This document shows, piece by piece, positions 1 to 64,000 of a DNA stretch of 64,000 nt. The stretch is taken from contig JBGPQV010000004.1 of the NCBI GenBank assembly GCA_041489255.1, positions 32,001 to 96,000 on the forward strand, in the 5' to 3' direction. The notes below the pieces were generated by a model. That model ran no database searches. It worked only from the letters and a program-made list of their open reading frames with translations, and had not been told where the DNA came from. Numbering within the stretch: position 1 is the stretch's first letter; the number at the start of each line of letters is the position of its first letter. Position numbers and translations under genes: made by a program. This DNA is from Thermoplasmata archaeon. Its GTDB lineage: Archaea > Thermoplasmatota > Thermoplasmata > RBG-16-68-12 > JAFNFQ01.

Positions 1-874
1 CGGACCGACGATCCAGGACGTCTTCTACAACGACGGTGTCGGGCCGGACCCGGTGAAGAGTCCCGATGGCATGTTCCCGTTCAGCGTCGACGACATGGCC
101 TCGCACGTCTACGGCGACAACGGCGTGTTCGTCATCACGCTGACAGTGACGGACGACGATGGCGGCATGGCGACTTACCAGACCACCGTCACAGTTCTCA
201 ACATCCCGCCAACGATAGTCGACGCCAAGGCATACCTGCTCGCGGACGTCACTCTGATGATATCAGGAGAGAAGTGGCATGATGTCATCCTCAGGCTGTT
301 CGAGGACGGTCAAGAGGTCGGATATGCCCAGGTCATCAGGTATCCCGGGAGCCCAAGTGAACAGTCGATGACGCTGCACGATGTAGAAATAACCTTGACC
401 GGGCAGTTCTCTGCGGTGGCATACTATACGCCTTCCGATGACCCCATAAACGGCCAGCCCAATGGGGCAGACCCGGCGTGGATCATCATCACCTGGGAAG
501 ACGGGAGGGAGACGACCCTCAAGCATAACTTCAACGTGATGGCGCCGGACAGGTGGATCTGGACCGTGGACAACCTCTACCTCTACGCGGCGAACGAGAT
601 TGTTCACGTCAAGGCGACCGCCACCGACCCGGGCAGCGACGACCTCACGTTCACCTGGGACTGGGGGGACGGGACTCCCTCGATCGCGACGACATACTTC
701 AACGATGGAATCGGGCCAGATCCGTACCCGAGCCCCGACGGGACTTACCCGTTCACCGCGACTGATTCAGCCCAACACATCTACGCCATGGCGGGTGACT
801 ACAGCTTGACGTTGACCGTGATGGACGACGATGGCGGCATGGTGAATCTCGTCATCGTCTTGGTTATCCCTTGA
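1..874 (+). CDS. PKD-repeat secreted/surface protein, C-terminal part (5' truncated by window)
   Basis: Motifs YGDNG..TLTVTDDDGG and DPGSDDLTFTWDWGDG; same C-terminal GEKWHD...YYTP.DDPINGQPNGA domain as 4751..9790. Confidence 0.85.
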   Translation, partial: GPTIQDVFYNDGVGPDPVKSPDGMFPFSVDDMASHVYGDNGVFVITLTVTDDDGGMATYQTTVTVLNIPPTIVDAKAYLLADVTLMISGEKWHDVILRLFEDGQEVGYAQVIRYPGSPSEQSMTLHDVEITLTGQFSAVAYYTPSDDPINGQPNGADPAWIIITWEDGRETTLKHNFNVMAPDRWIWTVDNLYLYAANEIVHVKATATDPGSDDLTFTWDWGDGTPSIATTYFNDGIGPDPYPSPDGTYPFTATDSAQHIYAMAGDYSLTLTVMDDDGGMVNLVIVLVIP

Positions 875-1690
875 GAGTGGCGGCACCGCCAAAGTCGGGA
901 TTCAATCGAGCAGTGAGAACACTCTTTTCCCTCAGCTTCTCGCTCTTCACACGGAATACGCGTTGACTTGGGCGCATGCGGCACGATATGACAAGTGATG
1001 GGGGCAATTGATGTTGACCATTGGAAGGCCAAGGTGGGACGACTCGCAGAACTAAGAGTGAGGAACCGGGCATTGCGGCGTCTTCCATGGTGTGTCTTAC
1101 GAACTTCATCGTGCCTGATTTGACAATGGATGACTGCGCCAGCCATCCAGTGACAGACAAAACGGTGCAGGCGACCGAGAAGACGATTGCATTGCCCATG
1201 CCGTCTGCTTCAGGATCAGGCTCCTCGCCGAAGAACCTCTTCGCCACCCAGCCCGCCCACTGGTCGGGCGTGCCCGACGGCGTGCCGAACGGGTTCACGA
1301 GCATGCAGCGGGTCAGGTGCGCGGTGATCATGTCGACGAACATCGCCATGAGCATGGACGGATTGCCGACCAGGTCGCCTATCATCTTCGGGAGCTGAGT
1401 TATGGCGCCGATTATCTCGTGGATGTGGAGGAAGATGCTCAGGTCCTCGAAGAGACCGACGAGCATGCCGAGGAAGAAGCCGAAGACGGCGCCGCCTATG
1501 GCGGGGCCGAGGAGGAAGGAGAGGAAGCCCGCCACGAGCTTGCCAATGAGGTAGGTGAGGCCGCCGCCGGCGGTCTTCTTCCATGACGTTGCCGGCGAGG
1601 TCGTAGGCTCCCGCCTCGACCTCGTAGCCCCACATGTAGTCCCCCCAGAAGTCTATCTCGAAGGTCGTGGAGTAGCGCTCCCCGCCGCGA
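864..1690 (-). pseudogene. Frameshifted fragment of a large membrane/surface protein
   Basis: Protein-like YSTTFEIDFWGDYMWGYEVEAGAYDLAGNVM in one frame continues in another as GGGLTYLIGKLVAGFLSFLLGPAIGGAVFGFFLG (hydrophobic); no credible start. Confidence 0.5.
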
Positions 1691-1791
1691 AGAACTTCCA
1701 GCGCATCCGGAGCAAGATCAGGCGGGAGAAGAAGGGCCTCGACGCGATTGTGCAGCCCGCGCCGATCCCGACGCCGCAACCGATGAAGTAG
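1681..1791 (+). pseudogene. Orphan 3' end of another gene (PAAKNFQRIRSKIRREKKGLDAIVQPAPIPTPQPMK*)
   Basis: Basic helix and Pro-rich tail ending in TAG immediately before the 21-bp array; abuts an opposite-strand fragment. Confidence 0.35.
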
Positions 1792-1795
1792 AGCC

Positions 1796-2400
1796 AATAT
1801 CCGTTTCCGACGAACCAAGACCCAAGGCCCCCGCATCCGGGGGCCACCTTTCCTTTCTCGAACTCGGCACGAGACAATCAAGATTCTGTCGCGCGTGATC
1901 CACTTCCCGCCCCGCCCAACCCGGATCCGATGCGGGGCGATTCGAAGCCGTCTACGGCACACTCGAATCTGATTCCGCGTCACCCGGTTCCGTGTCCGCT
2001 CCCTTGGATCGCCTCTAGCAGCCTCCGGAATCCGATTCCGGACAACCGGAATCCGTTTCCGCGCAGTTGTCCGACGGCGGGGGACAGTCGCCCGGAGGTC
2101 TGGACCGTTGTCCCCCGACTGGGGCGGACTGCGCGGGGACCTGGGACAGTTGTCCGCTGACGATGGACAGTTGCGCGGCGATGGGGGACAACCGTCCGCA
2201 GTTGGCGGGCGGTTGACCGGAACCCGGGACAGTTGCCCCCCGACGGAGGACAGTTGCGCGATGGCGGGGGAGAACTGTGCGGAGTTGGGGGCGGATTGTC
2301 CGAAGACGGATTCGGACTGTCCCAAGACGGATTTGGATCGCCCGAAGTTCGCTTCGACTGCCGAGAGAGGGGCCGAGGACCGGCCGCAATCGAACGCACC
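1796..2400. repeat. Degenerate ~21-bp periodic tandem array (roughly 28 units)
   Basis: e.g. cggaatccgattccggacaac/cggaatccgtttccgcgcagt; tgtccgctgacgatggacagt/tgcgcggcgatgggggacaac; tgtccgaagacggattcggac/tgtcccaagacggatttggat. Confidence 0.75.
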
Positions 2401-2470
2401 CCTCTTTCTTGGCAAGTCGGCTTCTCGGACGGATGTTGACTCGAGATCTGCAGCCAATAGCCGCCTTGCG

Positions 2471-2593
2471 CCCGCCACCGTCACGGACTCCGAGACGCAC
2501 GCCTGCGCGATGGCGGGAATGTATGAACTCAAGCTGACGGTGAGGGACGACGATAGCGGTTAAGCGAGATTCCTCGAGGTCATCATCATCTGA
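2471..2593 (+). repeat. Orphan degenerate copy of terminal PKD module (copy B, internally deleted)
   Basis: PATVTDSETHACAMAGMYELKLTVRDDDSG*ARFLEVIII* matches TATDSAQHIYAMAGDYSLTLTVMDDDGGMVNLVIVLVIP* of 1..874. Confidence 0.8.
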
Positions 2594-2672
2594 GGGGTTT
2601 CGCATGAGCTGGCGGCAGCCAGGGAATAATGATATACTCCATTAATCAATGCGTGTCTGAAGATGCCGAGGG

Positions 2673-3377
2673 ATGGTATCCGTGACCCAGCCATCACGCG
2701 CTCTGACCGAGTCCGACCGGACACCCACAGTGTTGACCCGGGCCGATTCCGGTTCCTCCGCGGGCCGGCAATGGCTCACCTACCTAGGGGTCTTCTGCTC
2801 CATAGCGGTGGTCATCCTTGCGTTCTGGGCCGGTCTCGCCCCGCATGAAGGATACTGGATATGGGGCGAACTTAGGTTCACTCCCCAAGAAGCCGCGTCC
2901 ATCAATGTTTCCCTGATTGCGGTTGCGCTGGAGTCCCGTGGCTACGTGGTGGCCTTCGTCCAAGGCGGCCCCGGTCAATCCTGGGGAGAACTGTCTGTGC
3001 TCAACCGCTCGAAACCGGACTTCCGGGCATGGATCAAGAACCCCGAGGGAAGCCCGCCCGACGCTCGCATATATGGTGAGCTCCGTTACGTAAGCGGGTG
3101 GGGAGCAGGGGCCGCACGTTTTGAATCAGCGGCGCGTCAAATAAGCGATAACGTTTCCGCCCTCGCGATGGATATGGGTTTCACCGTCGACGCAGGGCGA
3201 ATCGCAGTCGAGGACACCTTTGATACATTTGTGGACGTATCGGTGCGAGTGTTCGCGCTGTTCGTCGCTGTGACCGTCACGGCGGTGGTGGCCGCGCTGT
3301 TGGTCAAGTCCCGCAGGAAGTCGCGGCTGACCCCGCCGGTGCCGCCGCAGGCTCCTCCTTTCCCTCCGCAGGGCTAG
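2673..3377 (+). CDS. Hypothetical membrane protein (two TM segments, Pro-rich tail)
   Basis: Hydrophobic WLTYLGVFCSIAVVILAFWAG and VFALFVAVTVTAVVAALLVK followed by SRRKSR; AT-rich promoter-like tract at 2625-2650. Confidence 0.7.
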   Translation: MVSVTQPSRALTESDRTPTVLTRADSGSSAGRQWLTYLGVFCSIAVVILAFWAGLAPHEGYWIWGELRFTPQEAASINVSLIAVALESRGYVVAFVQGGPGQSWGELSVLNRSKPDFRAWIKNPEGSPPDARIYGELRYVSGWGAGAARFESAARQISDNVSALAMDMGFTVDAGRIAVEDTFDTFVDVSVRVFALFVAVTVTAVVAALLVKSRRKSRLTPPVPPQAPPFPPQG

Positions 3378-3378
3378 G

Positions 3379-3499
3379 GCCACAGACCCGATTCTCATTT
3401 GAGAACGGGAATCGGATTCTCCCGCCACCGCTACGACGTACTTCAATAACGGAACAGGACCCGATTGATATCCCAGTCCTGGCGGCACCTTCCCGTTCA
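3379..3499 (+). repeat. Orphan degenerate copy of terminal PKD module (copy C, front half)
   Basis: ATDP...PATATTYFNNGTGPD*YPSPGGTFPF; ends exactly at the hicA stop codon. Confidence 0.8.
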
Positions 3500-3720
3500 T
3501 AGCGCCTTGACGAACTCTTCTTCATCGATTCCGGCGTGCCGGAGCACCTTGCGGACGATGTTCCTGCCAAGCCCGCGGTGGAACGACACGATCAGGAAGT
3601 CCGGTCTGTCCGGGTGGACGAGCTTCCGGTGGCTCCCCTCTGGCTCCCCACGGTCCATCCGAACCGGGCCATCGCCCGGAGGAAGCGGCGACCGTCGATC
3701 TCCCCGGGCAGTCTCGCCAT
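3497..3720 (-). pseudogene. hicA: HicA-family mRNA interferase toxin with a 1-nt frameshift
   Basis: MARLPGEIDGRRFLRAMARFGWTVGSQRG in one frame, SHRKLVHPDRPDFLIVSFH...IDEEEFVKAL in another; adding one G to the run at 3635-3638 restores the HicA QRGSH motif. Confidence 0.8.
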
Positions 3721-3944
3721 CAGACGTCCACCGTGATGATCTTGACGGGGAGCGGGGCGGCAGCTCCGGGAGACCTCGCGGGTTTCCCCTTCGACGCCTC
3801 CTCGAGGTAGAAGCTGATCGCCTCCTTGACCAGCTTGCGCACCTCCTTTTCGCTCTCCGCGTCCACGAAGATTGGCAGGCCCGGTATCGTGGCGGCATAG
3901 TGCCCCGTCTCCGGGTCGTGTTCGACCACCACTTTGAACTTCAT
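3720..3944 (-). CDS. hicB: HicB-family antitoxin (short, no DNA-binding domain)
   Basis: MKFKVVVEHDPETGHYAATIPGLP..AESEKEVRKLVKEAISFYLE; TGATG overlap with hicA. Confidence 0.88.
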   Translation of the reverse strand: MKFKVVVEHDPETGHYAATIPGLPIFVDAESEKEVRKLVKEAISFYLEEASKGKPARSPGAAAPLPVKIITVDV

Positions 3945-4045
3945 CAAAGACACGATTCCCCCGGGGCATAATAAACCTGCCGAGCGAATGTTGCCAGAGG
4001 GAGAGATTGGGGGGCTCTGGCGGGTCCTTGTCGGAGGCATTGCGA

Positions 4046-4252
4046 GACTGGACTCCCGCCGCCGTCACGACACACTTCAACGACGGCATTGGACCCGACC
4101 CATACCCCAGTCCTGGCGGCACATCCCCGTTCACCGCGACGGACTCGCGGGAGCACATGTATGCTCTGAGGGGAACGCGTGTCATTGCCCTGAGCGTAGG
4201 CGACGATGACGGTGGCTCGTGCGAGGTCCAGCTCACCATCAGCTTGGGTTGA
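4046..4252 (+). repeat. Orphan copy of terminal PKD module (copy D)
   Basis: DWTPAAVTTHFNDGIGPDPYPSPGGTSPFTATDSREHMYA...SVGDDDGG...LG*; shares cccagtcctggcggcac with copy C. Confidence 0.82.
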
Positions 4253-4498
4253 GATTGGTCATTCTCCATGGTCATTCGCGGGCAAGTCGTCCACAACCAT
4301 GCGTATGGCGGCAGATAGTGGATTCACAGGAGCGACGAAACCTCGCTAGAGAATCGCCTCATAGACCTGTGATCTTGCACCATCGAAAGTGGAATTGAGA
4401 CTCGGACGACCGTATGTGAGATTCAAACAACTGTGCGGATTCTGCGACCAGCCGACCGACAACCTGTATCGAGGCATCATACTGTTCCTCAAGCGTTG

Positions 4499-4542
4499 CT
4501 CCACCGTAGGTCCACCGTAGCTCTACAGCTGCTCCACATTGG
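4499..4542. repeat. 4 x 11-bp degenerate tandem repeat
   Basis: ctccaccgtag gtccaccgtag ctctacagctg ctccacattgg. Confidence 0.55.
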
Positions 4543-4750
4543 ACAATCGTGCGTTCCCGATCTTGCGCGAGCTTGTCTGAGATTGTCCCGGCGAATCAGA
4601 GTCTCGCGAATCGAACATAACTTCGGGCGTCATTCAAGCGATGTCCAGTCGATTCCGAATCGGGCATTCCGCGGCCTGCTGGCCAGAATCTTATTATAGC
4701 CGCCAATCGATATGTCAACGTCTGGCCACGTGGGTCGGGGAGCATTGGTT

Positions 4751-7700
4751 ATGCCATCGAAAGCATTGCTTGCTTTGTGCTTCGCATCGATATTGACCGT
4801 GTCGGCCGTCGCGCCGATGTTTTCCGTCAGGAATCCCTTTGGATCGGGCGGGCTGTCGGCTATCGGACCGCTCGCGCCTGCGACCAGGGGCTTCCCGGAC
4901 AAGGACCCAGACAGCGGCAAGTTCCTCGGCCAGGCGGGAATCGGTCTCTCGACCTTGGCGGGGCAGACCAACAAACTGTACCTGGGGATACCGGCCGGAC
5001 GCGCGAGTTTCACGCTCAGCGTCTTCGATGGAGACGGAGACAACCATTGGGACCAACCGCAGCCTCCGGTCGACAGGCTTGACTACAAACTCTACAAGGA
5101 CCCCATGAAGACAGGCGCGAGTGTTCTTCTGGACTCATGGACTGACACAAGCCTTCTGGACGATGACTGGTCTGCACGCACGTACGCCACGAGCAACGAC
5201 TCGAGAGCTCCCAGTGGCAACTACTTCTACAGGATCGAGGTGAACTGGCATAGCCCCGGGAGCGCGAATGACATGGCCGGATTCAAGCTCAAGGTCGACG
5301 GCCAAATAAGCGTGGTCGGCAACCAGGCATTCTGCGTGCAGGGTGCGCCAATGAGCGGCAACGACCCGCCCCTCGGCAGCGGCGACCCGAACCCCGGAGA
5401 TCAGAACGACCCCAACGCGAACTCCTACGATGGGGACTGGTTCTTCTACTTCTATGTCCCTGCGAAGGTCGACACGATGAAGTTCAAGGACGGTGACCTG
5501 GACAGGGCGGACGATACGGACGACCCCAATACGCCGAACACGGACCCTGACGGACCCGGTCCGGCGGTTCCCGAAGGGGTCAATCATGGAATGCCCGCGG
5601 ACGACGGCGGCGGGGGGCCCAACACGGTTCCTCCAAGCATCATGTACAGGGTCACAGATCCTCAGAACAACGTCTACGCGAACAACAATCCATCGGGCAC
5701 CGAGGAGTGGGAGAACTTCATCATCTCCGACTTGGCCTCGGAGAACCCCGACTATCTGACATCCAAGATGCTCCAGCCCGGATTATGGAAGATGGAAATG
5801 AGGGGTCTGGACGCGCACAACCTGGCGTGCTTGAGCGCGCCCTACGAGGTCTTCCCGACGGACGAGCCGCCGCTCCCCCTCTATCCGCCGCCAATCGTGG
5901 AACCGGACGGGACCGCGACGGTCCATGTCCCGCCAGCCCAGACCGTGGGCTTCGGTCATAACGTGACGAACATGGGTGCCGCGCAGGTTTTCGACCTGGC
6001 GGCGGTGTCCGCGCATGGTTGGACGACACGCGTCTATCACGATCTCAACGGCGACGGGAACCTTGACCCCGGCGAGCCCCTGGTCAACAACACTGGGACG
6101 CTCGCGCAGAATGCGACGTACAAGATAATCGTCCAGGTGGATGTGCCGGTGCTTCTCACCGACACCGTCGATGTGACGACCGTCCGCGCATCGAGCCAGT
6201 TGGAGTGGGCGGTCCAGGGCACGGCTCACGACACCATCACGGTGATCACGAACCGCCCGCCAGTCGCGGATGCACGCGGCCCGTACATCGGATATGAGAA
6301 TGTCCCGATGATCCTGGATGGCGGCGGTTCCTACGACCCTGACAACGACAGCCTCCAATATAGATGGGACTACGAGAATGACGGGATTTGGGACACCGCA
6401 TGGGACGCGAGCCCGACAATCAGGCACACGTGGGGCGATGACTGGAAGGGCAGCATCGCGCTCGAGGTATCCGACGGTCAACTCACTGACAAGGCAACTG
6501 CGGATGTCGCTGTCTTGAACATGCTTCCCTCCGGGACTGCGGCGATAACCTCTTCGCAGAATGAAGGTTCCCCGATCACGTTCTCCGCTCACATCACTGA
6601 CCCAGGCAGCGACGACCTGTTCTTGACATGGTCGTGGGGCGATGGGACTCCAAATGAATTCTCGACCTATTACAACAATGGCGTCGGTCCAGACCCGTAC
6701 CCGAGCTACGACATCCACCCGAGGGACATAATCGACGTGAAGAGTCACACCTATGGAGACAACGGCGGTTTCGAAGTCACCGTCAACGTTCGCGACGATG
6801 ATTGTACGAACTGCACGGTCACGTTGAAAATCACCGCCACGCCGGCGAATCTACCGCCAGCAGTCGACGTGTCCGGCGGCATGAGCATCGACGAGGGGCA
6901 GTCCATCGCGCTCACCGCCGCCGCCAAGGACCCCGGCAGCGACGACCTGACATTCACTTGGCTCTGGGGAGAGGGATCCTCCGAGTCGCGGACGTACTTC
7001 AACAACGGCGTGAGCCCAGACCCGCCACAGAGCCCCGGCGGGACCTTCCCGTTCACGGCCACGGACAGCGCCACCCATCCCTATGGTGACAACGGTCTGT
7101 TCAGCCTGGCTCTCACCGTCGCCGATGACGATGGCGGCTCCGTGACATGGATCGGCCAATTGGCGGTGATGAACCTCCCGCCAGCGATCCAGCCATTCGG
7201 CCCGTACACTTCGAACGAAGGGAGCGCGTTCTCCGCCTCGGCCAGCGTGTCGGACCCTGGCAGCGACGACCTGACATTCTCATGGTCCTTCGAACTCGGA
7301 TCTAGCGTGTCGGTTACCTATTACAACGATGGCGTTGGCCCTGACCCGTATCCGAGCCCCGGCCCCGTGTACCCGTTTGCAGCTTCAGACACGGAGGCAC
7401 AAACCTATGGTGATGACGGATACTACGCCATCACACTGACGGTGACGGACGACGATGGCGGCGCATCATCGTATTCGACCTCGGTGACTGTGGCGAACTT
7501 GCCTCCGTCGATCACGCCATTTGGACCCTTCACGGTGAATGAGGGCAGTCCGTTCAACGTCTCCACTACAGCGACCGATCAGGGCAGCGACGACCTGGAA
7601 TTCTCGTGGTCGTTCGAGCTCGGCCCGACGATACAGAACATGCACTACAACGATGGCGCGAACCCGGACCCCGCGAAGAGCCCGTGGGGCGCCTTCCCCT

Positions 7701-9790
7701 TCTACGCGACGGACACCGCGGCCAATACCTACGGGGACAATGCGGTCTACGTCCTGACGTTGACAGTCAATGACGACGATGGCGGCTCAGCCTCCTACAC
7801 GACCCAGGTGACCGTGCTCAATGTCCCGCCATCGATTACGCCTTTCGGTCCATTCAGCATGGATGAGGGAAGCCCGTCGAGCCCGAATGCGACGGCCACC
7901 GACCCGGGCAGTGATGACCTGCTGTTCACCTGGACGTTCGAGCTTGGGCCGACTGTCCAGAACCTGCACTACAACGACGGCACCGCGCCCGACCCGACGA
8001 AGAGCCCGCGGGGCACCTTCCCGTTCACTGTGACCGATCCCGTCTCGCACACGTATGGGGACAACGGCGTCTACGCTGTGTCCTTGACCGTCAAGGACGA
8101 TGACGGAGGCGAGGCGACGTACTCCACGACGGTCACGGTCATCAACCTCCCGCCGGAGATAGAGCCCTTCGGCCCGTACTTCGTCGATGAGGGGCAGCTT
8201 CTGACCGTCTCCGCGACCGCAACTGATCAGGGCAGCGACGACCTCACCTTCTCTTGGTCGTTCGAACTCGGTCCGAGCCCGCAGACCACCTACTTCAACA
8301 ACGGAGTCTCTCCGGATCCAGCGAAGAGCCCGAACGGGACATTCCCGTTCACCGCGACCGACTCGCCTTCGCACACCTATGGCGACAACGCGGTCTACAT
8401 GCTCACGCTCACGGTGACGGACGACGACGGCGGTTCCGCGACATACTCGACACAGATCATTGTCACGAACCTGCCGCCGAGCGTAAGCGGCTTCGGGTCC
8501 TATCAGGTCGACGAGGGCAGCCTGCTGAGTGCGGGCACCAGCGCCGCAGACCCGGGAAGCGACGACCTCGCGTTCACATGGTCCTGGGAACTCGGACCGA
8601 CGTCTCAGAGCATCTACTACAACGATGGGACGGCGCCGGACCCCGCCAAGAGCCCATGGGGAACGTTCCCATTCTCCGCGAACGACACCTCGAGTAACAC
8701 CTACGGGGACAATGGCGTATATGCACTCTACCTCGTGGTCGAGGACGACGATGGCGGTGTGACCGACTATCTCACGAACGTCACGGTCGACAACGTGCCG
8801 CCGACAATCGAGCCATTTAGGCCTTTCGAGGTGAACGAGGGTTCTCCATTGACCGTGCAAACCACCGCACTTGACCCAGGCAGCGATGACCTGACATTCA
8901 CCTGGGTCTTCGAATACGGACCCACCTTCCAACGCATCTTCTACAACGACGGCTCTGGCCCAGACCCGGACAAGAGCCCGTGGGGGACATTCCCGTTCTC
9001 GGTGCAGGACGAAGTGACATGGACATATGGCGACAACGGCGTCTTCAAGGTCACTCTAATGGTCGAGGACGACGATGGCGGAGCCGCGGCGTACGAGACC
9101 TTCGTCACGGTACGCAATGTCGCTCCGACGATCGATGAGGTGCAGGCGTATGTCATCGCAAACATCACCCTGCGAGTCGCGGGAGAGAAGTGGCACGATG
9201 TCTGCATGAACCTCGTGCACAACGGGAACGTGGAGAGCAAGGCGTGCGTCGTGCGGTATCCCGGTTCACCAGATGACCAGTCTGTGACAATCGTGGGTAG
9301 GATCGAGCTCATCGACGACTTCAAAATCGTGCTGTACTACACGCCGGACGACGACCCGATCAACGGGCAGCCGAACGGGGCGAACCCCGCCTGGGTCACC
9401 ATCAGGTTCCCCGGCGGGGACGAGGTGAGGCTGCATCACACGTTCAACGTGCGCCACCCGGACACCTGGATATGGACGCTGGACGACATCCGTCCCTATC
9501 TGGTAGGGCAGGAGATCACGTTCAACGCGACTGCCTCTGATGTGGGCAGCGACGACCTGACATTCTCATGGACGTGGGACGATGGCACGCCAGACGCATT
9601 GGCGACGTACTTCAACGACGGAATCGGACCTGACCCGTATCCCTCGCCGAACGGGACGTTCCCGTTCACGGCGACCGACGTGGCAAAGCACACCTTCGAC
9701 TCTGCCAGAACCTACACGATCACGTTGACGGTCAACGATGACGATGGCGGTGTGACGACCTACTCATTCGACATCGCGATTGGCGGTTGA
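4751..9790 (+). CDS. Large secreted PKD-repeat protein (~1680 aa; alternative start 4712)
   Basis: Signal peptide MPSKALLALCFASILTVSAVA; TATA-like ttattata at 4690; nine GSDDL..HTYGDNG..DDDGG units, central ones at 324-bp spacing (7259, 7583, 7907...); no C-terminal TM. Confidence 0.92.
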   Translation: MPSKALLALCFASILTVSAVAPMFSVRNPFGSGGLSAIGPLAPATRGFPDKDPDSGKFLGQAGIGLSTLAGQTNKLYLGIPAGRASFTLSVFDGDGDNHWDQPQPPVDRLDYKLYKDPMKTGASVLLDSWTDTSLLDDDWSARTYATSNDSRAPSGNYFYRIEVNWHSPGSANDMAGFKLKVDGQISVVGNQAFCVQGAPMSGNDPPLGSGDPNPGDQNDPNANSYDGDWFFYFYVPAKVDTMKFKDGDLDRADDTDDPNTPNTDPDGPGPAVPEGVNHGMPADDGGGGPNTVPPSIMYRVTDPQNNVYANNNPSGTEEWENFIISDLASENPDYLTSKMLQPGLWKMEMRGLDAHNLACLSAPYEVFPTDEPPLPLYPPPIVEPDGTATVHVPPAQTVGFGHNVTNMGAAQVFDLAAVSAHGWTTRVYHDLNGDGNLDPGEPLVNNTGTLAQNATYKIIVQVDVPVLLTDTVDVTTVRASSQLEWAVQGTAHDTITVITNRPPVADARGPYIGYENVPMILDGGGSYDPDNDSLQYRWDYENDGIWDTAWDASPTIRHTWGDDWKGSIALEVSDGQLTDKATADVAVLNMLPSGTAAITSSQNEGSPITFSAHITDPGSDDLFLTWSWGDGTPNEFSTYYNNGVGPDPYPSYDIHPRDIIDVKSHTYGDNGGFEVTVNVRDDDCTNCTVTLKITATPANLPPAVDVSGGMSIDEGQSIALTAAAKDPGSDDLTFTWLWGEGSSESRTYFNNGVSPDPPQSPGGTFPFTATDSATHPYGDNGLFSLALTVADDDGGSVTWIGQLAVMNLPPAIQPFGPYTSNEGSAFSASASVSDPGSDDLTFSWSFELGSSVSVTYYNDGVGPDPYPSPGPVYPFAASDTEAQTYGDDGYYAITLTVTDDDGGASSYSTSVTVANLPPSITPFGPFTVNEGSPFNVSTTATDQGSDDLEFSWSFELGPTIQNMHYNDGANPDPAKSPWGAFPFYATDTAANTYGDNAVYVLTLTVNDDDGGSASYTTQVTVLNVPPSITPFGPFSMDEGSPSSPNATATDPGSDDLLFTWTFELGPTVQNLHYNDGTAPDPTKSPRGTFPFTVTDPVSHTYGDNGVYAVSLTVKDDDGGEATYSTTVTVINLPPEIEPFGPYFVDEGQLLTVSATATDQGSDDLTFSWSFELGPSPQTTYFNNGVSPDPAKSPNGTFPFTATDSPSHTYGDNAVYMLTLTVTDDDGGSATYSTQIIVTNLPPSVSGFGSYQVDEGSLLSAGTSAADPGSDDLAFTWSWELGPTSQSIYYNDGTAPDPAKSPWGTFPFSANDTSSNTYGDNGVYALYLVVEDDDGGVTDYLTNVTVDNVPPTIEPFRPFEVNEGSPLTVQTTALDPGSDDLTFTWVFEYGPTFQRIFYNDGSGPDPDKSPWGTFPFSVQDEVTWTYGDNGVFKVTLMVEDDDGGAAAYETFVTVRNVAPTIDEVQAYVIANITLRVAGEKWHDVCMNLVHNGNVESKACVVRYPGSPDDQSVTIVGRIELIDDFKIVLYYTPDDDPINGQPNGANPAWVTIRFPGGDEVRLHHTFNVRHPDTWIWTLDDIRPYLVGQEITFNATASDVGSDDLTFSWTWDDGTPDALATYFNDGIGPDPYPSPNGTFPFTATDVAKHTFDSARTYTITLTVNDDDGGVTTYSFDIAIGG

Positions 9791-9816
9791 AGGTTCGAAA
9801 GCCCCGATGCATGCGA

Positions 9817-10647
9817 CTAGAACTTGCGTTCGACGTACTCCAGCACGGACTCGAACAGCAATCTGCCGTCTCCGGGCCCCTCGGGCGACGAGCGCGTCCA
9901 ATCCGGGTGCAAATACTTGAAGAAGGATCTCTCAGGATGAGGCTGTATCCCGAGCACGTTGCCCTCGCGGTTGCACAGCGCGGCGATGTTGTATAGAGAG
10001 CCGTTCGGGTTCCACGGGTAGGCTCCGTACTTGCCCTGGTCGTCCACGTACCTGAAGACGATTTGGTCGTTGTCCCTCAGCTCCCTGAGCATGAACTTCT
10101 CCCTGTCCTTGGGCAGCAGGAACTTGCCTTCAGTGTGGGCTGACGGCATGAGGAGGACCTGGCCCTTCTTCACCTTGGTCGTGAAGGCGCAGGAGCCGGC
10201 ATTCTCATGCTTGAGCAGCGTCGGGCGGCACTCGTATCTCGCTGAATCATTCGTCGCCAATGCGGCCTCGGGCTCCGTGGTCAGAATCCCTGCGATTCCG
10301 GGCAGCATACCGAGCTCGACCAGGACCTGGAACCCGTTGCAGACGCCGAACAGCGCCCGCCCTTCCTTCACAAAGTTCGCGAGCTGCATCGCCAGCCTGC
10401 TCTTCATCCGAGCCGCCATGATCGCTCCCGCCCGGACGTAGTCACCCGCGGAGAACCCGCCGGGCAGCATCACAATGTGATAGTCCATTAGATCCCGCTT
10501 CAGTTCCTCAGGCGCGTCGCCCGTGAGCTGCTTCAGGTGCACCATCTCCGCGTTCGCCCCGAGCACCTGGAAGTAGCGACAGGATTCCAACTCGCAGTTC
10601 GTACCCTCCATGAGCACGACGCCGACGCGGACATCAGCGCGCTTCAT
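9817..10647 (-). CDS. purQ: Phosphoribosylformylglycinamidine synthase subunit PurQ
   Basis: GTNCE, PGGFSAGDY, GVCNGFQ, NPNGS, QPHPER. Confidence 0.96.
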   Translation of the reverse strand: MKRADVRVGVVLMEGTNCELESCRYFQVLGANAEMVHLKQLTGDAPEELKRDLMDYHIVMLPGGFSAGDYVRAGAIMAARMKSRLAMQLANFVKEGRALFGVCNGFQVLVELGMLPGIAGILTTEPEAALATNDSARYECRPTLLKHENAGSCAFTTKVKKGQVLLMPSAHTEGKFLLPKDREKFMLRELRDNDQIVFRYVDDQGKYGAYPWNPNGSLYNIAALCNREGNVLGIQPHPERSFFKYLHPDWTRSSPEGPGDGRLLFESVLEYVERKF

Positions 10648-12995
10648 CTCATCCCTCCAAGCTGGTCGTAGAGGGGCGCGGTCCACTCCTCTCTCATCTT
10701 CTGCACGGGGACCTTGAACCTCTTCTTCTCTCCGACGACGCTCAGCTCGGTCCCGCCAACGCTCCCGATGTGCGTGACGGAGATCCCTTGCAGATGACCG
10801 AGGAACCTCTCCTCCCTTTCCCTCCTGACCTCCACGAGCCACCTGCCGTTCGACTCCGAGAAGAGCTGGAAATCGAGCCTCATCGAGTCCATGTCCTTGA
10901 GGTCCAACCGCGCGCCGATGTCCCCGCCCATGCACATCTCTGCCGCCGCGACGCCTAGTCCGCCTCCGGAGAGGTCGTGACAGGCGGCGAGGCATCCGTC
11001 GCCGATTGCGGCCAAGAGGCCGTCAGCCGACGCCTTCAGCAGGGTCGTGTTGATGTCTGGCGCCTCAGGGCTCGAAGCGCCCATTAACCGATAGTACTCC
11101 GATCCCCCGAGTTCGGGCCGCGTCTCTCCGACAATGTAAAGCATGTCCCCCTCGGTCTTGAGGTCGGTCGTGACGCACTTCCTGAAGTCCTCCACGATCC
11201 CGACGCCGAGAACGACCGGCGTGGGTGGGACCATGCCGAGGGCGCTCTCGTTGTAGAAGGAGACGTTGCCCGATGGTATCGCGATCCCCATGGCCTGGGC
11301 AACAAGCCCGATGCCCCTCACCGTCTCCCGGAAATATCCGAGCCTGTCCGGCTTCTCCGGATTCCCGAAGTTGAGGCAGTCCGTGAGGCTGTGCGGTCTG
11401 GCCCCAACCGCAACGAGGTTCCTCACCATCTCGTCTACCGCCGAGGCCCCTCCCCTGAACGGGTTGATGGCGGTAAAGAAAGGAGTGGACGCGGTCGTTA
11501 TCGCCAGGGCCCTGTAGGAGTCGATCAGCGGCCTGATGACGGCGGCGTCGCCGTGACTGGATTTGCCTATCTTCCCCTGCATCGGCTTGATCACCGTCGC
11601 GGCCCTCACTTCGTGGTCGTACTGCCGGATGACCAGCTCCTTGTCTGCGATATCCAAGGAGGCCAGGAGCCTCAGGAGCGTTTCAGGATAGTTCGTTGGC
11701 TCAATCGGCGGGGATTCCTCAGGTTTGATCCTCGGCACGTCGTTCTGATACGGTCGAGAATATTCCGGACCGCCGGTGTAGAAGTCGAGGTCCATTTCCA
11801 GAATTGTGACGCCCTGATACTTGACGCGCGCGATTTTGTCGTCCGTCGCCCTGCCGATCACGGTCGCCATCACGTCGTACAGGTCGAATATCGCGAGGAC
11901 CTTCTGCACGTTGTCCGGATGGACGGCGAGCATCATCCTCTCCTGAGACTCGCTCACCCAGATCTCCCACGGAGCCAGTTTCGCAGCCTTCAGCGGCACC
12001 TTGTCGAGGTCGACCTCCGCGCCGCAGCCCCCATTCAGTGCTATCTCCCCGACGACGCAGCTCAGCCCGCCGCCGCCAAGGTCCTTCAGGCCGCTGAGCA
12101 GCCCCTTCTCTGCCGCGTCCATGCACGCGTGTATGAGCGGCTCTTTCGTGATTGGGTCACCGAGTTGCACCGCGCCGCCATGCCATTCCTCGACCGCTTT
12201 TTCCGTAAGATCCACCGACGCGAAAGTCACTCCATGTATCCCGTCGCGCCCGGTCTTCCCGCCAACGAGTATGAGGACATCCTCCGAGGATTTGACCCTG
12301 TTCTTGAGCAACTTCGATCTCTTTGCGAACCCGACGCACCCGACGTTGACGATGATGTTGCCAACATAACCTTCGTCGAAGATGACGCACCCCGAGACGG
12401 TCGGCAGCCCGACTCTGTTACCATAATCCCTGATTCCCGCCACGACGCCGTTGAAAAGGTACTTGGGGTGTTTCAAACCGCGCGGCAGCTTCTCGTAGGC
12501 GAAAGATGGCTGTCCGAAGTGGAGCGGGTCAGTGAGAGCGATCGGCTGCGCGCCCATGGCCAGGACATCTCGGATGATGCCGCCGATCCCGGTTGCGGCG
12601 CCTCCGTAAGGCTCGATGGCGCTCGGATGATTGTGCGACTCGATCCTGATTGCATATGCGTGATCGTCATCGAAGGCCATTACTCCCGCATCTCCGCGGT
12701 CTATGACGTCCGCAGTCTGCACCGGGAAGATGAACTCCTTGAGGAAGACCTTGGAGGACTTGTAGCAGCAGTGCTCCGACCAGGCCTGCCCGAGTGCCTG
12801 CACCTCGACATCGGTGGGGTTCCTGCCCTTCGCCCTGAAATAATCGCGGATGCGGTGCATCTCGTCGACGCTGAGCGCGAGGCCGAGGTCCTGCGACATC
12901 GCCTCCAGTTCCTTGTCGTTTGCACCGAGCACGTCGATGTTATATAAATCGAAGGGGACATCTCTCTTGAGGTATCTGTCTTGTATCTTCCCCAC
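10644..12995 (-). CDS. purL: Phosphoribosylformylglycinamidine synthase subunit PurL
   Basis: WSEHCCYKSS, ESHNHPSAIEPYGGAATG, DLGGGG, SESQERM, QYDHEV. Confidence 0.97.
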   Translation of the reverse strand: MGKIQDRYLKRDVPFDLYNIDVLGANDKELEAMSQDLGLALSVDEMHRIRDYFRAKGRNPTDVEVQALGQAWSEHCCYKSSKVFLKEFIFPVQTADVIDRGDAGVMAFDDDHAYAIRIESHNHPSAIEPYGGAATGIGGIIRDVLAMGAQPIALTDPLHFGQPSFAYEKLPRGLKHPKYLFNGVVAGIRDYGNRVGLPTVSGCVIFDEGYVGNIIVNVGCVGFAKRSKLLKNRVKSSEDVLILVGGKTGRDGIHGVTFASVDLTEKAVEEWHGGAVQLGDPITKEPLIHACMDAAEKGLLSGLKDLGGGGLSCVVGEIALNGGCGAEVDLDKVPLKAAKLAPWEIWVSESQERMMLAVHPDNVQKVLAIFDLYDVMATVIGRATDDKIARVKYQGVTILEMDLDFYTGGPEYSRPYQNDVPRIKPEESPPIEPTNYPETLLRLLASLDIADKELVIRQYDHEVRAATVIKPMQGKIGKSSHGDAAVIRPLIDSYRALAITTASTPFFTAINPFRGGASAVDEMVRNLVAVGARPHSLTDCLNFGNPEKPDRLGYFRETVRGIGLVAQAMGIAIPSGNVSFYNESALGMVPPTPVVLGVGIVEDFRKCVTTDLKTEGDMLYIVGETRPELGGSEYYRLMGASSPEAPDINTTLLKASADGLLAAIGDGCLAACHDLSGGGLGVAAAEMCMGGDIGARLDLKDMDSMRLDFQLFSESNGRWLVEVRREREERFLGHLQGISVTHIGSVGGTELSVVGEKKRFKVPVQKMREEWTAPLYDQLGGMR

Positions 12996-13179
12996 CCCAC
13001 CGGAGTGATTGCGCGCTCGTAGATATAGGTTCGCGGGATTCGGTACCAGATGTCTTGGTGGAAATCCTTGCAGTGATTCGCGTCGTTTCCGTACCCTTAA
13101 ATACGATTTCTGATAATAGCTTCCAAAGACTGGGTGGGCGAGAACCGGACGTTTCGAAAGTTCTCACCGAGGTGACGAA

Positions 13180-14217
13180 GTGCCCAAGGACAAAGACAAG
13201 GACGTATGGATAGTCAGATGCCCCAAATGCGGGCGTGTCACCAGAGGGTGCAAGCACGTCACGCCAGAAGACCTGGCGAGGATCAAGAGGCTGCTCAGCG
13301 CGGGAGTCGAGGTCTTCGAGTCTGAAGCGGAATACAGGGAATGGGAGGCCGGGGCGGAGTTCGGCGAGGTCCCGAGGACGCACCTGTACACGATGCTGGA
13401 GCCGAGGGCGACGCTCGGCGATGTCGTCCTTTCGCCGTCCACGTTGGAATCTATTGGAGACGCCCTCGTCGAATTGAAACACAAGAGGTTGATTTTCAAG
13501 AAGTGGGGACTGGCGGAAGTGGTCCGCAAGAACAAGGGCGTGTCCATGCTTTTCGTCGGTCAGCCCGGGACAGGGAAGACGCTGACGGCAGAGGCGATAG
13601 CCCGCGAGCTACGCAGGCCCCTGATGATTGTGAACTACGCCCACCTGGAGAACATGTGGGTTGGCGAGACGGAGAAGAACGTCGAAGCGGTCTTCAAGGC
13701 CGCGGAGGAGGCCGGGGCGGTCCTGTTATTCGACGAGGCTGACGCCGTCTTCCACCGCCGCGGTCACAGCGCGATGCCGTGGACCAACAGGGACGTCAAC
13801 GTCCTGCTGAAGCGCCTCGAGGACTTCCCCGGCGTCGTGATACTTTCCTCGAACCTCTCGAAGGTCATGGACAAGGCGCTCGACAGGCGCATCGACATCG
13901 CGGTGGAGTTCGAGATGCCGAATGCAGAGCTACGGGAGCGGATATTCAAGAAGCTCGTCCCGAAGAAAGCGCCGCTTGCCGATGATGTCGACTTCGCCGA
14001 GCTGGCGCGCAAGTTCGAGCTCTCCGGCGGGGGCATACTGAACGTCGTGAGGCAGGCCATGAGGATGGCCGCGCGGGCGAAGAGGAACAGGCGCATCACG
14101 ATGGCGCACTTCGTGAAGGCGGCGGAACGCGAGGCGCAGAAGGGGATATTGATGAGCAAGGATTACCTCGGGCCGGCGAGGCAGGCGCAGAGAGAAAGGA
14201 TCGGCGGATACGCCTGA
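13180..14217 (+). CDS. Classic-clade AAA+ ATPase (single AAA domain) with N-terminal Cys/His knuckle
   Basis: GQPGTGKT, WVGETEKN pore loop, LLFDEAD, DKALDRRID; N-terminal CPKC..CKH; RBS gaggtga. Confidence 0.88.
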   Translation: MPKDKDKDVWIVRCPKCGRVTRGCKHVTPEDLARIKRLLSAGVEVFESEAEYREWEAGAEFGEVPRTHLYTMLEPRATLGDVVLSPSTLESIGDALVELKHKRLIFKKWGLAEVVRKNKGVSMLFVGQPGTGKTLTAEAIARELRRPLMIVNYAHLENMWVGETEKNVEAVFKAAEEAGAVLLFDEADAVFHRRGHSAMPWTNRDVNVLLKRLEDFPGVVILSSNLSKVMDKALDRRIDIAVEFEMPNAELRERIFKKLVPKKAPLADDVDFAELARKFELSGGGILNVVRQAMRMAARAKRNRRITMAHFVKAAEREAQKGILMSKDYLGPARQAQRERIGGYA

Positions 14218-14229
14218 TTCTCCATCAGT

Positions 14230-14475
14230 CTAGGGAACCAGCTCGATTCTGTAGTCCTGGATGACCGGGTTTGCGAGGAGCCTTCTGCACATCTCCTCGA
14301 CCTGCTCCTTCACCATCTCGCGGTTCTCCCCCTCGAGCTCGATTTCGAACAGCTTGGCCGAGTGCACCGCCGAGAGACCCTTGAAGCCGAGAAGGTTGAG
14401 CGCCTTGAGCGTATTATCCCCCTCCGGATCGGCGACGCCCTTCTTCAGCCTGATTTGAACCTGGACTTTCACCAT
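14230..14475 (-). CDS. purS: Phosphoribosylformylglycinamidine synthase subunit PurS
   Basis: LKKGVADPEG...MCRRLLANPVIQDY. Confidence 0.95.
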   Translation of the reverse strand: MVKVQVQIRLKKGVADPEGDNTLKALNLLGFKGLSAVHSAKLFEIELEGENREMVKEQVEEMCRRLLANPVIQDYRIELVP

Positions 14476-14657
14476 CGACGCCCCCGGCGGGTGAAAGTGC
14501 ATGCATACTTAAGGGATTTGACAGACGGGAGGGATAATGGCGCGTGCGGAGAGACGCGGGGCTTGCCATCGCCTTCGTGAAGCGCCCGCCCCACAGCCGC
14601 CCGTCGAGAATCGCCAAGATTTATTTATCGATCCCGCTTTCCGGCCGCGAGGATTCC

Positions 14658-15593
14658 ATGGCTGAGGTTGTACTCGATGCCAAGGGGCTGACGAAGACTT
14701 ACGGCGACATGAACGCGGTCGACAACCTTGACCTCCAGGTGTTCAAGGGAGAGGTCTACGCTATGCTCGGGCCGAACGGCGCGGGGAAGACCACCACCGT
14801 CGAGATACTGGAGGGTCTTCGCAACCCCACGTCGGGGACGGCCAAGGTTTTCGGCTTCGATGTCCAGAAGGACTACGATAAGGTCAGGTCCAGGGTCGGC
14901 GTGCTCCCTCAGACGTTCGAACCTTGGGACAGGATCAAACCGCCGGAGGCGATCGAGTACTGGGCGGGGCTGTTCGGGCGCAAGATGAGCAAGAAAGAGA
15001 TCCGCGGGCTGCTGGAGATGGTCGACCTCGCGCACAAGGACGAAGTTTGGGGCGAGCGCCTTTCTGGCGGTGAGAAGAGGCGGCTGGGCATCGCGATGGC
15101 GCTCGTCGGTGAGCCCGAGCTGATATTCCTCGACGAACCGACCACCGGTCTCGACCCTCAAGCGAGGAGAGGGCTGTGGGAAATCATCCACGCCCTTGGC
15201 GATGCGGGCAAGACGGTTTTCCTCACGACCCACTACTTGGAGGAGGCGGAGAACCTCGCGGACCGCGTCTCGATCATGAACAAGGGCAAGATCGTCGTCT
15301 CCGGGTCCCCCGAGGAGCTTGTCAACCTCTATGGCGGCGGGACACATGTCGTGCTTAAGGGCGCGGGCGAAGAGGGAGTTGCAGACTTGGAGAAGCTCGG
15401 CTACAAGAGCACATTCCACAACAGGGACGTGACTGTGCATGTGCCGGCGCTTATGAGGACAAAGGACTTCATGGCCCAGATAAACCAGAGCGGGATCGCC
15501 TACAAGGATTTCGAGACGAGGCGACCGAGCCTGGAGGACGTGTTCTTCAACATGGTCGGCGGCCGCATGGAAGAGGGGGTGCTCAAGCAATGA
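14658..15593 (+). CDS. ABC transporter ATP-binding protein (ABC-2/DrrA-like)
   Basis: GPNGAGKTT, LSGGEKRR, FLDEPTTGLD, TTHYLEEA, SLEDVF. Confidence 0.95.
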   Translation: MAEVVLDAKGLTKTYGDMNAVDNLDLQVFKGEVYAMLGPNGAGKTTTVEILEGLRNPTSGTAKVFGFDVQKDYDKVRSRVGVLPQTFEPWDRIKPPEAIEYWAGLFGRKMSKKEIRGLLEMVDLAHKDEVWGERLSGGEKRRLGIAMALVGEPELIFLDEPTTGLDPQARRGLWEIIHALGDAGKTVFLTTHYLEEAENLADRVSIMNKGKIVVSGSPEELVNLYGGGTHVVLKGAGEEGVADLEKLGYKSTFHNRDVTVHVPALMRTKDFMAQINQSGIAYKDFETRRPSLEDVFFNMVGGRMEEGVLKQ

Positions 15594-16675
15594 GCAGGAT
15601 GGTCTCGGACTTCAAGGCATTCGGTCTTGCCTATCTGCGCAGCCGCACGGGGTTCTTCTTTGCGTTGATTTTCCCCGTCATCTTGATTCTGGTTTTTGGC
15701 GCGATCTTCAGCCAGACGGGCACGCAGAAGATCGACCTGCCAGTACAGGATCTCGACAATGGAACCTGGAGCCAAACCTACCTCGCCAAGCTGAACGCGA
15801 CCGGCGCGTTCACGATCGACATGATATCGCCCGATGTTGATTTCAATCGGTACATAAAGGACGAGCTGAAGGTCCTCGCGCTGCAAATCCCGTCCGGTTT
15901 CAATGAAAGCGTGAACAATGCGACAAGAGGTTACGGCCCACCTGCGACGATCATACTCAAGGGCGACCCGACGAATACCTACTTCACTGTCGGCATGGGC
16001 GTGGCGAACGCCGTCGCACTGCAGCTCAACTCCACTGTCGTCGCCATGGTGCAGACGGAGAACCTTGGTTCGCCCCAGTACACTTTCATCGATTTCTTCG
16101 TGCCAGGCATGATCGCTTTCACTGCGCTCACCACCCCGATGTTCTCAATGAGCACGATATGCTCCGAGTATCGGAACAGGGGTTTCTTCAAGCTCCTTGG
16201 ATCGACGCCGCTGAGGAAGTCTGAGTGGCTGACCGCGAAGATTCTTTGGTACACCGTCTTGATGCTCGCATCTATAGCGATAATGTATGTCGTTGGAATC
16301 GCTGCCTTCAACGCCCACTTCACCATCACGCCGATGGCGATACTCCTCGTCATCGTCGGTGTCTTTCTCTTCACATCATTCGGTATGTTCCTTGGCGTGT
16401 TCGTGAGCAATCCCGAGTCCGCCTCCGCCCTTGCGAACGCCATAGGCTTCCCGATGATGTTCCTGTCAGGCATTTTCTTCCAGCTCGAGTCGATGCCAGC
16501 TTACCTTCAATATATCGCGAAGGCGCTTCCCCTCACCTATCTCGCGGAGGGGCTCAGAGCGACGATGTCCCTCGGAAACGATGTGGTCGCGGCCACGGAC
16601 TTTGTGATCCTGCTGATCAGCGGGCTGATACTCTTCGTAATAGCTGCCCGGGCGATGTCCTGGAAGGGGAAGTAG
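15590..16675 (+). CDS. ABC-2 type transporter permease
   Basis: Multiple TMs, FFVPGMI, FLSGIFF, LPLTY; ATGA overlap with the ATPase. Confidence 0.93.
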   Translation: MSRMVSDFKAFGLAYLRSRTGFFFALIFPVILILVFGAIFSQTGTQKIDLPVQDLDNGTWSQTYLAKLNATGAFTIDMISPDVDFNRYIKDELKVLALQIPSGFNESVNNATRGYGPPATIILKGDPTNTYFTVGMGVANAVALQLNSTVVAMVQTENLGSPQYTFIDFFVPGMIAFTALTTPMFSMSTICSEYRNRGFFKLLGSTPLRKSEWLTAKILWYTVLMLASIAIMYVVGIAAFNAHFTITPMAILLVIVGVFLFTSFGMFLGVFVSNPESASALANAIGFPMMFLSGIFFQLESMPAYLQYIAKALPLTYLAEGLRATMSLGNDVVAATDFVILLISGLILFVIAARAMSWKGK

Positions 16676-16730
16676 TGGCCGGGACAGATGCACTCAGGAT
16701 GCGATGGCGGGCGGGCCGCCTGAACCAGCT

Positions 16731-17291
16731 CTAGGCGGGGATCAGCTTGTAGGTCTTCCTCACACCCTTGCCGGACGGCGTCTCAGAGACGACGGTGACC
16801 GCCTTCGCTTCTTCCAGAATCCCGACGGTGCGCCATGCAGCATGATACGCTTTCCTTCGATCGCCGGGCTCGACCTCTAGGAGAAGCTCGACAACCTCAT
16901 CCAGCGAGAATTCCTTGTCGGTGAAGCGCTTGCGCAGCAGGTCGGCAAGTTCGCCCCTTCTCAGTCCCTTTCTCCGTTTCTTGTCGTCGACAGGCTCGGC
17001 GGGGACGGCCAGCGGAGGCGCAACCTCTTGGAACTCCGGCGCGGGCGGCGGCGAGAGGATCGTGTGGACCTGCTCTGGTTCCATCCTTGATCTCGCAACG
17101 GGCATGGCGGGGACGGCGCCGAGTATCTCGTCGAGGAGTCTGACCTCCTCCGTGAGAACAAGTTCCTGCCGCCTCAGCCTCTCCAGCTCGGCGGAGGTCG
17201 TGCTCATTTCCTTCTCCGTCGACAGGCGGCGGGCGATGAGCGCCTCCATGATCAGTTTGTCTCTTGCCTCTCGCTTCGAGTTGTCGTCCAT
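16731..17291 (-). CDS. Hypothetical coiled-coil + Pro linker + winged-helix-like protein (paralog 2)
   Basis: N-terminal heptads; C-terminal RF.D.EF...V..LL.E.EP...Y.AAW...GKGVRKTYKL. Confidence 0.75.
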   Translation of the reverse strand: MDDNSKREARDKLIMEALIARRLSTEKEMSTTSAELERLRRQELVLTEEVRLLDEILGAVPAMPVARSRMEPEQVHTILSPPPAPEFQEVAPPLAVPAEPVDDKKRRKGLRRGELADLLRKRFTDKEFSLDEVVELLLEVEPGDRRKAYHAAWRTVGILEEAKAVTVVSETPSGKGVRKTYKLIPA

Positions 17292-17304
17292 GGTGATCTC
17301 TTCC

Positions 17305-17889
17305 TCAGCCCTCCGCCAACACGGTGTTCGCCTTTGCGGCGGGGCGATTTCCCGCCGCGGAGCTCTTCAGCACGAAAAGCCTGACAATGCCCTTGGGCAG
17401 CTTCCTGATTCCCGCCTGCTTCAGCTTCCCCTCCCGCAGCATATCGTTGCAGAGGTTCCAGGCCGCCTCGTAGGTGTGGGACACCTCCGGCTCCAGCTCG
17501 TCCAGGAGGTCTCTGACCTTCGAGACCTCGAATGGCTCGTCAGCGAACCTGGACTGGATGTGCGGGAACGTTACTGCCTTCAGTTTGTCGCGGGTGTATC
17601 CCCTCCTCTCGGGGGCGCGGGCTACCGCCTCCACTGGCCGGACCGCATCCTGCGGATGAGTGGGGGCAGCGAACGGCGCGGCAGTCGGGAGCGGCACCTG
17701 ACCGGGAGTTGTCCGCTCGGCCGGCGACGACTTGCCCTTCACGAGAGTGGAAAGCGTGCGAATCGCGAGTTGATGCTCCGCGAGATGTTCGTTCAAATCC
17801 TTCTGTCTGCTCCTATTCTTCTGCAGTTCAGCGTTCAGCTTCTCGCGATGTTCTCTCAGTGCCTTTGCTATAACTTCCTCGCGATACAT
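17305..17889 (-). CDS. Hypothetical coiled-coil + Pro linker + winged-helix-like protein (paralog 1; alternative start 17937)
   Basis: N-terminal heptads; C-terminal RFADEPFEVSKVRDLLDELEP..YEAAW...PKGIVRLFVL; 13 bp upstream of paralog 2. Confidence 0.75.
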   Translation of the reverse strand: MYREEVIAKALREHREKLNAELQKNRSRQKDLNEHLAEHQLAIRTLSTLVKGKSSPAERTTPGQVPLPTAAPFAAPTHPQDAVRPVEAVARAPERRGYTRDKLKAVTFPHIQSRFADEPFEVSKVRDLLDELEPEVSHTYEAAWNLCNDMLREGKLKQAGIRKLPKGIVRLFVLKSSAAGNRPAAKANTVLAEG

Positions 17890-18045
17890 CGCACGGCCGC
17901 TTGATGTGAAATCAGTGCTGGTATATGAACGTGCCATATTCGCGATTCCTTCGCGCTCGATGACTGGCGGTATCGGTCAGAGAGGAGGCGCGCCGCATCC
18001 GAAGTATTATCTCGCCGAAGGGGGATTCGGGAACGGGGGTCGAGC

Positions 18046-18735
18046 ATGAACTTGGTAGTCCTCTTTCTAGCCGACTCCGGTCCCGCGGTGACTTGGGGAG
18101 TCGCTCTCCCTGACGAGATCGCCGCAGAGTGCAAGGACCGGGAGATGGAAGTCGTGCACCTCGGCAAGAAGTCGCCTGACGTGGTTCTCAGGCTGCCGGA
18201 GGGGACGAAGGCATGGGAGACCCGGGTCGGGTTCGAGAAGGCGTGGCGGGCTGTGACAACCTCAAGCCCTGTATTCATAGCGCGATCTGCCAAGATGGTA
18301 GCGCAGTCCTATATTCTAGGCGAAGAGATCTACGGTTCTCTGGGAGTCCCCCAGAAGGGGGCCAGCGCAGGCCTGGTGTTCCTCGAGACAAGAGGGCTCG
18401 AGCAGGTGCTGGAAAGCGAGTGCGACAGGCTGCTGAAGGAACTGGGCACGGCGGGGGGGCAGGACCTGATTGCGAGGAGGCCAATCTCCCGGGGAGACAT
18501 ACTCGTGGTAAAGAAAGGCAAGGATGGGGAACCGCCATCATTCGCGCGGGTCGCCAGGATTATCCAGGAGTGCTATCGCTCGGTGCTGGAGAAGCCCATT
18601 CACGTCGCGGGGAGGAGCCTGAAGACACTCAAAGGGATTCGAGACGTGATCGAGGAGCATGCGCCGAAGATGCTCGCGGAGGTCGGCCAATCGCATGGAT
18701 TGCGCAAGGAGACGGAGAATGGCGGCCTCGCGTGA
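18046..18735 (+). CDS. Hypothetical protein
   Basis: 229-aa ORF with plausible globular composition, divergent from the wHTH pair; no motif recognised. Confidence 0.6.
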   Translation: MNLVVLFLADSGPAVTWGVALPDEIAAECKDREMEVVHLGKKSPDVVLRLPEGTKAWETRVGFEKAWRAVTTSSPVFIARSAKMVAQSYILGEEIYGSLGVPQKGASAGLVFLETRGLEQVLESECDRLLKELGTAGGQDLIARRPISRGDILVVKKGKDGEPPSFARVARIIQECYRSVLEKPIHVAGRSLKTLKGIRDVIEEHAPKMLAEVGQSHGLRKETENGGLA

Positions 18736-18761
18736 CTCCTCGCGTGACTCCTCACGTGACT
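18726..18761. repeat. 3 x 12-bp tandem repeat over the stop codon of 18046..18735
   Basis: cctcgcgtgact cctcgcgtgact cctcacgtgact. Confidence 0.9.
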
Positions 18762-18824
18762 GAGAATGGAGCGAAAAGCAATATATGCGGGTTGGCAGAT
18801 GGGGCACGACAGGGACTCGTTCAG

Positions 18825-19322
18825 ATGGAGACCGATTCCGGCGAAAGAACTCTGATGGTCATCAGACAGGTGAGGCTGAAGAACCTCAAGAATTACGTAA
18901 CCATGTTCGTCTTTCTCATCATCGCAGGATACCTCCAGTTCTTCAGGCCCTCGTTCCTGCCGGCGTACGACCTCCTCGACAGGTGGGACGTCTACTATCT
19001 CCTGGAGCTTCTTTTAGTCTTCATCGCATTCATCTCCGTGATAGTCGCCGAGGTCAAGAGGGTCAAACAGGAGTACCTGGTGACCAACCTCAGGATAATT
19101 GATTCGTACGGCATCCTGAAGAAAACCACTACGGTGATGATGGCGAATCAGGTCGAGCGGGTCTACAGCACCCAGGGGATTCTACAGAGGCTCCTGCGAT
19201 ACGGCGATGTCGTCGTGGACACGGGGGAAGACCAGGTCGTGCTGGAGGGTGTTCACAACCCGAAGAAGGTCGAGGGTGCGATAACCCAAGCGATGGCGTC
19301 GCGGCTGCCCAGCCGAAGGTAG
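18825..19322 (+). CDS. Membrane protein with bacterial PH (bPH_2-like) domain
   Basis: Two TMs then YLVTNLRII..GIL...QGILQRLLRYGDVVV.TG..L.GV.NP. Confidence 0.82.
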   Translation: METDSGERTLMVIRQVRLKNLKNYVTMFVFLIIAGYLQFFRPSFLPAYDLLDRWDVYYLLELLLVFIAFISVIVAEVKRVKQEYLVTNLRIIDSYGILKKTTTVMMANQVERVYSTQGILQRLLRYGDVVVDTGEDQVVLEGVHNPKKVEGAITQAMASRLPSRR

Positions 19323-19401
19323 CGCGGGGAACCCAGCCAGACTAGACGCGGAAGGGAAAGCCTAAAATAAAGTCGCGGTGATGGCGGGGCGAGAGGGTGA
19401 C

Positions 19402-19647
19402 ATGAAGGCTTTCGTGACCGAACTAAAGGGAAAGACGGTGATGACCAAGGATGGGCAGATTCTCGGTATCCTCGACAATTTCATGATGAACACGAGGTCC
19501 GGCAAGCTGGAGACCATGCTGATAGCCCCGGCGGAGAACCTGGAGACGCGACTTTTCAAGGGGGATCAGGAGGGGCACGTGGTCCTCTCGATCAAGACGA
19601 TGAGGGCGGTCAAGGACGTAGTCGTGGTGGAGTACGAGCACGAATAG
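19402..19647 (+). CDS. PRC-barrel domain protein (CdpB-like cell division candidate)
   Basis: ELKGKTVMTKDGQILG...SGKL...RAVKDVVVV. Confidence 0.85.
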   Translation: MKAFVTELKGKTVMTKDGQILGILDNFMMNTRSGKLETMLIAPAENLETRLFKGDQEGHVVLSIKTMRAVKDVVVVEYEHE

Positions 19648-19674
19648 ATTGCTGAGCGGCAAATCGGGGGAGGG

Positions 19675-21024
19675 ATGATCATGAAGCTGACAGTCCATGG
19701 CGGAGCAGGCGAGATCGGCGGGAACAAGATTCTTCTGGAAGACGGGGACGCCCGGATATGGCTGGACATGGGGCTGCCCTTCGGGTTCGGGGAGAAATAC
19801 TTCGTCAACTACCTCGGGCCGCGCGACAGGTTCGGGCTGAGGGATTACCTCGAGTTCGACCTGGTTCCGCGGATAAAGGGCTTGTATTCGAAGGAGAGCC
19901 TTGAGGAGACGACATTTCCCTACTCAGCGCCAGAGTTCTCAGGGGTACTGCTCAGCCACGCGCACTTCGATCACTCGAGCATGCTCGGTTACGTCGACAA
20001 GGATATCCCCGTGCATCTGGGCGAGTGCACCCGCACGATACTGGAGGCGTGGGCGGCGACCTCATCCAGGGCTGATCTGGGTGAGCATGAATACAGGACA
20101 TTCAGGAGCAAGAGGAAGATCAAGATGGACGGCGTCGAAGCAATTCCGATCCATGTGGATCACTCAGTGCCCGCCGCCTACGGGTACGTTATCCATGGTC
20201 ACGGCGGGACAGCCGTCTACACGGGAGACCTCAGGCGCCACGGTCCTCACTCCGAGATGACGGCGGAGTTCATCGATGCTGCTCGCGCCGCCAGGCCGGA
20301 CGTGCTCCTTTGCGAAGGGACGAGGGTCGATCCGGTGGATGCGAGGGCCCCGTACTCCGAGAAAGACGTGAAGGACCTCAGCACCGAAGAGGTGAAGAAG
20401 GTCAAGGGCAAGCTTGCTGTCGTGACGTTCTACCCGCGCGACGTCGACCGCATGAGGACCTTCCACGAGGTGGCCCGTGCGACCGGAAGAGACTTCGCGC
20501 TATCGGCGAAGGCGGCCTATCTCTTGCTCTCTCTCGAGAAAGATGGCAGAATAAAGGTTCCGAGAGTGAGAACCGACAGCGGGCTCTTGGTCTATCTCCG
20601 GAGGCTCGCCAGACCCATCGCCTGGGAGGAAGAGCTGAGAGACAAGCTGGGTGACAGGATTGTCGGAGCAGATTATGTTAGGAAGCACCAGGGCGAGTTG
20701 TTGCTGCAGCTTGACTTCACTCATTTCACCGAGCTGATAGACATCGAGCCGAAGAGGGGAAGCATCTTCATCCACTCGATGAGCGAGCCGTTCGAGGAGG
20801 ACGATATCGAAGACGAAGTGAAGGACCGGTGGCTCAATCATTTCGGCCTCGTCGAGCACCAGCTCCACGCCAGTGGGCACCTCAGCAGGAAGGAGCTCGA
20901 GTCCATGGTGCGGGAGATAGGCGCGAAGAAGATCGTGCCGATCCACACCGACAAACCCGAGATGTTCAGGGACTTCGCCAGCGGGGTCATCGTGCCTGAG
21001 AAAGGCAAGACCATCTCGATCTAG
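19675..21024 (+). CDS. MBL-fold beta-CASP nuclease (RNase J-like)
   Basis: GGAGEIGGNK, SHAHFDH, DHSVP, YTGDLR, EGT, HASGH, PIHT. Confidence 0.87.
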   Translation: MIMKLTVHGGAGEIGGNKILLEDGDARIWLDMGLPFGFGEKYFVNYLGPRDRFGLRDYLEFDLVPRIKGLYSKESLEETTFPYSAPEFSGVLLSHAHFDHSSMLGYVDKDIPVHLGECTRTILEAWAATSSRADLGEHEYRTFRSKRKIKMDGVEAIPIHVDHSVPAAYGYVIHGHGGTAVYTGDLRRHGPHSEMTAEFIDAARAARPDVLLCEGTRVDPVDARAPYSEKDVKDLSTEEVKKVKGKLAVVTFYPRDVDRMRTFHEVARATGRDFALSAKAAYLLLSLEKDGRIKVPRVRTDSGLLVYLRRLARPIAWEEELRDKLGDRIVGADYVRKHQGELLLQLDFTHFTELIDIEPKRGSIFIHSMSEPFEEDDIEDEVKDRWLNHFGLVEHQLHASGHLSRKELESMVREIGAKKIVPIHTDKPEMFRDFASGVIVPEKGKTISI

Positions 21025-21677
21025 TGAATGACGAAGTAGAGGTCTACCGCTCCCTTGATCCCCAGTATGATGAACTGGACCGCCACCGCGGTGAGAAGCA
21101 GCCCCATGATTCTGGTGAAAGCATACATGCCCATCCGCCCCATCCGCCTGAACATCCCGTCCGATGATCGAAGTATGTAGAATGTGATGATCATGGTGGC
21201 GGCGATGGCGAGGAACACATCAGCCATTTTCAGGAGATCCAACTGCGGTTCCGCAGCATTGGTAATCAGGACAAGGACCGTCGTGATTGCACCGGGACCG
21301 GCCAGCATTGGTATGCCCATCGGGACGATGCCCACCGCTTCCTTCTCCAACGCCTCCTCGCGGTCTTGGACCGTCAACTGGCTCTTCGGCCGCTCTCCCT
21401 GGACCATCGAGAAACCGATCATGAAAAGCAGTATGCCGCCCGCGATGCGGAAGGCGGGTATGCTCGTGTTGAATAATATGAATATGTAGTTGCCCAACAG
21501 GCCAAACAGGATGAGAGTGCCAGATGCCGCGATGACCGCCCTTCTGATAGCGCGCATCCTAAGGTCCGGCGGGTAGTCCTTGGTCAGCACGACGAAGAAG
21601 CTCGCCGCCCCTATCGGGTTCACGATGGCGAATACAGCCCCGAAAGTGCTTAGGGCGAAGAGCAGCTCCTCGATCAT
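21021..21677 (-). CDS. MarC family membrane protein
   Basis: NPIG, FRIAGGILLF, VPMGIPMLAGPGAITT, RIMGLLL. Confidence 0.92.
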   Translation of the reverse strand: MIEELLFALSTFGAVFAIVNPIGAASFFVVLTKDYPPDLRMRAIRRAVIAASGTLILFGLLGNYIFILFNTSIPAFRIAGGILLFMIGFSMVQGERPKSQLTVQDREEALEKEAVGIVPMGIPMLAGPGAITTVLVLITNAAEPQLDLLKMADVFLAIAATMIITFYILRSSDGMFRRMGRMGMYAFTRIMGLLLTAVAVQFIILGIKGAVDLYFVIH

Positions 21678-21788
21678 CTTTGCATCCGCGTAACGCGGAG
21701 GCTATATGTATTTGTGGGGGGAGCCCGCCAGAATGATCGGTCAACGCCACCGCAATCCATTAAGTACATGGCGGGAAATCGCAGGCCG

Positions 21789-22730
21789 ATGAAATACTCC
21801 GTAAGGCTCATCACCATCGCAGAGAAGGAGAAGGTCTTCAAGAAGCTCAAGCCGAAGCTCTCCTATGACCGGAAAGCGAACCTCTTCGGCACCTGCATCA
21901 AGCTGTACACCAACGACAAGAACGTCAAGGAGTCGTGGGAGGACAACTTCTATGCGATCAGCGAGATGGTGAAGTCCCACGGGCGCGTCATCGCGTTTTA
22001 CGAGGATGGCAAGAAGCAGAGCGTCCTCTACGAACCTTATACCCATACCGCCATCCTCACAAATGTCGGCTACTATGGCTTTGTGAAGAGCATCGCGCTC
22101 GGCGTGGCGGGCGACATCCTGGAGGATCAGCACGAGATACACTCCGTGCACGGCGCTGCCATCGACGTCGACGGTCAGGGCGTCGGGATCATCGCGCCTT
22201 CAGGAGCGGGGAAGACCACCCATGTCTTCGGCCTCCTCCAGATGCCCCGGACGCGTTTCGTATCAGATGACTGGTACTTCGTCAGGATCTTCGGCGCAGA
22301 CCCCGTGGCATACTCATCGGAGAAGAACTCCTACATCCGCCAGGACATCGGCAACATTTGGCCTCAGTTCGCGGAGCTCGTGAGAAAGGTCAGGCTGGAC
22401 GAGCAAGGCCGGGCTGTCGCGGATGTTCGCTGGGTCGTGGGGAGGGAGCACTTCAGGGAGAGCACGACGATCAGGAAGCTCCTCCTGCTCAAGCGTGACA
22501 GGGCGGACAAGCGTATCGTGCGCGAACTCGACGGGGGTACGACCCTCCATTTCCTCGTTGACAACCACTTCTGCAACCCCCACCTGCTCGTCAATGATGC
22601 CAGGAAGCTAGCATTGAGGACAAGGTTCTTCAAGGAATTCCTGGGCCGGGTCGACTGCTTCATGGTCAACACGGTGCTGCCGCCAATGGACACTCAAGAG
22701 CGAATCAGGGGGATTGTCAGGGCCCGGTAG
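21789..22730 (+). CDS. HPr kinase/PEPCK-like P-loop protein
   Basis: HGAAIDVDG.GVGIIAPSGAGKTT and FVSDDW. Confidence 0.8.
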   Translation: MKYSVRLITIAEKEKVFKKLKPKLSYDRKANLFGTCIKLYTNDKNVKESWEDNFYAISEMVKSHGRVIAFYEDGKKQSVLYEPYTHTAILTNVGYYGFVKSIALGVAGDILEDQHEIHSVHGAAIDVDGQGVGIIAPSGAGKTTHVFGLLQMPRTRFVSDDWYFVRIFGADPVAYSSEKNSYIRQDIGNIWPQFAELVRKVRLDEQGRAVADVRWVVGREHFRESTTIRKLLLLKRDRADKRIVRELDGGTTLHFLVDNHFCNPHLLVNDARKLALRTRFFKEFLGRVDCFMVNTVLPPMDTQERIRGIVRAR

Positions 22731-22733
22731 GAC

Positions 22734-23492
22734 TCAGAGAGTCTCGAGCACCTTCCTCGCTGTCGTGATGTAACCGGTGTGGCCCAAGGCGGCGAATGCG
22801 GGTCTAGTCCCGGTCTCCTTGACCTCGATCTCTCGCTCGATGATCTCTGTCGTGCGGAAGTCGACGAACAGGAGCGTCCTCATCACCCTGACAGTCTCCT
22901 TGACCTGTTCCATCGTGGGCGAATATGAGCCTATGTGTCCGCAGGGCGCCAGCGCCTCCCACGCAACCGCCAGAGCCCGCCATGGTTCCGGCAGGTCCAA
23001 GACCACCGCCTTCGCGCCGCGCTCGGAGATCCCCGCATTGATGTCGGCGATCTTCAGCTCCAGCACGGGGGAAAGCCCCGCCCTCTCCACGTTCCTCCTC
23101 GCGATCTCCGCGAATTCCGCGCGGAGGTCATAGCTGACCACCCTGCCATTGGGACTGACCGCGCGGGCGAGCACGATCGTGAGCGCGCCTGACCCCGCAC
23201 CCCCTTCGACGACGAGATCGCCCGCCCCGATGTCGCACCTCTGCACGATCGACGCGCTGTCTTTGGCGGTGATTATCTGCGCACCGCGCTCCATGTGCTC
23301 CAGGTGGTCAAGCAGTGATGCCGACAGGACGAGAAACTTCCTGCCCGCGATATCGACACTCTTGCCGATGGCTGACGACAGCTTGGCGGAGTCGAGGACA
23401 CCCAGGCCATCGACCTTCAGCATACCCTCTCCGAGCCTGACGAGCCTCTTACCGCCGCGCTGGTCCATCAAGACAACGGAGTCCATGCTCAC
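22734..23492 (-). CDS. trmI: tRNA (adenine-N1)-methyltransferase
   Basis: RGAQII..KD, EGGAGSGALT, LDLPEPW, YSPTMEQV, GHTGYI. Confidence 0.92.
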   Translation of the reverse strand: MSMDSVVLMDQRGGKRLVRLGEGMLKVDGLGVLDSAKLSSAIGKSVDIAGRKFLVLSASLLDHLEHMERGAQIITAKDSASIVQRCDIGAGDLVVEGGAGSGALTIVLARAVSPNGRVVSYDLRAEFAEIARRNVERAGLSPVLELKIADINAGISERGAKAVVLDLPEPWRALAVAWEALAPCGHIGSYSPTMEQVKETVRVMRTLLFVDFRTTEIIEREIEVKETGTRPAFAALGHTGYITTARKVLETL

Positions 23493-23534
23493 CGCTGCAC
23501 CGAAGGGCGGCTCCCGTAATGAGGCTTGTGCCGC

Positions 23535-26500
23535 CTATGCCGCAGGCACTGCCCATTCCGTCGAGGAGCTCACATAGATCCAGTAGGCGAGGCCGGGCTG
23601 CATGACAGTCGTCGCCCAATCGGTAGGAGACAGTCTCTGCAGATAGTATGGTCCGGCATTCGGGTCGAAGACCTCGATTGCGCCGACCACCGGTCCAAGC
23701 GCCGCGCTGAGATCAGCGAGAGTGTAGGTCGCATTGAACGAGGGGAAGCTCAGGAGGTTCCATGCCCCGCCCTGCAGCTGGATGATCACGTTCTCGGCCA
23801 CGAGGCCGGCGACGGTCATCGTCCCGCCGCTGGTCATGTCGACCCAGTATGCTTGGTGGATGTCGAGGGCGGTGATGTCGTTGACCTGCCTCCCGACCTT
23901 GTAGCTCTTCCACTGATCCTGGTCTCTCGGGTCGTACGTCCTGACGTAGTCGAAGCCGAGCGTCTGGAACACCGCCGAGGGCTTGTAGTCCGCCTGCAGC
24001 AGGGGGAACGAGAGAAGCTGCTTCCCGCCGGCGCTCATCGTCCTGTAGAACTTCGCCGCCAGTTTCGTCGGCGGGCTATCGTACAGCGAAGAGTTGGCCT
24101 GCACGTAGTAGAAGTGGTTCTGGAATTCCCCGTGCCCTGCACCGGTGTCGGGCCATGTGTACGTCGGCGAGTGCGTTGCCGTAACCGTTGCTGCGATGTT
24201 ATATGGTCCGTTGATACTGTCCGCCTTCCAGACCTTGTAGAGCAGCACGTTGTTGACGCCGTTTCCGTCGTCGAAAGACCTGCCCCATGTCAGCGTGACA
24301 TCCTGGAATCCCGGACCGGTGAGCTCTGCCTTGACCATGACGGGCGGTGGCGGTGGCTTTGAGAGCGCCTGCGTCACGCATACGTCGACATAGTCGCCAC
24401 TGCCCCAGTTGTTCAGCTCGTCTTGGCCCCTTATCCAGAAGCGATGACAGGTGCCTGTGGCCCATCCCTGGACGGTCCAGTTTGCCCACACCCATGCAGT
24501 CTCGCTCGGGCTCCTGTCCACTCCGGTCAGGTTCATTGCCCACGCGTTCGACCAGTCCACCATGCTCGGATCGCTCACGCTCAGCGCGGTCGGTACAAGT
24601 TGCGCAGCGCTGATGTTATTATACCCTGTGGAGATATCATTGATGTCTGCCTTGATCCTGAACGCGGACGGGTACGTCCTGTTGTACGGGTTCGGTATTG
24701 TGGCCTGGTTGACCGTGATTGGCCCTTGGTTGTCGGGTGAAGTCTGCCACCCCGCGCAGTAGATTGCGAGATACACATCGTAGTTGACCTCGCCTGTCGG
24801 GGCGATATTCTCGTGCCAGACCTCGTAGACGCAACTCTTCGAGCCTATCGTCAGCGTGTCGGACATCTGGTGGCCTTTCGCGAATGCATCGGCCGTCACG
24901 TTCGTGCGGGTGCGCTCGGCCACGAAGCCGTCCGTGGACGACCAAGTCCACATGTTCGGGACTCCGAAGATGTTGCCCGCTTCCATGTAGGGTACCCAGA
25001 CTATGCCGTCCTCCGTGTATACCACGTTGAGGACGGGTCTCCTGTTATAGTTCGCATCGGACACGGCGACGCCCATCGGACCCTGTGGAGTCGAGAAGTC
25101 GGGACTCACACCAGGCGATGCCGCTGCCCGCGGCGCTGGGTAGACGAGTCCGGAGCCGAAGCTGCCGTCAGCAGTCAACACATAGAGCCGCTTGTCCAGA
25201 GCTCCCGCATCGTTCGTCACGGCAACGTAGATCTTGTTGCCCGATCCCTCGTTAGTCGAGACCGCCGCCGGGAACTGGATGTTGGTGGATCCTCCTGCGT
25301 CCCAGATGTTGATCGGGTTGCTCCAACCCTGATTCCATGCGGGACCGTCCCAAAGCGCCGCCGCGAGTCTCCTTCCCTGGCCTGAACTCTGCATCCTCCA
25401 ATAGAAGAACACCCACAGCACATCGTTCTGATCGACCATTCCGTTCGGGAAGAAGTAGAAGTTGGAGCTGCCCCTCGGAGCGATCAGATAGCACTGACTG
25501 GGCGCCGCGTAGCAGTCTCCCCAAGTGTCTCCACCGTCGAACGAGAACGCCGCGTGCGTCTGCACCGCGGTGGTCTGAGCGGATTGCGTGCTGACCATGT
25601 CGAGGTGCTCCCAGACCCATATCAATGTCCCGTTCGGCCCGCCTGCGTGGCGGAACAGCGGGAAGCTGACCCTGGCGCTGTTGTAGACGTTGCTCCCGTA
25701 GTTCTTCTCGATCGTCCTCAGCTGCCAAGTGTCGTACGGTGCGTCTGCAAACGCCATCCTCCCGTACGGCTTGCTCTCGGGGACGGATTCGGTCGGGTCC
25801 TGTCCCGTCCAGGTTAGCACGACGCGGCCCGCGAACGGACCCCAGTCGATGTAGAGAAGCCTGAGGTCGTTGGGGTAGTCGTTGGAATTGCTCACTTCGG
25901 TGAAGGTCCAAATGCCGGCAGGCTCGTGGTTCGCATCCAATGTGTTATTGGCTATCCAGACGTTCGTTCCGCCGTGCAGCAGGTCGAGCGGGTCGATTGG
26001 CGTTGTCTTCCTGTAAGCGATGAAGATGTGGTTCACGCCGCTGCTGTTGAACGTCAGCACCGACGGATCGAGCTCGTCTATCGGCTGATTCGTTATCCTC
26101 CTGGCGTATGGCAGGCGCTCGCCGAGCACCTCTACCTGGAGGCACAGGGAGCCCGAGTTCTTTGGCGTGGCTGTATCGTTGCCCGACTCCGCCTTGATGC
26201 AGAATGAGTAGAGGTCCGGTGGCGTCGACACCGACGCGCTGAATATGGCGAGGTCGTCCTTCGAGTCTCCCGGCTGGAAGTAGGCCACCGGCCAGTCGAA
26301 TGACACTCCGAGCGTTCCTGGGGCGTTGTGCGAGACGGAAATCGTGTCCTCGGCCGACCCGAAGTTCCTCACGATGAACGGAAGGCTGGCGGTACCGCCA
26401 GGCGCGACGCTCAATATCGTCGGGTAGTTCGACTCGATGTTGACCTGGTAGGTCTTCCTCGGGCCGACATCTGCTGAGAACACCAGTGCGAACTTCGCGG

Positions 26501-28814
26501 TGCTCGGGACCGAGAATCCCTTGACTTCGACCGTCCACAGCCCGGGCGAGGGGAAATTGACCTCGACCTGCTCGACGTTGTTCTTGCTGTCATAACCGAC
26601 ACGGGTGGGGTCGGTCCAGCCCTTGAGCGGACCGGAGGTGGCGTACTGGTTGCCGTGGAATTCGGCCGACCCGTCTGGATTGCGAACAATCAGGTCCAAA
26701 TTCCTGACGAGATTGAATCCTTGCGCATCAATCCAGACCAGCGTGACTTTCAGCGGGACGTCCGGCGTGGCGATGTTCATGTTGATGGTTGATGGCCTCC
26801 ATGTGCCCGTGGTTGTGAGCAACCCCTCTTCAAACTGGTTGCTTCTGGGTGCGGGCGGGAACAGCGACTGCTGAAGATCGATCCTGCCCCATCCTTGGTC
26901 TATCCCCGGGTACTCGTACAGGTTCTGGTCCATCCTGACGGCCCCGTTGATCAGCATCGCCTTCGCGAGTTGTGAGTTGACGTTGTTGATGCCCCAGATC
27001 TCGCGGAAGTATTCTCTCGTGAGCATGTAGAGTCCCGCCGCCTGCGGCGAGGCCATGGAAGTTCCCTGCATGTAGCGATAGTCGGTGATCCCGTCTTGGC
27101 CAATCCCGGGTATCCTGTAGTCGTACTGGTCGACGCCAAGGATATAATCGGGCTGCGGGACACCCGCACCGCCCGGTCCAGCGTTGTAGAGCCACTCGCC
27201 GACGCCGAGGCCTGAGACGACCGCGGTGCCTATCGCGACGAGGTCCGGCTTGTACCTCTCTCCCGGATTCCCTCGCGAGCTGAAGTCAGCCATGAGGTTC
27301 GGGTTGTCCGCCTCGAACTGGTCTGGCCTGAAGTTCTGCGAGGCGCCGATGCCCAGCCCGTTCTTGGCCTTCGCAATGCCGCTCACGGTGTTGGGATCGG
27401 GTCCGTCGTTCCCGACTGCGAAAAGGATCATCTTGTCGTTTGAGGCATCCATCCTCATGTCGACCGCCATGGCGGTGTTGTCATACACCCTGTTCGGGGT
27501 GCCATAGCTGTTGGTCATCGTCTTCGCGCCGTCCGCGTATTCAAGGTCCCAATATGCCGGGCTTGATGCTATTCCTCCGCCAGAGCCGACGCAGTCGAAC
27601 GAGAGCTTGCCCTCTGGGACGCTGCCTGCCTCGGATTGATCCCATTCCATGTCGTCGGTCGGGAGGCCGTACTGCTTCTCCCACCCATAGCCGTTGGAGA
27701 CGATTATTCCCGCCACGTGCGTGCCGTGCGCGACGCCGTTGGTCCTACCGTCTGGCTGGCTGCACTGCGCGGTCTGCCTCCTCAGGCCCACGACCCTGTC
27801 ACCGAGGGGGCCCTTGAAAGTATCGATCCATCCGTTGTTGGGGGTGTTGAGGTCGAATCCGCTGTCCTGTATCCCAACCACCTCGAAGATATCGTCCGCA
27901 TTCCCCATGATCCCGTCAGGCCCAGGTGAGTGGCCTGTGAGGTTGGACGTGAGGCCGCTCTTGGCCGGACTCCAAGCCTGGTGGAACTTGTGGACCTCCC
28001 CCGCCTGCCAGTCGAGGGTGACCTTCTCGGGAGACCAAAATATCTGTGAAATGTCCGATGACGCCGCTATGTAGGGAATCAGAGAAGAGGGGGCAAACGC
28101 CTCTGCCGTGGTTGGTAGGTTTGACGTCTGAGTCACTTCGGCTCCTCTGCCCTGGAGGATAGATATCAACTGTTCCTCCGTGACTCCGTCATATGCGACC
28201 ACGCTAATCGGTACGATTCCCGTCATCGTGCGAAGTTCAGATTGAATCTTGTATGCCGGCTGGTATTGCCCGACCCAGCCCACGAACGGGAGTTCCTTGA
28301 CAGCGGCGACCTGTTCGTCGCTCATCTTCCCGATATAGGCGTAGTTCTCCGCGTAGTCGCGGAGTGTGACGCCGGTGCTTTCGGCCGCATCGACCCATTC
28401 CGACTTGATCGGCCCGATGAACTGCACGATCCTTTCATCGGATGTGGTCGAGGTGAGGTACCACGGCAGGGAAGGCTCTCCCATCGCCGTATCGAACTCG
28501 TAGCCGGCAGCTTCGAACTTGACCGCCGTCCTCTCCGGCATATCCCTCACGTGGATGCCCAATTCGCCCAGGTACTGGGTTTCGTATTCAGGTCCCTTCA
28601 CGAGATAGTATCCATTATTATAATCCGTGACGACCTTCATTCCGAGAGCTGGCAAGACCTGCATTGAAGCAGTGCTCGCAAAGCTCAGAAGGTATACATT
28701 CTGAGACCCGGTCCCCGCAGGCACCTGGGGGCTGCTACCACCCAGCGTGGCGAGGGGCACTATGGTCAAGGCCATCAACAACACTAGCGCTAGCGCCTTC
28801 TGTTTTGCCCACAT
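23535..28814 (-). CDS. Secreted S8 subtilase, ~1760 aa, long beta-rich C-terminal extension
   Basis: Signal peptide, prodomain, QDSG / HGTHVAG / GNDG / GTSMASP, GWGRIDL, NNVEQV, Asp-box-like SFDGGDTW. Confidence 0.93.
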   Translation of the reverse strand: MWAKQKALALVLLMALTIVPLATLGGSSPQVPAGTGSQNVYLLSFASTASMQVLPALGMKVVTDYNNGYYLVKGPEYETQYLGELGIHVRDMPERTAVKFEAAGYEFDTAMGEPSLPWYLTSTTSDERIVQFIGPIKSEWVDAAESTGVTLRDYAENYAYIGKMSDEQVAAVKELPFVGWVGQYQPAYKIQSELRTMTGIVPISVVAYDGVTEEQLISILQGRGAEVTQTSNLPTTAEAFAPSSLIPYIAASSDISQIFWSPEKVTLDWQAGEVHKFHQAWSPAKSGLTSNLTGHSPGPDGIMGNADDIFEVVGIQDSGFDLNTPNNGWIDTFKGPLGDRVVGLRRQTAQCSQPDGRTNGVAHGTHVAGIIVSNGYGWEKQYGLPTDDMEWDQSEAGSVPEGKLSFDCVGSGGGIASSPAYWDLEYADGAKTMTNSYGTPNRVYDNTAMAVDMRMDASNDKMILFAVGNDGPDPNTVSGIAKAKNGLGIGASQNFRPDQFEADNPNLMADFSSRGNPGERYKPDLVAIGTAVVSGLGVGEWLYNAGPGGAGVPQPDYILGVDQYDYRIPGIGQDGITDYRYMQGTSMASPQAAGLYMLTREYFREIWGINNVNSQLAKAMLINGAVRMDQNLYEYPGIDQGWGRIDLQQSLFPPAPRSNQFEEGLLTTTGTWRPSTINMNIATPDVPLKVTLVWIDAQGFNLVRNLDLIVRNPDGSAEFHGNQYATSGPLKGWTDPTRVGYDSKNNVEQVEVNFPSPGLWTVEVKGFSVPSTAKFALVFSADVGPRKTYQVNIESNYPTILSVAPGGTASLPFIVRNFGSAEDTISVSHNAPGTLGVSFDWPVAYFQPGDSKDDLAIFSASVSTPPDLYSFCIKAESGNDTATPKNSGSLCLQVEVLGERLPYARRITNQPIDELDPSVLTFNSSGVNHIFIAYRKTTPIDPLDLLHGGTNVWIANNTLDANHEPAGIWTFTEVSNSNDYPNDLRLLYIDWGPFAGRVVLTWTGQDPTESVPESKPYGRMAFADAPYDTWQLRTIEKNYGSNVYNSARVSFPLFRHAGGPNGTLIWVWEHLDMVSTQSAQTTAVQTHAAFSFDGGDTWGDCYAAPSQCYLIAPRGSSNFYFFPNGMVDQNDVLWVFFYWRMQSSGQGRRLAAALWDGPAWNQGWSNPINIWDAGGSTNIQFPAAVSTNEGSGNKIYVAVTNDAGALDKRLYVLTADGSFGSGLVYPAPRAAASPGVSPDFSTPQGPMGVAVSDANYNRRPVLNVVYTEDGIVWVPYMEAGNIFGVPNMWTWSSTDGFVAERTRTNVTADAFAKGHQMSDTLTIGSKSCVYEVWHENIAPTGEVNYDVYLAIYCAGWQTSPDNQGPITVNQATIPNPYNRTYPSAFRIKADINDISTGYNNISAAQLVPTALSVSDPSMVDWSNAWAMNLTGVDRSPSETAWVWANWTVQGWATGTCHRFWIRGQDELNNWGSGDYVDVCVTQALSKPPPPPVMVKAELTGPGFQDVTLTWGRSFDDGNGVNNVLLYKVWKADSINGPYNIAATVTATHSPTYTWPDTGAGHGEFQNHFYYVQANSSLYDSPPTKLAAKFYRTMSAGGKQLLSFPLLQADYKPSAVFQTLGFDYVRTYDPRDQDQWKSYKVGRQVNDITALDIHQAYWVDMTSGGTMTVAGLVAENVIIQLQGGAWNLLSFPSFNATYTLADLSAALGPVVGAIEVFDPNAGPYYLQRLSPTDWATTVMQPGLAYWIYVSSSTEWAVPAA

Positions 28815-28821
28815 GTCGTCT

Positions 28822-28848
28822 TTCCTCCTCCGATTGCAGAGGAACCAG
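28822..28848 (-). promoter_or_regulatory. Leader hairpin overlapping the Shine-Dalgarno (subtilase 1)
   Basis: mRNA ccucug-caau-cggaggagg; conserved upstream of subtilase 2. Confidence 0.55.
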
Positions 28849-28898
28849 AGAAACAAGAAAAACCTTGCAAACTGCTGGTCGTCCGACTAATGATGCCA

Positions 28899-28918
28899 TC
28901 TATAAATAGCTTTTCTGG
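28899..28918 (-). promoter_or_regulatory. Archaeal BRE-TATA promoter candidate for subtilase 1
   Basis: Minus strand cagaaaagctatttataga about 85 bp upstream of the ATG. Confidence 0.5.
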
Positions 28919-29223
28919 TTTTGAAATCGAAGTCTCTGGAGGCTGGCATCTCGTCTGCGCCGCATTCTGGGGCTTTGCGAAAGGCGCCGCTCCGGGCCCC
29001 GCCTGGAACGGCAATGCCGCCTTCGCCTCTGCCCACATCGTGACGCGCCTCTGCGACAGGAGAGGAACAAGGTGGCTTTGCGGTGAAGTAGATTGTTGTA
29101 CGCCGTTTTTACTGCTATATCAACGTATCCGGGCGCGAGAGTCCAGGTGCCGCTCAAGCGCCAGGCTAGGGCGCCGCCTGCAGACATGCCGGTCCCGGCG
29201 CTTTCGGGCGGGCATCTCCGAAT

Positions 29224-32200
29224 CTACGTTCCCGGGACGTACCACGTGACAGCCGACGAGAGCAGGATCCAGTACGCCTGGCCAGCCTGCATGCACGTCG
29301 TCGACCATTCCGACTGCGCTAACCTCTGGAGGTAGTAGGGTCCCGCTGACGAATCATAGGTCTCGACCGCGTGCACGCTGCCGCCGGCAGCCGCAGCGAA
29401 GTCCCCAAGGGTGTAGTTGGTCCTGAATGACGGGAAGCCGATGAGGTTCCATCCGGCGGGGAGGGTCATCGTGGTGAGGTCTGGGACCAGACCCGCAACA
29501 GTCATCGTACCCGGCGCGGTGAGTTTGACCCAGTAGCCCGACTTGACATCCATCGCGCTGATGTCGTTGATTGCTCTTCCCGGCTTGTAGCTCCTCCACG
29601 GGTCGCCTCCGAGCGAATAGTAGGTCCTGACGGAGGTGAACCCGATTGTCTTCAGAACTTGATTGGGATGGTAGTTTGCCTGGTAGAGCGGGACGGAGAG
29701 GAGGTTGCTGTCGCCGTCGGTCAAAGTCCTGAAGAACTTCGCGGCAAGCTTCGTCGGCAGACTGTCGAACACGCTGTCGTTGGCCTGCACGTAGTAGAAG
29801 AAGAACTGCATGTTGCCATGGCCCGCGTTGATGTCCGTCCATGAATAGGCCGAGGCGCCGGTCGCAGTCACGTTGTAGACGATGAAGTAGGTGCCGCGCG
29901 CGGCGTCTGATTTCCAGACCTTGTAGATCGAGACGTCATTCGCACCCGCGCCATCGTCGAGCGATCTAGACCAGGTGAGGGTGACGTCCTTGTTGTTGGT
30001 GCCCGTCAGCTCGGCCTTCTGCATGACCGGCGGAGGCGGCGGCTTGTCCGGGGCCTGCGTGACGCATACATCGACCATCTCGCCCTGCCCCCACATGCTC
30101 TTGTTGTCCTCCCCGCGGATCCAGAAGCGCCTGCACTCACCCAGGCTCCACAGGGATGGCAGCCAGTTGGCGTAGAGCCAAGCGGTCTCCGTCGGGCTCC
30201 TGTCCACTCCGGTGAGGTTCATGGACCACGCGTTCGACCAGTCGAGGGTCGACGGGTCAGTCACTGTCAGGTCGGTCATCAGGAGCTGTGCCGCGATGAT
30301 GTTGTTGTATCCCGTGTTGATGTCGCTGATGTCCGCCTTTATCTTGAACGTGGGCGAGGGGAATGTCCTGTTGACGGGGTTAGGTAGCGTCGCAAGGTTG
30401 AGCGCCGAAGGCCCGAGGTTGTCAGGCGTGGTGTCCCAGCCCGCGCAGTAGATTGCGAGATACACGTCGTAGTTGACCTCGCCGCTCGGCGCGATGTTCT
30501 CGTGCCAGACCTCGTAGACGCAGCTGCTCACCGGCGTGGTCAACGTATCGGACATCTGATGCCCCTTCGCGAACGCGTCGGCGGAGACAAGCGTCCTGTT
30601 CGGGGCTGTCGCGAACCCGTCCCTGGACGACCAGGTCCACATGTTCGGGACTCCGTAGGGGTTGCCGAGCTCCATGTACGGTATCCACACTATTCCGTCG
30701 TCGGTGTAGACGATGTTGAGCACCGGCCGCCTGTTGTAGTTCGCATCCGACACCGCCACGCCGAAAGGTCCCCTGGGCGACGCGAAGCTTGGGCTCAAGC
30801 CCGGCGATGGCGCGGCTAAAGGAGCCGGGTACACCAGACCGGAACCGTAGTTGCCCTCCGCGTACAACGCGAAGAGCTGCTTGTCCAGCCTGCCCTTGTC
30901 GTTGGTGGCCGCAACATAGACCCTGTTCCCTCCCTCTGGCGTGGACACCACGGCCGGATACTGGATGTTGTTCAAAGTGCCGTCGTCCCAGATGTTGATC
31001 GGCGCCAGCCAGCCCGTGTCCCAAGTCGGCCCGTCCCACAGAGACAGGGCGAGTTTCCTGCCGGCGCTACCGGTGGCAGTCCTCCAGTAGAAGAAGACCC
31101 AGAGCACGTCGTTCTGATCCACCCCGCCGTTCGGGAAGAAGTAGAAGTTGGTGGAGGACGTCGGGGGAGCAATCTTCTTGCACTGCCCGGCTACGCAATC
31201 GCTCCAGGTGTCACCGCCATCGAAAGAGAAGGTGGCATGGACCTGCACGGCGCTTATCTGCGGAGCATCGTAGCTCGTCGAGTCCAGATGTTCCCAGATC
31301 CAAGCCAGCGTGCCGTTCGGGCCGCCAGCATGGCGGAAGATCGGGAAGCTGACCCTGCCGCTGTTGCAGACATTGCTACCGTAGTTCTTCTCCATGGTTC
31401 TGATATTCCAGGTATCGTACGGCGAGTCTGAGAACGCCACGCGGCCCCACGGTACCTTGTTGTCGTCGGGCTCGAGCGGATCTTTCCCAGTCCAGGTAAG
31501 TATGACCCTCCCCGTGAACAGACCCCAATCGATGTACTGGAACCTGAGGTCATTGGGGTAGTCGTTCCAATCGCTCACGACCATGTGCGTCCACGGTCCA
31601 GCGAGTTGATGGTTGACTGTGAGCGTGTTGTGCGCCACCCAGACATTGGTTCCGTTGTGCGAAAGGTCGAGCGGGTTGAGCGGCGTGGTCTTCCTATATG
31701 CGATGAAGACGTGGTAGGTGCCGCTCAGGTTGAACGTCACCACCGACGGGTCCAGTTCATCGACGCTCTCGGTCGTCACCTTCCACCAGTACGGAAGGCG
31801 TTGCGCCAGCACCTCGACTTGCACGCACAGCGTGTCGGAGGCCTTCGGCACGTTCGGGTCGTTGCCCGACTCCGCCTTGATGCAGAAAGAATACATGCCC
31901 GGTGTTGTCCCGGGCGGCGCGTACATTATCGCCATGTTGTCCATCATCTGACCTGTGGTGAAGGTGTTGACCATCCAGTCCATCGTGACCCCTATGGTCG
32001 AGGAGCCGTGAGATATGGAGATGATGTCTGTCTCCGTCCCGTAGTTCCTCACACTGAAGGGGAGGCTCGCAGCTCCGTCAGGGGAGACGCTCAAGACGGT
32101 TGGGTACCTCGTCTCCATGTGGACCTGGTAGGTCTTCTTGGGGCCCACATCCGCCGAGAATATCACGGCAAACTTGGCGGTGGATGGCACCTGTGTTCCG

Positions 32201-34488
32201 CGCACGATGACAGTCCAGAGCCCTGTCGCGGGATACTGCACCTCGACCTGCTCAACATTGTTGATGTTGTCGAACCCGGGGTCGCCCGAGTCGGTCCAGC
32301 CCTTCAGAGCTCCAGATGTCCCGTACTGGTTCCCATGATACTCGATCGTGCCGGATGGATCGCGGACTATGAGGTCCAGGTTCCTCACCAGAGCCCCGCC
32401 GACCGCAGGCGGGTCGACCCAGACCAGAGTGATTTTCAGCGGGACGTCGGCGGTCTCCACGTTCTTGTTGATCGTCGCAGGTTGCCATGTGCCTGTCGTC
32501 GTGAGGACGCCTTCCTCGAACTGGTTCGTCCGTGGCGCAGGCGGGAAGAGCGACTGCTCCAGGTCTATCCTGCCCCACCCTTGGTCAATGCCAGGATACT
32601 GGTAGAGGTTCGGGTCCATCCTCACAGCGCCGTTAATCAACATCGCCTTCGCGAGCTGCGAGTTGACGTTGTCGATGCCCCAGACCTCCCGGAAATATTC
32701 TCTCGTGAGCATGTAGAGTCCCGCCGCCATGGGAGTGGCCGCCGAAGTGCCCGGCATGTACCTGTAGTCGCCCATGCCGTCGGCCTGTATCGCGCCGGGG
32801 TTGTTGCAGCTGTAGACATCTACTTTCTGTATCCAGTCGGGCTGCACTGCTTGGCTCCAGTATCCCCACTCGCCGCATCCGAGCGGTGCGATGACCGACG
32901 TGCCTATTGCCAATAGGTCCGGCTTGAACCTCTCGGCTGGGTCGCTGCGGGAGCTGAAGTCGGCTATCAGGTTTGAGTTGTCAGAGTCGAACCACTCGGG
33001 CCTATAGTTCTCCGACGCGCCTATCGTGAGGCCGTTCTTCGCTTTCGCCTCGGTGCTCGTCGTTGCGGGGTCCGGTCCGTCATTGCCCGCAGCGAAGAGT
33101 ATCATCTTATCGTTTGATGCTTCGATCCTTGTGTCGACCGAGACGGCTGTCGGCCCATATGGTCCCGGCGAGCTACCGTAGCTGTTGCTCATGGTCTTCG
33201 CGCCGTCCGCGTATTCATCGTCCCAATATGTCGGGCTAGACTGCAGCGTCCCGCTCGCGGTTATGACGCAGTCGAATGAGAGCTTGCCCTCCGGGACGAC
33301 GCCCGCTTCGGACTGGTCCCATACGAAGTCATCGTTGGGGATCCCGAACTGCTGCTCCCACGCCCATCCATTGGAGATGACGGTGCCAGAAACGTGCGTG
33401 CCGTGCGCCGTTCCTCTCACCCTCCCATCGTACTGGCTACACGGCGCGGTTCTCTTCCTCACCGCAATTACCCTGTCGCCGAGTGGCCCCTTGAAGAAAT
33501 CGTGATGACCCGCATCGGCTCGCTGGAGGTCCAGTCCTGTGTCCTGGATCCCGACAATCTCGAAGACATCATCAGCGTTGCCTTGAATTCCGTCAGGTCC
33601 GGGAGAATGGCCAGTCAGGTTTGTCGGCAGTCCGCTTCGCGCGGGTGTCCAAGCCTGGTGGAATTTGTGGATCTCGCCCGCCTCCCAGTCGAGCGTCTTC
33701 ACTTCCTGATATAGGAAGATCTGACTGACCGCCGAAGACTTCGCGATAGCGGGAATGAGAGACGTGTCGACCAGGGCAACAGCCGTTGTCGGATCAGGCC
33801 AAGTCAGCAGGACATATGCGCCTAGATTTCCGAGGGTAGTGATCAATTGCGCTTCATCGACATCCTCGTAGGCAGTCAAGCTGATTTCGACCGCCCCGCT
33901 CATCTGCAATAGCCGCGACTCGATCTTGTACGCGGGTTGGTACTGCCCGACCCAGCCAACAAATGGAAGCGATCTGACGGCGGCGGCCTGCTCGTCATTC
34001 ATTTTTCCAATGTAAGCGTAATTTTCGACATAGTCGCGGAGAGGCACTCCGCGACTTTCCACTGCCGCAATCCATTCGGACTTGATGGGACCGAGGAACT
34101 GGACTATCCTCTCGGCGGAATCGACGGCGGTGAGGTATGGTGGGATCGTAGGAGCCGCCACGTTTGTGTCGAAGGTTATCCCCGCCGCAGGGAATCGCAG
34201 CATGTTCCGGTCAGGGAGCGCATTCATCTTGATTCCGAAATCCGCGAGGAACGAGTTCTCATAGAGCGGTCCTTCCGCCAAATAATAATCGTTATTGTAG
34301 TCGTCGACAATGACCATGCCCAGGTCCGTCAGGAAGGACTTCGATTCGGGAGATTCGAAGCTGAGCAGGTAGACACTCTGGGGGCCGGCATTGTCCGAAA
34401 CCGCATCGCCTCCACCCAACATGCTCACCGGCACGGCAGACCACGACATGACCAACACTAGCGTAGCCACTTTCGTCTTTGCCCACAT
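29224..34488 (-). CDS. Secreted S8 subtilase, full-length paralog of 23535..28814
   Basis: QDTG / HGTHVSG / GNDG / GTSAATP; colinear with the paralog throughout. Confidence 0.93.
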   Translation of the reverse strand: MWAKTKVATLVLVMSWSAVPVSMLGGGDAVSDNAGPQSVYLLSFESPESKSFLTDLGMVIVDDYNNDYYLAEGPLYENSFLADFGIKMNALPDRNMLRFPAAGITFDTNVAAPTIPPYLTAVDSAERIVQFLGPIKSEWIAAVESRGVPLRDYVENYAYIGKMNDEQAAAVRSLPFVGWVGQYQPAYKIESRLLQMSGAVEISLTAYEDVDEAQLITTLGNLGAYVLLTWPDPTTAVALVDTSLIPAIAKSSAVSQIFLYQEVKTLDWEAGEIHKFHQAWTPARSGLPTNLTGHSPGPDGIQGNADDVFEIVGIQDTGLDLQRADAGHHDFFKGPLGDRVIAVRKRTAPCSQYDGRVRGTAHGTHVSGTVISNGWAWEQQFGIPNDDFVWDQSEAGVVPEGKLSFDCVITASGTLQSSPTYWDDEYADGAKTMSNSYGSSPGPYGPTAVSVDTRIEASNDKMILFAAGNDGPDPATTSTEAKAKNGLTIGASENYRPEWFDSDNSNLIADFSSRSDPAERFKPDLLAIGTSVIAPLGCGEWGYWSQAVQPDWIQKVDVYSCNNPGAIQADGMGDYRYMPGTSAATPMAAGLYMLTREYFREVWGIDNVNSQLAKAMLINGAVRMDPNLYQYPGIDQGWGRIDLEQSLFPPAPRTNQFEEGVLTTTGTWQPATINKNVETADVPLKITLVWVDPPAVGGALVRNLDLIVRDPSGTIEYHGNQYGTSGALKGWTDSGDPGFDNINNVEQVEVQYPATGLWTVIVRGTQVPSTAKFAVIFSADVGPKKTYQVHMETRYPTVLSVSPDGAASLPFSVRNYGTETDIISISHGSSTIGVTMDWMVNTFTTGQMMDNMAIMYAPPGTTPGMYSFCIKAESGNDPNVPKASDTLCVQVEVLAQRLPYWWKVTTESVDELDPSVVTFNLSGTYHVFIAYRKTTPLNPLDLSHNGTNVWVAHNTLTVNHQLAGPWTHMVVSDWNDYPNDLRFQYIDWGLFTGRVILTWTGKDPLEPDDNKVPWGRVAFSDSPYDTWNIRTMEKNYGSNVCNSGRVSFPIFRHAGGPNGTLAWIWEHLDSTSYDAPQISAVQVHATFSFDGGDTWSDCVAGQCKKIAPPTSSTNFYFFPNGGVDQNDVLWVFFYWRTATGSAGRKLALSLWDGPTWDTGWLAPINIWDDGTLNNIQYPAVVSTPEGGNRVYVAATNDKGRLDKQLFALYAEGNYGSGLVYPAPLAAPSPGLSPSFASPRGPFGVAVSDANYNRRPVLNIVYTDDGIVWIPYMELGNPYGVPNMWTWSSRDGFATAPNRTLVSADAFAKGHQMSDTLTTPVSSCVYEVWHENIAPSGEVNYDVYLAIYCAGWDTTPDNLGPSALNLATLPNPVNRTFPSPTFKIKADISDINTGYNNIIAAQLLMTDLTVTDPSTLDWSNAWSMNLTGVDRSPTETAWLYANWLPSLWSLGECRRFWIRGEDNKSMWGQGEMVDVCVTQAPDKPPPPPVMQKAELTGTNNKDVTLTWSRSLDDGAGANDVSIYKVWKSDAARGTYFIVYNVTATGASAYSWTDINAGHGNMQFFFYYVQANDSVFDSLPTKLAAKFFRTLTDGDSNLLSVPLYQANYHPNQVLKTIGFTSVRTYYSLGGDPWRSYKPGRAINDISAMDVKSGYWVKLTAPGTMTVAGLVPDLTTMTLPAGWNLIGFPSFRTNYTLGDFAAAAGGSVHAVETYDSSAGPYYLQRLAQSEWSTTCMQAGQAYWILLSSAVTWYVPGT

Positions 34489-34495
34489 TTGATCA

Positions 34496-34522
34496 TTCCT
34501 CCTCCGTTGCCAGAGGAACCAG
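34496..34522 (-). promoter_or_regulatory. Leader hairpin overlapping the Shine-Dalgarno (subtilase 2)
   Basis: mRNA ccucug-gcaa-cggaggagg (GNRA loop). Confidence 0.55.
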
Positions 34523-34951
34523 CGCGAGCGAAAAAAAGGAGGCACGTGCTGATTGAAGGCGAATCGGTGCCTTGTGGTATAGGTTTTGCGGTAGGGTCCT
34601 TTTACTGACGTATAGGACTTGCGGTATTCTTGAGGATTTTCAAACACGGTTCAGGTTTGAACTTTCACGGGGATTCCAGCGATATGCCCATCACTTTAGG
34701 CCAATTGCGTAGCGGTCTGGCACGACTTGATGACCAGAGATACATCCCAGCAATAATCGCAATGCGAAAGGATGATTCTCTGCAAAGAAGGACTGTTTCG
34801 AAATTGAGGAAGGGGATATGTCCGATTCGATTGCACCGCGAATCCTTTCAGAGGATGCTCATGTCGACGATGGAGTTGCACCCCAACAACATATAAATAG
34901 CGGGGTATCGATTCAAAACTCTGTCCACCCATCGGATAGGGGACTACTGAA

Positions 34952-37900
34952 TTGACCGGGAGGAGGCAGTCTCTCTGTGTATTGCTGCTGCTAGTCATGC
35001 TGTCGTCTGCCATGTATGTCTCGACTCCAGGGCAGAAACCGAACCAGCCCGATCAAGCGGGCACCGCGCCCGCGCTATCGAGCGAAGGAACGGGCACGAA
35101 CCCTGAGAAGCAGGTCGACATGGGCGCATCCGTATCATCGATACCGATGGCGACTTACCCGAGCTCGAGTGTCGGATGGCCGACCGCAAGTTCGGAGCCG
35201 ACTCCGGATGTAAACAGCCCGACGATCTTCGACTATCATCACATAGCCGAGGCTCAAGCCCTTGGGACGCCGGCGTACACGGGCTCCGATGTCCGGGTTT
35301 CGGTACTCGACTACGGTCTGGATATGGGCCAGCCAGACCTGAACGGCTCTCAATTCGTACAGCCATCTGGCCCTTATGCCGGGTGGCCCGTGGCCTTTGA
35401 CCCGATGTCGATGGGCAAATGGCTCAGGGACGAGAAGTACGAGGGGACCTGGTACGCGAACACGACTCGGGAAGGTCAGCCACCTTTCGAGGTGACCCAC
35501 TACATCCTCGTGGATGGTCGAAGAGACTTCGGAGATTCCGAGTTGCTGAAGGAGGATCCCTTGGGAACCAGCACATCTTCCACGGATGGACCAAAGATGG
35601 ACTATGACCTTACGCAACTCTATGTGACTCACGATGAGAAATTCTGGTACTTCGGATGGCCTGTCACGCAATACCTGAACACGAACCTTACCTATGGCCT
35701 TATGATAGATGTGAATAACGAGACAGGGGGAACAACGTCAGTCCCTGAAGGGAAGCTCGTAAGCACGAACACGACTCATTCGGGGAGCCCCCCCACAGAT
35801 CTAGCGGTCAACGATGTCACCGTGAGCCCTGACGGCACTCTGATAGCGACAACCTCGAGCGATAAACATGTCAAGGTCTGGAGACTCGATGGCAGCCGAT
35901 TGTACGACTTCGCTCCAGATCCCTTGAATCCAAGCAGTCACACTTCGAATCCTTACAGTCTCGCTTGGTCCCCAGACAGCAGGTTCCTGGCCAGCAGAGA
36001 CAAGAGCAAGCTCATAGTATGGGACGTTGTCAGCGGGCGTCAGGCATGGTGGACCACCATCAAGGACTCGACAATGGATATCACGCCTCCTGACGATCGC
36101 TTTTCATCATCGATTGCGTTCTCGCCCAATGGGCAGTGGATTGCGGTTGGTGCCGACTCCAGGGTGAGCGTCTTCAATGCTGCAACAGGCAGGTACGTCG
36201 GCAACGTCTCCGCCGCGACGGGTGGCATCATCAGGAGCGTGGCATTCAATCCGACAAACCCAACGCCGCCCCAGATTGCGATTGGGGCTGATATCTATGG
36301 GACGAGTTCCAATACCGTTCGAATTTACTCACTGGATGCGACGAACCTGCAGAACGTCAGAAATCCTCCAGTCGCCGTTGCTACCTGGAACAGCACGACA
36401 GCAGCCCCGGGCGCGCACACCGGTCAGATATTCAGCGTCGCATGGTCGCCTGATGGTCTGAGGATAGCATCCACAGCGAAGGATAACAGCGTCAGACTGT
36501 GGAACCCGCCTTCCACGTCACCTCTCAGGTATTCGACGCTTCATGGGAATTGGGTTTATGACGTCGCATGGGAACGGAGCGCTCCATACAGGTTCGCGAC
36601 TGTCTCGCGTTCTCCCACGTTGCCCAAAGCCCCGCTTAGGCTCTGGGGCTATAATGGCAGCTCGCTCGGATACTTCGAGCTCAACAAGTCGACTTATGCG
36701 GTCGACTGGACGAATAGCGGTGAACTGGTCACTGCGTCACTTGACCTATCCGCAAGGATTACAAGCACCTCTGGGAACCTTCAGAGAATCCTCGTTGCCA
36801 ACAAACCCGACTATGCGGTGATGATTGACGCAGGCATGAACTACAGCATGAAGGACCTGAAGTGGGAAAAAGTCGTCTACAACGGGACGTTCTATTCATG
36901 GAACGATACCACGTCGAGCTGGAGCCAGGGCAACGAAGTGACAAAACCGCCAATCAACGGCACTCAAGCATTCTTCGGAGTCGACGAGCTGTTCGTCGAA
37001 CTCGGAGTACCCACCGCCCTCTTGGGCAATCCCTCAGGCATTTCCGTCGAGATGTTCTCCGTGGCGAGAGACAAGAGTCATGCTCAGGACTCGGTGCCGA
37101 TCGACGGTACGGTTTTCGACGTGGACGGCAACGGGAAGTCCGATGGAGGGACCGCGGATCCATCACGTCCTGCCATTGACTTCACTCCTGTCGAGACACC
37201 GCTGAGTGCCTTCCAGTACGTTCCGGTCACATACTACAAGGTCAACACTACCGAAATCAACTCGGTGAGTAGGGATTACCATTTCGGGTATCACCCATCC
37301 CAGAAACTTGCTCAGCTATTCGGTTCTCTGGGCTTGCTCGTGGTAGATCCCGATCGGAACGGCACCTATGAGCGAGTCTATCTGGACATGGATAGGAACA
37401 CTTGTGAATCCAACCATGAATTCGATTCCCGGGATGTCTGGGTGGACAAGAGCCATCCCGTTGCGACATGCAACAAAGCGGGCACAGTCGATTCCACGCC
37501 CGATATCTCCGCAGGCATGATCTACTTTGTTTCAGACGGCGTCAATAATATCCCGTACTCCGAACGATTCAGGGAGCTGAATGGCATTACGAATCTCAAG
37601 AAACCGGGGAACGGCGAACTCGTTGCTTTCGCCGGCGAGTTCAGGATGGATCCCGACACGAACTACCCGCTGACTCATGGCACCGAAATCGCCTCGATAA
37701 TCGCTTCCAGAGGCCGGATCGATTCCGCTAGAATGAAAGGGATTGCGCCCGGAGTGAAACTCATACCCATCGTGAACGCCCTCGATGACATCATCTCCTC
37801 CTGGTACTTTGCAGTTGAGGGATACGACAAGTCGCCCGCAACCGGCGACGAGGCTCAGATAGTCCTCAATCCATTCGAGTATCCCAGAACGAAGGACGAC

Positions 37901-40900
37901 GGATACGACGTCTACTCGAGGACTGCGGACTACCTCTCGACCAGCTACGCACAGGGCCGGACAGTCTTCTTCGGTCCTGCCGGCGAGGAGGGCTTCGGCT
38001 ACGGATCGGTCGCATCACCGGCAGCGAGTCCAGGGATCATCACCGTCGGAAGAACCGTCGACGGCTCGATGACGGCGTTTCCGAATGGCGTTGAAGGCAC
38101 CAGCATTCACTACAACAACATCGCTTTCAGATCTTCACGTGGCCCGACTGTCTCGGGTTTTCCGAAACCTGACTTCGTGGCGATAGGCAATACCGCTTAT
38201 GACGAGCCCATAATATTCGGCTCTGACGGCACGGAAGCGTTGACCGATAGAGGTAACTCAGGATCCGAGATATCCGCGGCAGTTGCGGCGGGCGTGGCGG
38301 CCCTATTGATGGACGCCGCTGAGAGAATCGGCCGCAATCTGACGGCGAGCGACATCAGGAACTATTTGATGTCCGGCGCTGAGAATCTGGGTTATGACAT
38401 CCTGCTCCAGGGCGCAGGTTTCCTCAACGCGAGCAGATCCATGCAACTGCTGCTTGGCAGCAAGGATAAGGCGAGTGTGTTCGTTTCCCCGCCAAGTTGG
38501 GTCCCAGGGCTCTACAAGTCGTCCAAGCCGGACTCTTTCACGAAGCTCCTGTTCCCCGGCGATGGCGACCAGACCACCTTCACGGTTGAGAACAGAGACA
38601 CTAAGATTGTCAGTCTCAGCCTCAGCGGAGAGATGCTCACGAAGTGGGATGGATATGTCTTCACCAACAAGACCACGTTGAGGAACTTGAATGACATCTT
38701 CTTGTGGGTGAATAGGTCTGGCGTTTTTGTCGAAGACTTGAGCACTTTCCCGCCAGGCTTCACGATGATCGCGCCGGCGCTGCCCCAGCAAATTTGGGAC
38801 GACTCCGAGAACGTCCAAGTCACGGCGTACGGACCCTTCAACAATCTCATAGTGCCCTCCGGCGTCGATGGCTTCACGAATCTGTACTGCTACGATATGA
38901 CCCTCATGGATTGGACGATGGATCCGTTCGGTTACGGGCATCCCAGCCTGACTTGGGTGAACGAACTGAATACCATAGACATGTTGGATCACACCGCCAA
39001 TGTACTCGAGGCGCGAGTGCACAGGCCCGGTACTGAGCTGCACGACGCGCTGGTGATCCAGCTGAAACGCCACCTTGAGAACGATGCTTGCGGGAGATCG
39101 AACCTGGAGTGGACGTTCAACGTCGACTTCTTCCAAAGGGTGCCGTGGAGCATCCTGTCGCTGGACAAGACGAGCATCAGCCTGAACGCGGGAGGCAGCA
39201 CGACAGTCACCGCATCTATCCAGACGCCCGCAGACATGGCGATGGGATCCTATGAGGGTGCGGTCTATGTCTACGACTCGACGAACAAGCACGAGATTAC
39301 GATCCCGATTCTCGTGAACGTGGGGGCCCGCACTCCCAACTTCAAATTCGGAGGCAACCTACCTGCCACCGGTCTCAACGATGTCAGCAGGCTCTATGGC
39401 GGGAGAGACCTCACGCTATTAGGTTCGAACGTCAGGTATCCTTACACAGGTGATTGGCGGTACTTCTATGTCTGGCTACCCGACGACGGCATCAATGTGG
39501 CTGGGGCGAGCATCAAGATGGTCATCCAGCTCAACTGGACCGTCAAGCCGAGCGATATCGACATGGTCGCGCTCACGCCCGCCACGGCCGCAGATGTGGC
39601 ATCACAGTTCGCCTCCACGCGCTTCGGCCCGAAGTCCGTAAGGGAAGTGGTATCATCAGAGGCCGAATCGAGACCGAAATTCAAGACTCTCAGCAACAGC
39701 TCCCAGGACTATATCTCCTTCCAGCTGTCCGGCGGCCTGAACGTCATCGCACTCCATCAGATGATTCTCAACGGCGACAAACCCTACGAGATATTCAGCG
39801 GGAGCGGGATGTGGTGGCGCGTGCCAAGAGAGGTGCGGAAGGCGACGCAGAGTCTATCCGGCTTTGTCGGCGGCAATGCGATGCTGAGCGACACGCTGTT
39901 CGGCGGTCTCAGGGTTGACGCGGTCGGCCCCGCCATAGGCTCGAAGAACTCGTCGGAGCTGATCAAGCAGGACTGGCAGGAATGGATGAGTTCTCTGCCC
40001 TTCGGTTCCGCGCTGGCCAAGGGCAGTTACACGCTGTGCCTCCTTATCGAGAGCGTCATAATCCTAGACATAAAGCTGACAGGGCTATCCGACGTCGAAG
40101 ATCTTGACATGGGCCTTTTCAAGGACCCCAACGCCGACTGCAAGCTGGAAGAAGCCAATACGAACGGTCAGCCGTGCTCCGGCGTCAACTGCGTAGGAGG
40201 CGGGCCTCCATGGGCGATATCTGCTGGCTCCACCGCCACCGAGGAGATAAAATGGACGAGTCCGGACGATGGCCGCTATATTATCAAGATACTTGGCTAC
40301 ACCGTGCCTGGCGGTGCCGGGCATTTCGACCTCGAAGTGCAGCAGACTCTTGCGACTGGTTCCGGCTACATGATTCCGGAGGCGCCCCCGCCGGAGCAAT
40401 TGCTCATAGGCACGAAGCCAGTGCTGCCCCCGTTCAGTATCGTCTCCTATTCGATGACCTGGGACTTCAGTGGAAGCCAGAAGGATGGAAACTACAGTGG
40501 CGCTGTGCGCTTCGGGACAGCGACGGCAGGGGGAATCGTCGTGGTGCCTGCCATGATAGTCCTGGATCGTCAGGCGCCCGCGATATCGTCGTTCGTGGTG
40601 AAATCGCAGACCCTGCTCGTAAACACGACCGACCCGACGCTCACGAATGACCCGCGACCTACGCTCGTGGTCAGCCTGGCGGACAGGCAGATGGGGAGCC
40701 TGGCTAGGGACACGTTCAAGATGGTGCTCAACGACGTGGATATAACCGCACTCATGAGCGTGTCCGTGACACTGGAAACCAATCCCTACGTGACTCCCGC
40801 AGGACCCTATGGCCGCTGGCGCGGCGACATGAAGTTCAGCGCCATCAATCCGCTGGCGAACGGGATTCACACGCTCTACGTGGCTGCAGGCGACGAAGCC

Positions 40901-42370
40901 AGGAACTTCGTACACGCCAACTACACGTTCACAATCGACATGGAGTCGCCGCCTTTGGCCTTGGCGGGACTTCCGGTGGAGTACTTGCGTCAGAACACAG
41001 TGATGCTCCAAGGCAGCTCGGATCCCAATGCGTATGTCTTGATTGGCGGGACATGGCGTCAGCTCGACGCGACAGGCCAATTCTCCGTTCCTCTGACGCT
41101 TGAAGAGGGGAACAACGTCATCGACGTCACGGCGACACGCTGGTTCCAGGTGCAAAAGTCGGGCAGTATTCCCGCCAACACGGTCACTCTGCAGAAGAGG
41201 TACGTCTATGACATCACTCCACCGTCGATTCTTGGCGTGACCACCGATCCTTCTATTCTGCCGATAAACACGGAGACCTTGCGGCTATCCGGCCGATTGG
41301 CCGACAACATAGCACTAGACACTCCGCTGGCGAATTACTCAATGCTGAAGTTCACGATCAATGGCGCGCCGGTGAGCGTCTTCCCGGACGGCAGCTTCTC
41401 GGTGGTCGTTCCGACGTTGGAAGAACAGAACAGCTACGTGCTCTACGTGGAGGATCCAGCGGGCAACAATGTCACGAGCGCGCCCCTGATAATCACCAGA
41501 GACACCGTGGCGCCGGTCATAGAAGTCTCGGGGGTTCCTGAGCGCGTGGAGGCGGACAGGGTCACGGTGACCGTGACTTCCGAGTCAGGCTTGAGGGTAA
41601 CCGTGAATGGCTTCGACGCCCCGGAGGGTCCGACAGGCACTTACACCAAGTTGATTGGCCTGAGCGGAGGCTCGAACACGATAGTCATCACCGCGCAGGA
41701 CAGCGCGAAGAACACCGTCGAGCGCAGGGTCGCCGTGGAGTACGCCGCCCCTGCGGGCCTTGGGAGCCAGCTGTTCGGGCCGGCCGGAGGGGCCGGGTCG
41801 ATAGCATTCATCGCGATCCTGGTGATCATAGTCGTCATCATCGTCTTCCTGGTCATTCGCTGGATGCGCGGACGGGGCGGCGTGGAGGAAGAAGGTGAGG
41901 TCGGCGCGGTCGAAACGGAGGTTCCAGCCGAAGAACCGGTTGGAGCGCCCGAGGAGGAAGAGCTGGAGACCGAGGAGATCGCGAAGCCGTCGAAGCCTGC
42001 TGAGGGACCACCTGAAGAAGTAAAGGCTCCACCAGCCGCACCGCAGAAGCCATCGGAGGAAGCGACAAAGCCGGCTTCCACGCTCGTCGTGTTCCGCGTG
42101 ACGAGGGCGAAGCTTGCGCTCGATCAGGGCAAGATATCCCAGAAGGTGTACGAGCAGAACCTCGCCTCGATGGGCCTCACTGTCACGGATGCGGACAAGA
42201 CAATCAAGGAGGCTGAGAAAGCCGAACAGCTCCAGGCTAGAGCCTCGCCCGCCGAGAAGAAGGCTCCGACGAAGGAGGACAAGATCAAGGCGCTCCGCAA
42301 GGCTCTGGACGAAGGACGCATAACCCAGGAAGTGTACGAGGCGAACATCAAGAGAATCCAGCAGAGCTAG
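34952..42370 (+). CDS. Giant membrane-anchored S8-like protein with WD40 insertion, Ig-like repeats, TM and SHOCT-like tail; probably proteolytically inactive
   Basis: VLDYG, HGTEIAS, SSRGP...KPD, GAGFLN; WD40 repeats (SPDG..IA..S.D..V..W); TM IAFIAILVIIVVIIVFLVI; DQGKISQKVYE and DEGRITQEVYE; GTSMA replaced by GSEIS. Confidence 0.88.
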   Translation: MTGRRQSLCVLLLLVMLSSAMYVSTPGQKPNQPDQAGTAPALSSEGTGTNPEKQVDMGASVSSIPMATYPSSSVGWPTASSEPTPDVNSPTIFDYHHIAEAQALGTPAYTGSDVRVSVLDYGLDMGQPDLNGSQFVQPSGPYAGWPVAFDPMSMGKWLRDEKYEGTWYANTTREGQPPFEVTHYILVDGRRDFGDSELLKEDPLGTSTSSTDGPKMDYDLTQLYVTHDEKFWYFGWPVTQYLNTNLTYGLMIDVNNETGGTTSVPEGKLVSTNTTHSGSPPTDLAVNDVTVSPDGTLIATTSSDKHVKVWRLDGSRLYDFAPDPLNPSSHTSNPYSLAWSPDSRFLASRDKSKLIVWDVVSGRQAWWTTIKDSTMDITPPDDRFSSSIAFSPNGQWIAVGADSRVSVFNAATGRYVGNVSAATGGIIRSVAFNPTNPTPPQIAIGADIYGTSSNTVRIYSLDATNLQNVRNPPVAVATWNSTTAAPGAHTGQIFSVAWSPDGLRIASTAKDNSVRLWNPPSTSPLRYSTLHGNWVYDVAWERSAPYRFATVSRSPTLPKAPLRLWGYNGSSLGYFELNKSTYAVDWTNSGELVTASLDLSARITSTSGNLQRILVANKPDYAVMIDAGMNYSMKDLKWEKVVYNGTFYSWNDTTSSWSQGNEVTKPPINGTQAFFGVDELFVELGVPTALLGNPSGISVEMFSVARDKSHAQDSVPIDGTVFDVDGNGKSDGGTADPSRPAIDFTPVETPLSAFQYVPVTYYKVNTTEINSVSRDYHFGYHPSQKLAQLFGSLGLLVVDPDRNGTYERVYLDMDRNTCESNHEFDSRDVWVDKSHPVATCNKAGTVDSTPDISAGMIYFVSDGVNNIPYSERFRELNGITNLKKPGNGELVAFAGEFRMDPDTNYPLTHGTEIASIIASRGRIDSARMKGIAPGVKLIPIVNALDDIISSWYFAVEGYDKSPATGDEAQIVLNPFEYPRTKDDGYDVYSRTADYLSTSYAQGRTVFFGPAGEEGFGYGSVASPAASPGIITVGRTVDGSMTAFPNGVEGTSIHYNNIAFRSSRGPTVSGFPKPDFVAIGNTAYDEPIIFGSDGTEALTDRGNSGSEISAAVAAGVAALLMDAAERIGRNLTASDIRNYLMSGAENLGYDILLQGAGFLNASRSMQLLLGSKDKASVFVSPPSWVPGLYKSSKPDSFTKLLFPGDGDQTTFTVENRDTKIVSLSLSGEMLTKWDGYVFTNKTTLRNLNDIFLWVNRSGVFVEDLSTFPPGFTMIAPALPQQIWDDSENVQVTAYGPFNNLIVPSGVDGFTNLYCYDMTLMDWTMDPFGYGHPSLTWVNELNTIDMLDHTANVLEARVHRPGTELHDALVIQLKRHLENDACGRSNLEWTFNVDFFQRVPWSILSLDKTSISLNAGGSTTVTASIQTPADMAMGSYEGAVYVYDSTNKHEITIPILVNVGARTPNFKFGGNLPATGLNDVSRLYGGRDLTLLGSNVRYPYTGDWRYFYVWLPDDGINVAGASIKMVIQLNWTVKPSDIDMVALTPATAADVASQFASTRFGPKSVREVVSSEAESRPKFKTLSNSSQDYISFQLSGGLNVIALHQMILNGDKPYEIFSGSGMWWRVPREVRKATQSLSGFVGGNAMLSDTLFGGLRVDAVGPAIGSKNSSELIKQDWQEWMSSLPFGSALAKGSYTLCLLIESVIILDIKLTGLSDVEDLDMGLFKDPNADCKLEEANTNGQPCSGVNCVGGGPPWAISAGSTATEEIKWTSPDDGRYIIKILGYTVPGGAGHFDLEVQQTLATGSGYMIPEAPPPEQLLIGTKPVLPPFSIVSYSMTWDFSGSQKDGNYSGAVRFGTATAGGIVVVPAMIVLDRQAPAISSFVVKSQTLLVNTTDPTLTNDPRPTLVVSLADRQMGSLARDTFKMVLNDVDITALMSVSVTLETNPYVTPAGPYGRWRGDMKFSAINPLANGIHTLYVAAGDEARNFVHANYTFTIDMESPPLALAGLPVEYLRQNTVMLQGSSDPNAYVLIGGTWRQLDATGQFSVPLTLEEGNNVIDVTATRWFQVQKSGSIPANTVTLQKRYVYDITPPSILGVTTDPSILPINTETLRLSGRLADNIALDTPLANYSMLKFTINGAPVSVFPDGSFSVVVPTLEEQNSYVLYVEDPAGNNVTSAPLIITRDTVAPVIEVSGVPERVEADRVTVTVTSESGLRVTVNGFDAPEGPTGTYTKLIGLSGGSNTIVITAQDSAKNTVERRVAVEYAAPAGLGSQLFGPAGGAGSIAFIAILVIIVVIIVFLVIRWMRGRGGVEEEGEVGAVETEVPAEEPVGAPEEEELETEEIAKPSKPAEGPPEEVKAPPAAPQKPSEEATKPASTLVVFRVTRAKLALDQGKISQKVYEQNLASMGLTVTDADKTIKEAEKAEQLQARASPAEKKAPTKEDKIKALRKALDEGRITQEVYEANIKRIQQS

Positions 42371-42524
42371 TGGACACTGAAACGGCAAGAGCCGCTAAGT
42401 CCCCGATCGGCAAGGGTCGCGAAACCCGGGCTATTTCAGGTGCACCTTCCTCCCGGCTCTTTGCAGACTCTCGGCTCGGCGGTAGATATTTATGCCCGGA
42501 TATAATCTCGGCCTCAGTGAATCT

Positions 42525-43085
42525 ATGAGCACGCCTCCACAACAGCCTATGAAAGTATGCATGTCGTGTGGCCGTCAGATAGGGGCGACCTACAACGCCT
42601 GTCCCTACTGCGGTGCCCCACAACAGGCCGCGGCTCCGATGGGAGCGCCCATGGAGCAGTCGCGCGTGTGCATGGGATGCGGAAGAACGATAGCGACAAC
42701 GTATTTTGCTTGCCCCTACTGCGGGAGACCGGCGGGTGCGATGGGGGTGCAAATGGGCCACAAGGAGACCGCGTACCCGATCGTCGCGGGCATCTTCGAG
42801 ATACTCGCGGGGATAATCGGTCTGGGATTTGGCGGGTTGACCATAGTTGGGGCCGGGGCGGCATCCACTATCCCATACGTCGATGTTGCCGGGATCATTA
42901 TGGTCTGCGGCGCGATTTTGGTCGTGTTCGGACTGATTAGCCTGCTCGGCGGCATATTCGCCTTGCAGAGGAAAAACTACGGGATGGCCTTGGTCGGCGC
43001 CATCTTCGCCCTATTCTGCGGATTCCTCATATTCGGAATACTGGCGCTGATATTCGTCATACTCGCGAAGGACGAGTTCCACTAG
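42525..43085 (+). CDS. Double zinc-ribbon membrane protein
   Basis: Two CxxC-x10-CPYC units followed by 3-4 TMs. Confidence 0.82.
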   Translation: MSTPPQQPMKVCMSCGRQIGATYNACPYCGAPQQAAAPMGAPMEQSRVCMGCGRTIATTYFACPYCGRPAGAMGVQMGHKETAYPIVAGIFEILAGIIGLGFGGLTIVGAGAASTIPYVDVAGIIMVCGAILVVFGLISLLGGIFALQRKNYGMALVGAIFALFCGFLIFGILALIFVILAKDEFH

Positions 43086-43118
43086 CCATCAATGAACCGA
43101 CTTGGGTCCCATGCAAGA

Positions 43119-43158
43119 GGTGCCCGTCTGAGGGCGGGCACCGTCAATCCTTTTCTTC
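43119..43158 (+). terminator. GC hairpin plus T-rich tract
   Basis: ggtgcccgtc-tgag-ggcgggcacc then ccttttcttc. Confidence 0.5.
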
Positions 43159-43262
43159 ATACGGAAATTATCACTACGAATCCTCGCCTTGAAACCCGGA
43201 CCGCCTCCTGATATTGGCAAAGGGCTTTAGAGGGAATCGTGATACGTCGCCAGGTTGTCACG

Positions 43263-44531
43263 ATGAAGACATCGGAAATATCCGGCTTCTACAAGCTGAG
43301 CCCCGCGGAGCGCCTCGCACTCGTCAGGGAGTATGCCGCCTTGTCCGAAGATGAGGCCAAGGCCCTGTCTGCCGAGGGTTCTCTCAAGCTCGCCGACGCG
43401 AACAGGATGATCGAGAATGTTGTGGGGACGATGCCGGTGCCGCTGGGCATGGCGGTGAACTTCAAAGTAAACGACCGCGACTATCTAGTGCCTATGGCGC
43501 TCGAGGAGCCGAGCGTCGTCGCGGCGGCATCCAACGCCGCGAAGATGGCCAGGGCGAAGGGGGGTTTCACCGCGACGACAACAGGCCCGGTCATGATCGG
43601 GCAGATACAGGTCACTCACGTGCCGGACCCGGACGGAGCCGCTCAAACGATCATGCGGAACAAGGACAAGATACTCAAGATGTGCAACGCCAAGGATCCC
43701 GTGCTCGTCAAGTTCGGCGGGGGCGCGAAGGATGTGGAGTGCAGGATCGTCCAGAGCATGAGAGGACCGATGCTCATCGTGCACCTGCTCGTCGACTGCA
43801 GGGATGCGATGGGCGCGAACGCGGTCAATACGATGGCGGAAGCCGTGGCGCCATACCTGGAGGAGCTTAGCGGCGGGAGAGTCTTTCTCAGGATAATCTC
43901 GAATCTCGCAGTCAAGAGACTCGCCCGATCGACCGCAATCTTCGATAAGGAATCCATCGGCGGACCTGATGTGGTCGAGGGAATCCTGGAGGCATACGCA
44001 TTCGCGGAAGCTGACCCTTACAGATGCGCGACTCACAACAAGGGCGTGATGAACGGGATTGACGCGGTGGTGCTAGCCACGGGCAACGACTTCAGGGCGG
44101 TCGAGGCTGGCGCGCACGCATACGCGGCGATGGGCGGGAAATATCACTCGCTGACCACCTGGGAGAAGAATGCCGACGGCGACCTCGTCGGTTCAATCGA
44201 GCTTCCCTTGGCAGTTGGCCTCATCGGCGGAGCGACCGCGTCTCACCCCGTCGCGAAAGCAAATGTGCGGATCCTTGGCGTGAAGACTGCGCAGGAACTC
44301 GCGGAGGTCATGGCGTCTGTCGGTCTGGCGCAGAACTTCGCCGCACTCAGGGCGCTCACCACGGAAGGAATCCAGCGGGGACATATGTCACTCCACGCGA
44401 GGAACATCGCGATTGCGGCTGGCGCCATTGACGATGAAATCGACCGGGTCGCCGCGCTGATGGCCTCCGAGAAAAGGGTCCGGATGGACAGAGCGAAAGA
44501 GATTTTGGACCAAATGCGAAAGGGCAAGTGA
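43263..44531 (+). CDS. mvaA: Hydroxymethylglutaryl-CoA reductase, class II
   Basis: MIENVVG, EEPSVVAA, DAMGAN, THNKG.MNG, EGIQRGHM.LH. Confidence 0.95.
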   Translation: MKTSEISGFYKLSPAERLALVREYAALSEDEAKALSAEGSLKLADANRMIENVVGTMPVPLGMAVNFKVNDRDYLVPMALEEPSVVAAASNAAKMARAKGGFTATTTGPVMIGQIQVTHVPDPDGAAQTIMRNKDKILKMCNAKDPVLVKFGGGAKDVECRIVQSMRGPMLIVHLLVDCRDAMGANAVNTMAEAVAPYLEELSGGRVFLRIISNLAVKRLARSTAIFDKESIGGPDVVEGILEAYAFAEADPYRCATHNKGVMNGIDAVVLATGNDFRAVEAGAHAYAAMGGKYHSLTTWEKNADGDLVGSIELPLAVGLIGGATASHPVAKANVRILGVKTAQELAEVMASVGLAQNFAALRALTTEGIQRGHMSLHARNIAIAAGAIDDEIDRVAALMASEKRVRMDRAKEILDQMRKGK

Positions 44532-44555
44532 AGCCCCGACATCGTTCTCCGGCGG

Positions 44556-44591
44556 GTCTATAATAGTTGATGTGATAACGAGATTATAGAC
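44556..44591. promoter_or_regulatory. AT-rich inverted repeat
   Basis: gtctataat-N18-attatagac. Confidence 0.45.
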
Positions 44592-44687
44592 ATAAATTCG
44601 CCATAATGGTTGATATGGGGTCTGGGCCGCTCTCGTGGCGGGAATCTCCAAATCCTAGAATCTACATCCACATGCAGGAGCGCTGGA

Positions 44688-45227
44688 ATGCGTAGTCAGT
44701 ACGATGATGGGCAGCGATTCCAATACTCCATTCCTTCAGTGCAGACGCAGTACCAGACCGACTACACTCCGCCGATCTCCAGACCGACGGCAGGGTTGGT
44801 TCTCTCCGTCCTTGGCGGCGTCTTCGTTATCTTCGGAGGCTTGGCACTCCTTCTGGTTCAGGGCACATTCGGCTACTATCTATCCGGGATTGCCGCCGAG
44901 GCGATATGCGCCCCGATAGGAGTCATCATGATACTCGGAGCTATCGATGCATATTCACGTCCCCAGAGAAAGGTGGCCTGGGGCACGACGATAATCATCC
45001 TATCGCTCGTGAGCTGGGCATTCGCGCAGGGCGGCATGATATTCGGCTCCATACTCGGCTTGGCGGGAGGCATTCTCATCGTCGCGCATAAGACGTCGAT
45101 GCTTCCAGCACCGCCGCAAGTGATCATTCGCGAAAGGGATGTGGTCAAGATCGCGTGCCGCAACTGCGGTGCGATTGTGGACTTCGAGATGATGACTTGT
45201 CCGTATTGCGGGCGCTCACCAAGGTGA
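44688..45227 (+). CDS. Membrane protein with C-terminal zinc ribbon
   Basis: Four TMs then CRNC...CPYC. Confidence 0.75.
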   Translation: MRSQYDDGQRFQYSIPSVQTQYQTDYTPPISRPTAGLVLSVLGGVFVIFGGLALLLVQGTFGYYLSGIAAEAICAPIGVIMILGAIDAYSRPQRKVAWGTTIIILSLVSWAFAQGGMIFGSILGLAGGILIVAHKTSMLPAPPQVIIRERDVVKIACRNCGAIVDFEMMTCPYCGRSPR

Positions 45228-45477
45228 GAGACCGTCTCATTGGTCGATTATGCTGACCACTATAATAGAATCATAAGTTACGCAATCAGATATAAAATGA
45301 AACGTCATGCTTTTCTGCTGCATTTCTTGGCAAATTCGCCACGAAAGCTGAACGTAGCTCGCCCCACGCACGATGCCGTGAACTCGGCGTGATTGGCGGG
45401 ACCGAACATCGCGCAGTCGACGTTGCCGACAGTCTTTTGTAGTCCAAGCTAGATACGCGCTCGCGGGATGGGAACCG

Positions 45478-46344
45478 TTGACAGCGGTCGCGCTCTACAC
45501 CAGAGTTTCTACTGAGGATCAGGCCAAGGAGGGCTTCTCCCTCGATGCGCAGCAAGACAGGCTGCTGGCCTACTGCAAAGCCCGAGGCTGGGATGTTGCC
45601 GACAAGTACGTCGATGACGGCCATTCGGGCAGGAGCGTGAAGCGGCCGGCGTACCAGAGGATGATGGCGGAGAAGGACAGGTGGGACGCCCTCCTCGTGA
45701 TCAAGATGGACCGCATACACAGGAACGCGCGCAACTTCATGGAGATGATGGACAACCTCCAGAAGTGGGGCAAGGATTTCGTCTCTGCCACCGAGTCGCT
45801 CGACACCAGCACCGCAATGGGCCGGTTCGTGATGGACATCATCCAGAGGATCGCGCAGCTGGAGAGCGAACAGATTGGAGAGCGCGTCTACATGGGGATG
45901 AGCCAGAAAGCGAAGAAAGGAGAGGGGATACTCGGTTCACCGATCCCATACGGCTATCGTCTCGTCGATGGCAAGTTCTCTGTTGTCGAACCGGAGGCGG
46001 ACGTCGTACGCGAGATCTTCCGAAGGTACTGCGGCGGGGATTCCCTGGAGGACCTGCGGCGACACCTCAGGAGAAAAGGCATTCTCACTAGGATCGGGAA
46101 AGAATGGTCCAAGATGAGTCTGGCTCACATTCTGCATAATCCAATCTATGTCGGGAACCTTCGGTGGGACGGCATCATCAGGGAGGGCGATCACTCCGCC
46201 ATCGTAGACTCGGAGACATTCGACGAGGTTCAGAGAACCAGCTCGAGTAAACTGAGAAATCGTCCGCACGCGAGGGGACAAGGCGCGAACGGACTCGGTC
46301 ACGTAACGACAACCCGCCAAGCCGCGACACCACAGGAAGGATGA
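45478..46344 (+). CDS. Serine recombinase (resolvase catalytic domain + Recombinase DNA-binding domain)
   Basis: YTRVST (catalytic Ser), DDGHSG..RP, DRIHRN, PYGY, ILHNPIYVG, H.AIVD. Confidence 0.93.
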   Translation: MTAVALYTRVSTEDQAKEGFSLDAQQDRLLAYCKARGWDVADKYVDDGHSGRSVKRPAYQRMMAEKDRWDALLVIKMDRIHRNARNFMEMMDNLQKWGKDFVSATESLDTSTAMGRFVMDIIQRIAQLESEQIGERVYMGMSQKAKKGEGILGSPIPYGYRLVDGKFSVVEPEADVVREIFRRYCGGDSLEDLRRHLRRKGILTRIGKEWSKMSLAHILHNPIYVGNLRWDGIIREGDHSAIVDSETFDEVQRTSSSKLRNRPHARGQGANGLGHVTTTRQAATPQEG

Positions 46345-46348
46345 ACAC

Positions 46349-47131
46349 ATGGCTGACGCCGCACGCGAATCGGTGAGGAACTCGCTCCCGAGATGCGAAA
46401 GATGCTGGTCGACCGCCGATGTTCAGCTCTTCAGATTCATGGCGACCGGGGAGATGACCAGGAACGACGACGAAACCGGCATCCCCCTCTGCAATGAATG
46501 TAGAAAGAAGGCGCCTCGAGATCCATTGGTCTTCAAAGAGATATTCTTGCGTTTCGGCTCACCGAAAGAACTGCTGTCCGCGTACTCCGCGCATTCAGAG
46601 GAGGAAGCCATCGGGAAGCTCTGCGCCGAGAAGCGCTTGGACTATGCGAACATGATGGCGCGGTTGAGTGGCTCCGCCGCAGCTGCGCGGATCGGGGCCG
46701 AGCTTGCGGGGGAGAAGACCGGCGGCAAGATGGCCCACCTCATGGGGCCGTTCGGATACCACTACGACGATTCCGGCTTGGCGGTGAACGAGACGGAGGC
46801 GAAGGTCGTCCTCGAGATCTTCAACTTGTACATGAACGGGCTCGGCATCGCAAAGATCTGTCGAGAGCTGAACAGGCGGGGTCACCGGACGAGGACGGGG
46901 AAGGCGTGGGCGAGTCAGACGGTCGCGAACATTCTGAGCAACCCAATCTATTGCGGGTTCATGCGAGTCAACGGCGACCTCAAGGCCGGGAAGCATAGGC
47001 ACCTGGTCCAGGTCGGCGTCTTCAACCGAGTACAGGAGGAAATGCAGCGCCGCATAAGGCGGCCGGACCAAAAGAGCGATAACTGCCTGACTTTGCCGCA
47101 AAAAGAGGCGCAACTAGGGGAATCTCAGTAA
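46349..47131 (+). CDS. HNH-like Zn finger + Recombinase domain protein lacking the serine catalytic domain
   Basis: CERC...LCNEC at the N-terminus; PFGY, EAKVVLEIF.LY, LNRRG.RTR.G..W, ILSNPIYCG; no RVS motif. Confidence 0.85.
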   Translation: MADAARESVRNSLPRCERCWSTADVQLFRFMATGEMTRNDDETGIPLCNECRKKAPRDPLVFKEIFLRFGSPKELLSAYSAHSEEEAIGKLCAEKRLDYANMMARLSGSAAAARIGAELAGEKTGGKMAHLMGPFGYHYDDSGLAVNETEAKVVLEIFNLYMNGLGIAKICRELNRRGHRTRTGKAWASQTVANILSNPIYCGFMRVNGDLKAGKHRHLVQVGVFNRVQEEMQRRIRRPDQKSDNCLTLPQKEAQLGESQ

Positions 47132-47153
47132 AACACGGTTCACCGTGTTTTAC
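47128..47153. repeat. Perfect 12-2-12 palindrome (candidate serine-recombinase site or terminator)
   Basis: gtaaaacacggt-tc-accgtgttttac. Confidence 0.85.
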
Positions 47154-47182
47154 GGACAAGGGGGAAAATGGGCTTGACAAAA

Positions 47183-47293
47183 CATAGTGACCATAGCACT
47201 ATGGAAGGCGATACGCCTATTGGTGCTATAGAAAGGTTTAATGCTAAGCATACTATATAGCACAATAGAATTATGGTAAAGCATAAAACTATG
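47183..47293 (+). promoter_or_regulatory. Promoter of the RHH gene embedded in CATAG/ATAGCAC repeats
   Basis: catagtg-N7-cactatg; gtgctata (47223) and tatagcac (47256) flank BRE/TATA-like gaaaggtttaat. Confidence 0.55.
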
Positions 47294-47304
47294 GGAGATG
47301 GACA

Positions 47305-47451
47305 ATGCCCGCTCGGAAAGTTTCGGTGACGACGATACAAGTATCCGCCGCGACGAGGGACCGACTGTACAAGCTCAAGTTCCGGAAGACCTATGATGAC
47401 TTCCTGCAGCAGTTGTGCGATCTCTACGAGCAAGCACAGGGCGAAAAGTGA
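47305..47451 (+). CDS. 48-aa ribbon-helix-helix DNA-binding protein (missing from the ORF track)
   Basis: MPARKVSVTTIQVSAATRDRLYKLKFRKTYDDFLQQLCDLYEQAQGEK; TTIQVS..TRDRL..LK..TYDD pattern of archaeal RHH proteins; ggaga RBS. Confidence 0.8.
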   Translation: MPARKVSVTTIQVSAATRDRLYKLKFRKTYDDFLQQLCDLYEQAQGEK

Positions 47452-47569
47452 GATTCGCGGTCTTTGATTATAATATTCCATCATTATAGCAACAAGCTAA
47501 ACTAATGGCGTATAAGCGTAAACAAGGCGTTTAGAACCCTTTTTGACCGCACATGCGTTGGTGGTTGCG

Positions 47570-48946
47570 ATGCAGAGTTGGGTTGAGAAGTATCGCCCGC
47601 AGACGCTCTCGGACGTGGCGGGGAATGCCGCCGCGCTGAGCGAGCTGAGGTTGTGGGCCGAGTCTTGGGACAAAGGCAAGCCTCAGAAGAACGCTGTGAT
47701 CCTGGCGGGCAAGGCGGGGACGGGCAAGACGAGCGCAGCCCTCGCATTGGCTCAGGATATGCACTGGCAGGTCATTGAGATGAACGCGTCTGATGCCAGG
47801 AACGCCGATGCGGTGCGCAGGATTGCCACACGCGGTGCGAGATTCGAGACGTTCCTCTCGGACGGCAGCTACGTCCGCGCGAGCGAGGGCGGGAGGAAGC
47901 TGATAGTCCTCGACGAGGCGGACAACCTCTTCGGCACCGAAGACAGGGGAGGGATAGGGGCAATCGTGGAGACAATAGAGAAGAGCGGTCATCCGATCGT
48001 GCTCATCGTCAACGACCTCTACGAGCTCACTCGGAGATCCTCGTCCCTGAAACGCCTTTGCAAGACCATCAAGTTCCAGCGCATCCACGCAGCGACCGTG
48101 AAATCGGTCCTGAAGAAGGTCTGCAAGGCCGAGGGAGTCACGGTGTCCGAGGACATGCTGGAACATATGGCGACAAAATCGCAGGGAGATCTGAGGTCAG
48201 CGGTCAACGACCTGCAACTGGTCAGCGCAGGCAAGACCGATGTGGGGATCGAAGATGCCTCGGCGATAGGGTCGAGGGACACCGAAGGCAACGTCTATGA
48301 TGCGCTCCTCGAGATCTTCAGGTCGGGCAGTGTGGAGAAGGCGAGGAAGAGCACGACGAATCTCGATGAGTCGCCGGAAACCTTGATCCTTTGGATAGAC
48401 GAGAACATGCCGGTCGAATACAGGAGGCCAGACGACCTCTCGCGGGGCTACTCGGCTCTCTCGAAATCCGATGTGTACTTGGGGCGAGTGAGGCGCCGTC
48501 AGAACTACGGCCTCTGGTCATACGCCAAAGACATGATGACCGGTGGTGTGGCTGCCGCGCGGCAGGGCTCCTATGCCGGAGGTGTGTACAGATTCCCTAC
48601 GTGGCTCATGAAGATGTCTCGTTCGAGCAGCTTGCGGAAGACGATCGACTCTCTGGCGGGGAAGCTCGGATCCTGCATGCACACTTCAAAGAGAGTGATA
48701 GTCAACGATGTCATCGGGCCGTTCCGCCAACTGTTCCGCAATGATAGCGAGCTGAGGTTGAACGCAGCCATCGAACTGAACCTCGATGCGAAGGAGATTG
48801 CGTTCTTGCTTGGAGAAGAAGAAGACTCACACCCGGTGAAGCATCTCATGGAGGCGGTTGGCAAGCTCAAGAGCGCAGAATCGGAGGGTTCGACGGGGTT
48901 CGAGAGGTTCGCAGGGAGCGAGAACCAAAGCGAGCGCGACGAGTGA
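47570..48946 (+). CDS. rfcL: Replication factor C large subunit
   Basis: WVEKYRP, G.GKTS, EMNASDAR, DEADN, GDLRSAVNDLQ, WIDEN. Confidence 0.95.
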   Translation: MQSWVEKYRPQTLSDVAGNAAALSELRLWAESWDKGKPQKNAVILAGKAGTGKTSAALALAQDMHWQVIEMNASDARNADAVRRIATRGARFETFLSDGSYVRASEGGRKLIVLDEADNLFGTEDRGGIGAIVETIEKSGHPIVLIVNDLYELTRRSSSLKRLCKTIKFQRIHAATVKSVLKKVCKAEGVTVSEDMLEHMATKSQGDLRSAVNDLQLVSAGKTDVGIEDASAIGSRDTEGNVYDALLEIFRSGSVEKARKSTTNLDESPETLILWIDENMPVEYRRPDDLSRGYSALSKSDVYLGRVRRRQNYGLWSYAKDMMTGGVAAARQGSYAGGVYRFPTWLMKMSRSSSLRKTIDSLAGKLGSCMHTSKRVIVNDVIGPFRQLFRNDSELRLNAAIELNLDAKEIAFLLGEEEDSHPVKHLMEAVGKLKSAESEGSTGFERFAGSENQSERDE

Positions 48947-49051
48947 AGGAGTGAATCCGCCTATTGCGATGGCGTCCTGAAATGGCCATGGACACACGAC
49001 ATGGGCTCGCAAGGTGGGCAGATTGTCCGATTCACCAAACCGCTATAACCC

Positions 49052-49999
49052 ATGGCGGTATTCGTCGGTCCCGACATGGAAAAGGACAAGCGCGAATTGC
49101 TCGAGAGACAAGGATACAGAATCGTGGGCGAGCATAGCGCGGTCAAGCTGTGCCATTGGCTCAAGAGCGAGATTGCCGGTGGCCCGGGCTGCTACAAGGA
49201 GACATTCTACGGGATACGCAGCCATCGTTGCCTGCAGATGACCCCCACGGCGGATGCATGCAACCTGAATTGCCTCTTCTGTTGGAGGGCGCAGGATTGG
49301 GGCACTGACAGCCTCATCCACGCCGATGATCCCGGACGGATAATCGAAGACTCGATCAAGGCCCAAAGGGTCCTGATCTCGGGGTTCAAAGGCAATCCGC
49401 GCGTCTCGAAAGATATGTTCGCCGAGAGCAGCAATCCGAATCAGGTGGCGATTTCGCTGACGGGTGAGCCAACTTTGTATAGGCGCTTGGGGGAGCTCAT
49501 CGAGGATTTCCATGAGCGCGGAATGACAACCTTCCTGGTCACGAACGGCACGAATCCGAAAACACTTGAGAAGCTCGACCCGTTGCCGAGACAACTCTAT
49601 GTGTCAATCGTCGCGCCGACAGAGGAGATCTACCGGAAGCTGGCGTTCCCGAAGAGCGGCAACGAATGGCGCCATCTCAGGGAGACCCTCGAGCTCCTTC
49701 CCAGTCTGGACACCAGACGGGTCATCCGCCATACGCTTGTGGACAAGTGGAATCTGGGTTTCGCCGAAGACTACGCGAAATTGGACGCGGCTGCCGATCC
49801 GGATTTCATCGAGTGCAAGGCGTACATGTTCGTCGGGCGCTCCCGCGAAAGGCTGCTCATGGAGAACATGCCCTCCCATGCGGCCATCAGGGAATTCTCG
49901 GCGCAGCTCGCAGACGCCACAGGCTATGGTGTGGCCGGTGAGAGGGAGGACAGCAGGGTGGCGCTTCTGACGCGCGACGGCGCCCTGCACCCCCTCTAA
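49052..49999 (+). CDS. taw1: 4-demethylwyosine synthase (radical SAM, TYW1/Taw1)
   Basis: HSAVKLCHW, CYKETFYGI.SHRC.QMTP, CNLNCLFCWR, AISLTGEPTLY. Confidence 0.95.
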   Translation: MAVFVGPDMEKDKRELLERQGYRIVGEHSAVKLCHWLKSEIAGGPGCYKETFYGIRSHRCLQMTPTADACNLNCLFCWRAQDWGTDSLIHADDPGRIIEDSIKAQRVLISGFKGNPRVSKDMFAESSNPNQVAISLTGEPTLYRRLGELIEDFHERGMTTFLVTNGTNPKTLEKLDPLPRQLYVSIVAPTEEIYRKLAFPKSGNEWRHLRETLELLPSLDTRRVIRHTLVDKWNLGFAEDYAKLDAAADPDFIECKAYMFVGRSRERLLMENMPSHAAIREFSAQLADATGYGVAGEREDSRVALLTRDGALHPL

Positions 50000-50084
50000 G
50001 CTGCATCCCGTCATGCGAGGCAACTCTTTTAGTCCCGCCAAGCTTGTGGGGTTGACAGGTACAGCCTTGCCTGATCTAGTAGGC

Positions 50085-50582
50085 ATGTTGGAAAGCTTCC
50101 TCGGAGATCCAGCCGTCTACCTGTTCCTCGTCTTCGGATACTCGATTCTTGTCGCGGTAATCCTCCCAATCCCCATAGAGGTCGCTCTCATTTGGCCGCT
50201 CTTGAAAGGCGAACTTCCGTACTTCGCGGCCGTGGTACTGGTCATGGCAATCGGCAAAACCCTGGGAGCGCTCTTCGTGCTCTTCCTGGGCATCAAGGTC
50301 GAGAAGACGGTCTACTATTGGAGCCGCAAGTCTGAATGGTTCGGCAAGCTGGTACATTACCTCGGTCTATTTGTGAAGAAGACCGGCTACATTGGGCTCT
50401 ACATTATCCTGAGCATCCCCTTGATGACGGACACGTTCCCAATCTACATATACTCCATTTTCCACGAGGAGGGTAAGAAGCCAAGCAGGTTCAAGTTCAG
50501 CATGAGCAACTTCTTCGCCGCGATTACCAGAGCGATCATCATCGCTGTCATCGTCACGCTGTTCGGCGTGCAACTCATCTAG
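50085..50582 (+). CDS. DedA/VTT-like membrane protein (start uncertain)
   Basis: ILPIPIE, GKTLG, SIPLM.D; multiple TMs. Confidence 0.65.
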   Translation: MLESFLGDPAVYLFLVFGYSILVAVILPIPIEVALIWPLLKGELPYFAAVVLVMAIGKTLGALFVLFLGIKVEKTVYYWSRKSEWFGKLVHYLGLFVKKTGYIGLYIILSIPLMTDTFPIYIYSIFHEEGKKPSRFKFSMSNFFAAITRAIIIAVIVTLFGVQLI

Positions 50583-50590
50583 GAGGAGAA

Positions 50591-51607
50591 ATGCCCGCTC
50601 CCGAGGTAGACTGGATTCGGTGGGACGACCTGCCGCCGATACTCAACTCCGCGGCGATCTTGGACAAGGCTTTCAAAAGGGCTGCAAAAGCGCACGGCCG
50701 CGGAAGAACGAGAGCGGAGAGAGCCAAGTCAGGGAGCGTGGCGAGAGTGCATTCGTTGGGTGACACGATCTCCTCGACACTCGAGAGGTATGTCAAGGCG
50801 TTTCCAAGCATCGGGAGGCTGCCCCCGTTCTATCGAGACCTCATGCACATACTCGTGAACGTCGAGACGGTCAGGCACGATCTGGGGACCGTCGACTGGT
50901 GCAGGAAGAAGGTGCTGGCGTTCTCCAAGGCGTACTCGCGCGAGATAGGCCGTTCCAGCGATGCCGGGCTGGTCGAGGTAAGGAGGAAGGAGGCGTATGG
51001 CCGGATAAGCTCTCTCGTCCATCAGGTGGCGGAGAGCTTGGAGCGCCTTGAGGCTGCGAGGAAGAGGCTGTCCAGCGTCCCGTTGATCGACCTCGAGGCA
51101 CCGACGGTCGTCGTCGCCGGGATGGCCAATGTCGGCAAGAGCCAGTTCGTAGCCGCCGTGTCCACGGCCAAACCCAAAGTGGCCCAGTACCCATTCACGA
51201 CCAAGGAGATCAGTTTGGGCCACACGGAGAGGGGCCATCTGCGGATTCAGGTGATAGACACCCCGGGCCTGCTGGACCGCCCAGCCGAGAGAAGGAACCC
51301 CATAGAGCAGCAGGCCGCCAGCGCGCTGAAAAACCTGGCGAAGCTGGTCGTATTCCTGTACGACCCGACAGAGACATGCGGCTTCACCATGCCAGAACAG
51401 ATTCACTTGTTCGAAAGGCTCAGAGAGGAATTCCCCGACGTGCGTTTCGTCGAAGTGGAGAACAAGGTCGACCTGAAGAATTCCGGTTCCGGCAGGATGA
51501 AAGTCTCGGCCCTTACAGGGAAAGGAGTGGACAAGGTTCTGGATCATATGGCGGCTCTACTCACCAACCGCGCTCCTGGAGCCTCTCCTCCTCAGAGAGC
51601 TGACTGA
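50591..51607 (+). CDS. NOG1-family GTPase
   Basis: [30 protein letters not shown]. Confidence 0.93.
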
Positions 51608-52580
51608 TGTCCATGCCCTTCATAGGCGCACCTATGCCTTTCGACACCTCGACGACCACCTGAGGGTCATCATAGTGGAGGACCGCCTCGACTATCGCTT
51701 TCGCGCGGATCTCGGGGTTGTCGGACTTGAATATCCCTGAACCGACGAAGATGCCGTCGCAGCCGTGCATCATCATCATTGCCGCGTCCGCAGGAGTCGC
51801 AATCCCACCCGCCGCGAAGTTGACGACCGACAACCTTTTCAGCTTCTTCACATCGAGCAGCACATGATAGAGCGCCTCGACGACTTCATCTAGCGTCTCA
51901 TCGGCGAAGACGACATCGAGCTCGTTGACCTTCGTCGACTCGCCGTTTTCCTCCCTGACGCTCTTGAGCAGGACCGTGTAGCTCTCAGCGTACTTCTTCG
52001 CGATCGGGAGCATCTCATCATTATCCTTCTTCTCGATCTCGATAATCGCCTGATTTATGAGGCGGGCGTGTCTCACCGCCTCGACGACATTCCCTGTGCC
52101 GGCCTCGCCCTTCGTCCTCATCATCGCTGCGCCCTCATGGATCCTCCGGACGGCTTCTCCGAGGTTCCTCGCGCCGCAAACGAAAGGCACGCTGAACATC
52201 CTCTTCGGTATATGGAAGAAAGGATCGGCTGGAGTGAGCACCTCGGACTCGTCGATCATGTCCACGCCCATCGACTCCAGTGCCCTGGCCTCGGCGATGT
52301 GACCTATGCGGACCTTCGCCATCACGGGAATCGTGACCGCATTCATTATCTCTTGAATCCTCTGCGGGTCGGCCATCCTCGCTACGCCTCCCGCCGCCCG
52401 GATGTCCGCGGGCACCCTCTCCAAGGCCATGACGGCGACAGCTCCTGCCTCCTCCGCGATGGCGGCTTGGTCCGCCGTCGTGACGTCCATTATGACTCCG
52501 CCCTTCTGCATCTTGGCGAAGCCACGCTTGAGCAGCTCTGTCCCGTATTTCAGCTTCTTCAGGTCGAGTTCCAAGGGCAT
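51561..52580 (-). CDS. pdxS: Pyridoxal 5'-phosphate synthase lyase subunit
   Basis: [45 protein letters not shown]. Confidence 0.96.
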
Positions 52581-52749
52581 TACCGGCGCCCCCGTGGATT
52601 GCTAGTTGAGGTTTCTATATCTATGTTTCGGTAACCTTTGCGCTTTCCTGACAGTGCGCAAGGGGATTGGCGCCCCATAGCCGCTCCTCCCTTCCTATTG
52701 CACAAATCTAAACCGCACCTCTGCATGTTTCCGGACGTGGACAATGCGC

Positions 52750-52943
52750 CTAGATCGGCATTCATACCCAACAGAGTCGTTGTCTTCCGCCCGCCGGGAG
52801 AAAAGCAGGAAATAGCGGAGATGGTCGATTTCGTCAAGGAAATGGATAGCATTGATGGCAAGGCGACTGCATACGTCTGCACCCGCCGAACCTGCAAGCT
52901 TCCGACAACAGACCCTGTCGAAATGATGAAGCTGCTGGGTTAG
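52750..52943 (+). pseudogene. Remnant C-terminus of a YyaL/SSP411 thioredoxin-domain protein
   Basis: FIPNRVVV...DGKATAYVCTRRTCKLPTTDP..L; the rest of the gene is absent. Confidence 0.7.
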
Positions 52944-53059
52944 GTCCGCCAGTTTGACCCCGAATCATGGAATCCGAGAGGTCGTCCCCAATGCTGGCCG
53001 CTCGGTTGGAGCGAGAATGCTTATATACACGTCCGAAATCGCACGCAGGTTGATTTTTT

Positions 53060-53773
53060 ATGCAGGGCGAGACAAGTGAAACAACAACCAAAGTGAAAGA
53101 CACGACGGCCAATCCAGCACCGCTCGGTCTCCTGGGTTTCGGCATGACGACCGTTCTGCTGAACATACACAACGCGGGTTACTACGGGATCGGCTCCATG
53201 ATACTCGCGATGGGCATATTCTATGGAGGAATGGCCCAGATATTCGCGGGCATAATGGAGTGGAAGAAAGGCAATACCTTTGGCACCGTCGCCTTTACGA
53301 GCTACGGCCTATTCTGGCTGACGCTCGTCGGGCTGCTGACGATACCATACATATTCCCAGGACCGACGGGACCGGCCTCATCCGCATTCGCGACGGATAA
53401 TACTGCCTTCGGCTGGTACCTGGTGATGTGGGGCGTGTTCACGTTCGTAATGTTCCTGGGCACCCTGAAGCTAAACAGGGCCCTGCAGTTCGTGTTCATT
53501 ACCCTCGCGATACTCTTCTGGCTGCTCGCGGCCGGCAAATTTACCGGCAACGCGGACATCACTAAGGTCGCTGGTTTCGAGGGAATCGTCTGCGGTTTCT
53601 CCGCGATCTACACTGGCCTCGCGCAAGTGCTGAATGACGTATACGGCAGGACGGTGGCTCCCATCTTCCCCATGAAGCCGAAGCAGGCTCCGCAGCCTGT
53701 AGCGACCCCGCCGTCCTATACGCCACCGCAGCAGCAGTACCCACCGCCCCCTGGCATGCCGCCGCGCAGCTAG
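53060..53773 (+). CDS. satP: GPR1/FUN34/YaaH acetate uptake channel
   Basis: [27 protein letters not shown]...F.SYG.FW. Confidence 0.92.
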
Positions 53774-53780
53774 GTCATCG

Positions 53781-53847
53781 CCCAAAGTAGGCTGGTAGAC
53801 GGGGCGCGTCTCTAACACGACCCCGTCCTTCCAGCCTCCAGTCTGGG
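53781..53847. other. Long intergenic stem-loop
   Basis: aggctgg/ccagcct and gacgggg/ccccgtc nested pairings. Confidence 0.6.
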
Positions 53848-53891
53848 AGTAAGTCCTTAATAGCGAGGGCCTTTGCTGATGCGGGATACCA

Positions 53892-54437
53892 TTGAAGGTC
53901 GTCTGCGTAACAGGCATGCCCGCCTGCGGCAAAGAGGAATTCCTGAAGATAGCACGGTCGAAGGGCTTCGCAGTCGTCCGGATGGGCGATGTCGTCCGAG
54001 AGGAGGCAGCCAAGGCAGGGATACCTGCCAAGGATCCTGATGTGGGCAACTTCGCCAATGAAGAGAGGAAGAAGCACGGGTTCGATATCTGGGCGAAGCG
54101 GACGTTGCCCAGGATATCAAGCGGACTAAGTCTGGTGGACGGTGTGAGAGGGCCCACGGAGTTAGATGTCTATCGTGCGGCGTTCCCGAACGGATTATGC
54201 GTCGTCGCGGTGCACTCGTCATCTGGGACTAGAATGCGCCGGATGATGAAGAGGAAGAGGAAAGACGACCCCGCTAACGAGAAGGAGTTCCGAGCGAGGG
54301 ACGCGAGGGAGCTAAGCTGGGGCCTGGGCGATGTCATTGCCCTCGCTGACCATGTGATAGTGAATGAGGGGGACCTGACGGCCTACATGACCCAGGCCAC
54401 CGCCACCATCGAGAAGATACTCTCCGAAGGGAAATGA
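53892..54437 (+). CDS. UPF0200 P-loop (dephospho-CoA kinase-like) protein
   Basis: TGMPACGK, MGDVVRE, VDGVRG, RDAREL.WG. Confidence 0.85.
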   Translation: MKVVCVTGMPACGKEEFLKIARSKGFAVVRMGDVVREEAAKAGIPAKDPDVGNFANEERKKHGFDIWAKRTLPRISSGLSLVDGVRGPTELDVYRAAFPNGLCVVAVHSSSGTRMRRMMKRKRKDDPANEKEFRARDARELSWGLGDVIALADHVIVNEGDLTAYMTQATATIEKILSEGK

Positions 54438-54438
54438 G

Positions 54439-54882
54439 ATGTTCGCCTGGCTCGAGCTCAGGACGTACTGCCACGCCACGGAGGATCAGGAGAAGGTCGC
54501 GAAGGCGCTGGGATTCATCTGCCCTCAAGCGAAATTGACGGTCGCGCGGACCGAGGGTTACAATAGGAACCCCATTCTCGTCATGACTGCACGGACCGAC
54601 AGTTCGAGGGCGATCAAGGATTTCTGGCGGCAATTGTGCCGCGAGAGCCTCGTTGACACCATCCTGGAATCTGGCGGGAAGATGGTCGATGACAACGGTG
54701 TCCTGCATCTAAGGCTGGGAAAGCAAGAGGCCTACATGGGGCGGGCAGTCTTGACCGAGCGTGAGGACGTCGTGTCCGTGCGGATCAAGATTGCGAGGCA
54801 TTCACCGCAGAAACAGGACCCGTTCGAAATCGCCAGAGAAACCATAGAGGAGCTCACGAAGGTCGATGTATCTCACACCTGA
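54439..54882 (+). CDS. DUF54 RNA-binding domain protein
   Basis: HATED.EKV, G...NPI, LRLGKQEAY. Confidence 0.8.
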   Translation: MFAWLELRTYCHATEDQEKVAKALGFICPQAKLTVARTEGYNRNPILVMTARTDSSRAIKDFWRQLCRESLVDTILESGGKMVDDNGVLHLRLGKQEAYMGRAVLTEREDVVSVRIKIARHSPQKQDPFEIARETIEELTKVDVSHT

Positions 54883-56029
54883 GCAGGAAAAGCTGCTGCA
54901 AGATGGCAGACCATCCGAGCAGACGGCGATGAAGCTCCTGCTCACGCTTGGCGAGGTCCATGGCGCGGGAAGGCTAATTCCGGTGACTTGGGCCCACATC
55001 TCCGGTGCGTCGTATCTCACGATAGGCGACACCGGTCTGGAATTCTTGGAGGATTTCTGTCACGATGTTTCGGTGAGAGTGAAGACCACGGTGAACCCGA
55101 TATCCATTGACCTCGAGAGATGGCGCGAGATGGGTGTGCCGAAGGAATATGCGGAGAAACAGATGAAGATAGTCGAGGCGTACAGGGGAATTGGCGTGGA
55201 GGAGACGTACTCCTGCACCCCTTATCTCATAGGTCAACCACCATCCAAAGGAGAGCACCTGGCCTGGGCCGAATCCTCGGCGGCCATCTACGCCAACGCG
55301 GTCCTGGGCGCGCGCACGAACCGCGAGGGCGGCCCTTCCGCGCTTTCATCCGCCGTTACCGGGTTCACTCCAGAGTTTGGACTCCATCTCGATGGGAATC
55401 GCAAAGCAGGCGTGAAAGTCAATGTTGAGGCGAAACTCGGCGGCATGCGCTATTCCTTGTTGGGGCTCGCGCTGGGACCGATGCTCGATGGCGAGATACC
55501 ATACTTCCAGAAGCTACCAGGGTCGGACGAGGATCTCAAATGGTTCGGGGCAGCCCTGGCGTCAACGAGTGACGCGACGCTGTTCCACGTCGAGAAGAGG
55601 ACACCTGAGTGGCGAAATTCCCTCCACGGACGGCTGAGGACAATCAGAGTCACCGAGAAGGACCTGAAGGATGCACAGAGGTCATTTTCCACAGGAGAGG
55701 AGGCGGACGCGATCGGCATCGGCTCTCCTCAATTGTCAGCGAAAGAACTCGAAGCAATCGCCGTCCTCATGAAACGATACCGCCCGAAATTACCGGTTTG
55801 GGTCTTCTCGAGCAGGGATGCGAAGTCACGAGCCGGGGACGCGGTCAAGACAATCGAGAGATACGGCGGGAGAGTCTGGGCAGACACATGCCTGGAAGTC
55901 TCTCCGCTCTACTACATGTTCAAGACGATGGCGACGCCATCAGGGAAAGGCGCATACTACCTCCCGGCGCTGTGCAAGCAGAAGGTGATCCTCGAGGATC
56001 TGGCGAAGTTGCTGAGGAGGTACTCATGA
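54866..56029 (+). CDS. Aconitase X large subunit (phosphomevalonate dehydratase-like, DUF521)
   Basis: HISGASY..IGD.G, SCTPY, AWAESSA, GARTNREGG, DTC. Confidence 0.9.
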   Translation: MYLTPEQEKLLQDGRPSEQTAMKLLLTLGEVHGAGRLIPVTWAHISGASYLTIGDTGLEFLEDFCHDVSVRVKTTVNPISIDLERWREMGVPKEYAEKQMKIVEAYRGIGVEETYSCTPYLIGQPPSKGEHLAWAESSAAIYANAVLGARTNREGGPSALSSAVTGFTPEFGLHLDGNRKAGVKVNVEAKLGGMRYSLLGLALGPMLDGEIPYFQKLPGSDEDLKWFGAALASTSDATLFHVEKRTPEWRNSLHGRLRTIRVTEKDLKDAQRSFSTGEEADAIGIGSPQLSAKELEAIAVLMKRYRPKLPVWVFSSRDAKSRAGDAVKTIERYGGRVWADTCLEVSPLYYMFKTMATPSGKGAYYLPALCKQKVILEDLAKLLRRYS

Positions 56030-56853
56030 GGATCCAAGCGAAGAGGCTCTTTGGCGGGAGGGGACAAGGCCCTGCTATGGTCTCTTCAAATCCCATTTCA
56101 TTCCTTGGCGGTGTCGCCCCGACAACCGGTGAGATCATAGACACGCACAGCCCCCTCTCCGGACGGAATGTGAGCGGGCGAATTCTTGCGTTCCCTGGCG
56201 GGAAAGGAAGTACGGTGGGCTCCTATGTTCTCTACGGATTGGCGCGGCGAGGAAGGGCCCCGGCGGCAATCATTGTCGAGAAGCCCGACACAATAGTCAC
56301 AGTCGGCGCCGTCATCGGCAAGATTCCGGCCGTATACGGGATACCGCCGGACGTGCTCCACGACGGCGAGTGGGTTGAGGTGGACGCGGATAAGGCCACC
56401 GTGCGCGTCAGGGACGTGACATCGTACGATGTCGTGACATGCTTTCTCCGGAATCGAGGCAGGATACTCCTTCTGAGGAGGAGCGCGAAGGTTGGCACTT
56501 TCCGGGGGACTTGGGCGGGGGTCTCGGGATATGTCGAGGGAGACGAGGTCTTTCTGGAGAGGGCATTGAAGGAGATTAGCGAGGAGGTCGGAATAGCCGA
56601 CCCCGTGTTGGCCGCAACGGGCGAGCCCGTCTATGCCCGAAACGGAGATCGCCTATTCATCGTTCATCCTTACATCTTCGAAGTCGACACTCGCAATGTG
56701 CGTCTCGATTGGGAACACGCGGAGTACAGGTGGGTGAAGCCCGCGGAGATATCCGCTTTCAAGGGCGTCCCGAAGCTCGCGGAAGCCTACCAATCCGCCG
56801 CCAATGGCGTGCCCGCCAGAATGGCGAATAGGAGGCGAGGTCCGCCGCCATAG
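56026..56853 (+). CDS. Aconitase X small subunit (DUF126) fused to a Nudix hydrolase
   Basis: ISFLGGV, GKGSTVGSY, then Nudix box GYVEGDEVFLERALKEISEEVG and LDWEH. Confidence 0.88.
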   Translation: MRIQAKRLFGGRGQGPAMVSSNPISFLGGVAPTTGEIIDTHSPLSGRNVSGRILAFPGGKGSTVGSYVLYGLARRGRAPAAIIVEKPDTIVTVGAVIGKIPAVYGIPPDVLHDGEWVEVDADKATVRVRDVTSYDVVTCFLRNRGRILLLRRSAKVGTFRGTWAGVSGYVEGDEVFLERALKEISEEVGIADPVLAATGEPVYARNGDRLFIVHPYIFEVDTRNVRLDWEHAEYRWVKPAEISAFKGVPKLAEAYQSAANGVPARMANRRRGPPP

Positions 56854-56860
56854 TGCGATG

Positions 56861-59800
56861 TCAGCCGACCGGCGCGGTCAGGTCGATGACGCCGTCAACC
56901 TCTCTCTCGAGCAGATTGAGCTGGTGGCTGTCGAGGGTCGACGGGTTCACCGACAGAAGGAGAGTGGCCTTGTTCACCGCAATCTGGTCCCTCAAGGACT
57001 GAACCAGCCTCAGGACCGTCAGGAAGTTGTTGTTCGTGATCAGGTATTCTATGCCGTCGAGCAAGACCAGCCCGCTTTCCTTCGTCAGGAACTGTTCGAG
57101 CAGCAAGGATAGCTTCTCGAGGTCCTTTGGCCTCACGGAATCTTCCTTTCCGATGTTGGAGAGCCAAATGATCGGCAATTCGGACAGTTCGTACTGCTCT
57201 CTGACTTTCTGCGGGAAGACGCGCGTGACGCACATGCCTTTCTTCCCGCCAACAAGCCCTGATTTGAACAGCACATACGCTTCTCCAGGCTGGGCCTCCT
57301 TCACCAGATACGTTGAGGACTCCTTCAGCGGAGGCAGACGCCTGGCCTCGACAGGCGGTCGTGGCGGGGGAGGGGGCGGCGGCTCCGGTGTATTCTGCTT
57401 TAGGGCTCCCCTAATGGGCACGGAACAGGTTGGGCACAGTTCCAATCCCTTCTTCACAGGGCTCTTGCAGTTCGGACATGCCACCAGCTCTTCTGCTGGC
57501 ACCGATACTCCTTCAAGCGACTCGGCACACCGCCAGCAATGCCCCTTTAGCACCTTGACTGCCGCACCGCAGGTGGAGCAAGCGTGCATCGTGGGAGCGG
57601 GCGCCCTCGTCGAGTACTCCTTGATTCTCTTGACGTCGACTTCTCCGATTCCCTCGATTGCGACTAGTTCCTGTGGTGTTGCCTGGCTCAATGCCGTCAA
57701 AGTCTTGTATCCAGCGTCGAAGAGGGTCATCGCTTTGTTCTGTGTAATGCCCTCAATCTTCGTGAACTGCGCGATTGCCTCGCCCATGTGCAGCGGCGTG
57801 ATGCCTATGAGCATGGTCTCGCCCTCAACGTTCCATTCGACGCCGTATTCCTCGTTCACATCCGCTTGATCCACTCGAAGAACGCGGGAGCGGGTCTCAG
57901 TCGCTATGTGGCCCTTCTGACTCTTGATCATCTCCGCCAGTTCGGCCCGGACCCTGATTGCGGTTCTGACGAAATCCTCCACCGGCAGATCGATGTCCTT
58001 CCTCATCTGCTGTATCCGGCGGATGATCTCCCTCGAGAAGCCCTCCGCCTTGACCTCGGGCGTGATCCGCATGTCCACGAACAACGTGCCGTGAGGAGTC
58101 TGGATCATCTTCACGCCCTCTGGCACTTGCCTGTCGAAGGATATCATGTAGGGCTGGACTTTCACTATCTGTCCATCGATTCCCAGTTTGTATTCACCCT
58201 TGTCGATCGCCCTCTTCACCTCGGATGGCTCTCGCGTCATGAGCATCGTGACTATCTTGCTCCAGGAAGCCTTGTAGACCTTGCTTATGGCTTCTCCGTC
58301 CGGCTTGAGCTTCAGCTTCAAACCCTCGAATTCCTGATCCTGCTCGAGTATCACCAGCGACCTCGCGTTCGCCTGTTGTAGGAGGATGTCCTTCAGCATG
58401 TTCACAGCGTGACGGGCACCTTCGCTGGGATCCTTGATAGCTATCTGGGCTATCGGCCACCTCAACTTCATTTTAGCTTCCTGTCTCGCTTGCGACACGA
58501 GCTCGACCAGCTCCTGCACGGTTGCCATCGAGACCTCCAAATCGCCGTTGATGAGGTCCTCATTCACGTTCGGCCAAGCGCACATATGCACGGTCAGGAA
58601 GCGCCCGTCCAGATTCTGGTACATCGTCTCGGCGACATGCGGGGTCAATGGGGCAAGAAGCTTGCATAGGCTCGTGAGGGACTCGTGCAACGTCTTGTAC
58701 GCGGCCAGCTTGCCCTTGTCGCCACCCTCCACCCAGGTCCTGTCCCTGACCAGCCTCACATACCATCTGGAAAGGTCGTTTAGTGTGAAATCCTCTAGTG
58801 CCCGGCAGGCCTTGTGCAGATTGTAGGCCTCAATCTCAGCACCGACCGTCATCTTCAACCGCTCGATCTTGGAAAGGAGCCACTTGTCCTCAGGCTTCAT
58901 GTACTTCATGAGGCTGTCCAAGCTGTGCGCCTGAGGGTCGAAACTGTCCATCGCCATGTAGAGCGTCGCGAACTTGTAGACGTTCCAAAGTATGTTGAGC
59001 GACCTGTGGGTGTTCTTCACTTCCTCCCAGTTGAACGTGAGATCCTCCCACGGGGGCTTCGTCTTCAGGAGATATAGACGCAGGGAGTCGACGCCGTACT
59101 TCTGGATGACCTCACTTGGCTCGACGTAATTGCCGAGGCTCTTGGACATCGCTTGGCCGTCCGAGCCAAGCATCCAGCCATGCATCAGCACGGATTCGTA
59201 TGGCGCGCGGTCGAACGCGACGACGCTCGCAGCGAGCTGCGAATTGAACCAGCCCCTGGTTTGGTCGTGCGCCTCGGAAATCCAGTCGGTAGGCCACCAA
59301 CGCTTGAATTCTCCTTCGACCTGCGGATAGTTGAGTTGCGCCCAGGAACAGATGCCTGCGTCGAACCAAACGTCGACGATATCCCTGACCCTGTTCTGTG
59401 TGTCCCCGCACTTGGGGCACTTGAACAAAACTTTGTCGATCCAGGGTCGGTGCGGGTCCATGCCAGGAGTGTAATTGACCCCTTCGCGCAGTTCAGCTTC
59501 CGACCCGATGACCCTCAGTGTGCCGCACTTCGCGCACCGCCAAACCGGCAGGGGAGTGCCCCAGTACCGCTGTCTGGTGATGCACCAGTCCCTGAGGTTC
59601 GTGGTCCATTCCTTCTGTCTGGACGATCCCGCCCAGTCCGGCGTCCATTTTATCCTGTCTACTTCCTCCAGCATCCTGTTTCTCACATCGCTGACCTTGA
59701 TGAACCACTGAGTCGTCAATCTGTACAGGACCGGCTGATGGCATCGCCAGCAATGCCCGTATCTGTGGGTCACTTGGCCAGAGGCGATGAGATGTCCTGA

Positions 59801-60949
59801 GGCAGCGAGATCGCTCAGTATCGTGGCGTTCGCTTCCTTGACATGCTTGCCCGCATAGGCGCCTGCCTCGGCGGTGAATATCCCTCCTTCGTTGACCGGA
59901 GAGAAGAGCGGTATCTGGTGGGCTTGGCCGATCTCGAAGTCTTCAGGCCCATGGCCCGGGGCGATGTGAACGACACCCGTATTCTCCGCCGTCACTGTTT
60001 CTGAGAGGAGAACGCGATGTACCCACTGACCGCTGACGCTCTTCTGATAAGGGATGCTGGATTCGAACGGATGAGTATAAACCCAGCCGGCGAGCTTGTC
60101 GCCCTGGAGGCGTTCGCCAATCTCGTACTTCTGGACGTCCGCGTCTGCCATGACCTTCTCGACGTTGCTCTCGAGCATCCAGGCTTGGTGCGACCTTCCC
60201 TCTTTTTGGAAGCTGACCCTCGCATAGGTGAGCTTCGGATGGACCGCGACAGCTAAATTGGCGGGTATCGTCCAAGGCGTCGTCGTCCAGATGAGCACGC
60301 TCTCCCCAGCTCTAGATCGGAACGGGAAGAGCACATAGATCGAAGGATCTGTCTCGTCCCAGTACTCGATCTCGGCCTCGGCTAGGGCGGTCTCGCACCT
60401 TGCGCACCAGGTGAGCGTGCGCATCGCCTCGTACAACAGCCCCCTTTCGTGGGCCCTCTTGATCGTCCACCAGTTCGATTCTATGTAGTAATTGTCTATC
60501 GTTCTGTAGGGATGCTCCCAGTCGAACCATATCCCCAGAGAGGAGAACTGCTCGGTCATCCGCTTCAGCAAACCGGTGGCGAAATCCTTGCATGTCGTTA
60601 CGAACTTCTCGATTCCGAACTCCTCAATTTCCTTCTTGTTCGTGATGCCCAGGCTTTTCTCGACCTGCACCTCGATCGGCAGACCGTGCATGTCGAACCC
60701 GGGCTGGTCCCGGACGTTGTACCCCTTCATGCGCCGCCAGCGAACCACCGTGTCCTTGATCGTCTTGTTCAGGGCGGTCCCCAGATGGATTGAACCGGTC
60801 GTGTACGGCGGTCCGTCGACGAAATAGTAATCCTGACCAGACGCCCTCAATTGCCGCGTCTTCTCATACGACTTCGTCTTCTTCCAAAATTCCCTGACCC
60901 TTCGTTCCTGTTCCACAGGCGAGTAGTCCTTCTCCGCTTGCTTTATCAT
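56861..60949 (-). CDS. ileS: Isoleucine--tRNA ligase with C-terminal HhH, zinc ribbons and DUF835 domain
   Basis: DGPPY, HLGT, WTTTPWT, DWCITRQRYWG, AMSKS; C-terminal IWLS..LLDGIEYLI..N.F. Confidence 0.95.
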   Translation of the reverse strand: MIKQAEKDYSPVEQERRVREFWKKTKSYEKTRQLRASGQDYYFVDGPPYTTGSIHLGTALNKTIKDTVVRWRRMKGYNVRDQPGFDMHGLPIEVQVEKSLGITNKKEIEEFGIEKFVTTCKDFATGLLKRMTEQFSSLGIWFDWEHPYRTIDNYYIESNWWTIKRAHERGLLYEAMRTLTWCARCETALAEAEIEYWDETDPSIYVLFPFRSRAGESVLIWTTTPWTIPANLAVAVHPKLTYARVSFQKEGRSHQAWMLESNVEKVMADADVQKYEIGERLQGDKLAGWVYTHPFESSIPYQKSVSGQWVHRVLLSETVTAENTGVVHIAPGHGPEDFEIGQAHQIPLFSPVNEGGIFTAEAGAYAGKHVKEANATILSDLAASGHLIASGQVTHRYGHCWRCHQPVLYRLTTQWFIKVSDVRNRMLEEVDRIKWTPDWAGSSRQKEWTTNLRDWCITRQRYWGTPLPVWRCAKCGTLRVIGSEAELREGVNYTPGMDPHRPWIDKVLFKCPKCGDTQNRVRDIVDVWFDAGICSWAQLNYPQVEGEFKRWWPTDWISEAHDQTRGWFNSQLAASVVAFDRAPYESVLMHGWMLGSDGQAMSKSLGNYVEPSEVIQKYGVDSLRLYLLKTKPPWEDLTFNWEEVKNTHRSLNILWNVYKFATLYMAMDSFDPQAHSLDSLMKYMKPEDKWLLSKIERLKMTVGAEIEAYNLHKACRALEDFTLNDLSRWYVRLVRDRTWVEGGDKGKLAAYKTLHESLTSLCKLLAPLTPHVAETMYQNLDGRFLTVHMCAWPNVNEDLINGDLEVSMATVQELVELVSQARQEAKMKLRWPIAQIAIKDPSEGARHAVNMLKDILLQQANARSLVILEQDQEFEGLKLKLKPDGEAISKVYKASWSKIVTMLMTREPSEVKRAIDKGEYKLGIDGQIVKVQPYMISFDRQVPEGVKMIQTPHGTLFVDMRITPEVKAEGFSREIIRRIQQMRKDIDLPVEDFVRTAIRVRAELAEMIKSQKGHIATETRSRVLRVDQADVNEEYGVEWNVEGETMLIGITPLHMGEAIAQFTKIEGITQNKAMTLFDAGYKTLTALSQATPQELVAIEGIGEVDVKRIKEYSTRAPAPTMHACSTCGAAVKVLKGHCWRCAESLEGVSVPAEELVACPNCKSPVKKGLELCPTCSVPIRGALKQNTPEPPPPPPPRPPVEARRLPPLKESSTYLVKEAQPGEAYVLFKSGLVGGKKGMCVTRVFPQKVREQYELSELPIIWLSNIGKEDSVRPKDLEKLSLLLEQFLTKESGLVLLDGIEYLITNNNFLTVLRLVQSLRDQIAVNKATLLLSVNPSTLDSHQLNLLEREVDGVIDLTAPVG

Positions 60950-61116
60950 CGCAAACGCCTCGGAGTGCAATTCGCAAGACTCCGGCTTTGTCCTCGCCTT
61001 CGAGCCCTGCGGAGTCACTCATCGAGGCGGGTCTATTAAAGCCTATGCACCTGAAATCTCGGGGTCGAAAACGTTCAGAGGTTCGTTGGCGTGGGCGTCA
61101 CCGATGATGTCGGGAG

Positions 61117-61191
61117 GGCCGGGACCGAGATTTGAACTCGGGTTCAGGGATCCACAGTCCCCGAGGATGACCAGACTACCCCATCCCGGCC
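61117..61191 (-). tRNA. tRNA-His(GUG), intronless, G-1 encoded, CCA not encoded
   Basis: (G)GCCGGGA/TCCCGGC acceptor stem, GGGGA-CTGTGGA-TCCCT anticodon arm, GTTCAAATC T-loop, discriminator C. Confidence 0.95.
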
Positions 61192-61280
61192 GCGATGCGC
61201 CGAAGGTGCCCGGCGATAAAGAACTTTCGCAGCGCGAAATCACGGACTGCCGTCAAGGGCGCGAAGAAGGAAGGCAACAC

Positions 61281-61505
61281 TCATTCTCTACGCCGCGGCG
61301 GTATTTCACGCTCGAGCAGAACTAGCTCTGCCCGCCGCAGCTGCAAATACCCCGCCACAATGAGAGCAAAGCCTGCCGCCAGCGGAATCAGCAACCATAC
61401 CAAGACGTCCGCCGGCGTGAGGATTATCGCGATTGCCGAAATGAAAAGAAGGACCATGCCGAACGAGCCAAGGACTATTCCCTGCATGCGAAGCTTGTCA
61501 TCCAT
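61281..61505 (-). CDS. Small two-TM hypothetical protein
   Basis: MDDKLRMQGIVLGSFGMVLLFISAIAII...GFALIVAGYLQL. Confidence 0.6.
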   Translation of the reverse strand: MDDKLRMQGIVLGSFGMVLLFISAIAIILTPADVLVWLLIPLAAGFALIVAGYLQLRRAELVLLEREIPPRRRE

Positions 61506-61646
61506 CGGCGCGGGGGGTCTCAGTCTGCTCCTCACAGTGGTCGGGACCCTCAGAGTTCCAAGGTTTATTAATGTACTCCGCTGAATGCAGGGATTTGGCG
61601 GGCGAGAAGCTTAAGACCGAGTGCACACTCCCTGTGCCCGGTCAGC

Positions 61647-62570
61647 ATGAAGCGTGATTTGATTTCGATCGTGGATGTGGAGAAGGATCTCATCGCCCTC
61701 CTCGAGCTCAGTCAGAGCCTCAAGAACAGGAGCATGGCCGGACAGATTTCCGAGCCATTGAAGGGGCGGAGCCTGGCGATGATCTTCGAGAAGCCCAGCA
61801 CCAGAACAAGGGTCTCCTTCGAAGTCGCGATGACGGAACTCGGCGGACATGCCCTATACCTCAGTACCGCGGACCTCCAGCTGGGCAGGGGGGAGACAAT
61901 CGCCGACACGGCGCGCGTGCTGAGCAGATATGTGGACGGCATAGTGTACAGGGCGTTCAAGCATCAGGACATGCTCGAATTGGCACGTCATTCCACGGTC
62001 CCTGTGATCAACGCCCTCGACGATCTGGAGCACCCCTGCCAGATACTCGCAGACCTGTTGACGGTGAAGGAGAAGAAAGGTGAAATGAAAGGGCTCAAGC
62101 TCGCCTATGTCGGCGATGGAAATAACGTCTGCAACTCGCTACTTCTTGGGAGCGCTCTCCTGGGAATGAATATGACGGCGGGCTGCCCCGAAGACTACAG
62201 TCCGGACGAGCACATACTCGAGATGGCGAAACGCATCGCGGCGCAGTATGGCGGTGGGGTGGAGATTGTCGAGGATCCGATGCTCGCCGTTAAGGGCGCA
62301 GATGTGGTCTATACCGATGTCTGGGTGTCGATGGGTGCTGAGAAGGAAAGAAGGCGACGGGAGAAGGCTTTCAGGGACTACCAGGTCAATTCGCAGCTCG
62401 TATCTGTTGCGAAGGACGACTGCATCGTGATGCACTGCCTCCCAGCGCACCGAGGCAAGGAAATCACGGACGATGTGATTGACGGTCCACATTCTGTCGT
62501 CCTCGATGAGGCAGAGAATCGATTGCACGCGCAGAAGGCGGTGCTCGTGCACCTCCTTGGCGGGGCATGA
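61647..62570 (+). CDS. argF: Ornithine carbamoyltransferase
   Basis: STRTR, HPCQILAD, GDGNNV, TDVWVSMG, HCLP, AENRLH. Confidence 0.96.
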   Translation: MKRDLISIVDVEKDLIALLELSQSLKNRSMAGQISEPLKGRSLAMIFEKPSTRTRVSFEVAMTELGGHALYLSTADLQLGRGETIADTARVLSRYVDGIVYRAFKHQDMLELARHSTVPVINALDDLEHPCQILADLLTVKEKKGEMKGLKLAYVGDGNNVCNSLLLGSALLGMNMTAGCPEDYSPDEHILEMAKRIAAQYGGGVEIVEDPMLAVKGADVVYTDVWVSMGAEKERRRREKAFRDYQVNSQLVSVAKDDCIVMHCLPAHRGKEITDDVIDGPHSVVLDEAENRLHAQKAVLVHLLGGA

Positions 62571-62645
62571 GGCTTGCCGCAGAGAGTGTAGGCGCCAACT
62601 CCTTGTCGGTCACTGCTGCAATGCGTCTGCGAGAGGTTGCCTAGA

Positions 62646-63193
62646 ATGCCCCTGACGCCTCTCCATCTTGCCCCCGCCCGGAGCGTTTTCCTCACCGCGC
62701 GGAGGAAGTGGAGCTTCGCGGGGTTGAGCATTGGGCGCGTTATTCTGGACGCGGAAATCCTAATCCTTTACGCAGCGGATATTGAGACGCAGACGGGACA
62801 TGGAATCATGCGTCACTCTTGGGTGCTCTGACATTCGACGCCACGGTGACGGTCCTGGCCGTATGCCTGTTGTAACCTGCATTGGCGGGATGGTGGGAAG
62901 GACGATTCGGAACGAAATGGGTTCACTTCGGCGGGGTCGATGTTGGCGACATCGACAAGCTGCCGCGCGAGATTGCAGGCGTCCATGCTGGGATTGTATT
63001 ACATGTCGGCGTGGACTTCCTGACCCACACCTCGATGCCGTACCTCTGGCCCTTCGCTGAACCTGTGAGCACCTTCAGCTTTGCGAGGGACTTCTGGTGG
63101 CTCATCTTGATCAACATGATCCTGTTGGCAGCTCTCCTCCCCCTGCTGCGCATCCACCTCGGGAGGGTGGAGGACACCGCGCCAGGGAAATGA
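62646..63193 (+). pseudogene. Disrupted membrane metal-dependent hydrolase (YdjM/DUF4184-like)
   Basis: MPLTPLH...D.E...HS, frameshift near 62820, in-frame TAA near 62873, then LHVGVDFLTH....LWPF. Confidence 0.65.
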
Positions 63194-63200
63194 CGGAGCC

Positions 63201-64000
63201 CTAGGCGCTCGAGAAGAACTGCCTCAGCACCGGGTGCATTTCCATCATCTGCTCTCTTCCTATCGCCTCGTACATCTGGATGATGATGCCTACGGCCAGC
63301 AATACCCCTGTGCCGCTCGCATTGCCGACAGTCCCTATCATATCAGCCACGGCCGCCAGCGCCCCCACGCCAGCTCCGCTAATCACCGTCACGACAGGAA
63401 TGTACCTTTCCAAGACACGTTTGAGCACCCTTGGGTCTCGGCGGAACCCCGGGATTTGCATGCCGCTGCTCTCTATTTGCTTCGCGACTGCTTCGGGGCC
63501 CATATTCGTCGTCTCAATCCAGAACTTCGCGAACATGACAGACCCGCCGACCATCACGGCCAGCCAGACGCCCAGATGCAATGCGACCTGCCAATAGGCG
63601 TGTCCCCTTAGGTAGACGTCATACCTCTGCGGGTTCAGCAACGGCAGCAGCCAGTCAGAAAGCCCGCTGATCGAGGAAAGATAGTAGGCGGCACCCGAGA
63701 TAGGCGTCGTCTGCTGTATCAGGCCGCCCGTTACTAAAGGATCGCTCGCGGATGGATAGCCGCCTAACCACCATTGCCTGCCGACAAGCGGCCACTCCGG
63801 ATGTTGCCAGAAAAGCAGCGTGAACATGCTCACGTTGGCAAGGACCGCCGCGACCAGTATGATGGGGATGTTGGACGCATACATGAGGCGTATGGGATAA
63901 CGTCCTCGCGCACCTCGGGCAGCGCCGTGCGCGAGGGGCAGTTCTATGCGCGTCGATTCAACATAGGCCACCGCGAGGAATATGATGACGGTTCCGACAA
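63201..64000 (-). CDS. secY: Preprotein translocase SecY, C-terminal part (5' truncated by window)
   Basis: YPIRLMYASNIPIIL, FWIETT, QIPGFRRD, GTGVLLAVGI. Confidence 0.95.
   Translation of the reverse strand, partial: VGTVIIFLAVAYVESTRIELPLAHGAARGARGRYPIRLMYASNIPIILVAAVLANVSMFTLLFWQHPEWPLVGRQWWLGGYPSASDPLVTGGLIQQTTPISGAAYYLSSISGLSDWLLPLLNPQRYDVYLRGHAYWQVALHLGVWLAVMVGGSVMFAKFWIETTNMGPEAVAKQIESSGMQIPGFRRDPRVLKRVLERYIPVVTVISGAGVGALAAVADMIGTVGNASGTGVLLAVGIIIQMYEAIGREQMMEMHPVLRQFFSSA

Follow-up and report, generated by a model that had tools for sequence, protein, structure and literature searches.

The window analyzed here, a 64,000-nucleotide stretch of the genome of a Thermoplasmata archaeon, contains a compact set of genes and sites upstream of rfcL, which encodes the replication factor C large subunit (Table 1). 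A short serine recombinase gene (gene 1) is followed by a second gene (gene 2), a perfect palindrome, an AT-rich spacer, and a small RHH-like gene. The HMG-CoA reductase gene is the conserved upstream neighbor and forms the left edge of the slot; rfcL is the conserved downstream neighbor and provides context outside the mechanism considered below.

Table 1. Features of the recombinase locus and its neighbors (positions in the window)
Feature	Position	Strand	Description and basis
HMG-CoA reductase	43239..44531	+	Label read from translation; tblastn synteny
DUF6114/zinc-ribbon membrane gene	44610-45227		Between HMG-CoA reductase and gene 1; Pfam
Gene 1, short serine recombinase	45478..46344	+	288 aa; catalytic and recombinase DNA-binding domains (Pfam)
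Gene 2, degenerate HNH finger and recombinase DNA-binding domain	46349..47131	+	260 aa; Pfam, alignment, AlphaFold2
Perfect 12-2-12 palindrome	47128..47153	.	GTAAAACACGGT-TC-ACCGTGTTTTAC; all 12 arm pairs match; center 47140-47141
TTGACAA motif	47175..47181	.	Read by eye in intergenic sequences
AT-rich stretch with repeated CATAG-NN-CTATG-type motifs	47183..47294	.	Sequence reading
RHH-like gene	47305..47451	+	48 aa; DUF7557 below cutoff
rfcL, replication factor C large subunit	47543..48946	+	Pfam RFC1/5 lid, AAA, Rad17

The Pfam Resolvase family matches residues 4 to 149 of gene 1 (133.4 bits) and Recombinase matches residues 173 to 255 (69.1 bits), leaving 33 residues to the C terminus, with no zinc-ribbon match in Pfam and no coiled coil. 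The initial annotation had described just such a 288-residue protein, with catalytic and Recombinase domains and without the zinc ribbon or coiled coil. Orthologous open reading frames taken from the loci are 268 to 320 residues long. Across 23 sequences, residues R9, S11, D78, R79, and R82 do not vary, nor do the MDRIHRN and IIQRIAQLESEQ blocks. The Resolvase-type catalytic domain, the nucleophilic serine, and the conserved Arg and Asp place the protein in the serine recombinase superfamily, and we presume from its sequence that it is the catalytic subunit, with Ser11 as the nucleophile. The source genome also contains mobile-looking paralogues of gene 1: a 73%-identical copy on contig C18 beside a DNA methylase gene and clusters of three recombinases on C25 and C28.

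Gene 2 starts 4 nt past the gene 1 stop. Its sole Pfam match is Recombinase (residues 148 to 235, 75.2 bits) and the catalytic serine (Resolvase) domain is absent, which bears out the first reading of this gene. The protein consists of an HNH zinc finger (about residues 14 to 55), a helical linker, and a recombinase DNA-binding domain (about residues 128 to 240). The C16-x2-C19 and C48-x2-C51 pairs of the finger are invariant in 18 orthologues. Like HNH endonucleases, the orthologues from genomes G009 (40.6 bits) and G002 (34.0 bits) pass the Pfam HNH cutoff of 21.4, and they keep the H-H...N...H residues together with the four cysteines. The window copy aligns with the N terminus of the G009 orthologue without gaps (37% identity, E value of 2e-22); its substitutions are EFHH to LFRF, DN to ET, and HCH to ECR. 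The N terminus of gene 2 is thus shown by sequence, via these orthologues, to be homologous to HNH, and the HNH-like finger without a catalytic His that had been suspected from the window is real. The His and Asn residues are lost in the copies of the window and of families f4, f6, f7, and f9, so that only the zinc-binding cysteines are left; unlike HNH endonucleases, defined by a beta-beta-alpha-metal fold with a catalytic His plus Asn or His, the window copy has neither His nor Asn there.

A PDB profile search with the N terminus of gene 2 gave chance-level matches only. In the AlphaFold2 model of the protein (pLDDT of 83.6), residues 128 to 239 match the SPbeta integrase structures 9dxd (Z score of 15.0) and 4kis (Z score of 14.0), and the only HNH-type match of the whole model in a VIA search is T5 SciA endonuclease, which is weak (Z score of 3.9). 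Complex prediction for the products of genes 1 and 2 gave no answer (score of 0.00, mark of 0.32) and speaks neither for nor against binding. Gene 2 is absent from 4 of the 20 order-level loci in which gene 1, the site, and the RHH-like gene remain. We presume that gene 2 encodes an accessory or regulatory DNA-binding subunit, and we know of no described family in which an HNH domain is joined to the DNA-binding domain of a recombinase.

The TAA stop of gene 2 (47129 to 47131) falls inside the palindrome, as noticed at the outset, and in the window the palindrome is followed by TTTT. One worry raised in the initial annotation was that the palindrome might be unconserved. Reading of intergenic sequences, together with a weight-matrix search, revealed homologous sites 3' of the final recombinase gene at 47 loci from 11 families. 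The conserved core, CGG[T/A]NN[A/T]CCG, is exact in 35 of these loci, and the central dinucleotide varies. Strains and a congener sharing about 98% identity or more have TC, CT, or AG there, and close relatives can differ in the polarity of the site. The center is palindromic in none of the 47 loci, an outcome with a probability of 0.75^47 = 1.3e-6 if sites were independent, which those of kin are not. The outer arms differ between families yet remain complementary in 32 of 47 sites (at least 9 of 12 pairs). At 14 of 47 sites, no more than 7 of 12 arm pairs match although the core persists, and this speaks against a simple hairpin. In most families, the intergenic sequences show no T run 3' of the site. 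Simple searches did not find the palindrome beside the tandem recombinase pairs in four of four examined f12 and f31 loci.

In the 2.74-Mb source genome (96% complete), the site is unique: the next-nearest 26-mer has at least 8 mismatches in 24 positions. The CGG[TA]NN[TA]CCG core occurs 262 times, and only the window site has at least 10 of 12 arm pairs. The second copies envisaged in the initial annotation were therefore found neither by the mismatch search nor by the core-plus-symmetry search, and this genome, at that completeness, has one candidate recombination site per chromosome. By a leave-out weight matrix, the window site ranks only fifth; one higher match is intergenic, at window positions 4393 to 4422 (21.6 bits, with ∼1.7 such matches expected by chance), and nothing related adjoins it. 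Joints at the palindrome were not found in contigs of four metagenomes, a weak test; the six joints that these contigs do contain have short sides of 21 to 32 nt, match at <95%, and probably stem from other organisms. We propose the palindrome as a candidate dif-like site at which the product of gene 1 would bind and cross over.

Downstream of the palindrome, a TTGACAA-type motif, read by eye, recurs in gene 2-bearing loci; it has the form TTGTACAA in family f7 and is possibly an accessory site or promoter element. It is followed by copies of a CATAG-type motif (47183 to 47187, 47191 to 47204, 47223 to 47231, 47264 to 47276, and 47282 to 47294). The same CATAG..CTATG class stands at both ends of the pre-RHH spacer in other families and was not seen in nine loci that continue beyond the site and have no RHH match. 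Two variants, ATAG-TT-CTAT and ATAG-AA-CTAT, lie in opposite orientations at the two spacer ends; in f4 they are only ∼10 nt apart. The stretch likely contains the promoter and operator of the RHH-like gene, judging from its sequence.

The repeats and the small gene behind them are where the initial annotation had put them, with the name RHH on a less firm footing. The label is weakly supported by similarity: DUF7557 scores 22.2 bits (E value of 9.3e-5) against a cutoff of 25, and the other matches, also weak, are to the BfmA N terminus (E value of 0.022) and, over 15 residues, to MazE7 in the PDB (E value of 0.054). Sixteen orthologues share the invariant residues R18, D19, R20, L21, K25, F26, R27, T29, Y30, and D31. 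An RHH-like match is present in 47 of 301 genomes of the class, 2 of them weak (E value of about 8e-6), and it is single in 46 of the 47. We presume that the protein is a transcriptional regulator of the locus.

The arrangement HMG-CoA reductase–gene 1–(gene 2)–palindrome–RHH–rfcL spans an order and extends outside it. In 19 of 19 f1 and f4 loci, where the locus reaches far enough, HMG-CoA reductase, gene 1, gene 2, RHH, and rfcL follow one another. Among 20 loci of f2, f3, f6, and f7, all have gene 1 and 16 have rfcL within the locus; in all nine f7 loci that include rfcL, this gene by itself is inverted with respect to the flanks on either side. Outside the order, genome G255 shows the same arrangement (SR–SR–RHH–rfcL–rSAM), so the linkage to rfcL, singled out early as worth surveying, holds in the order and beyond. 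Cargo genes are absent at the locus, in agreement with the first reading. Pairwise identities of gene 1 and rfcL in 18 loci are correlated (Mantel r of 0.80, with 0 of 2,000 permutations as high), and their means are similar, 59% for gene 1 and 57% for rfcL. By these comparisons of sequence and order, the module is a chromosomal unit of Methanomassiliicoccales-related archaea that is old and has been passed on vertically.

To describe the distribution of the module, we counted gene-1-type recombinases at an E value of ≤1e-70 in a class sample of 301 genomes and scored XerA with the model NF040815 at its curated cutoff of 220 bits; both tallies include the unpublished genomes G149 and G246. Gene-1-type recombinases are present in 82 of the 301 genomes, including all genomes of f12 (35/35), f4 (17/17), f7 (7/7), f2 (5/5), and f29 (4/4), and absent from f10 (0/39), f17 (0/37), f21 (0/41), and f24 (0/33). 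XerA exceeds the cutoff in 4 of the 82 recombinase-bearing genomes versus 118 of the 219 others. The survey against XerA proposed in the initial annotation therefore yields two largely complementary distributions, in which the recombinase is near-universal in its lineage and G062, G105, G260, and G305 are exceptions, having both the recombinase pair and XerA over the cutoff. There is no tRNA near the recombinase pairs of these four genomes to suggest a mobile-element integrase. In the source genome, the best NF040815 match reaches 110 bits and lies away from the module. The recombinase-bearing families possibly belong to a single clade, in which case few events may underlie the complementarity.

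In three module-less genomes, G003, G024, and G031, which are congeneric with module-bearing G019, G009, and G014, the HMG-CoA reductase–rfcL slot contains instead a Phage_integrase gene of 185 to 207 aa, a short Xer-like tyrosine recombinase. It scores 133 to 139 bits in Pfam and, in G003 and G024, 173 to 178 bits with the XerA model, and ∼400 nt of conserved noncoding DNA accompanies it. XerA does not adjoin rfcL in the 10 genomes of f20, f24, f21, and f15 that were checked. Of 14 one-contig genomes, 11 place the locus 131 to 180 degrees from the best-scoring Orc1/Cdc6 gene, which we assume to mark the origin; in two, it is near this marker (37 degrees in G087 and 51 degrees in G114). Ten of these 14 genomes belong to one family, and most genome sizes are rounded. 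Neither the GC skew of contig C4 nor the gene-strand pattern around the module shows a clear switch.

Several known systems resemble the module in part. Like the small serine resolvases and invertases (gamma-delta/Tn3 res site I, Hin/hix, and Gin/gix), it has a short palindromic site with a 2-bp center beside the gene; hix and gix sites are 26 bp long (12-2-12). Further motifs beside the module site could be accessory sites, as in those systems. Unlike small resolvases and invertases, which are ∼180 to 200 aa long with a short helix-turn-helix, the 288-aa product of gene 1 would bind DNA, by its domain content, through the larger recombinase domain; Gin and gamma-delta resolvase match only its catalytic part (49 to 73 bits), and a second site in cis was not found in the source genome. 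The catalytic and recombinase domains are homologous to those of large serine recombinases (TP901-1, A118, Bxb1, PhiC31, and SPbeta SprA). The best solved relative of gene 1 is the TP901-1 integrase catalytic domain (131.9 bits), and the A118 RD similarity is 53 bits. Unlike these integrases, which are borne by phages, ICEs, or cassettes and recombine attP with attB, gene 1 has the recombinase domain without the C-terminal zinc ribbon and coiled coil, and the module carries no phage or element cargo, keeps a fixed synteny, diverges with rfcL, has a single site, and is inherited vertically with housekeeping neighbors.

Two recombinase-family genes in tandem also recall CcrA and CcrB of SCC elements, tandem serine recombinases that act together. 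The best NCBIfam matches are CcrB for gene 1 (171 bits, equivalog cutoff of 900) and CcrA for gene 2 (49.9 bits, cutoff of 700), and both tandem genes are full recombinases in f12, f29, f31, and f33. Unlike CcrA and CcrB, window gene 2 has no catalytic domain and the module is not on a mobile cassette, so it is not a CcrA/CcrB pair.

Like the Xer/dif systems (archaeal XerA/dif, XerS/difSL of streptococci and lactococci, and XerH/difH), the module combines a chromosomal, presumably housekeeping recombinase with a single palindromic site beside it, is found at one locus per genome, perhaps mostly origin distal, and has a distribution complementary to that of XerA, with an Xer-like gene in the same slot. 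Unlike them, its enzyme is a serine recombinase and not a tyrosine recombinase, its site is 12-2-12 with a 2-bp center, it has an extra noncatalytic subunit and an RHH-like gene, and its function is deduced from sequence. Gene 1 does not descend from XerA or XerCD; our claim is that it would work like them, not that it is one of them. According to the review PMC5357621, xerS adjoins difSL as a single module, xerA/dif modules occur in some archaea, and dif sites mostly have a central region of 6 to 8 bp, with 11 bp for difSL.

The module occupies the slot in which sister genomes carry an Xer-type recombinase, suggesting that it probably separates joined sister chromosomes. We consider it an evenly balanced proposition that this is a serine-recombinase system for chromosome dimer resolution that stands in for XerA/dif in Methanomassiliicoccales and uncultured Thermoplasmata relatives. 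The initial annotation had offered a domesticated recombination system, possibly for dimer resolution, alongside a minimal mobile element. The former is supported by synteny, codivergence with rfcL, family-wide universality, a conserved single site, and the complementarity and same-slot swap with Xer; the latter is not supported, and the synteny and the codivergence speak against it.

The following course is our inference, as regards binding and cleavage at the center as well as the part played by gene 2 and the biological function. Dimers of the gene 1 product would bind the two 12-bp arms of the palindrome, and two copies of the site, one per half of a dimeric chromosome, would be joined in a tetramer. 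Ser11 would cut both strands around the central dinucleotide, the subunits would rotate by 180 degrees, and religation would complete a crossover that converts the dimer to monomers. The central dinucleotide would not be read by the enzyme and need only be asymmetric and identical in both partners, which would explain why it drifts and flips and is never palindromic. Gene 2 would supply a second, noncatalytic DNA-binding subunit descended from the second recombinase gene of a tandem pair; it probably helps to build or control the synapse, and some lineages would manage without it. Repression of the locus via the CATAG..CTATG operators is the probable task of the RHH-like protein. An accessory-site architecture that would enforce resolution over inversion is hypothetical, and this counts against the dimer resolution reading, as do the four genomes that combine the recombinase pair with XerA over the cutoff, the f12 and f31 loci where no palindrome was found beside the tandem pairs, and the two genomes with the locus near the origin marker.

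The module could instead be domesticated for some other housekeeping role at one site, with recombination not the selected activity. It might, for instance, form a sequence-specific DNA-binding complex or a roadblock, control the termination of replication or decatenation, or repress the RHH–rfcL region. We regard such a role as unlikely; it is favored by the conserved rfcL linkage, the conservation of gene 2 despite its lost nuclease residues, and the operator-like motifs that adjoin the site. The catalytic residues of gene 1, however, have stayed invariant across the divergence of the class, and a protein that only binds DNA would not need them; the never-palindromic center fits strand exchange, and the same-slot swap with a catalytic tyrosine recombinase suggests recombination. 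We consider it improbable that the palindrome serves only as a hairpin, whether as the transcript end of gene 2 or as an RNA element of that gene, while the recombinase has its true target elsewhere. A perfect stem followed by TTTT in the window and the fifth rank by weight matrix fit this idea, and a hairpin would also explain how family-specific outer arms covary to stay complementary. On the other hand, the 10-bp core is conserved over 11 families and survives poor arm pairing, a 2-nt "loop" cannot fold, the T run is missing in most families, and the center is invariably asymmetric.

The locus could also be the fossil of an ancient integrative element, or the slot upstream of rfcL could in principle be a chromosomal hotspot in which integrases of both families insert and gradually decay, with the palindrome as a leftover att core. 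The mobile-looking paralogues on C18, C25, and C28, the presence of serine or tyrosine recombinases in the slot depending on the genome, and the closeness of phage and SCC integrases all point that way, but we think the chance slim: there is no cargo, the locus is single and occurs in 35 of 35, 17 of 17, and 7 of 7 genomes of whole families, gene 1 evolves at the pace of rfcL with its catalytic residues intact, and the source genome has no second site. A switch that inverts or excises a segment, for instance the AT-rich spacer or rfcL, to control expression is very unlikely. The oppositely oriented ATAG motifs at the spacer ends and the inversion of rfcL in f7 could be read as its traces; nevertheless, the spacers of relatives are collinear, with minus-strand matches confined to 11- to 12-nt motifs, the two motifs nearly abut in f4, and no inverted repeats surround rfcL in the window. 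The inversion entertained in the initial annotation thus finds neither a partner site nor an inverted spacer, the metagenome contigs (a weak test) have no joints at the site, and a two-site switch would not tolerate the polarity flips between close relatives.

In the literature examined, all described dimer resolution systems (XerCD, XerS, XerH, and XerA) use tyrosine recombinases, and full-text searches judged on listings and abstracts turned up nothing on a serine recombinase in chromosome dimer resolution and nothing on XerA/dif in Methanomassiliicoccales. Cortez et al. (2010; PMC2958812) did not settle which enzyme serves archaea without XerA and supposed that it might be "another tyrosine recombinase." If the dimer resolution reading is true, the module would be the first serine-family chromosome dimer resolvase in any domain of life, as far as these searches show. 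Gene 1 encodes a naturally minimal relative of the serine integrases employed for genome engineering, one without the zinc-ribbon/coiled-coil control module, and gene 2 would illustrate how a second recombinase gene turned into a noncatalytic helper. The broadest claim, to which we give slightly less than even credence, is that a whole clade, comprising Methanomassiliicoccales, gut methanogens included, and uncultured Thermoplasmata relatives, swapped XerA/dif for a serine-recombinase system, at the same locus in at least one genus, with a minimal enzyme, a 12-2-12 site with a free asymmetric center, and, in one branch, a dead-HNH subunit. In this large XerA-less clade, the serine recombinase behaves like a core gene and trades its slot with an Xer-like gene, and the question of what XerA-less archaea use may now be tested directly, the enzyme and the 26-bp site both being defined.

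The module beside rfcL consists of a short serine recombinase (gene 1), a second gene whose start is 4 nt downstream of the gene 1 stop codon (gene 2), a 26-bp palindrome and a 48-aa open reading frame. The Pfam domains, the coordinates and the palindrome with the gene 2 stop confirm the first three as they stood in the initial annotation. The RHH gene proposed there held up in part: the 48-aa ORF is present, and its RHH label is weak (22.2 bits against DUF7557, cut-off 25; best PDB match MazE7, E 0.054). The stretch 3′ of the palindrome is AT rich and carries repeated motifs of the CATAG..CTATG type, which accompany the RHH gene and were not seen in the nine inspected loci that lack an RHH match and extend past the site; TTG(T)ACAA is found 3′ of the palindrome in loci bearing gene 2. 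The catalytic motifs of gene 1 (R9, S11, the MDRIHRN block and the IIQRIAQLESEQ block) are invariant in an alignment of 23 sequences. A DUF6114/zinc-ribbon membrane gene separates HMG-CoA reductase (HMGR), the upstream neighbor, from gene 1 in this genus; in genome G003, a similar gene is on the opposite side of HMGR.

Features of the recombinase module, its surroundings and related loci (window positions unless a contig or locus is named)
Feature	Position	Length	Remarks
2472-aa ORF	34952-42370	2472 aa	upstream of the locus
DUF6114/zinc-ribbon membrane gene	44610-45227		
Gene 1, serine recombinase	45478-46344	288 aa	Pfam Resolvase 133.4 bits, Recombinase 69.1 bits; no further domain
Gene 2	46349-47131	260 aa	Pfam Recombinase only, residues 148-235, 75.2 bits
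Palindrome GTAAAACACGGT-TC-ACCGTGTTTTAC	47128-47153	26 bp	TAA stop of gene 2 inside
Center of palindrome	47140-47141	2 nt	
Contig variants of run X5 in the AT-rich putative operator region	47160-47290		
RHH-like ORF	47305-47451	48 aa	5′ of rfcL
rfcL	47543-48946		
Intergenic weight-matrix match	4393-4422		21.6 bits
Further short serine recombinases, own genome (L022-L024)	G000:C18:33080-33859; G000:C25:26736-29662; G000:C28:14910-17866		
Slot tyrosine recombinases	L169:7576-8640; L170:2065-3131; L172:570-1645		G003, G024, G031
Family f7 loci with inverted rfcL	L049-L054, L056-L058		G007, G030, G038, G033, G026, G022, G036, G012, G017

Gene 2 is a protein with a dead HNH head and a recombinase domain. 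Its orthologues in genomes G009 and G002 match Pfam HNH (40.6 and 34.0 bits; cut-off 21.4) and retain the His-His, Asn and His residues. The window protein aligns with the N terminus of the G009 orthologue without gaps (37% identity, E 2e-22), and it has LFRF in place of EFHH, with the Asn and the last His substituted too. C16, R18, C19, W20, L47, C48, C51 and P56 are invariant among 18 orthologues. In the AlphaFold2 model (pLDDT 83.6), residues 128-239 match the recombinase domains of serine integrases, including those of SPbeta (9dxd; Z 15.0, rmsd 2.7 over 110 residues) and A118 (4kis; Z 14.0, Foldseek E 1.5e-6). Searching with a profile built from the family gave 54 matches at E ≤1e-30 among 1.84 billion representatives, of which ∼20 to 25 are full length among the rows listed, as read by eye, the others matching in the recombinase domain alone; gene 2 thus has the architecture of a small, lineage-specific family.

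At a threshold of E ≤1e-70, gene-1-type recombinases are present in 82 of the 301 genomes sampled from the class. They occur in families f1 (1/1), f2 (5/5), f3 (3/7), f4 (17/17), f6 (2/3), f7 (7/7), f9 (3/5), f12 (35/35), f26 (2/2) and f29 (4/4) and, from three other small families with three genomes in all, in G207 (f31) and G255 (f33); no match was found in f10 (0/39), f14 (0/10), f15 (0/13), f16 (0/7), f17 (0/37), f20 (0/5), f21 (0/41) or f24 (0/33). Each f12 genome has exactly two matches, tandem in every pair compared. The RHH-like protein is matched in 47 of the 301 genomes, two of these matches being weak (E about 8e-6), and is single in 46 (G032 has a second, weak one); none of the 35 f12 genomes has a match. 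Within the order, the gene 2 query has a match in 56 of 61 genomes: 47, as counted by eye, have a near-full-length gene 2, and in 9 the query matches only the recombinase domain of gene-1-like genes. The five genomes of the order without a match are G003, G005, G024, G031 and G044.

Comparison of the window proteins with the fetched loci by tblastn gave the order HMGR–gene 1–gene 2–RHH–rfcL. Gene 1 and gene 2 are present in every one of the 19 loci from f1 and f4, where RHH (18/19), rfcL (16/19) and HMGR (14/19) are missing only at the end of a locus or contig; an additional gene 1 copy 3′ of gene 2 occurs in four of the loci. Among 20 loci of f2, f3, f6 and f7, gene 1 is found in all, gene 2 in 16, RHH in 11 and rfcL in 16, and most are followed by radical-SAM, membrane and GTPase genes, as in the window. 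The four gene-2-less loci (G008, G027, G013 and G014) read HMGR–gene 1–RHH–rfcL. Beyond the order, f9 carries gene 1, gene 2 and RHH, G255 has two full recombinases followed by RHH, rfcL and the radical-SAM gene, and G108 has a recombinase, 38% identical, immediately 5′ of rfcL and the radical-SAM gene; f12 and f31 have tandem pairs, both full recombinases, in other gene contexts. Across 18 loci, gene 1 and rfcL have correlated pairwise identities (Mantel r 0.80; none of 2,000 permutations as high), and the two are similarly conserved on average (59% and 57% identity). The conserved synteny and this correlation do not support the earlier suggestion of a minimal mobile element: the module is old, fixed and not mobile. 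Because 77 related loci come under Thermoplasmata, Methanomassiliicoccales, Methanomassiliicoccaceae and Methanomassiliicoccus, the clade includes cultured methanogens.

In 9 of 9 f7 loci that include rfcL, only this gene is flipped with respect to both the recombinase module and the radical-SAM gene, a fixed one-gene inversion adjoining a recombinase; no inverted repeats flanking rfcL were found in the window. The own genome (G000) also has further short serine recombinases on contigs C18, C25 and C28, which are probably mobile elements. The C18 recombinase is solitary, 73% identical and adjoins an N6/N4 DNA methylase, and C25 and C28 have clusters of three (about 290 to 323, 364 to 368 and 395 to 411 aa), one with a TFIIS-like zinc ribbon. 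A search of the own genome found no palindrome of the module's type at any of them.

In 47 loci from 11 families (f1, f2, f3, f4, f6, f7, f9, f14, f26, f29 and f33), a site homologous to the palindrome lies 3′ of the final recombinase gene. Of these sites, 35 match the core CGG[T/A]NN[A/T]CCG exactly; the outer arms vary by lineage, with 32 sites pairing at ≥9 of 12 positions and 14 at ≤7. Read in the orientation of the module, the two central bases are AG (19 sites), CT (16), TT (5), AA (3), TC (2), CA (1) or TG (1), and never AT, TA, CG or GC. For independent sites this would have a chance of 0.75^47 = 1.3e-6, although the sites here are not fully independent. Serine recombinases require an asymmetric center for site polarity yet do not read its sequence. 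A hairpin loop would be under no such constraint, and a loop of 2 nt is unfoldable. In near-identical strains, the center varies and the arms stay: it is TC in the window and in metagenome runs X2 and X3, CT in X5 and X6 (with T>A at 47148), and AG, with the same T>A, in the congeneric genome G001; CT and AG are one step in opposite orientations. Such flips would do no harm provided that the site always pairs with its own sister copy; with a fixed second site they would. The 26-bp site is unique in the own genome. A weight matrix trained on other genomes ranks the window site only fifth in its own genome because the outer arms differ by lineage, so that its significance rests jointly on position, core and symmetry. 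We conclude that the palindrome is a candidate for the recombinase's site, and probably is that site.

The center thus reads three ways among sequences otherwise about 98 to 99% identical, and in G001, 3 of ∼10 differences over 476 aligned nt fall within the 26-bp site. Center and position 47148 may be a mutational hotspot, perhaps in connection with cleavage or with template switching within the palindrome. Run X5 yields two contig variants (3 and 5 differences) over the AT-rich operator region, and contigs of several runs stop at 47159 to 47189, which suggests strain heterogeneity directly 3′ of the palindrome. One intergenic stretch of the window, flanked by an unknown 234-aa ORF and a 1692-aa PKD-repeat protein, outscores the module's own site on the weight matrix; ∼1.7 such chance matches are expected.

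Of the four Phage_integrase matches in the own genome (96.5% complete), none reaches the cut-off of the model (NF040815) for XerA, the archaeal tyrosine recombinase for chromosome dimer resolution at dif (best 110 bits versus 220). Across the class, XerA exceeds the cut-off in 122 of 301 genomes, a tally that takes in the unpublished genomes G149 and G246. It does so in 4 of 82 recombinase-bearing genomes (G062, G105, G260 and G305) versus 118 of 219 others, many of the remainder being narrowly under the cut-off (e.g., f10, about 1e-53 to 1e-56); since the recombinase-bearing families may form one clade, this complementarity may rest on few events. No tRNA was found near XerA in the four genomes. 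In G019, a XerA-like gene (E 2.9e-51) that looks like an element integrase lies near a contig end, 555 nt after a tRNA-Ser.

Within genus g3, the module is present in G019, G009 and G014; the fetched loci of G019 and G014 read HMGR–gene 1–RHH–rfcL, and that of G009 reads HMGR–gene 1–gene 2, reaching the contig start. G003, G024 and G031 of the same genus lack the module, and their HMGR–rfcL slot is occupied by a Phage_integrase gene of 185 to 207 aa (Pfam 133 to 139 bits in all three) with about 400 nt of conserved noncoding DNA upstream; in G003 and G024 the gene covers XerA model positions 85-263 (173 to 178 bits). In G005 (family f5), a 274-aa Phage_integrase gene lies immediately 3′ of HMGR, with three genes between it and rfcL. 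XerA was not beside rfcL in the five complete genomes checked in f20 and f24 (24 kb to >1 Mb apart) or in the five genomes checked in f21 and f15 (separate contigs). The slot tyrosine recombinase consists of the catalytic domain only, and parts of the ∼400-nt noncoding stretch are as well conserved as the coding part; similar short forms (ORFs of ∼190 to 200 aa, XerA positions 89-263) are widespread in f21 and f15.

With the best-scoring Orc1/Cdc6 gene assumed to mark the origin and most genome sizes rounded, the recombinase locus is at least 131 degrees from the marker in 11 of 14 genomes, 10 of the 14 coming from one family (G285, 173; G116, ∼178; G183, ∼149; G235, ∼131; G132, ∼141; G207, 161; G027, 152, and 180 from its second cdc6 gene; G275, ∼154; G305, 180; G295, ∼168; G124, ∼108; G240, ∼163; G087, 37; G114, 51). 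A review places archaeal dif 122 to 144 degrees from oriC in the genomes analyzed there and 180 in one (PMC5357621). A lower-scoring second Orc1/Cdc6 paralogue lies 41 to 83 kb from the tandem recombinase pair in five of ten f12 genomes (G295, G275, G240, G132 and G235; one-contig) and 139 to 239 kb from it in the other five.

A full-text literature search found no published description of such a module; a passage in Cortez et al. 2010 supposes that XerA-less archaea recruited another tyrosine recombinase (PMC2958812). The new findings are the DNA site with its characteristics, the derivation of the gene 2 head from an HNH protein, the distribution complementary to that of XerA, the exchange of recombinases within one slot, and the mostly origin-distal location of the locus relative to the assumed marker. 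The module is very probably a fixed housekeeping module. Chromosome dimer resolution by a serine recombinase is the best explanation of its function, and we consider it evenly balanced between right and wrong. Gene 1 would then be the enzyme and the palindrome its single crossover site; gene 2 would be a noncatalytic helper that arose as the second member of an ancestral tandem pair, with an HNH head replacing its catalytic domain, and the RHH-like protein would be a local regulator.
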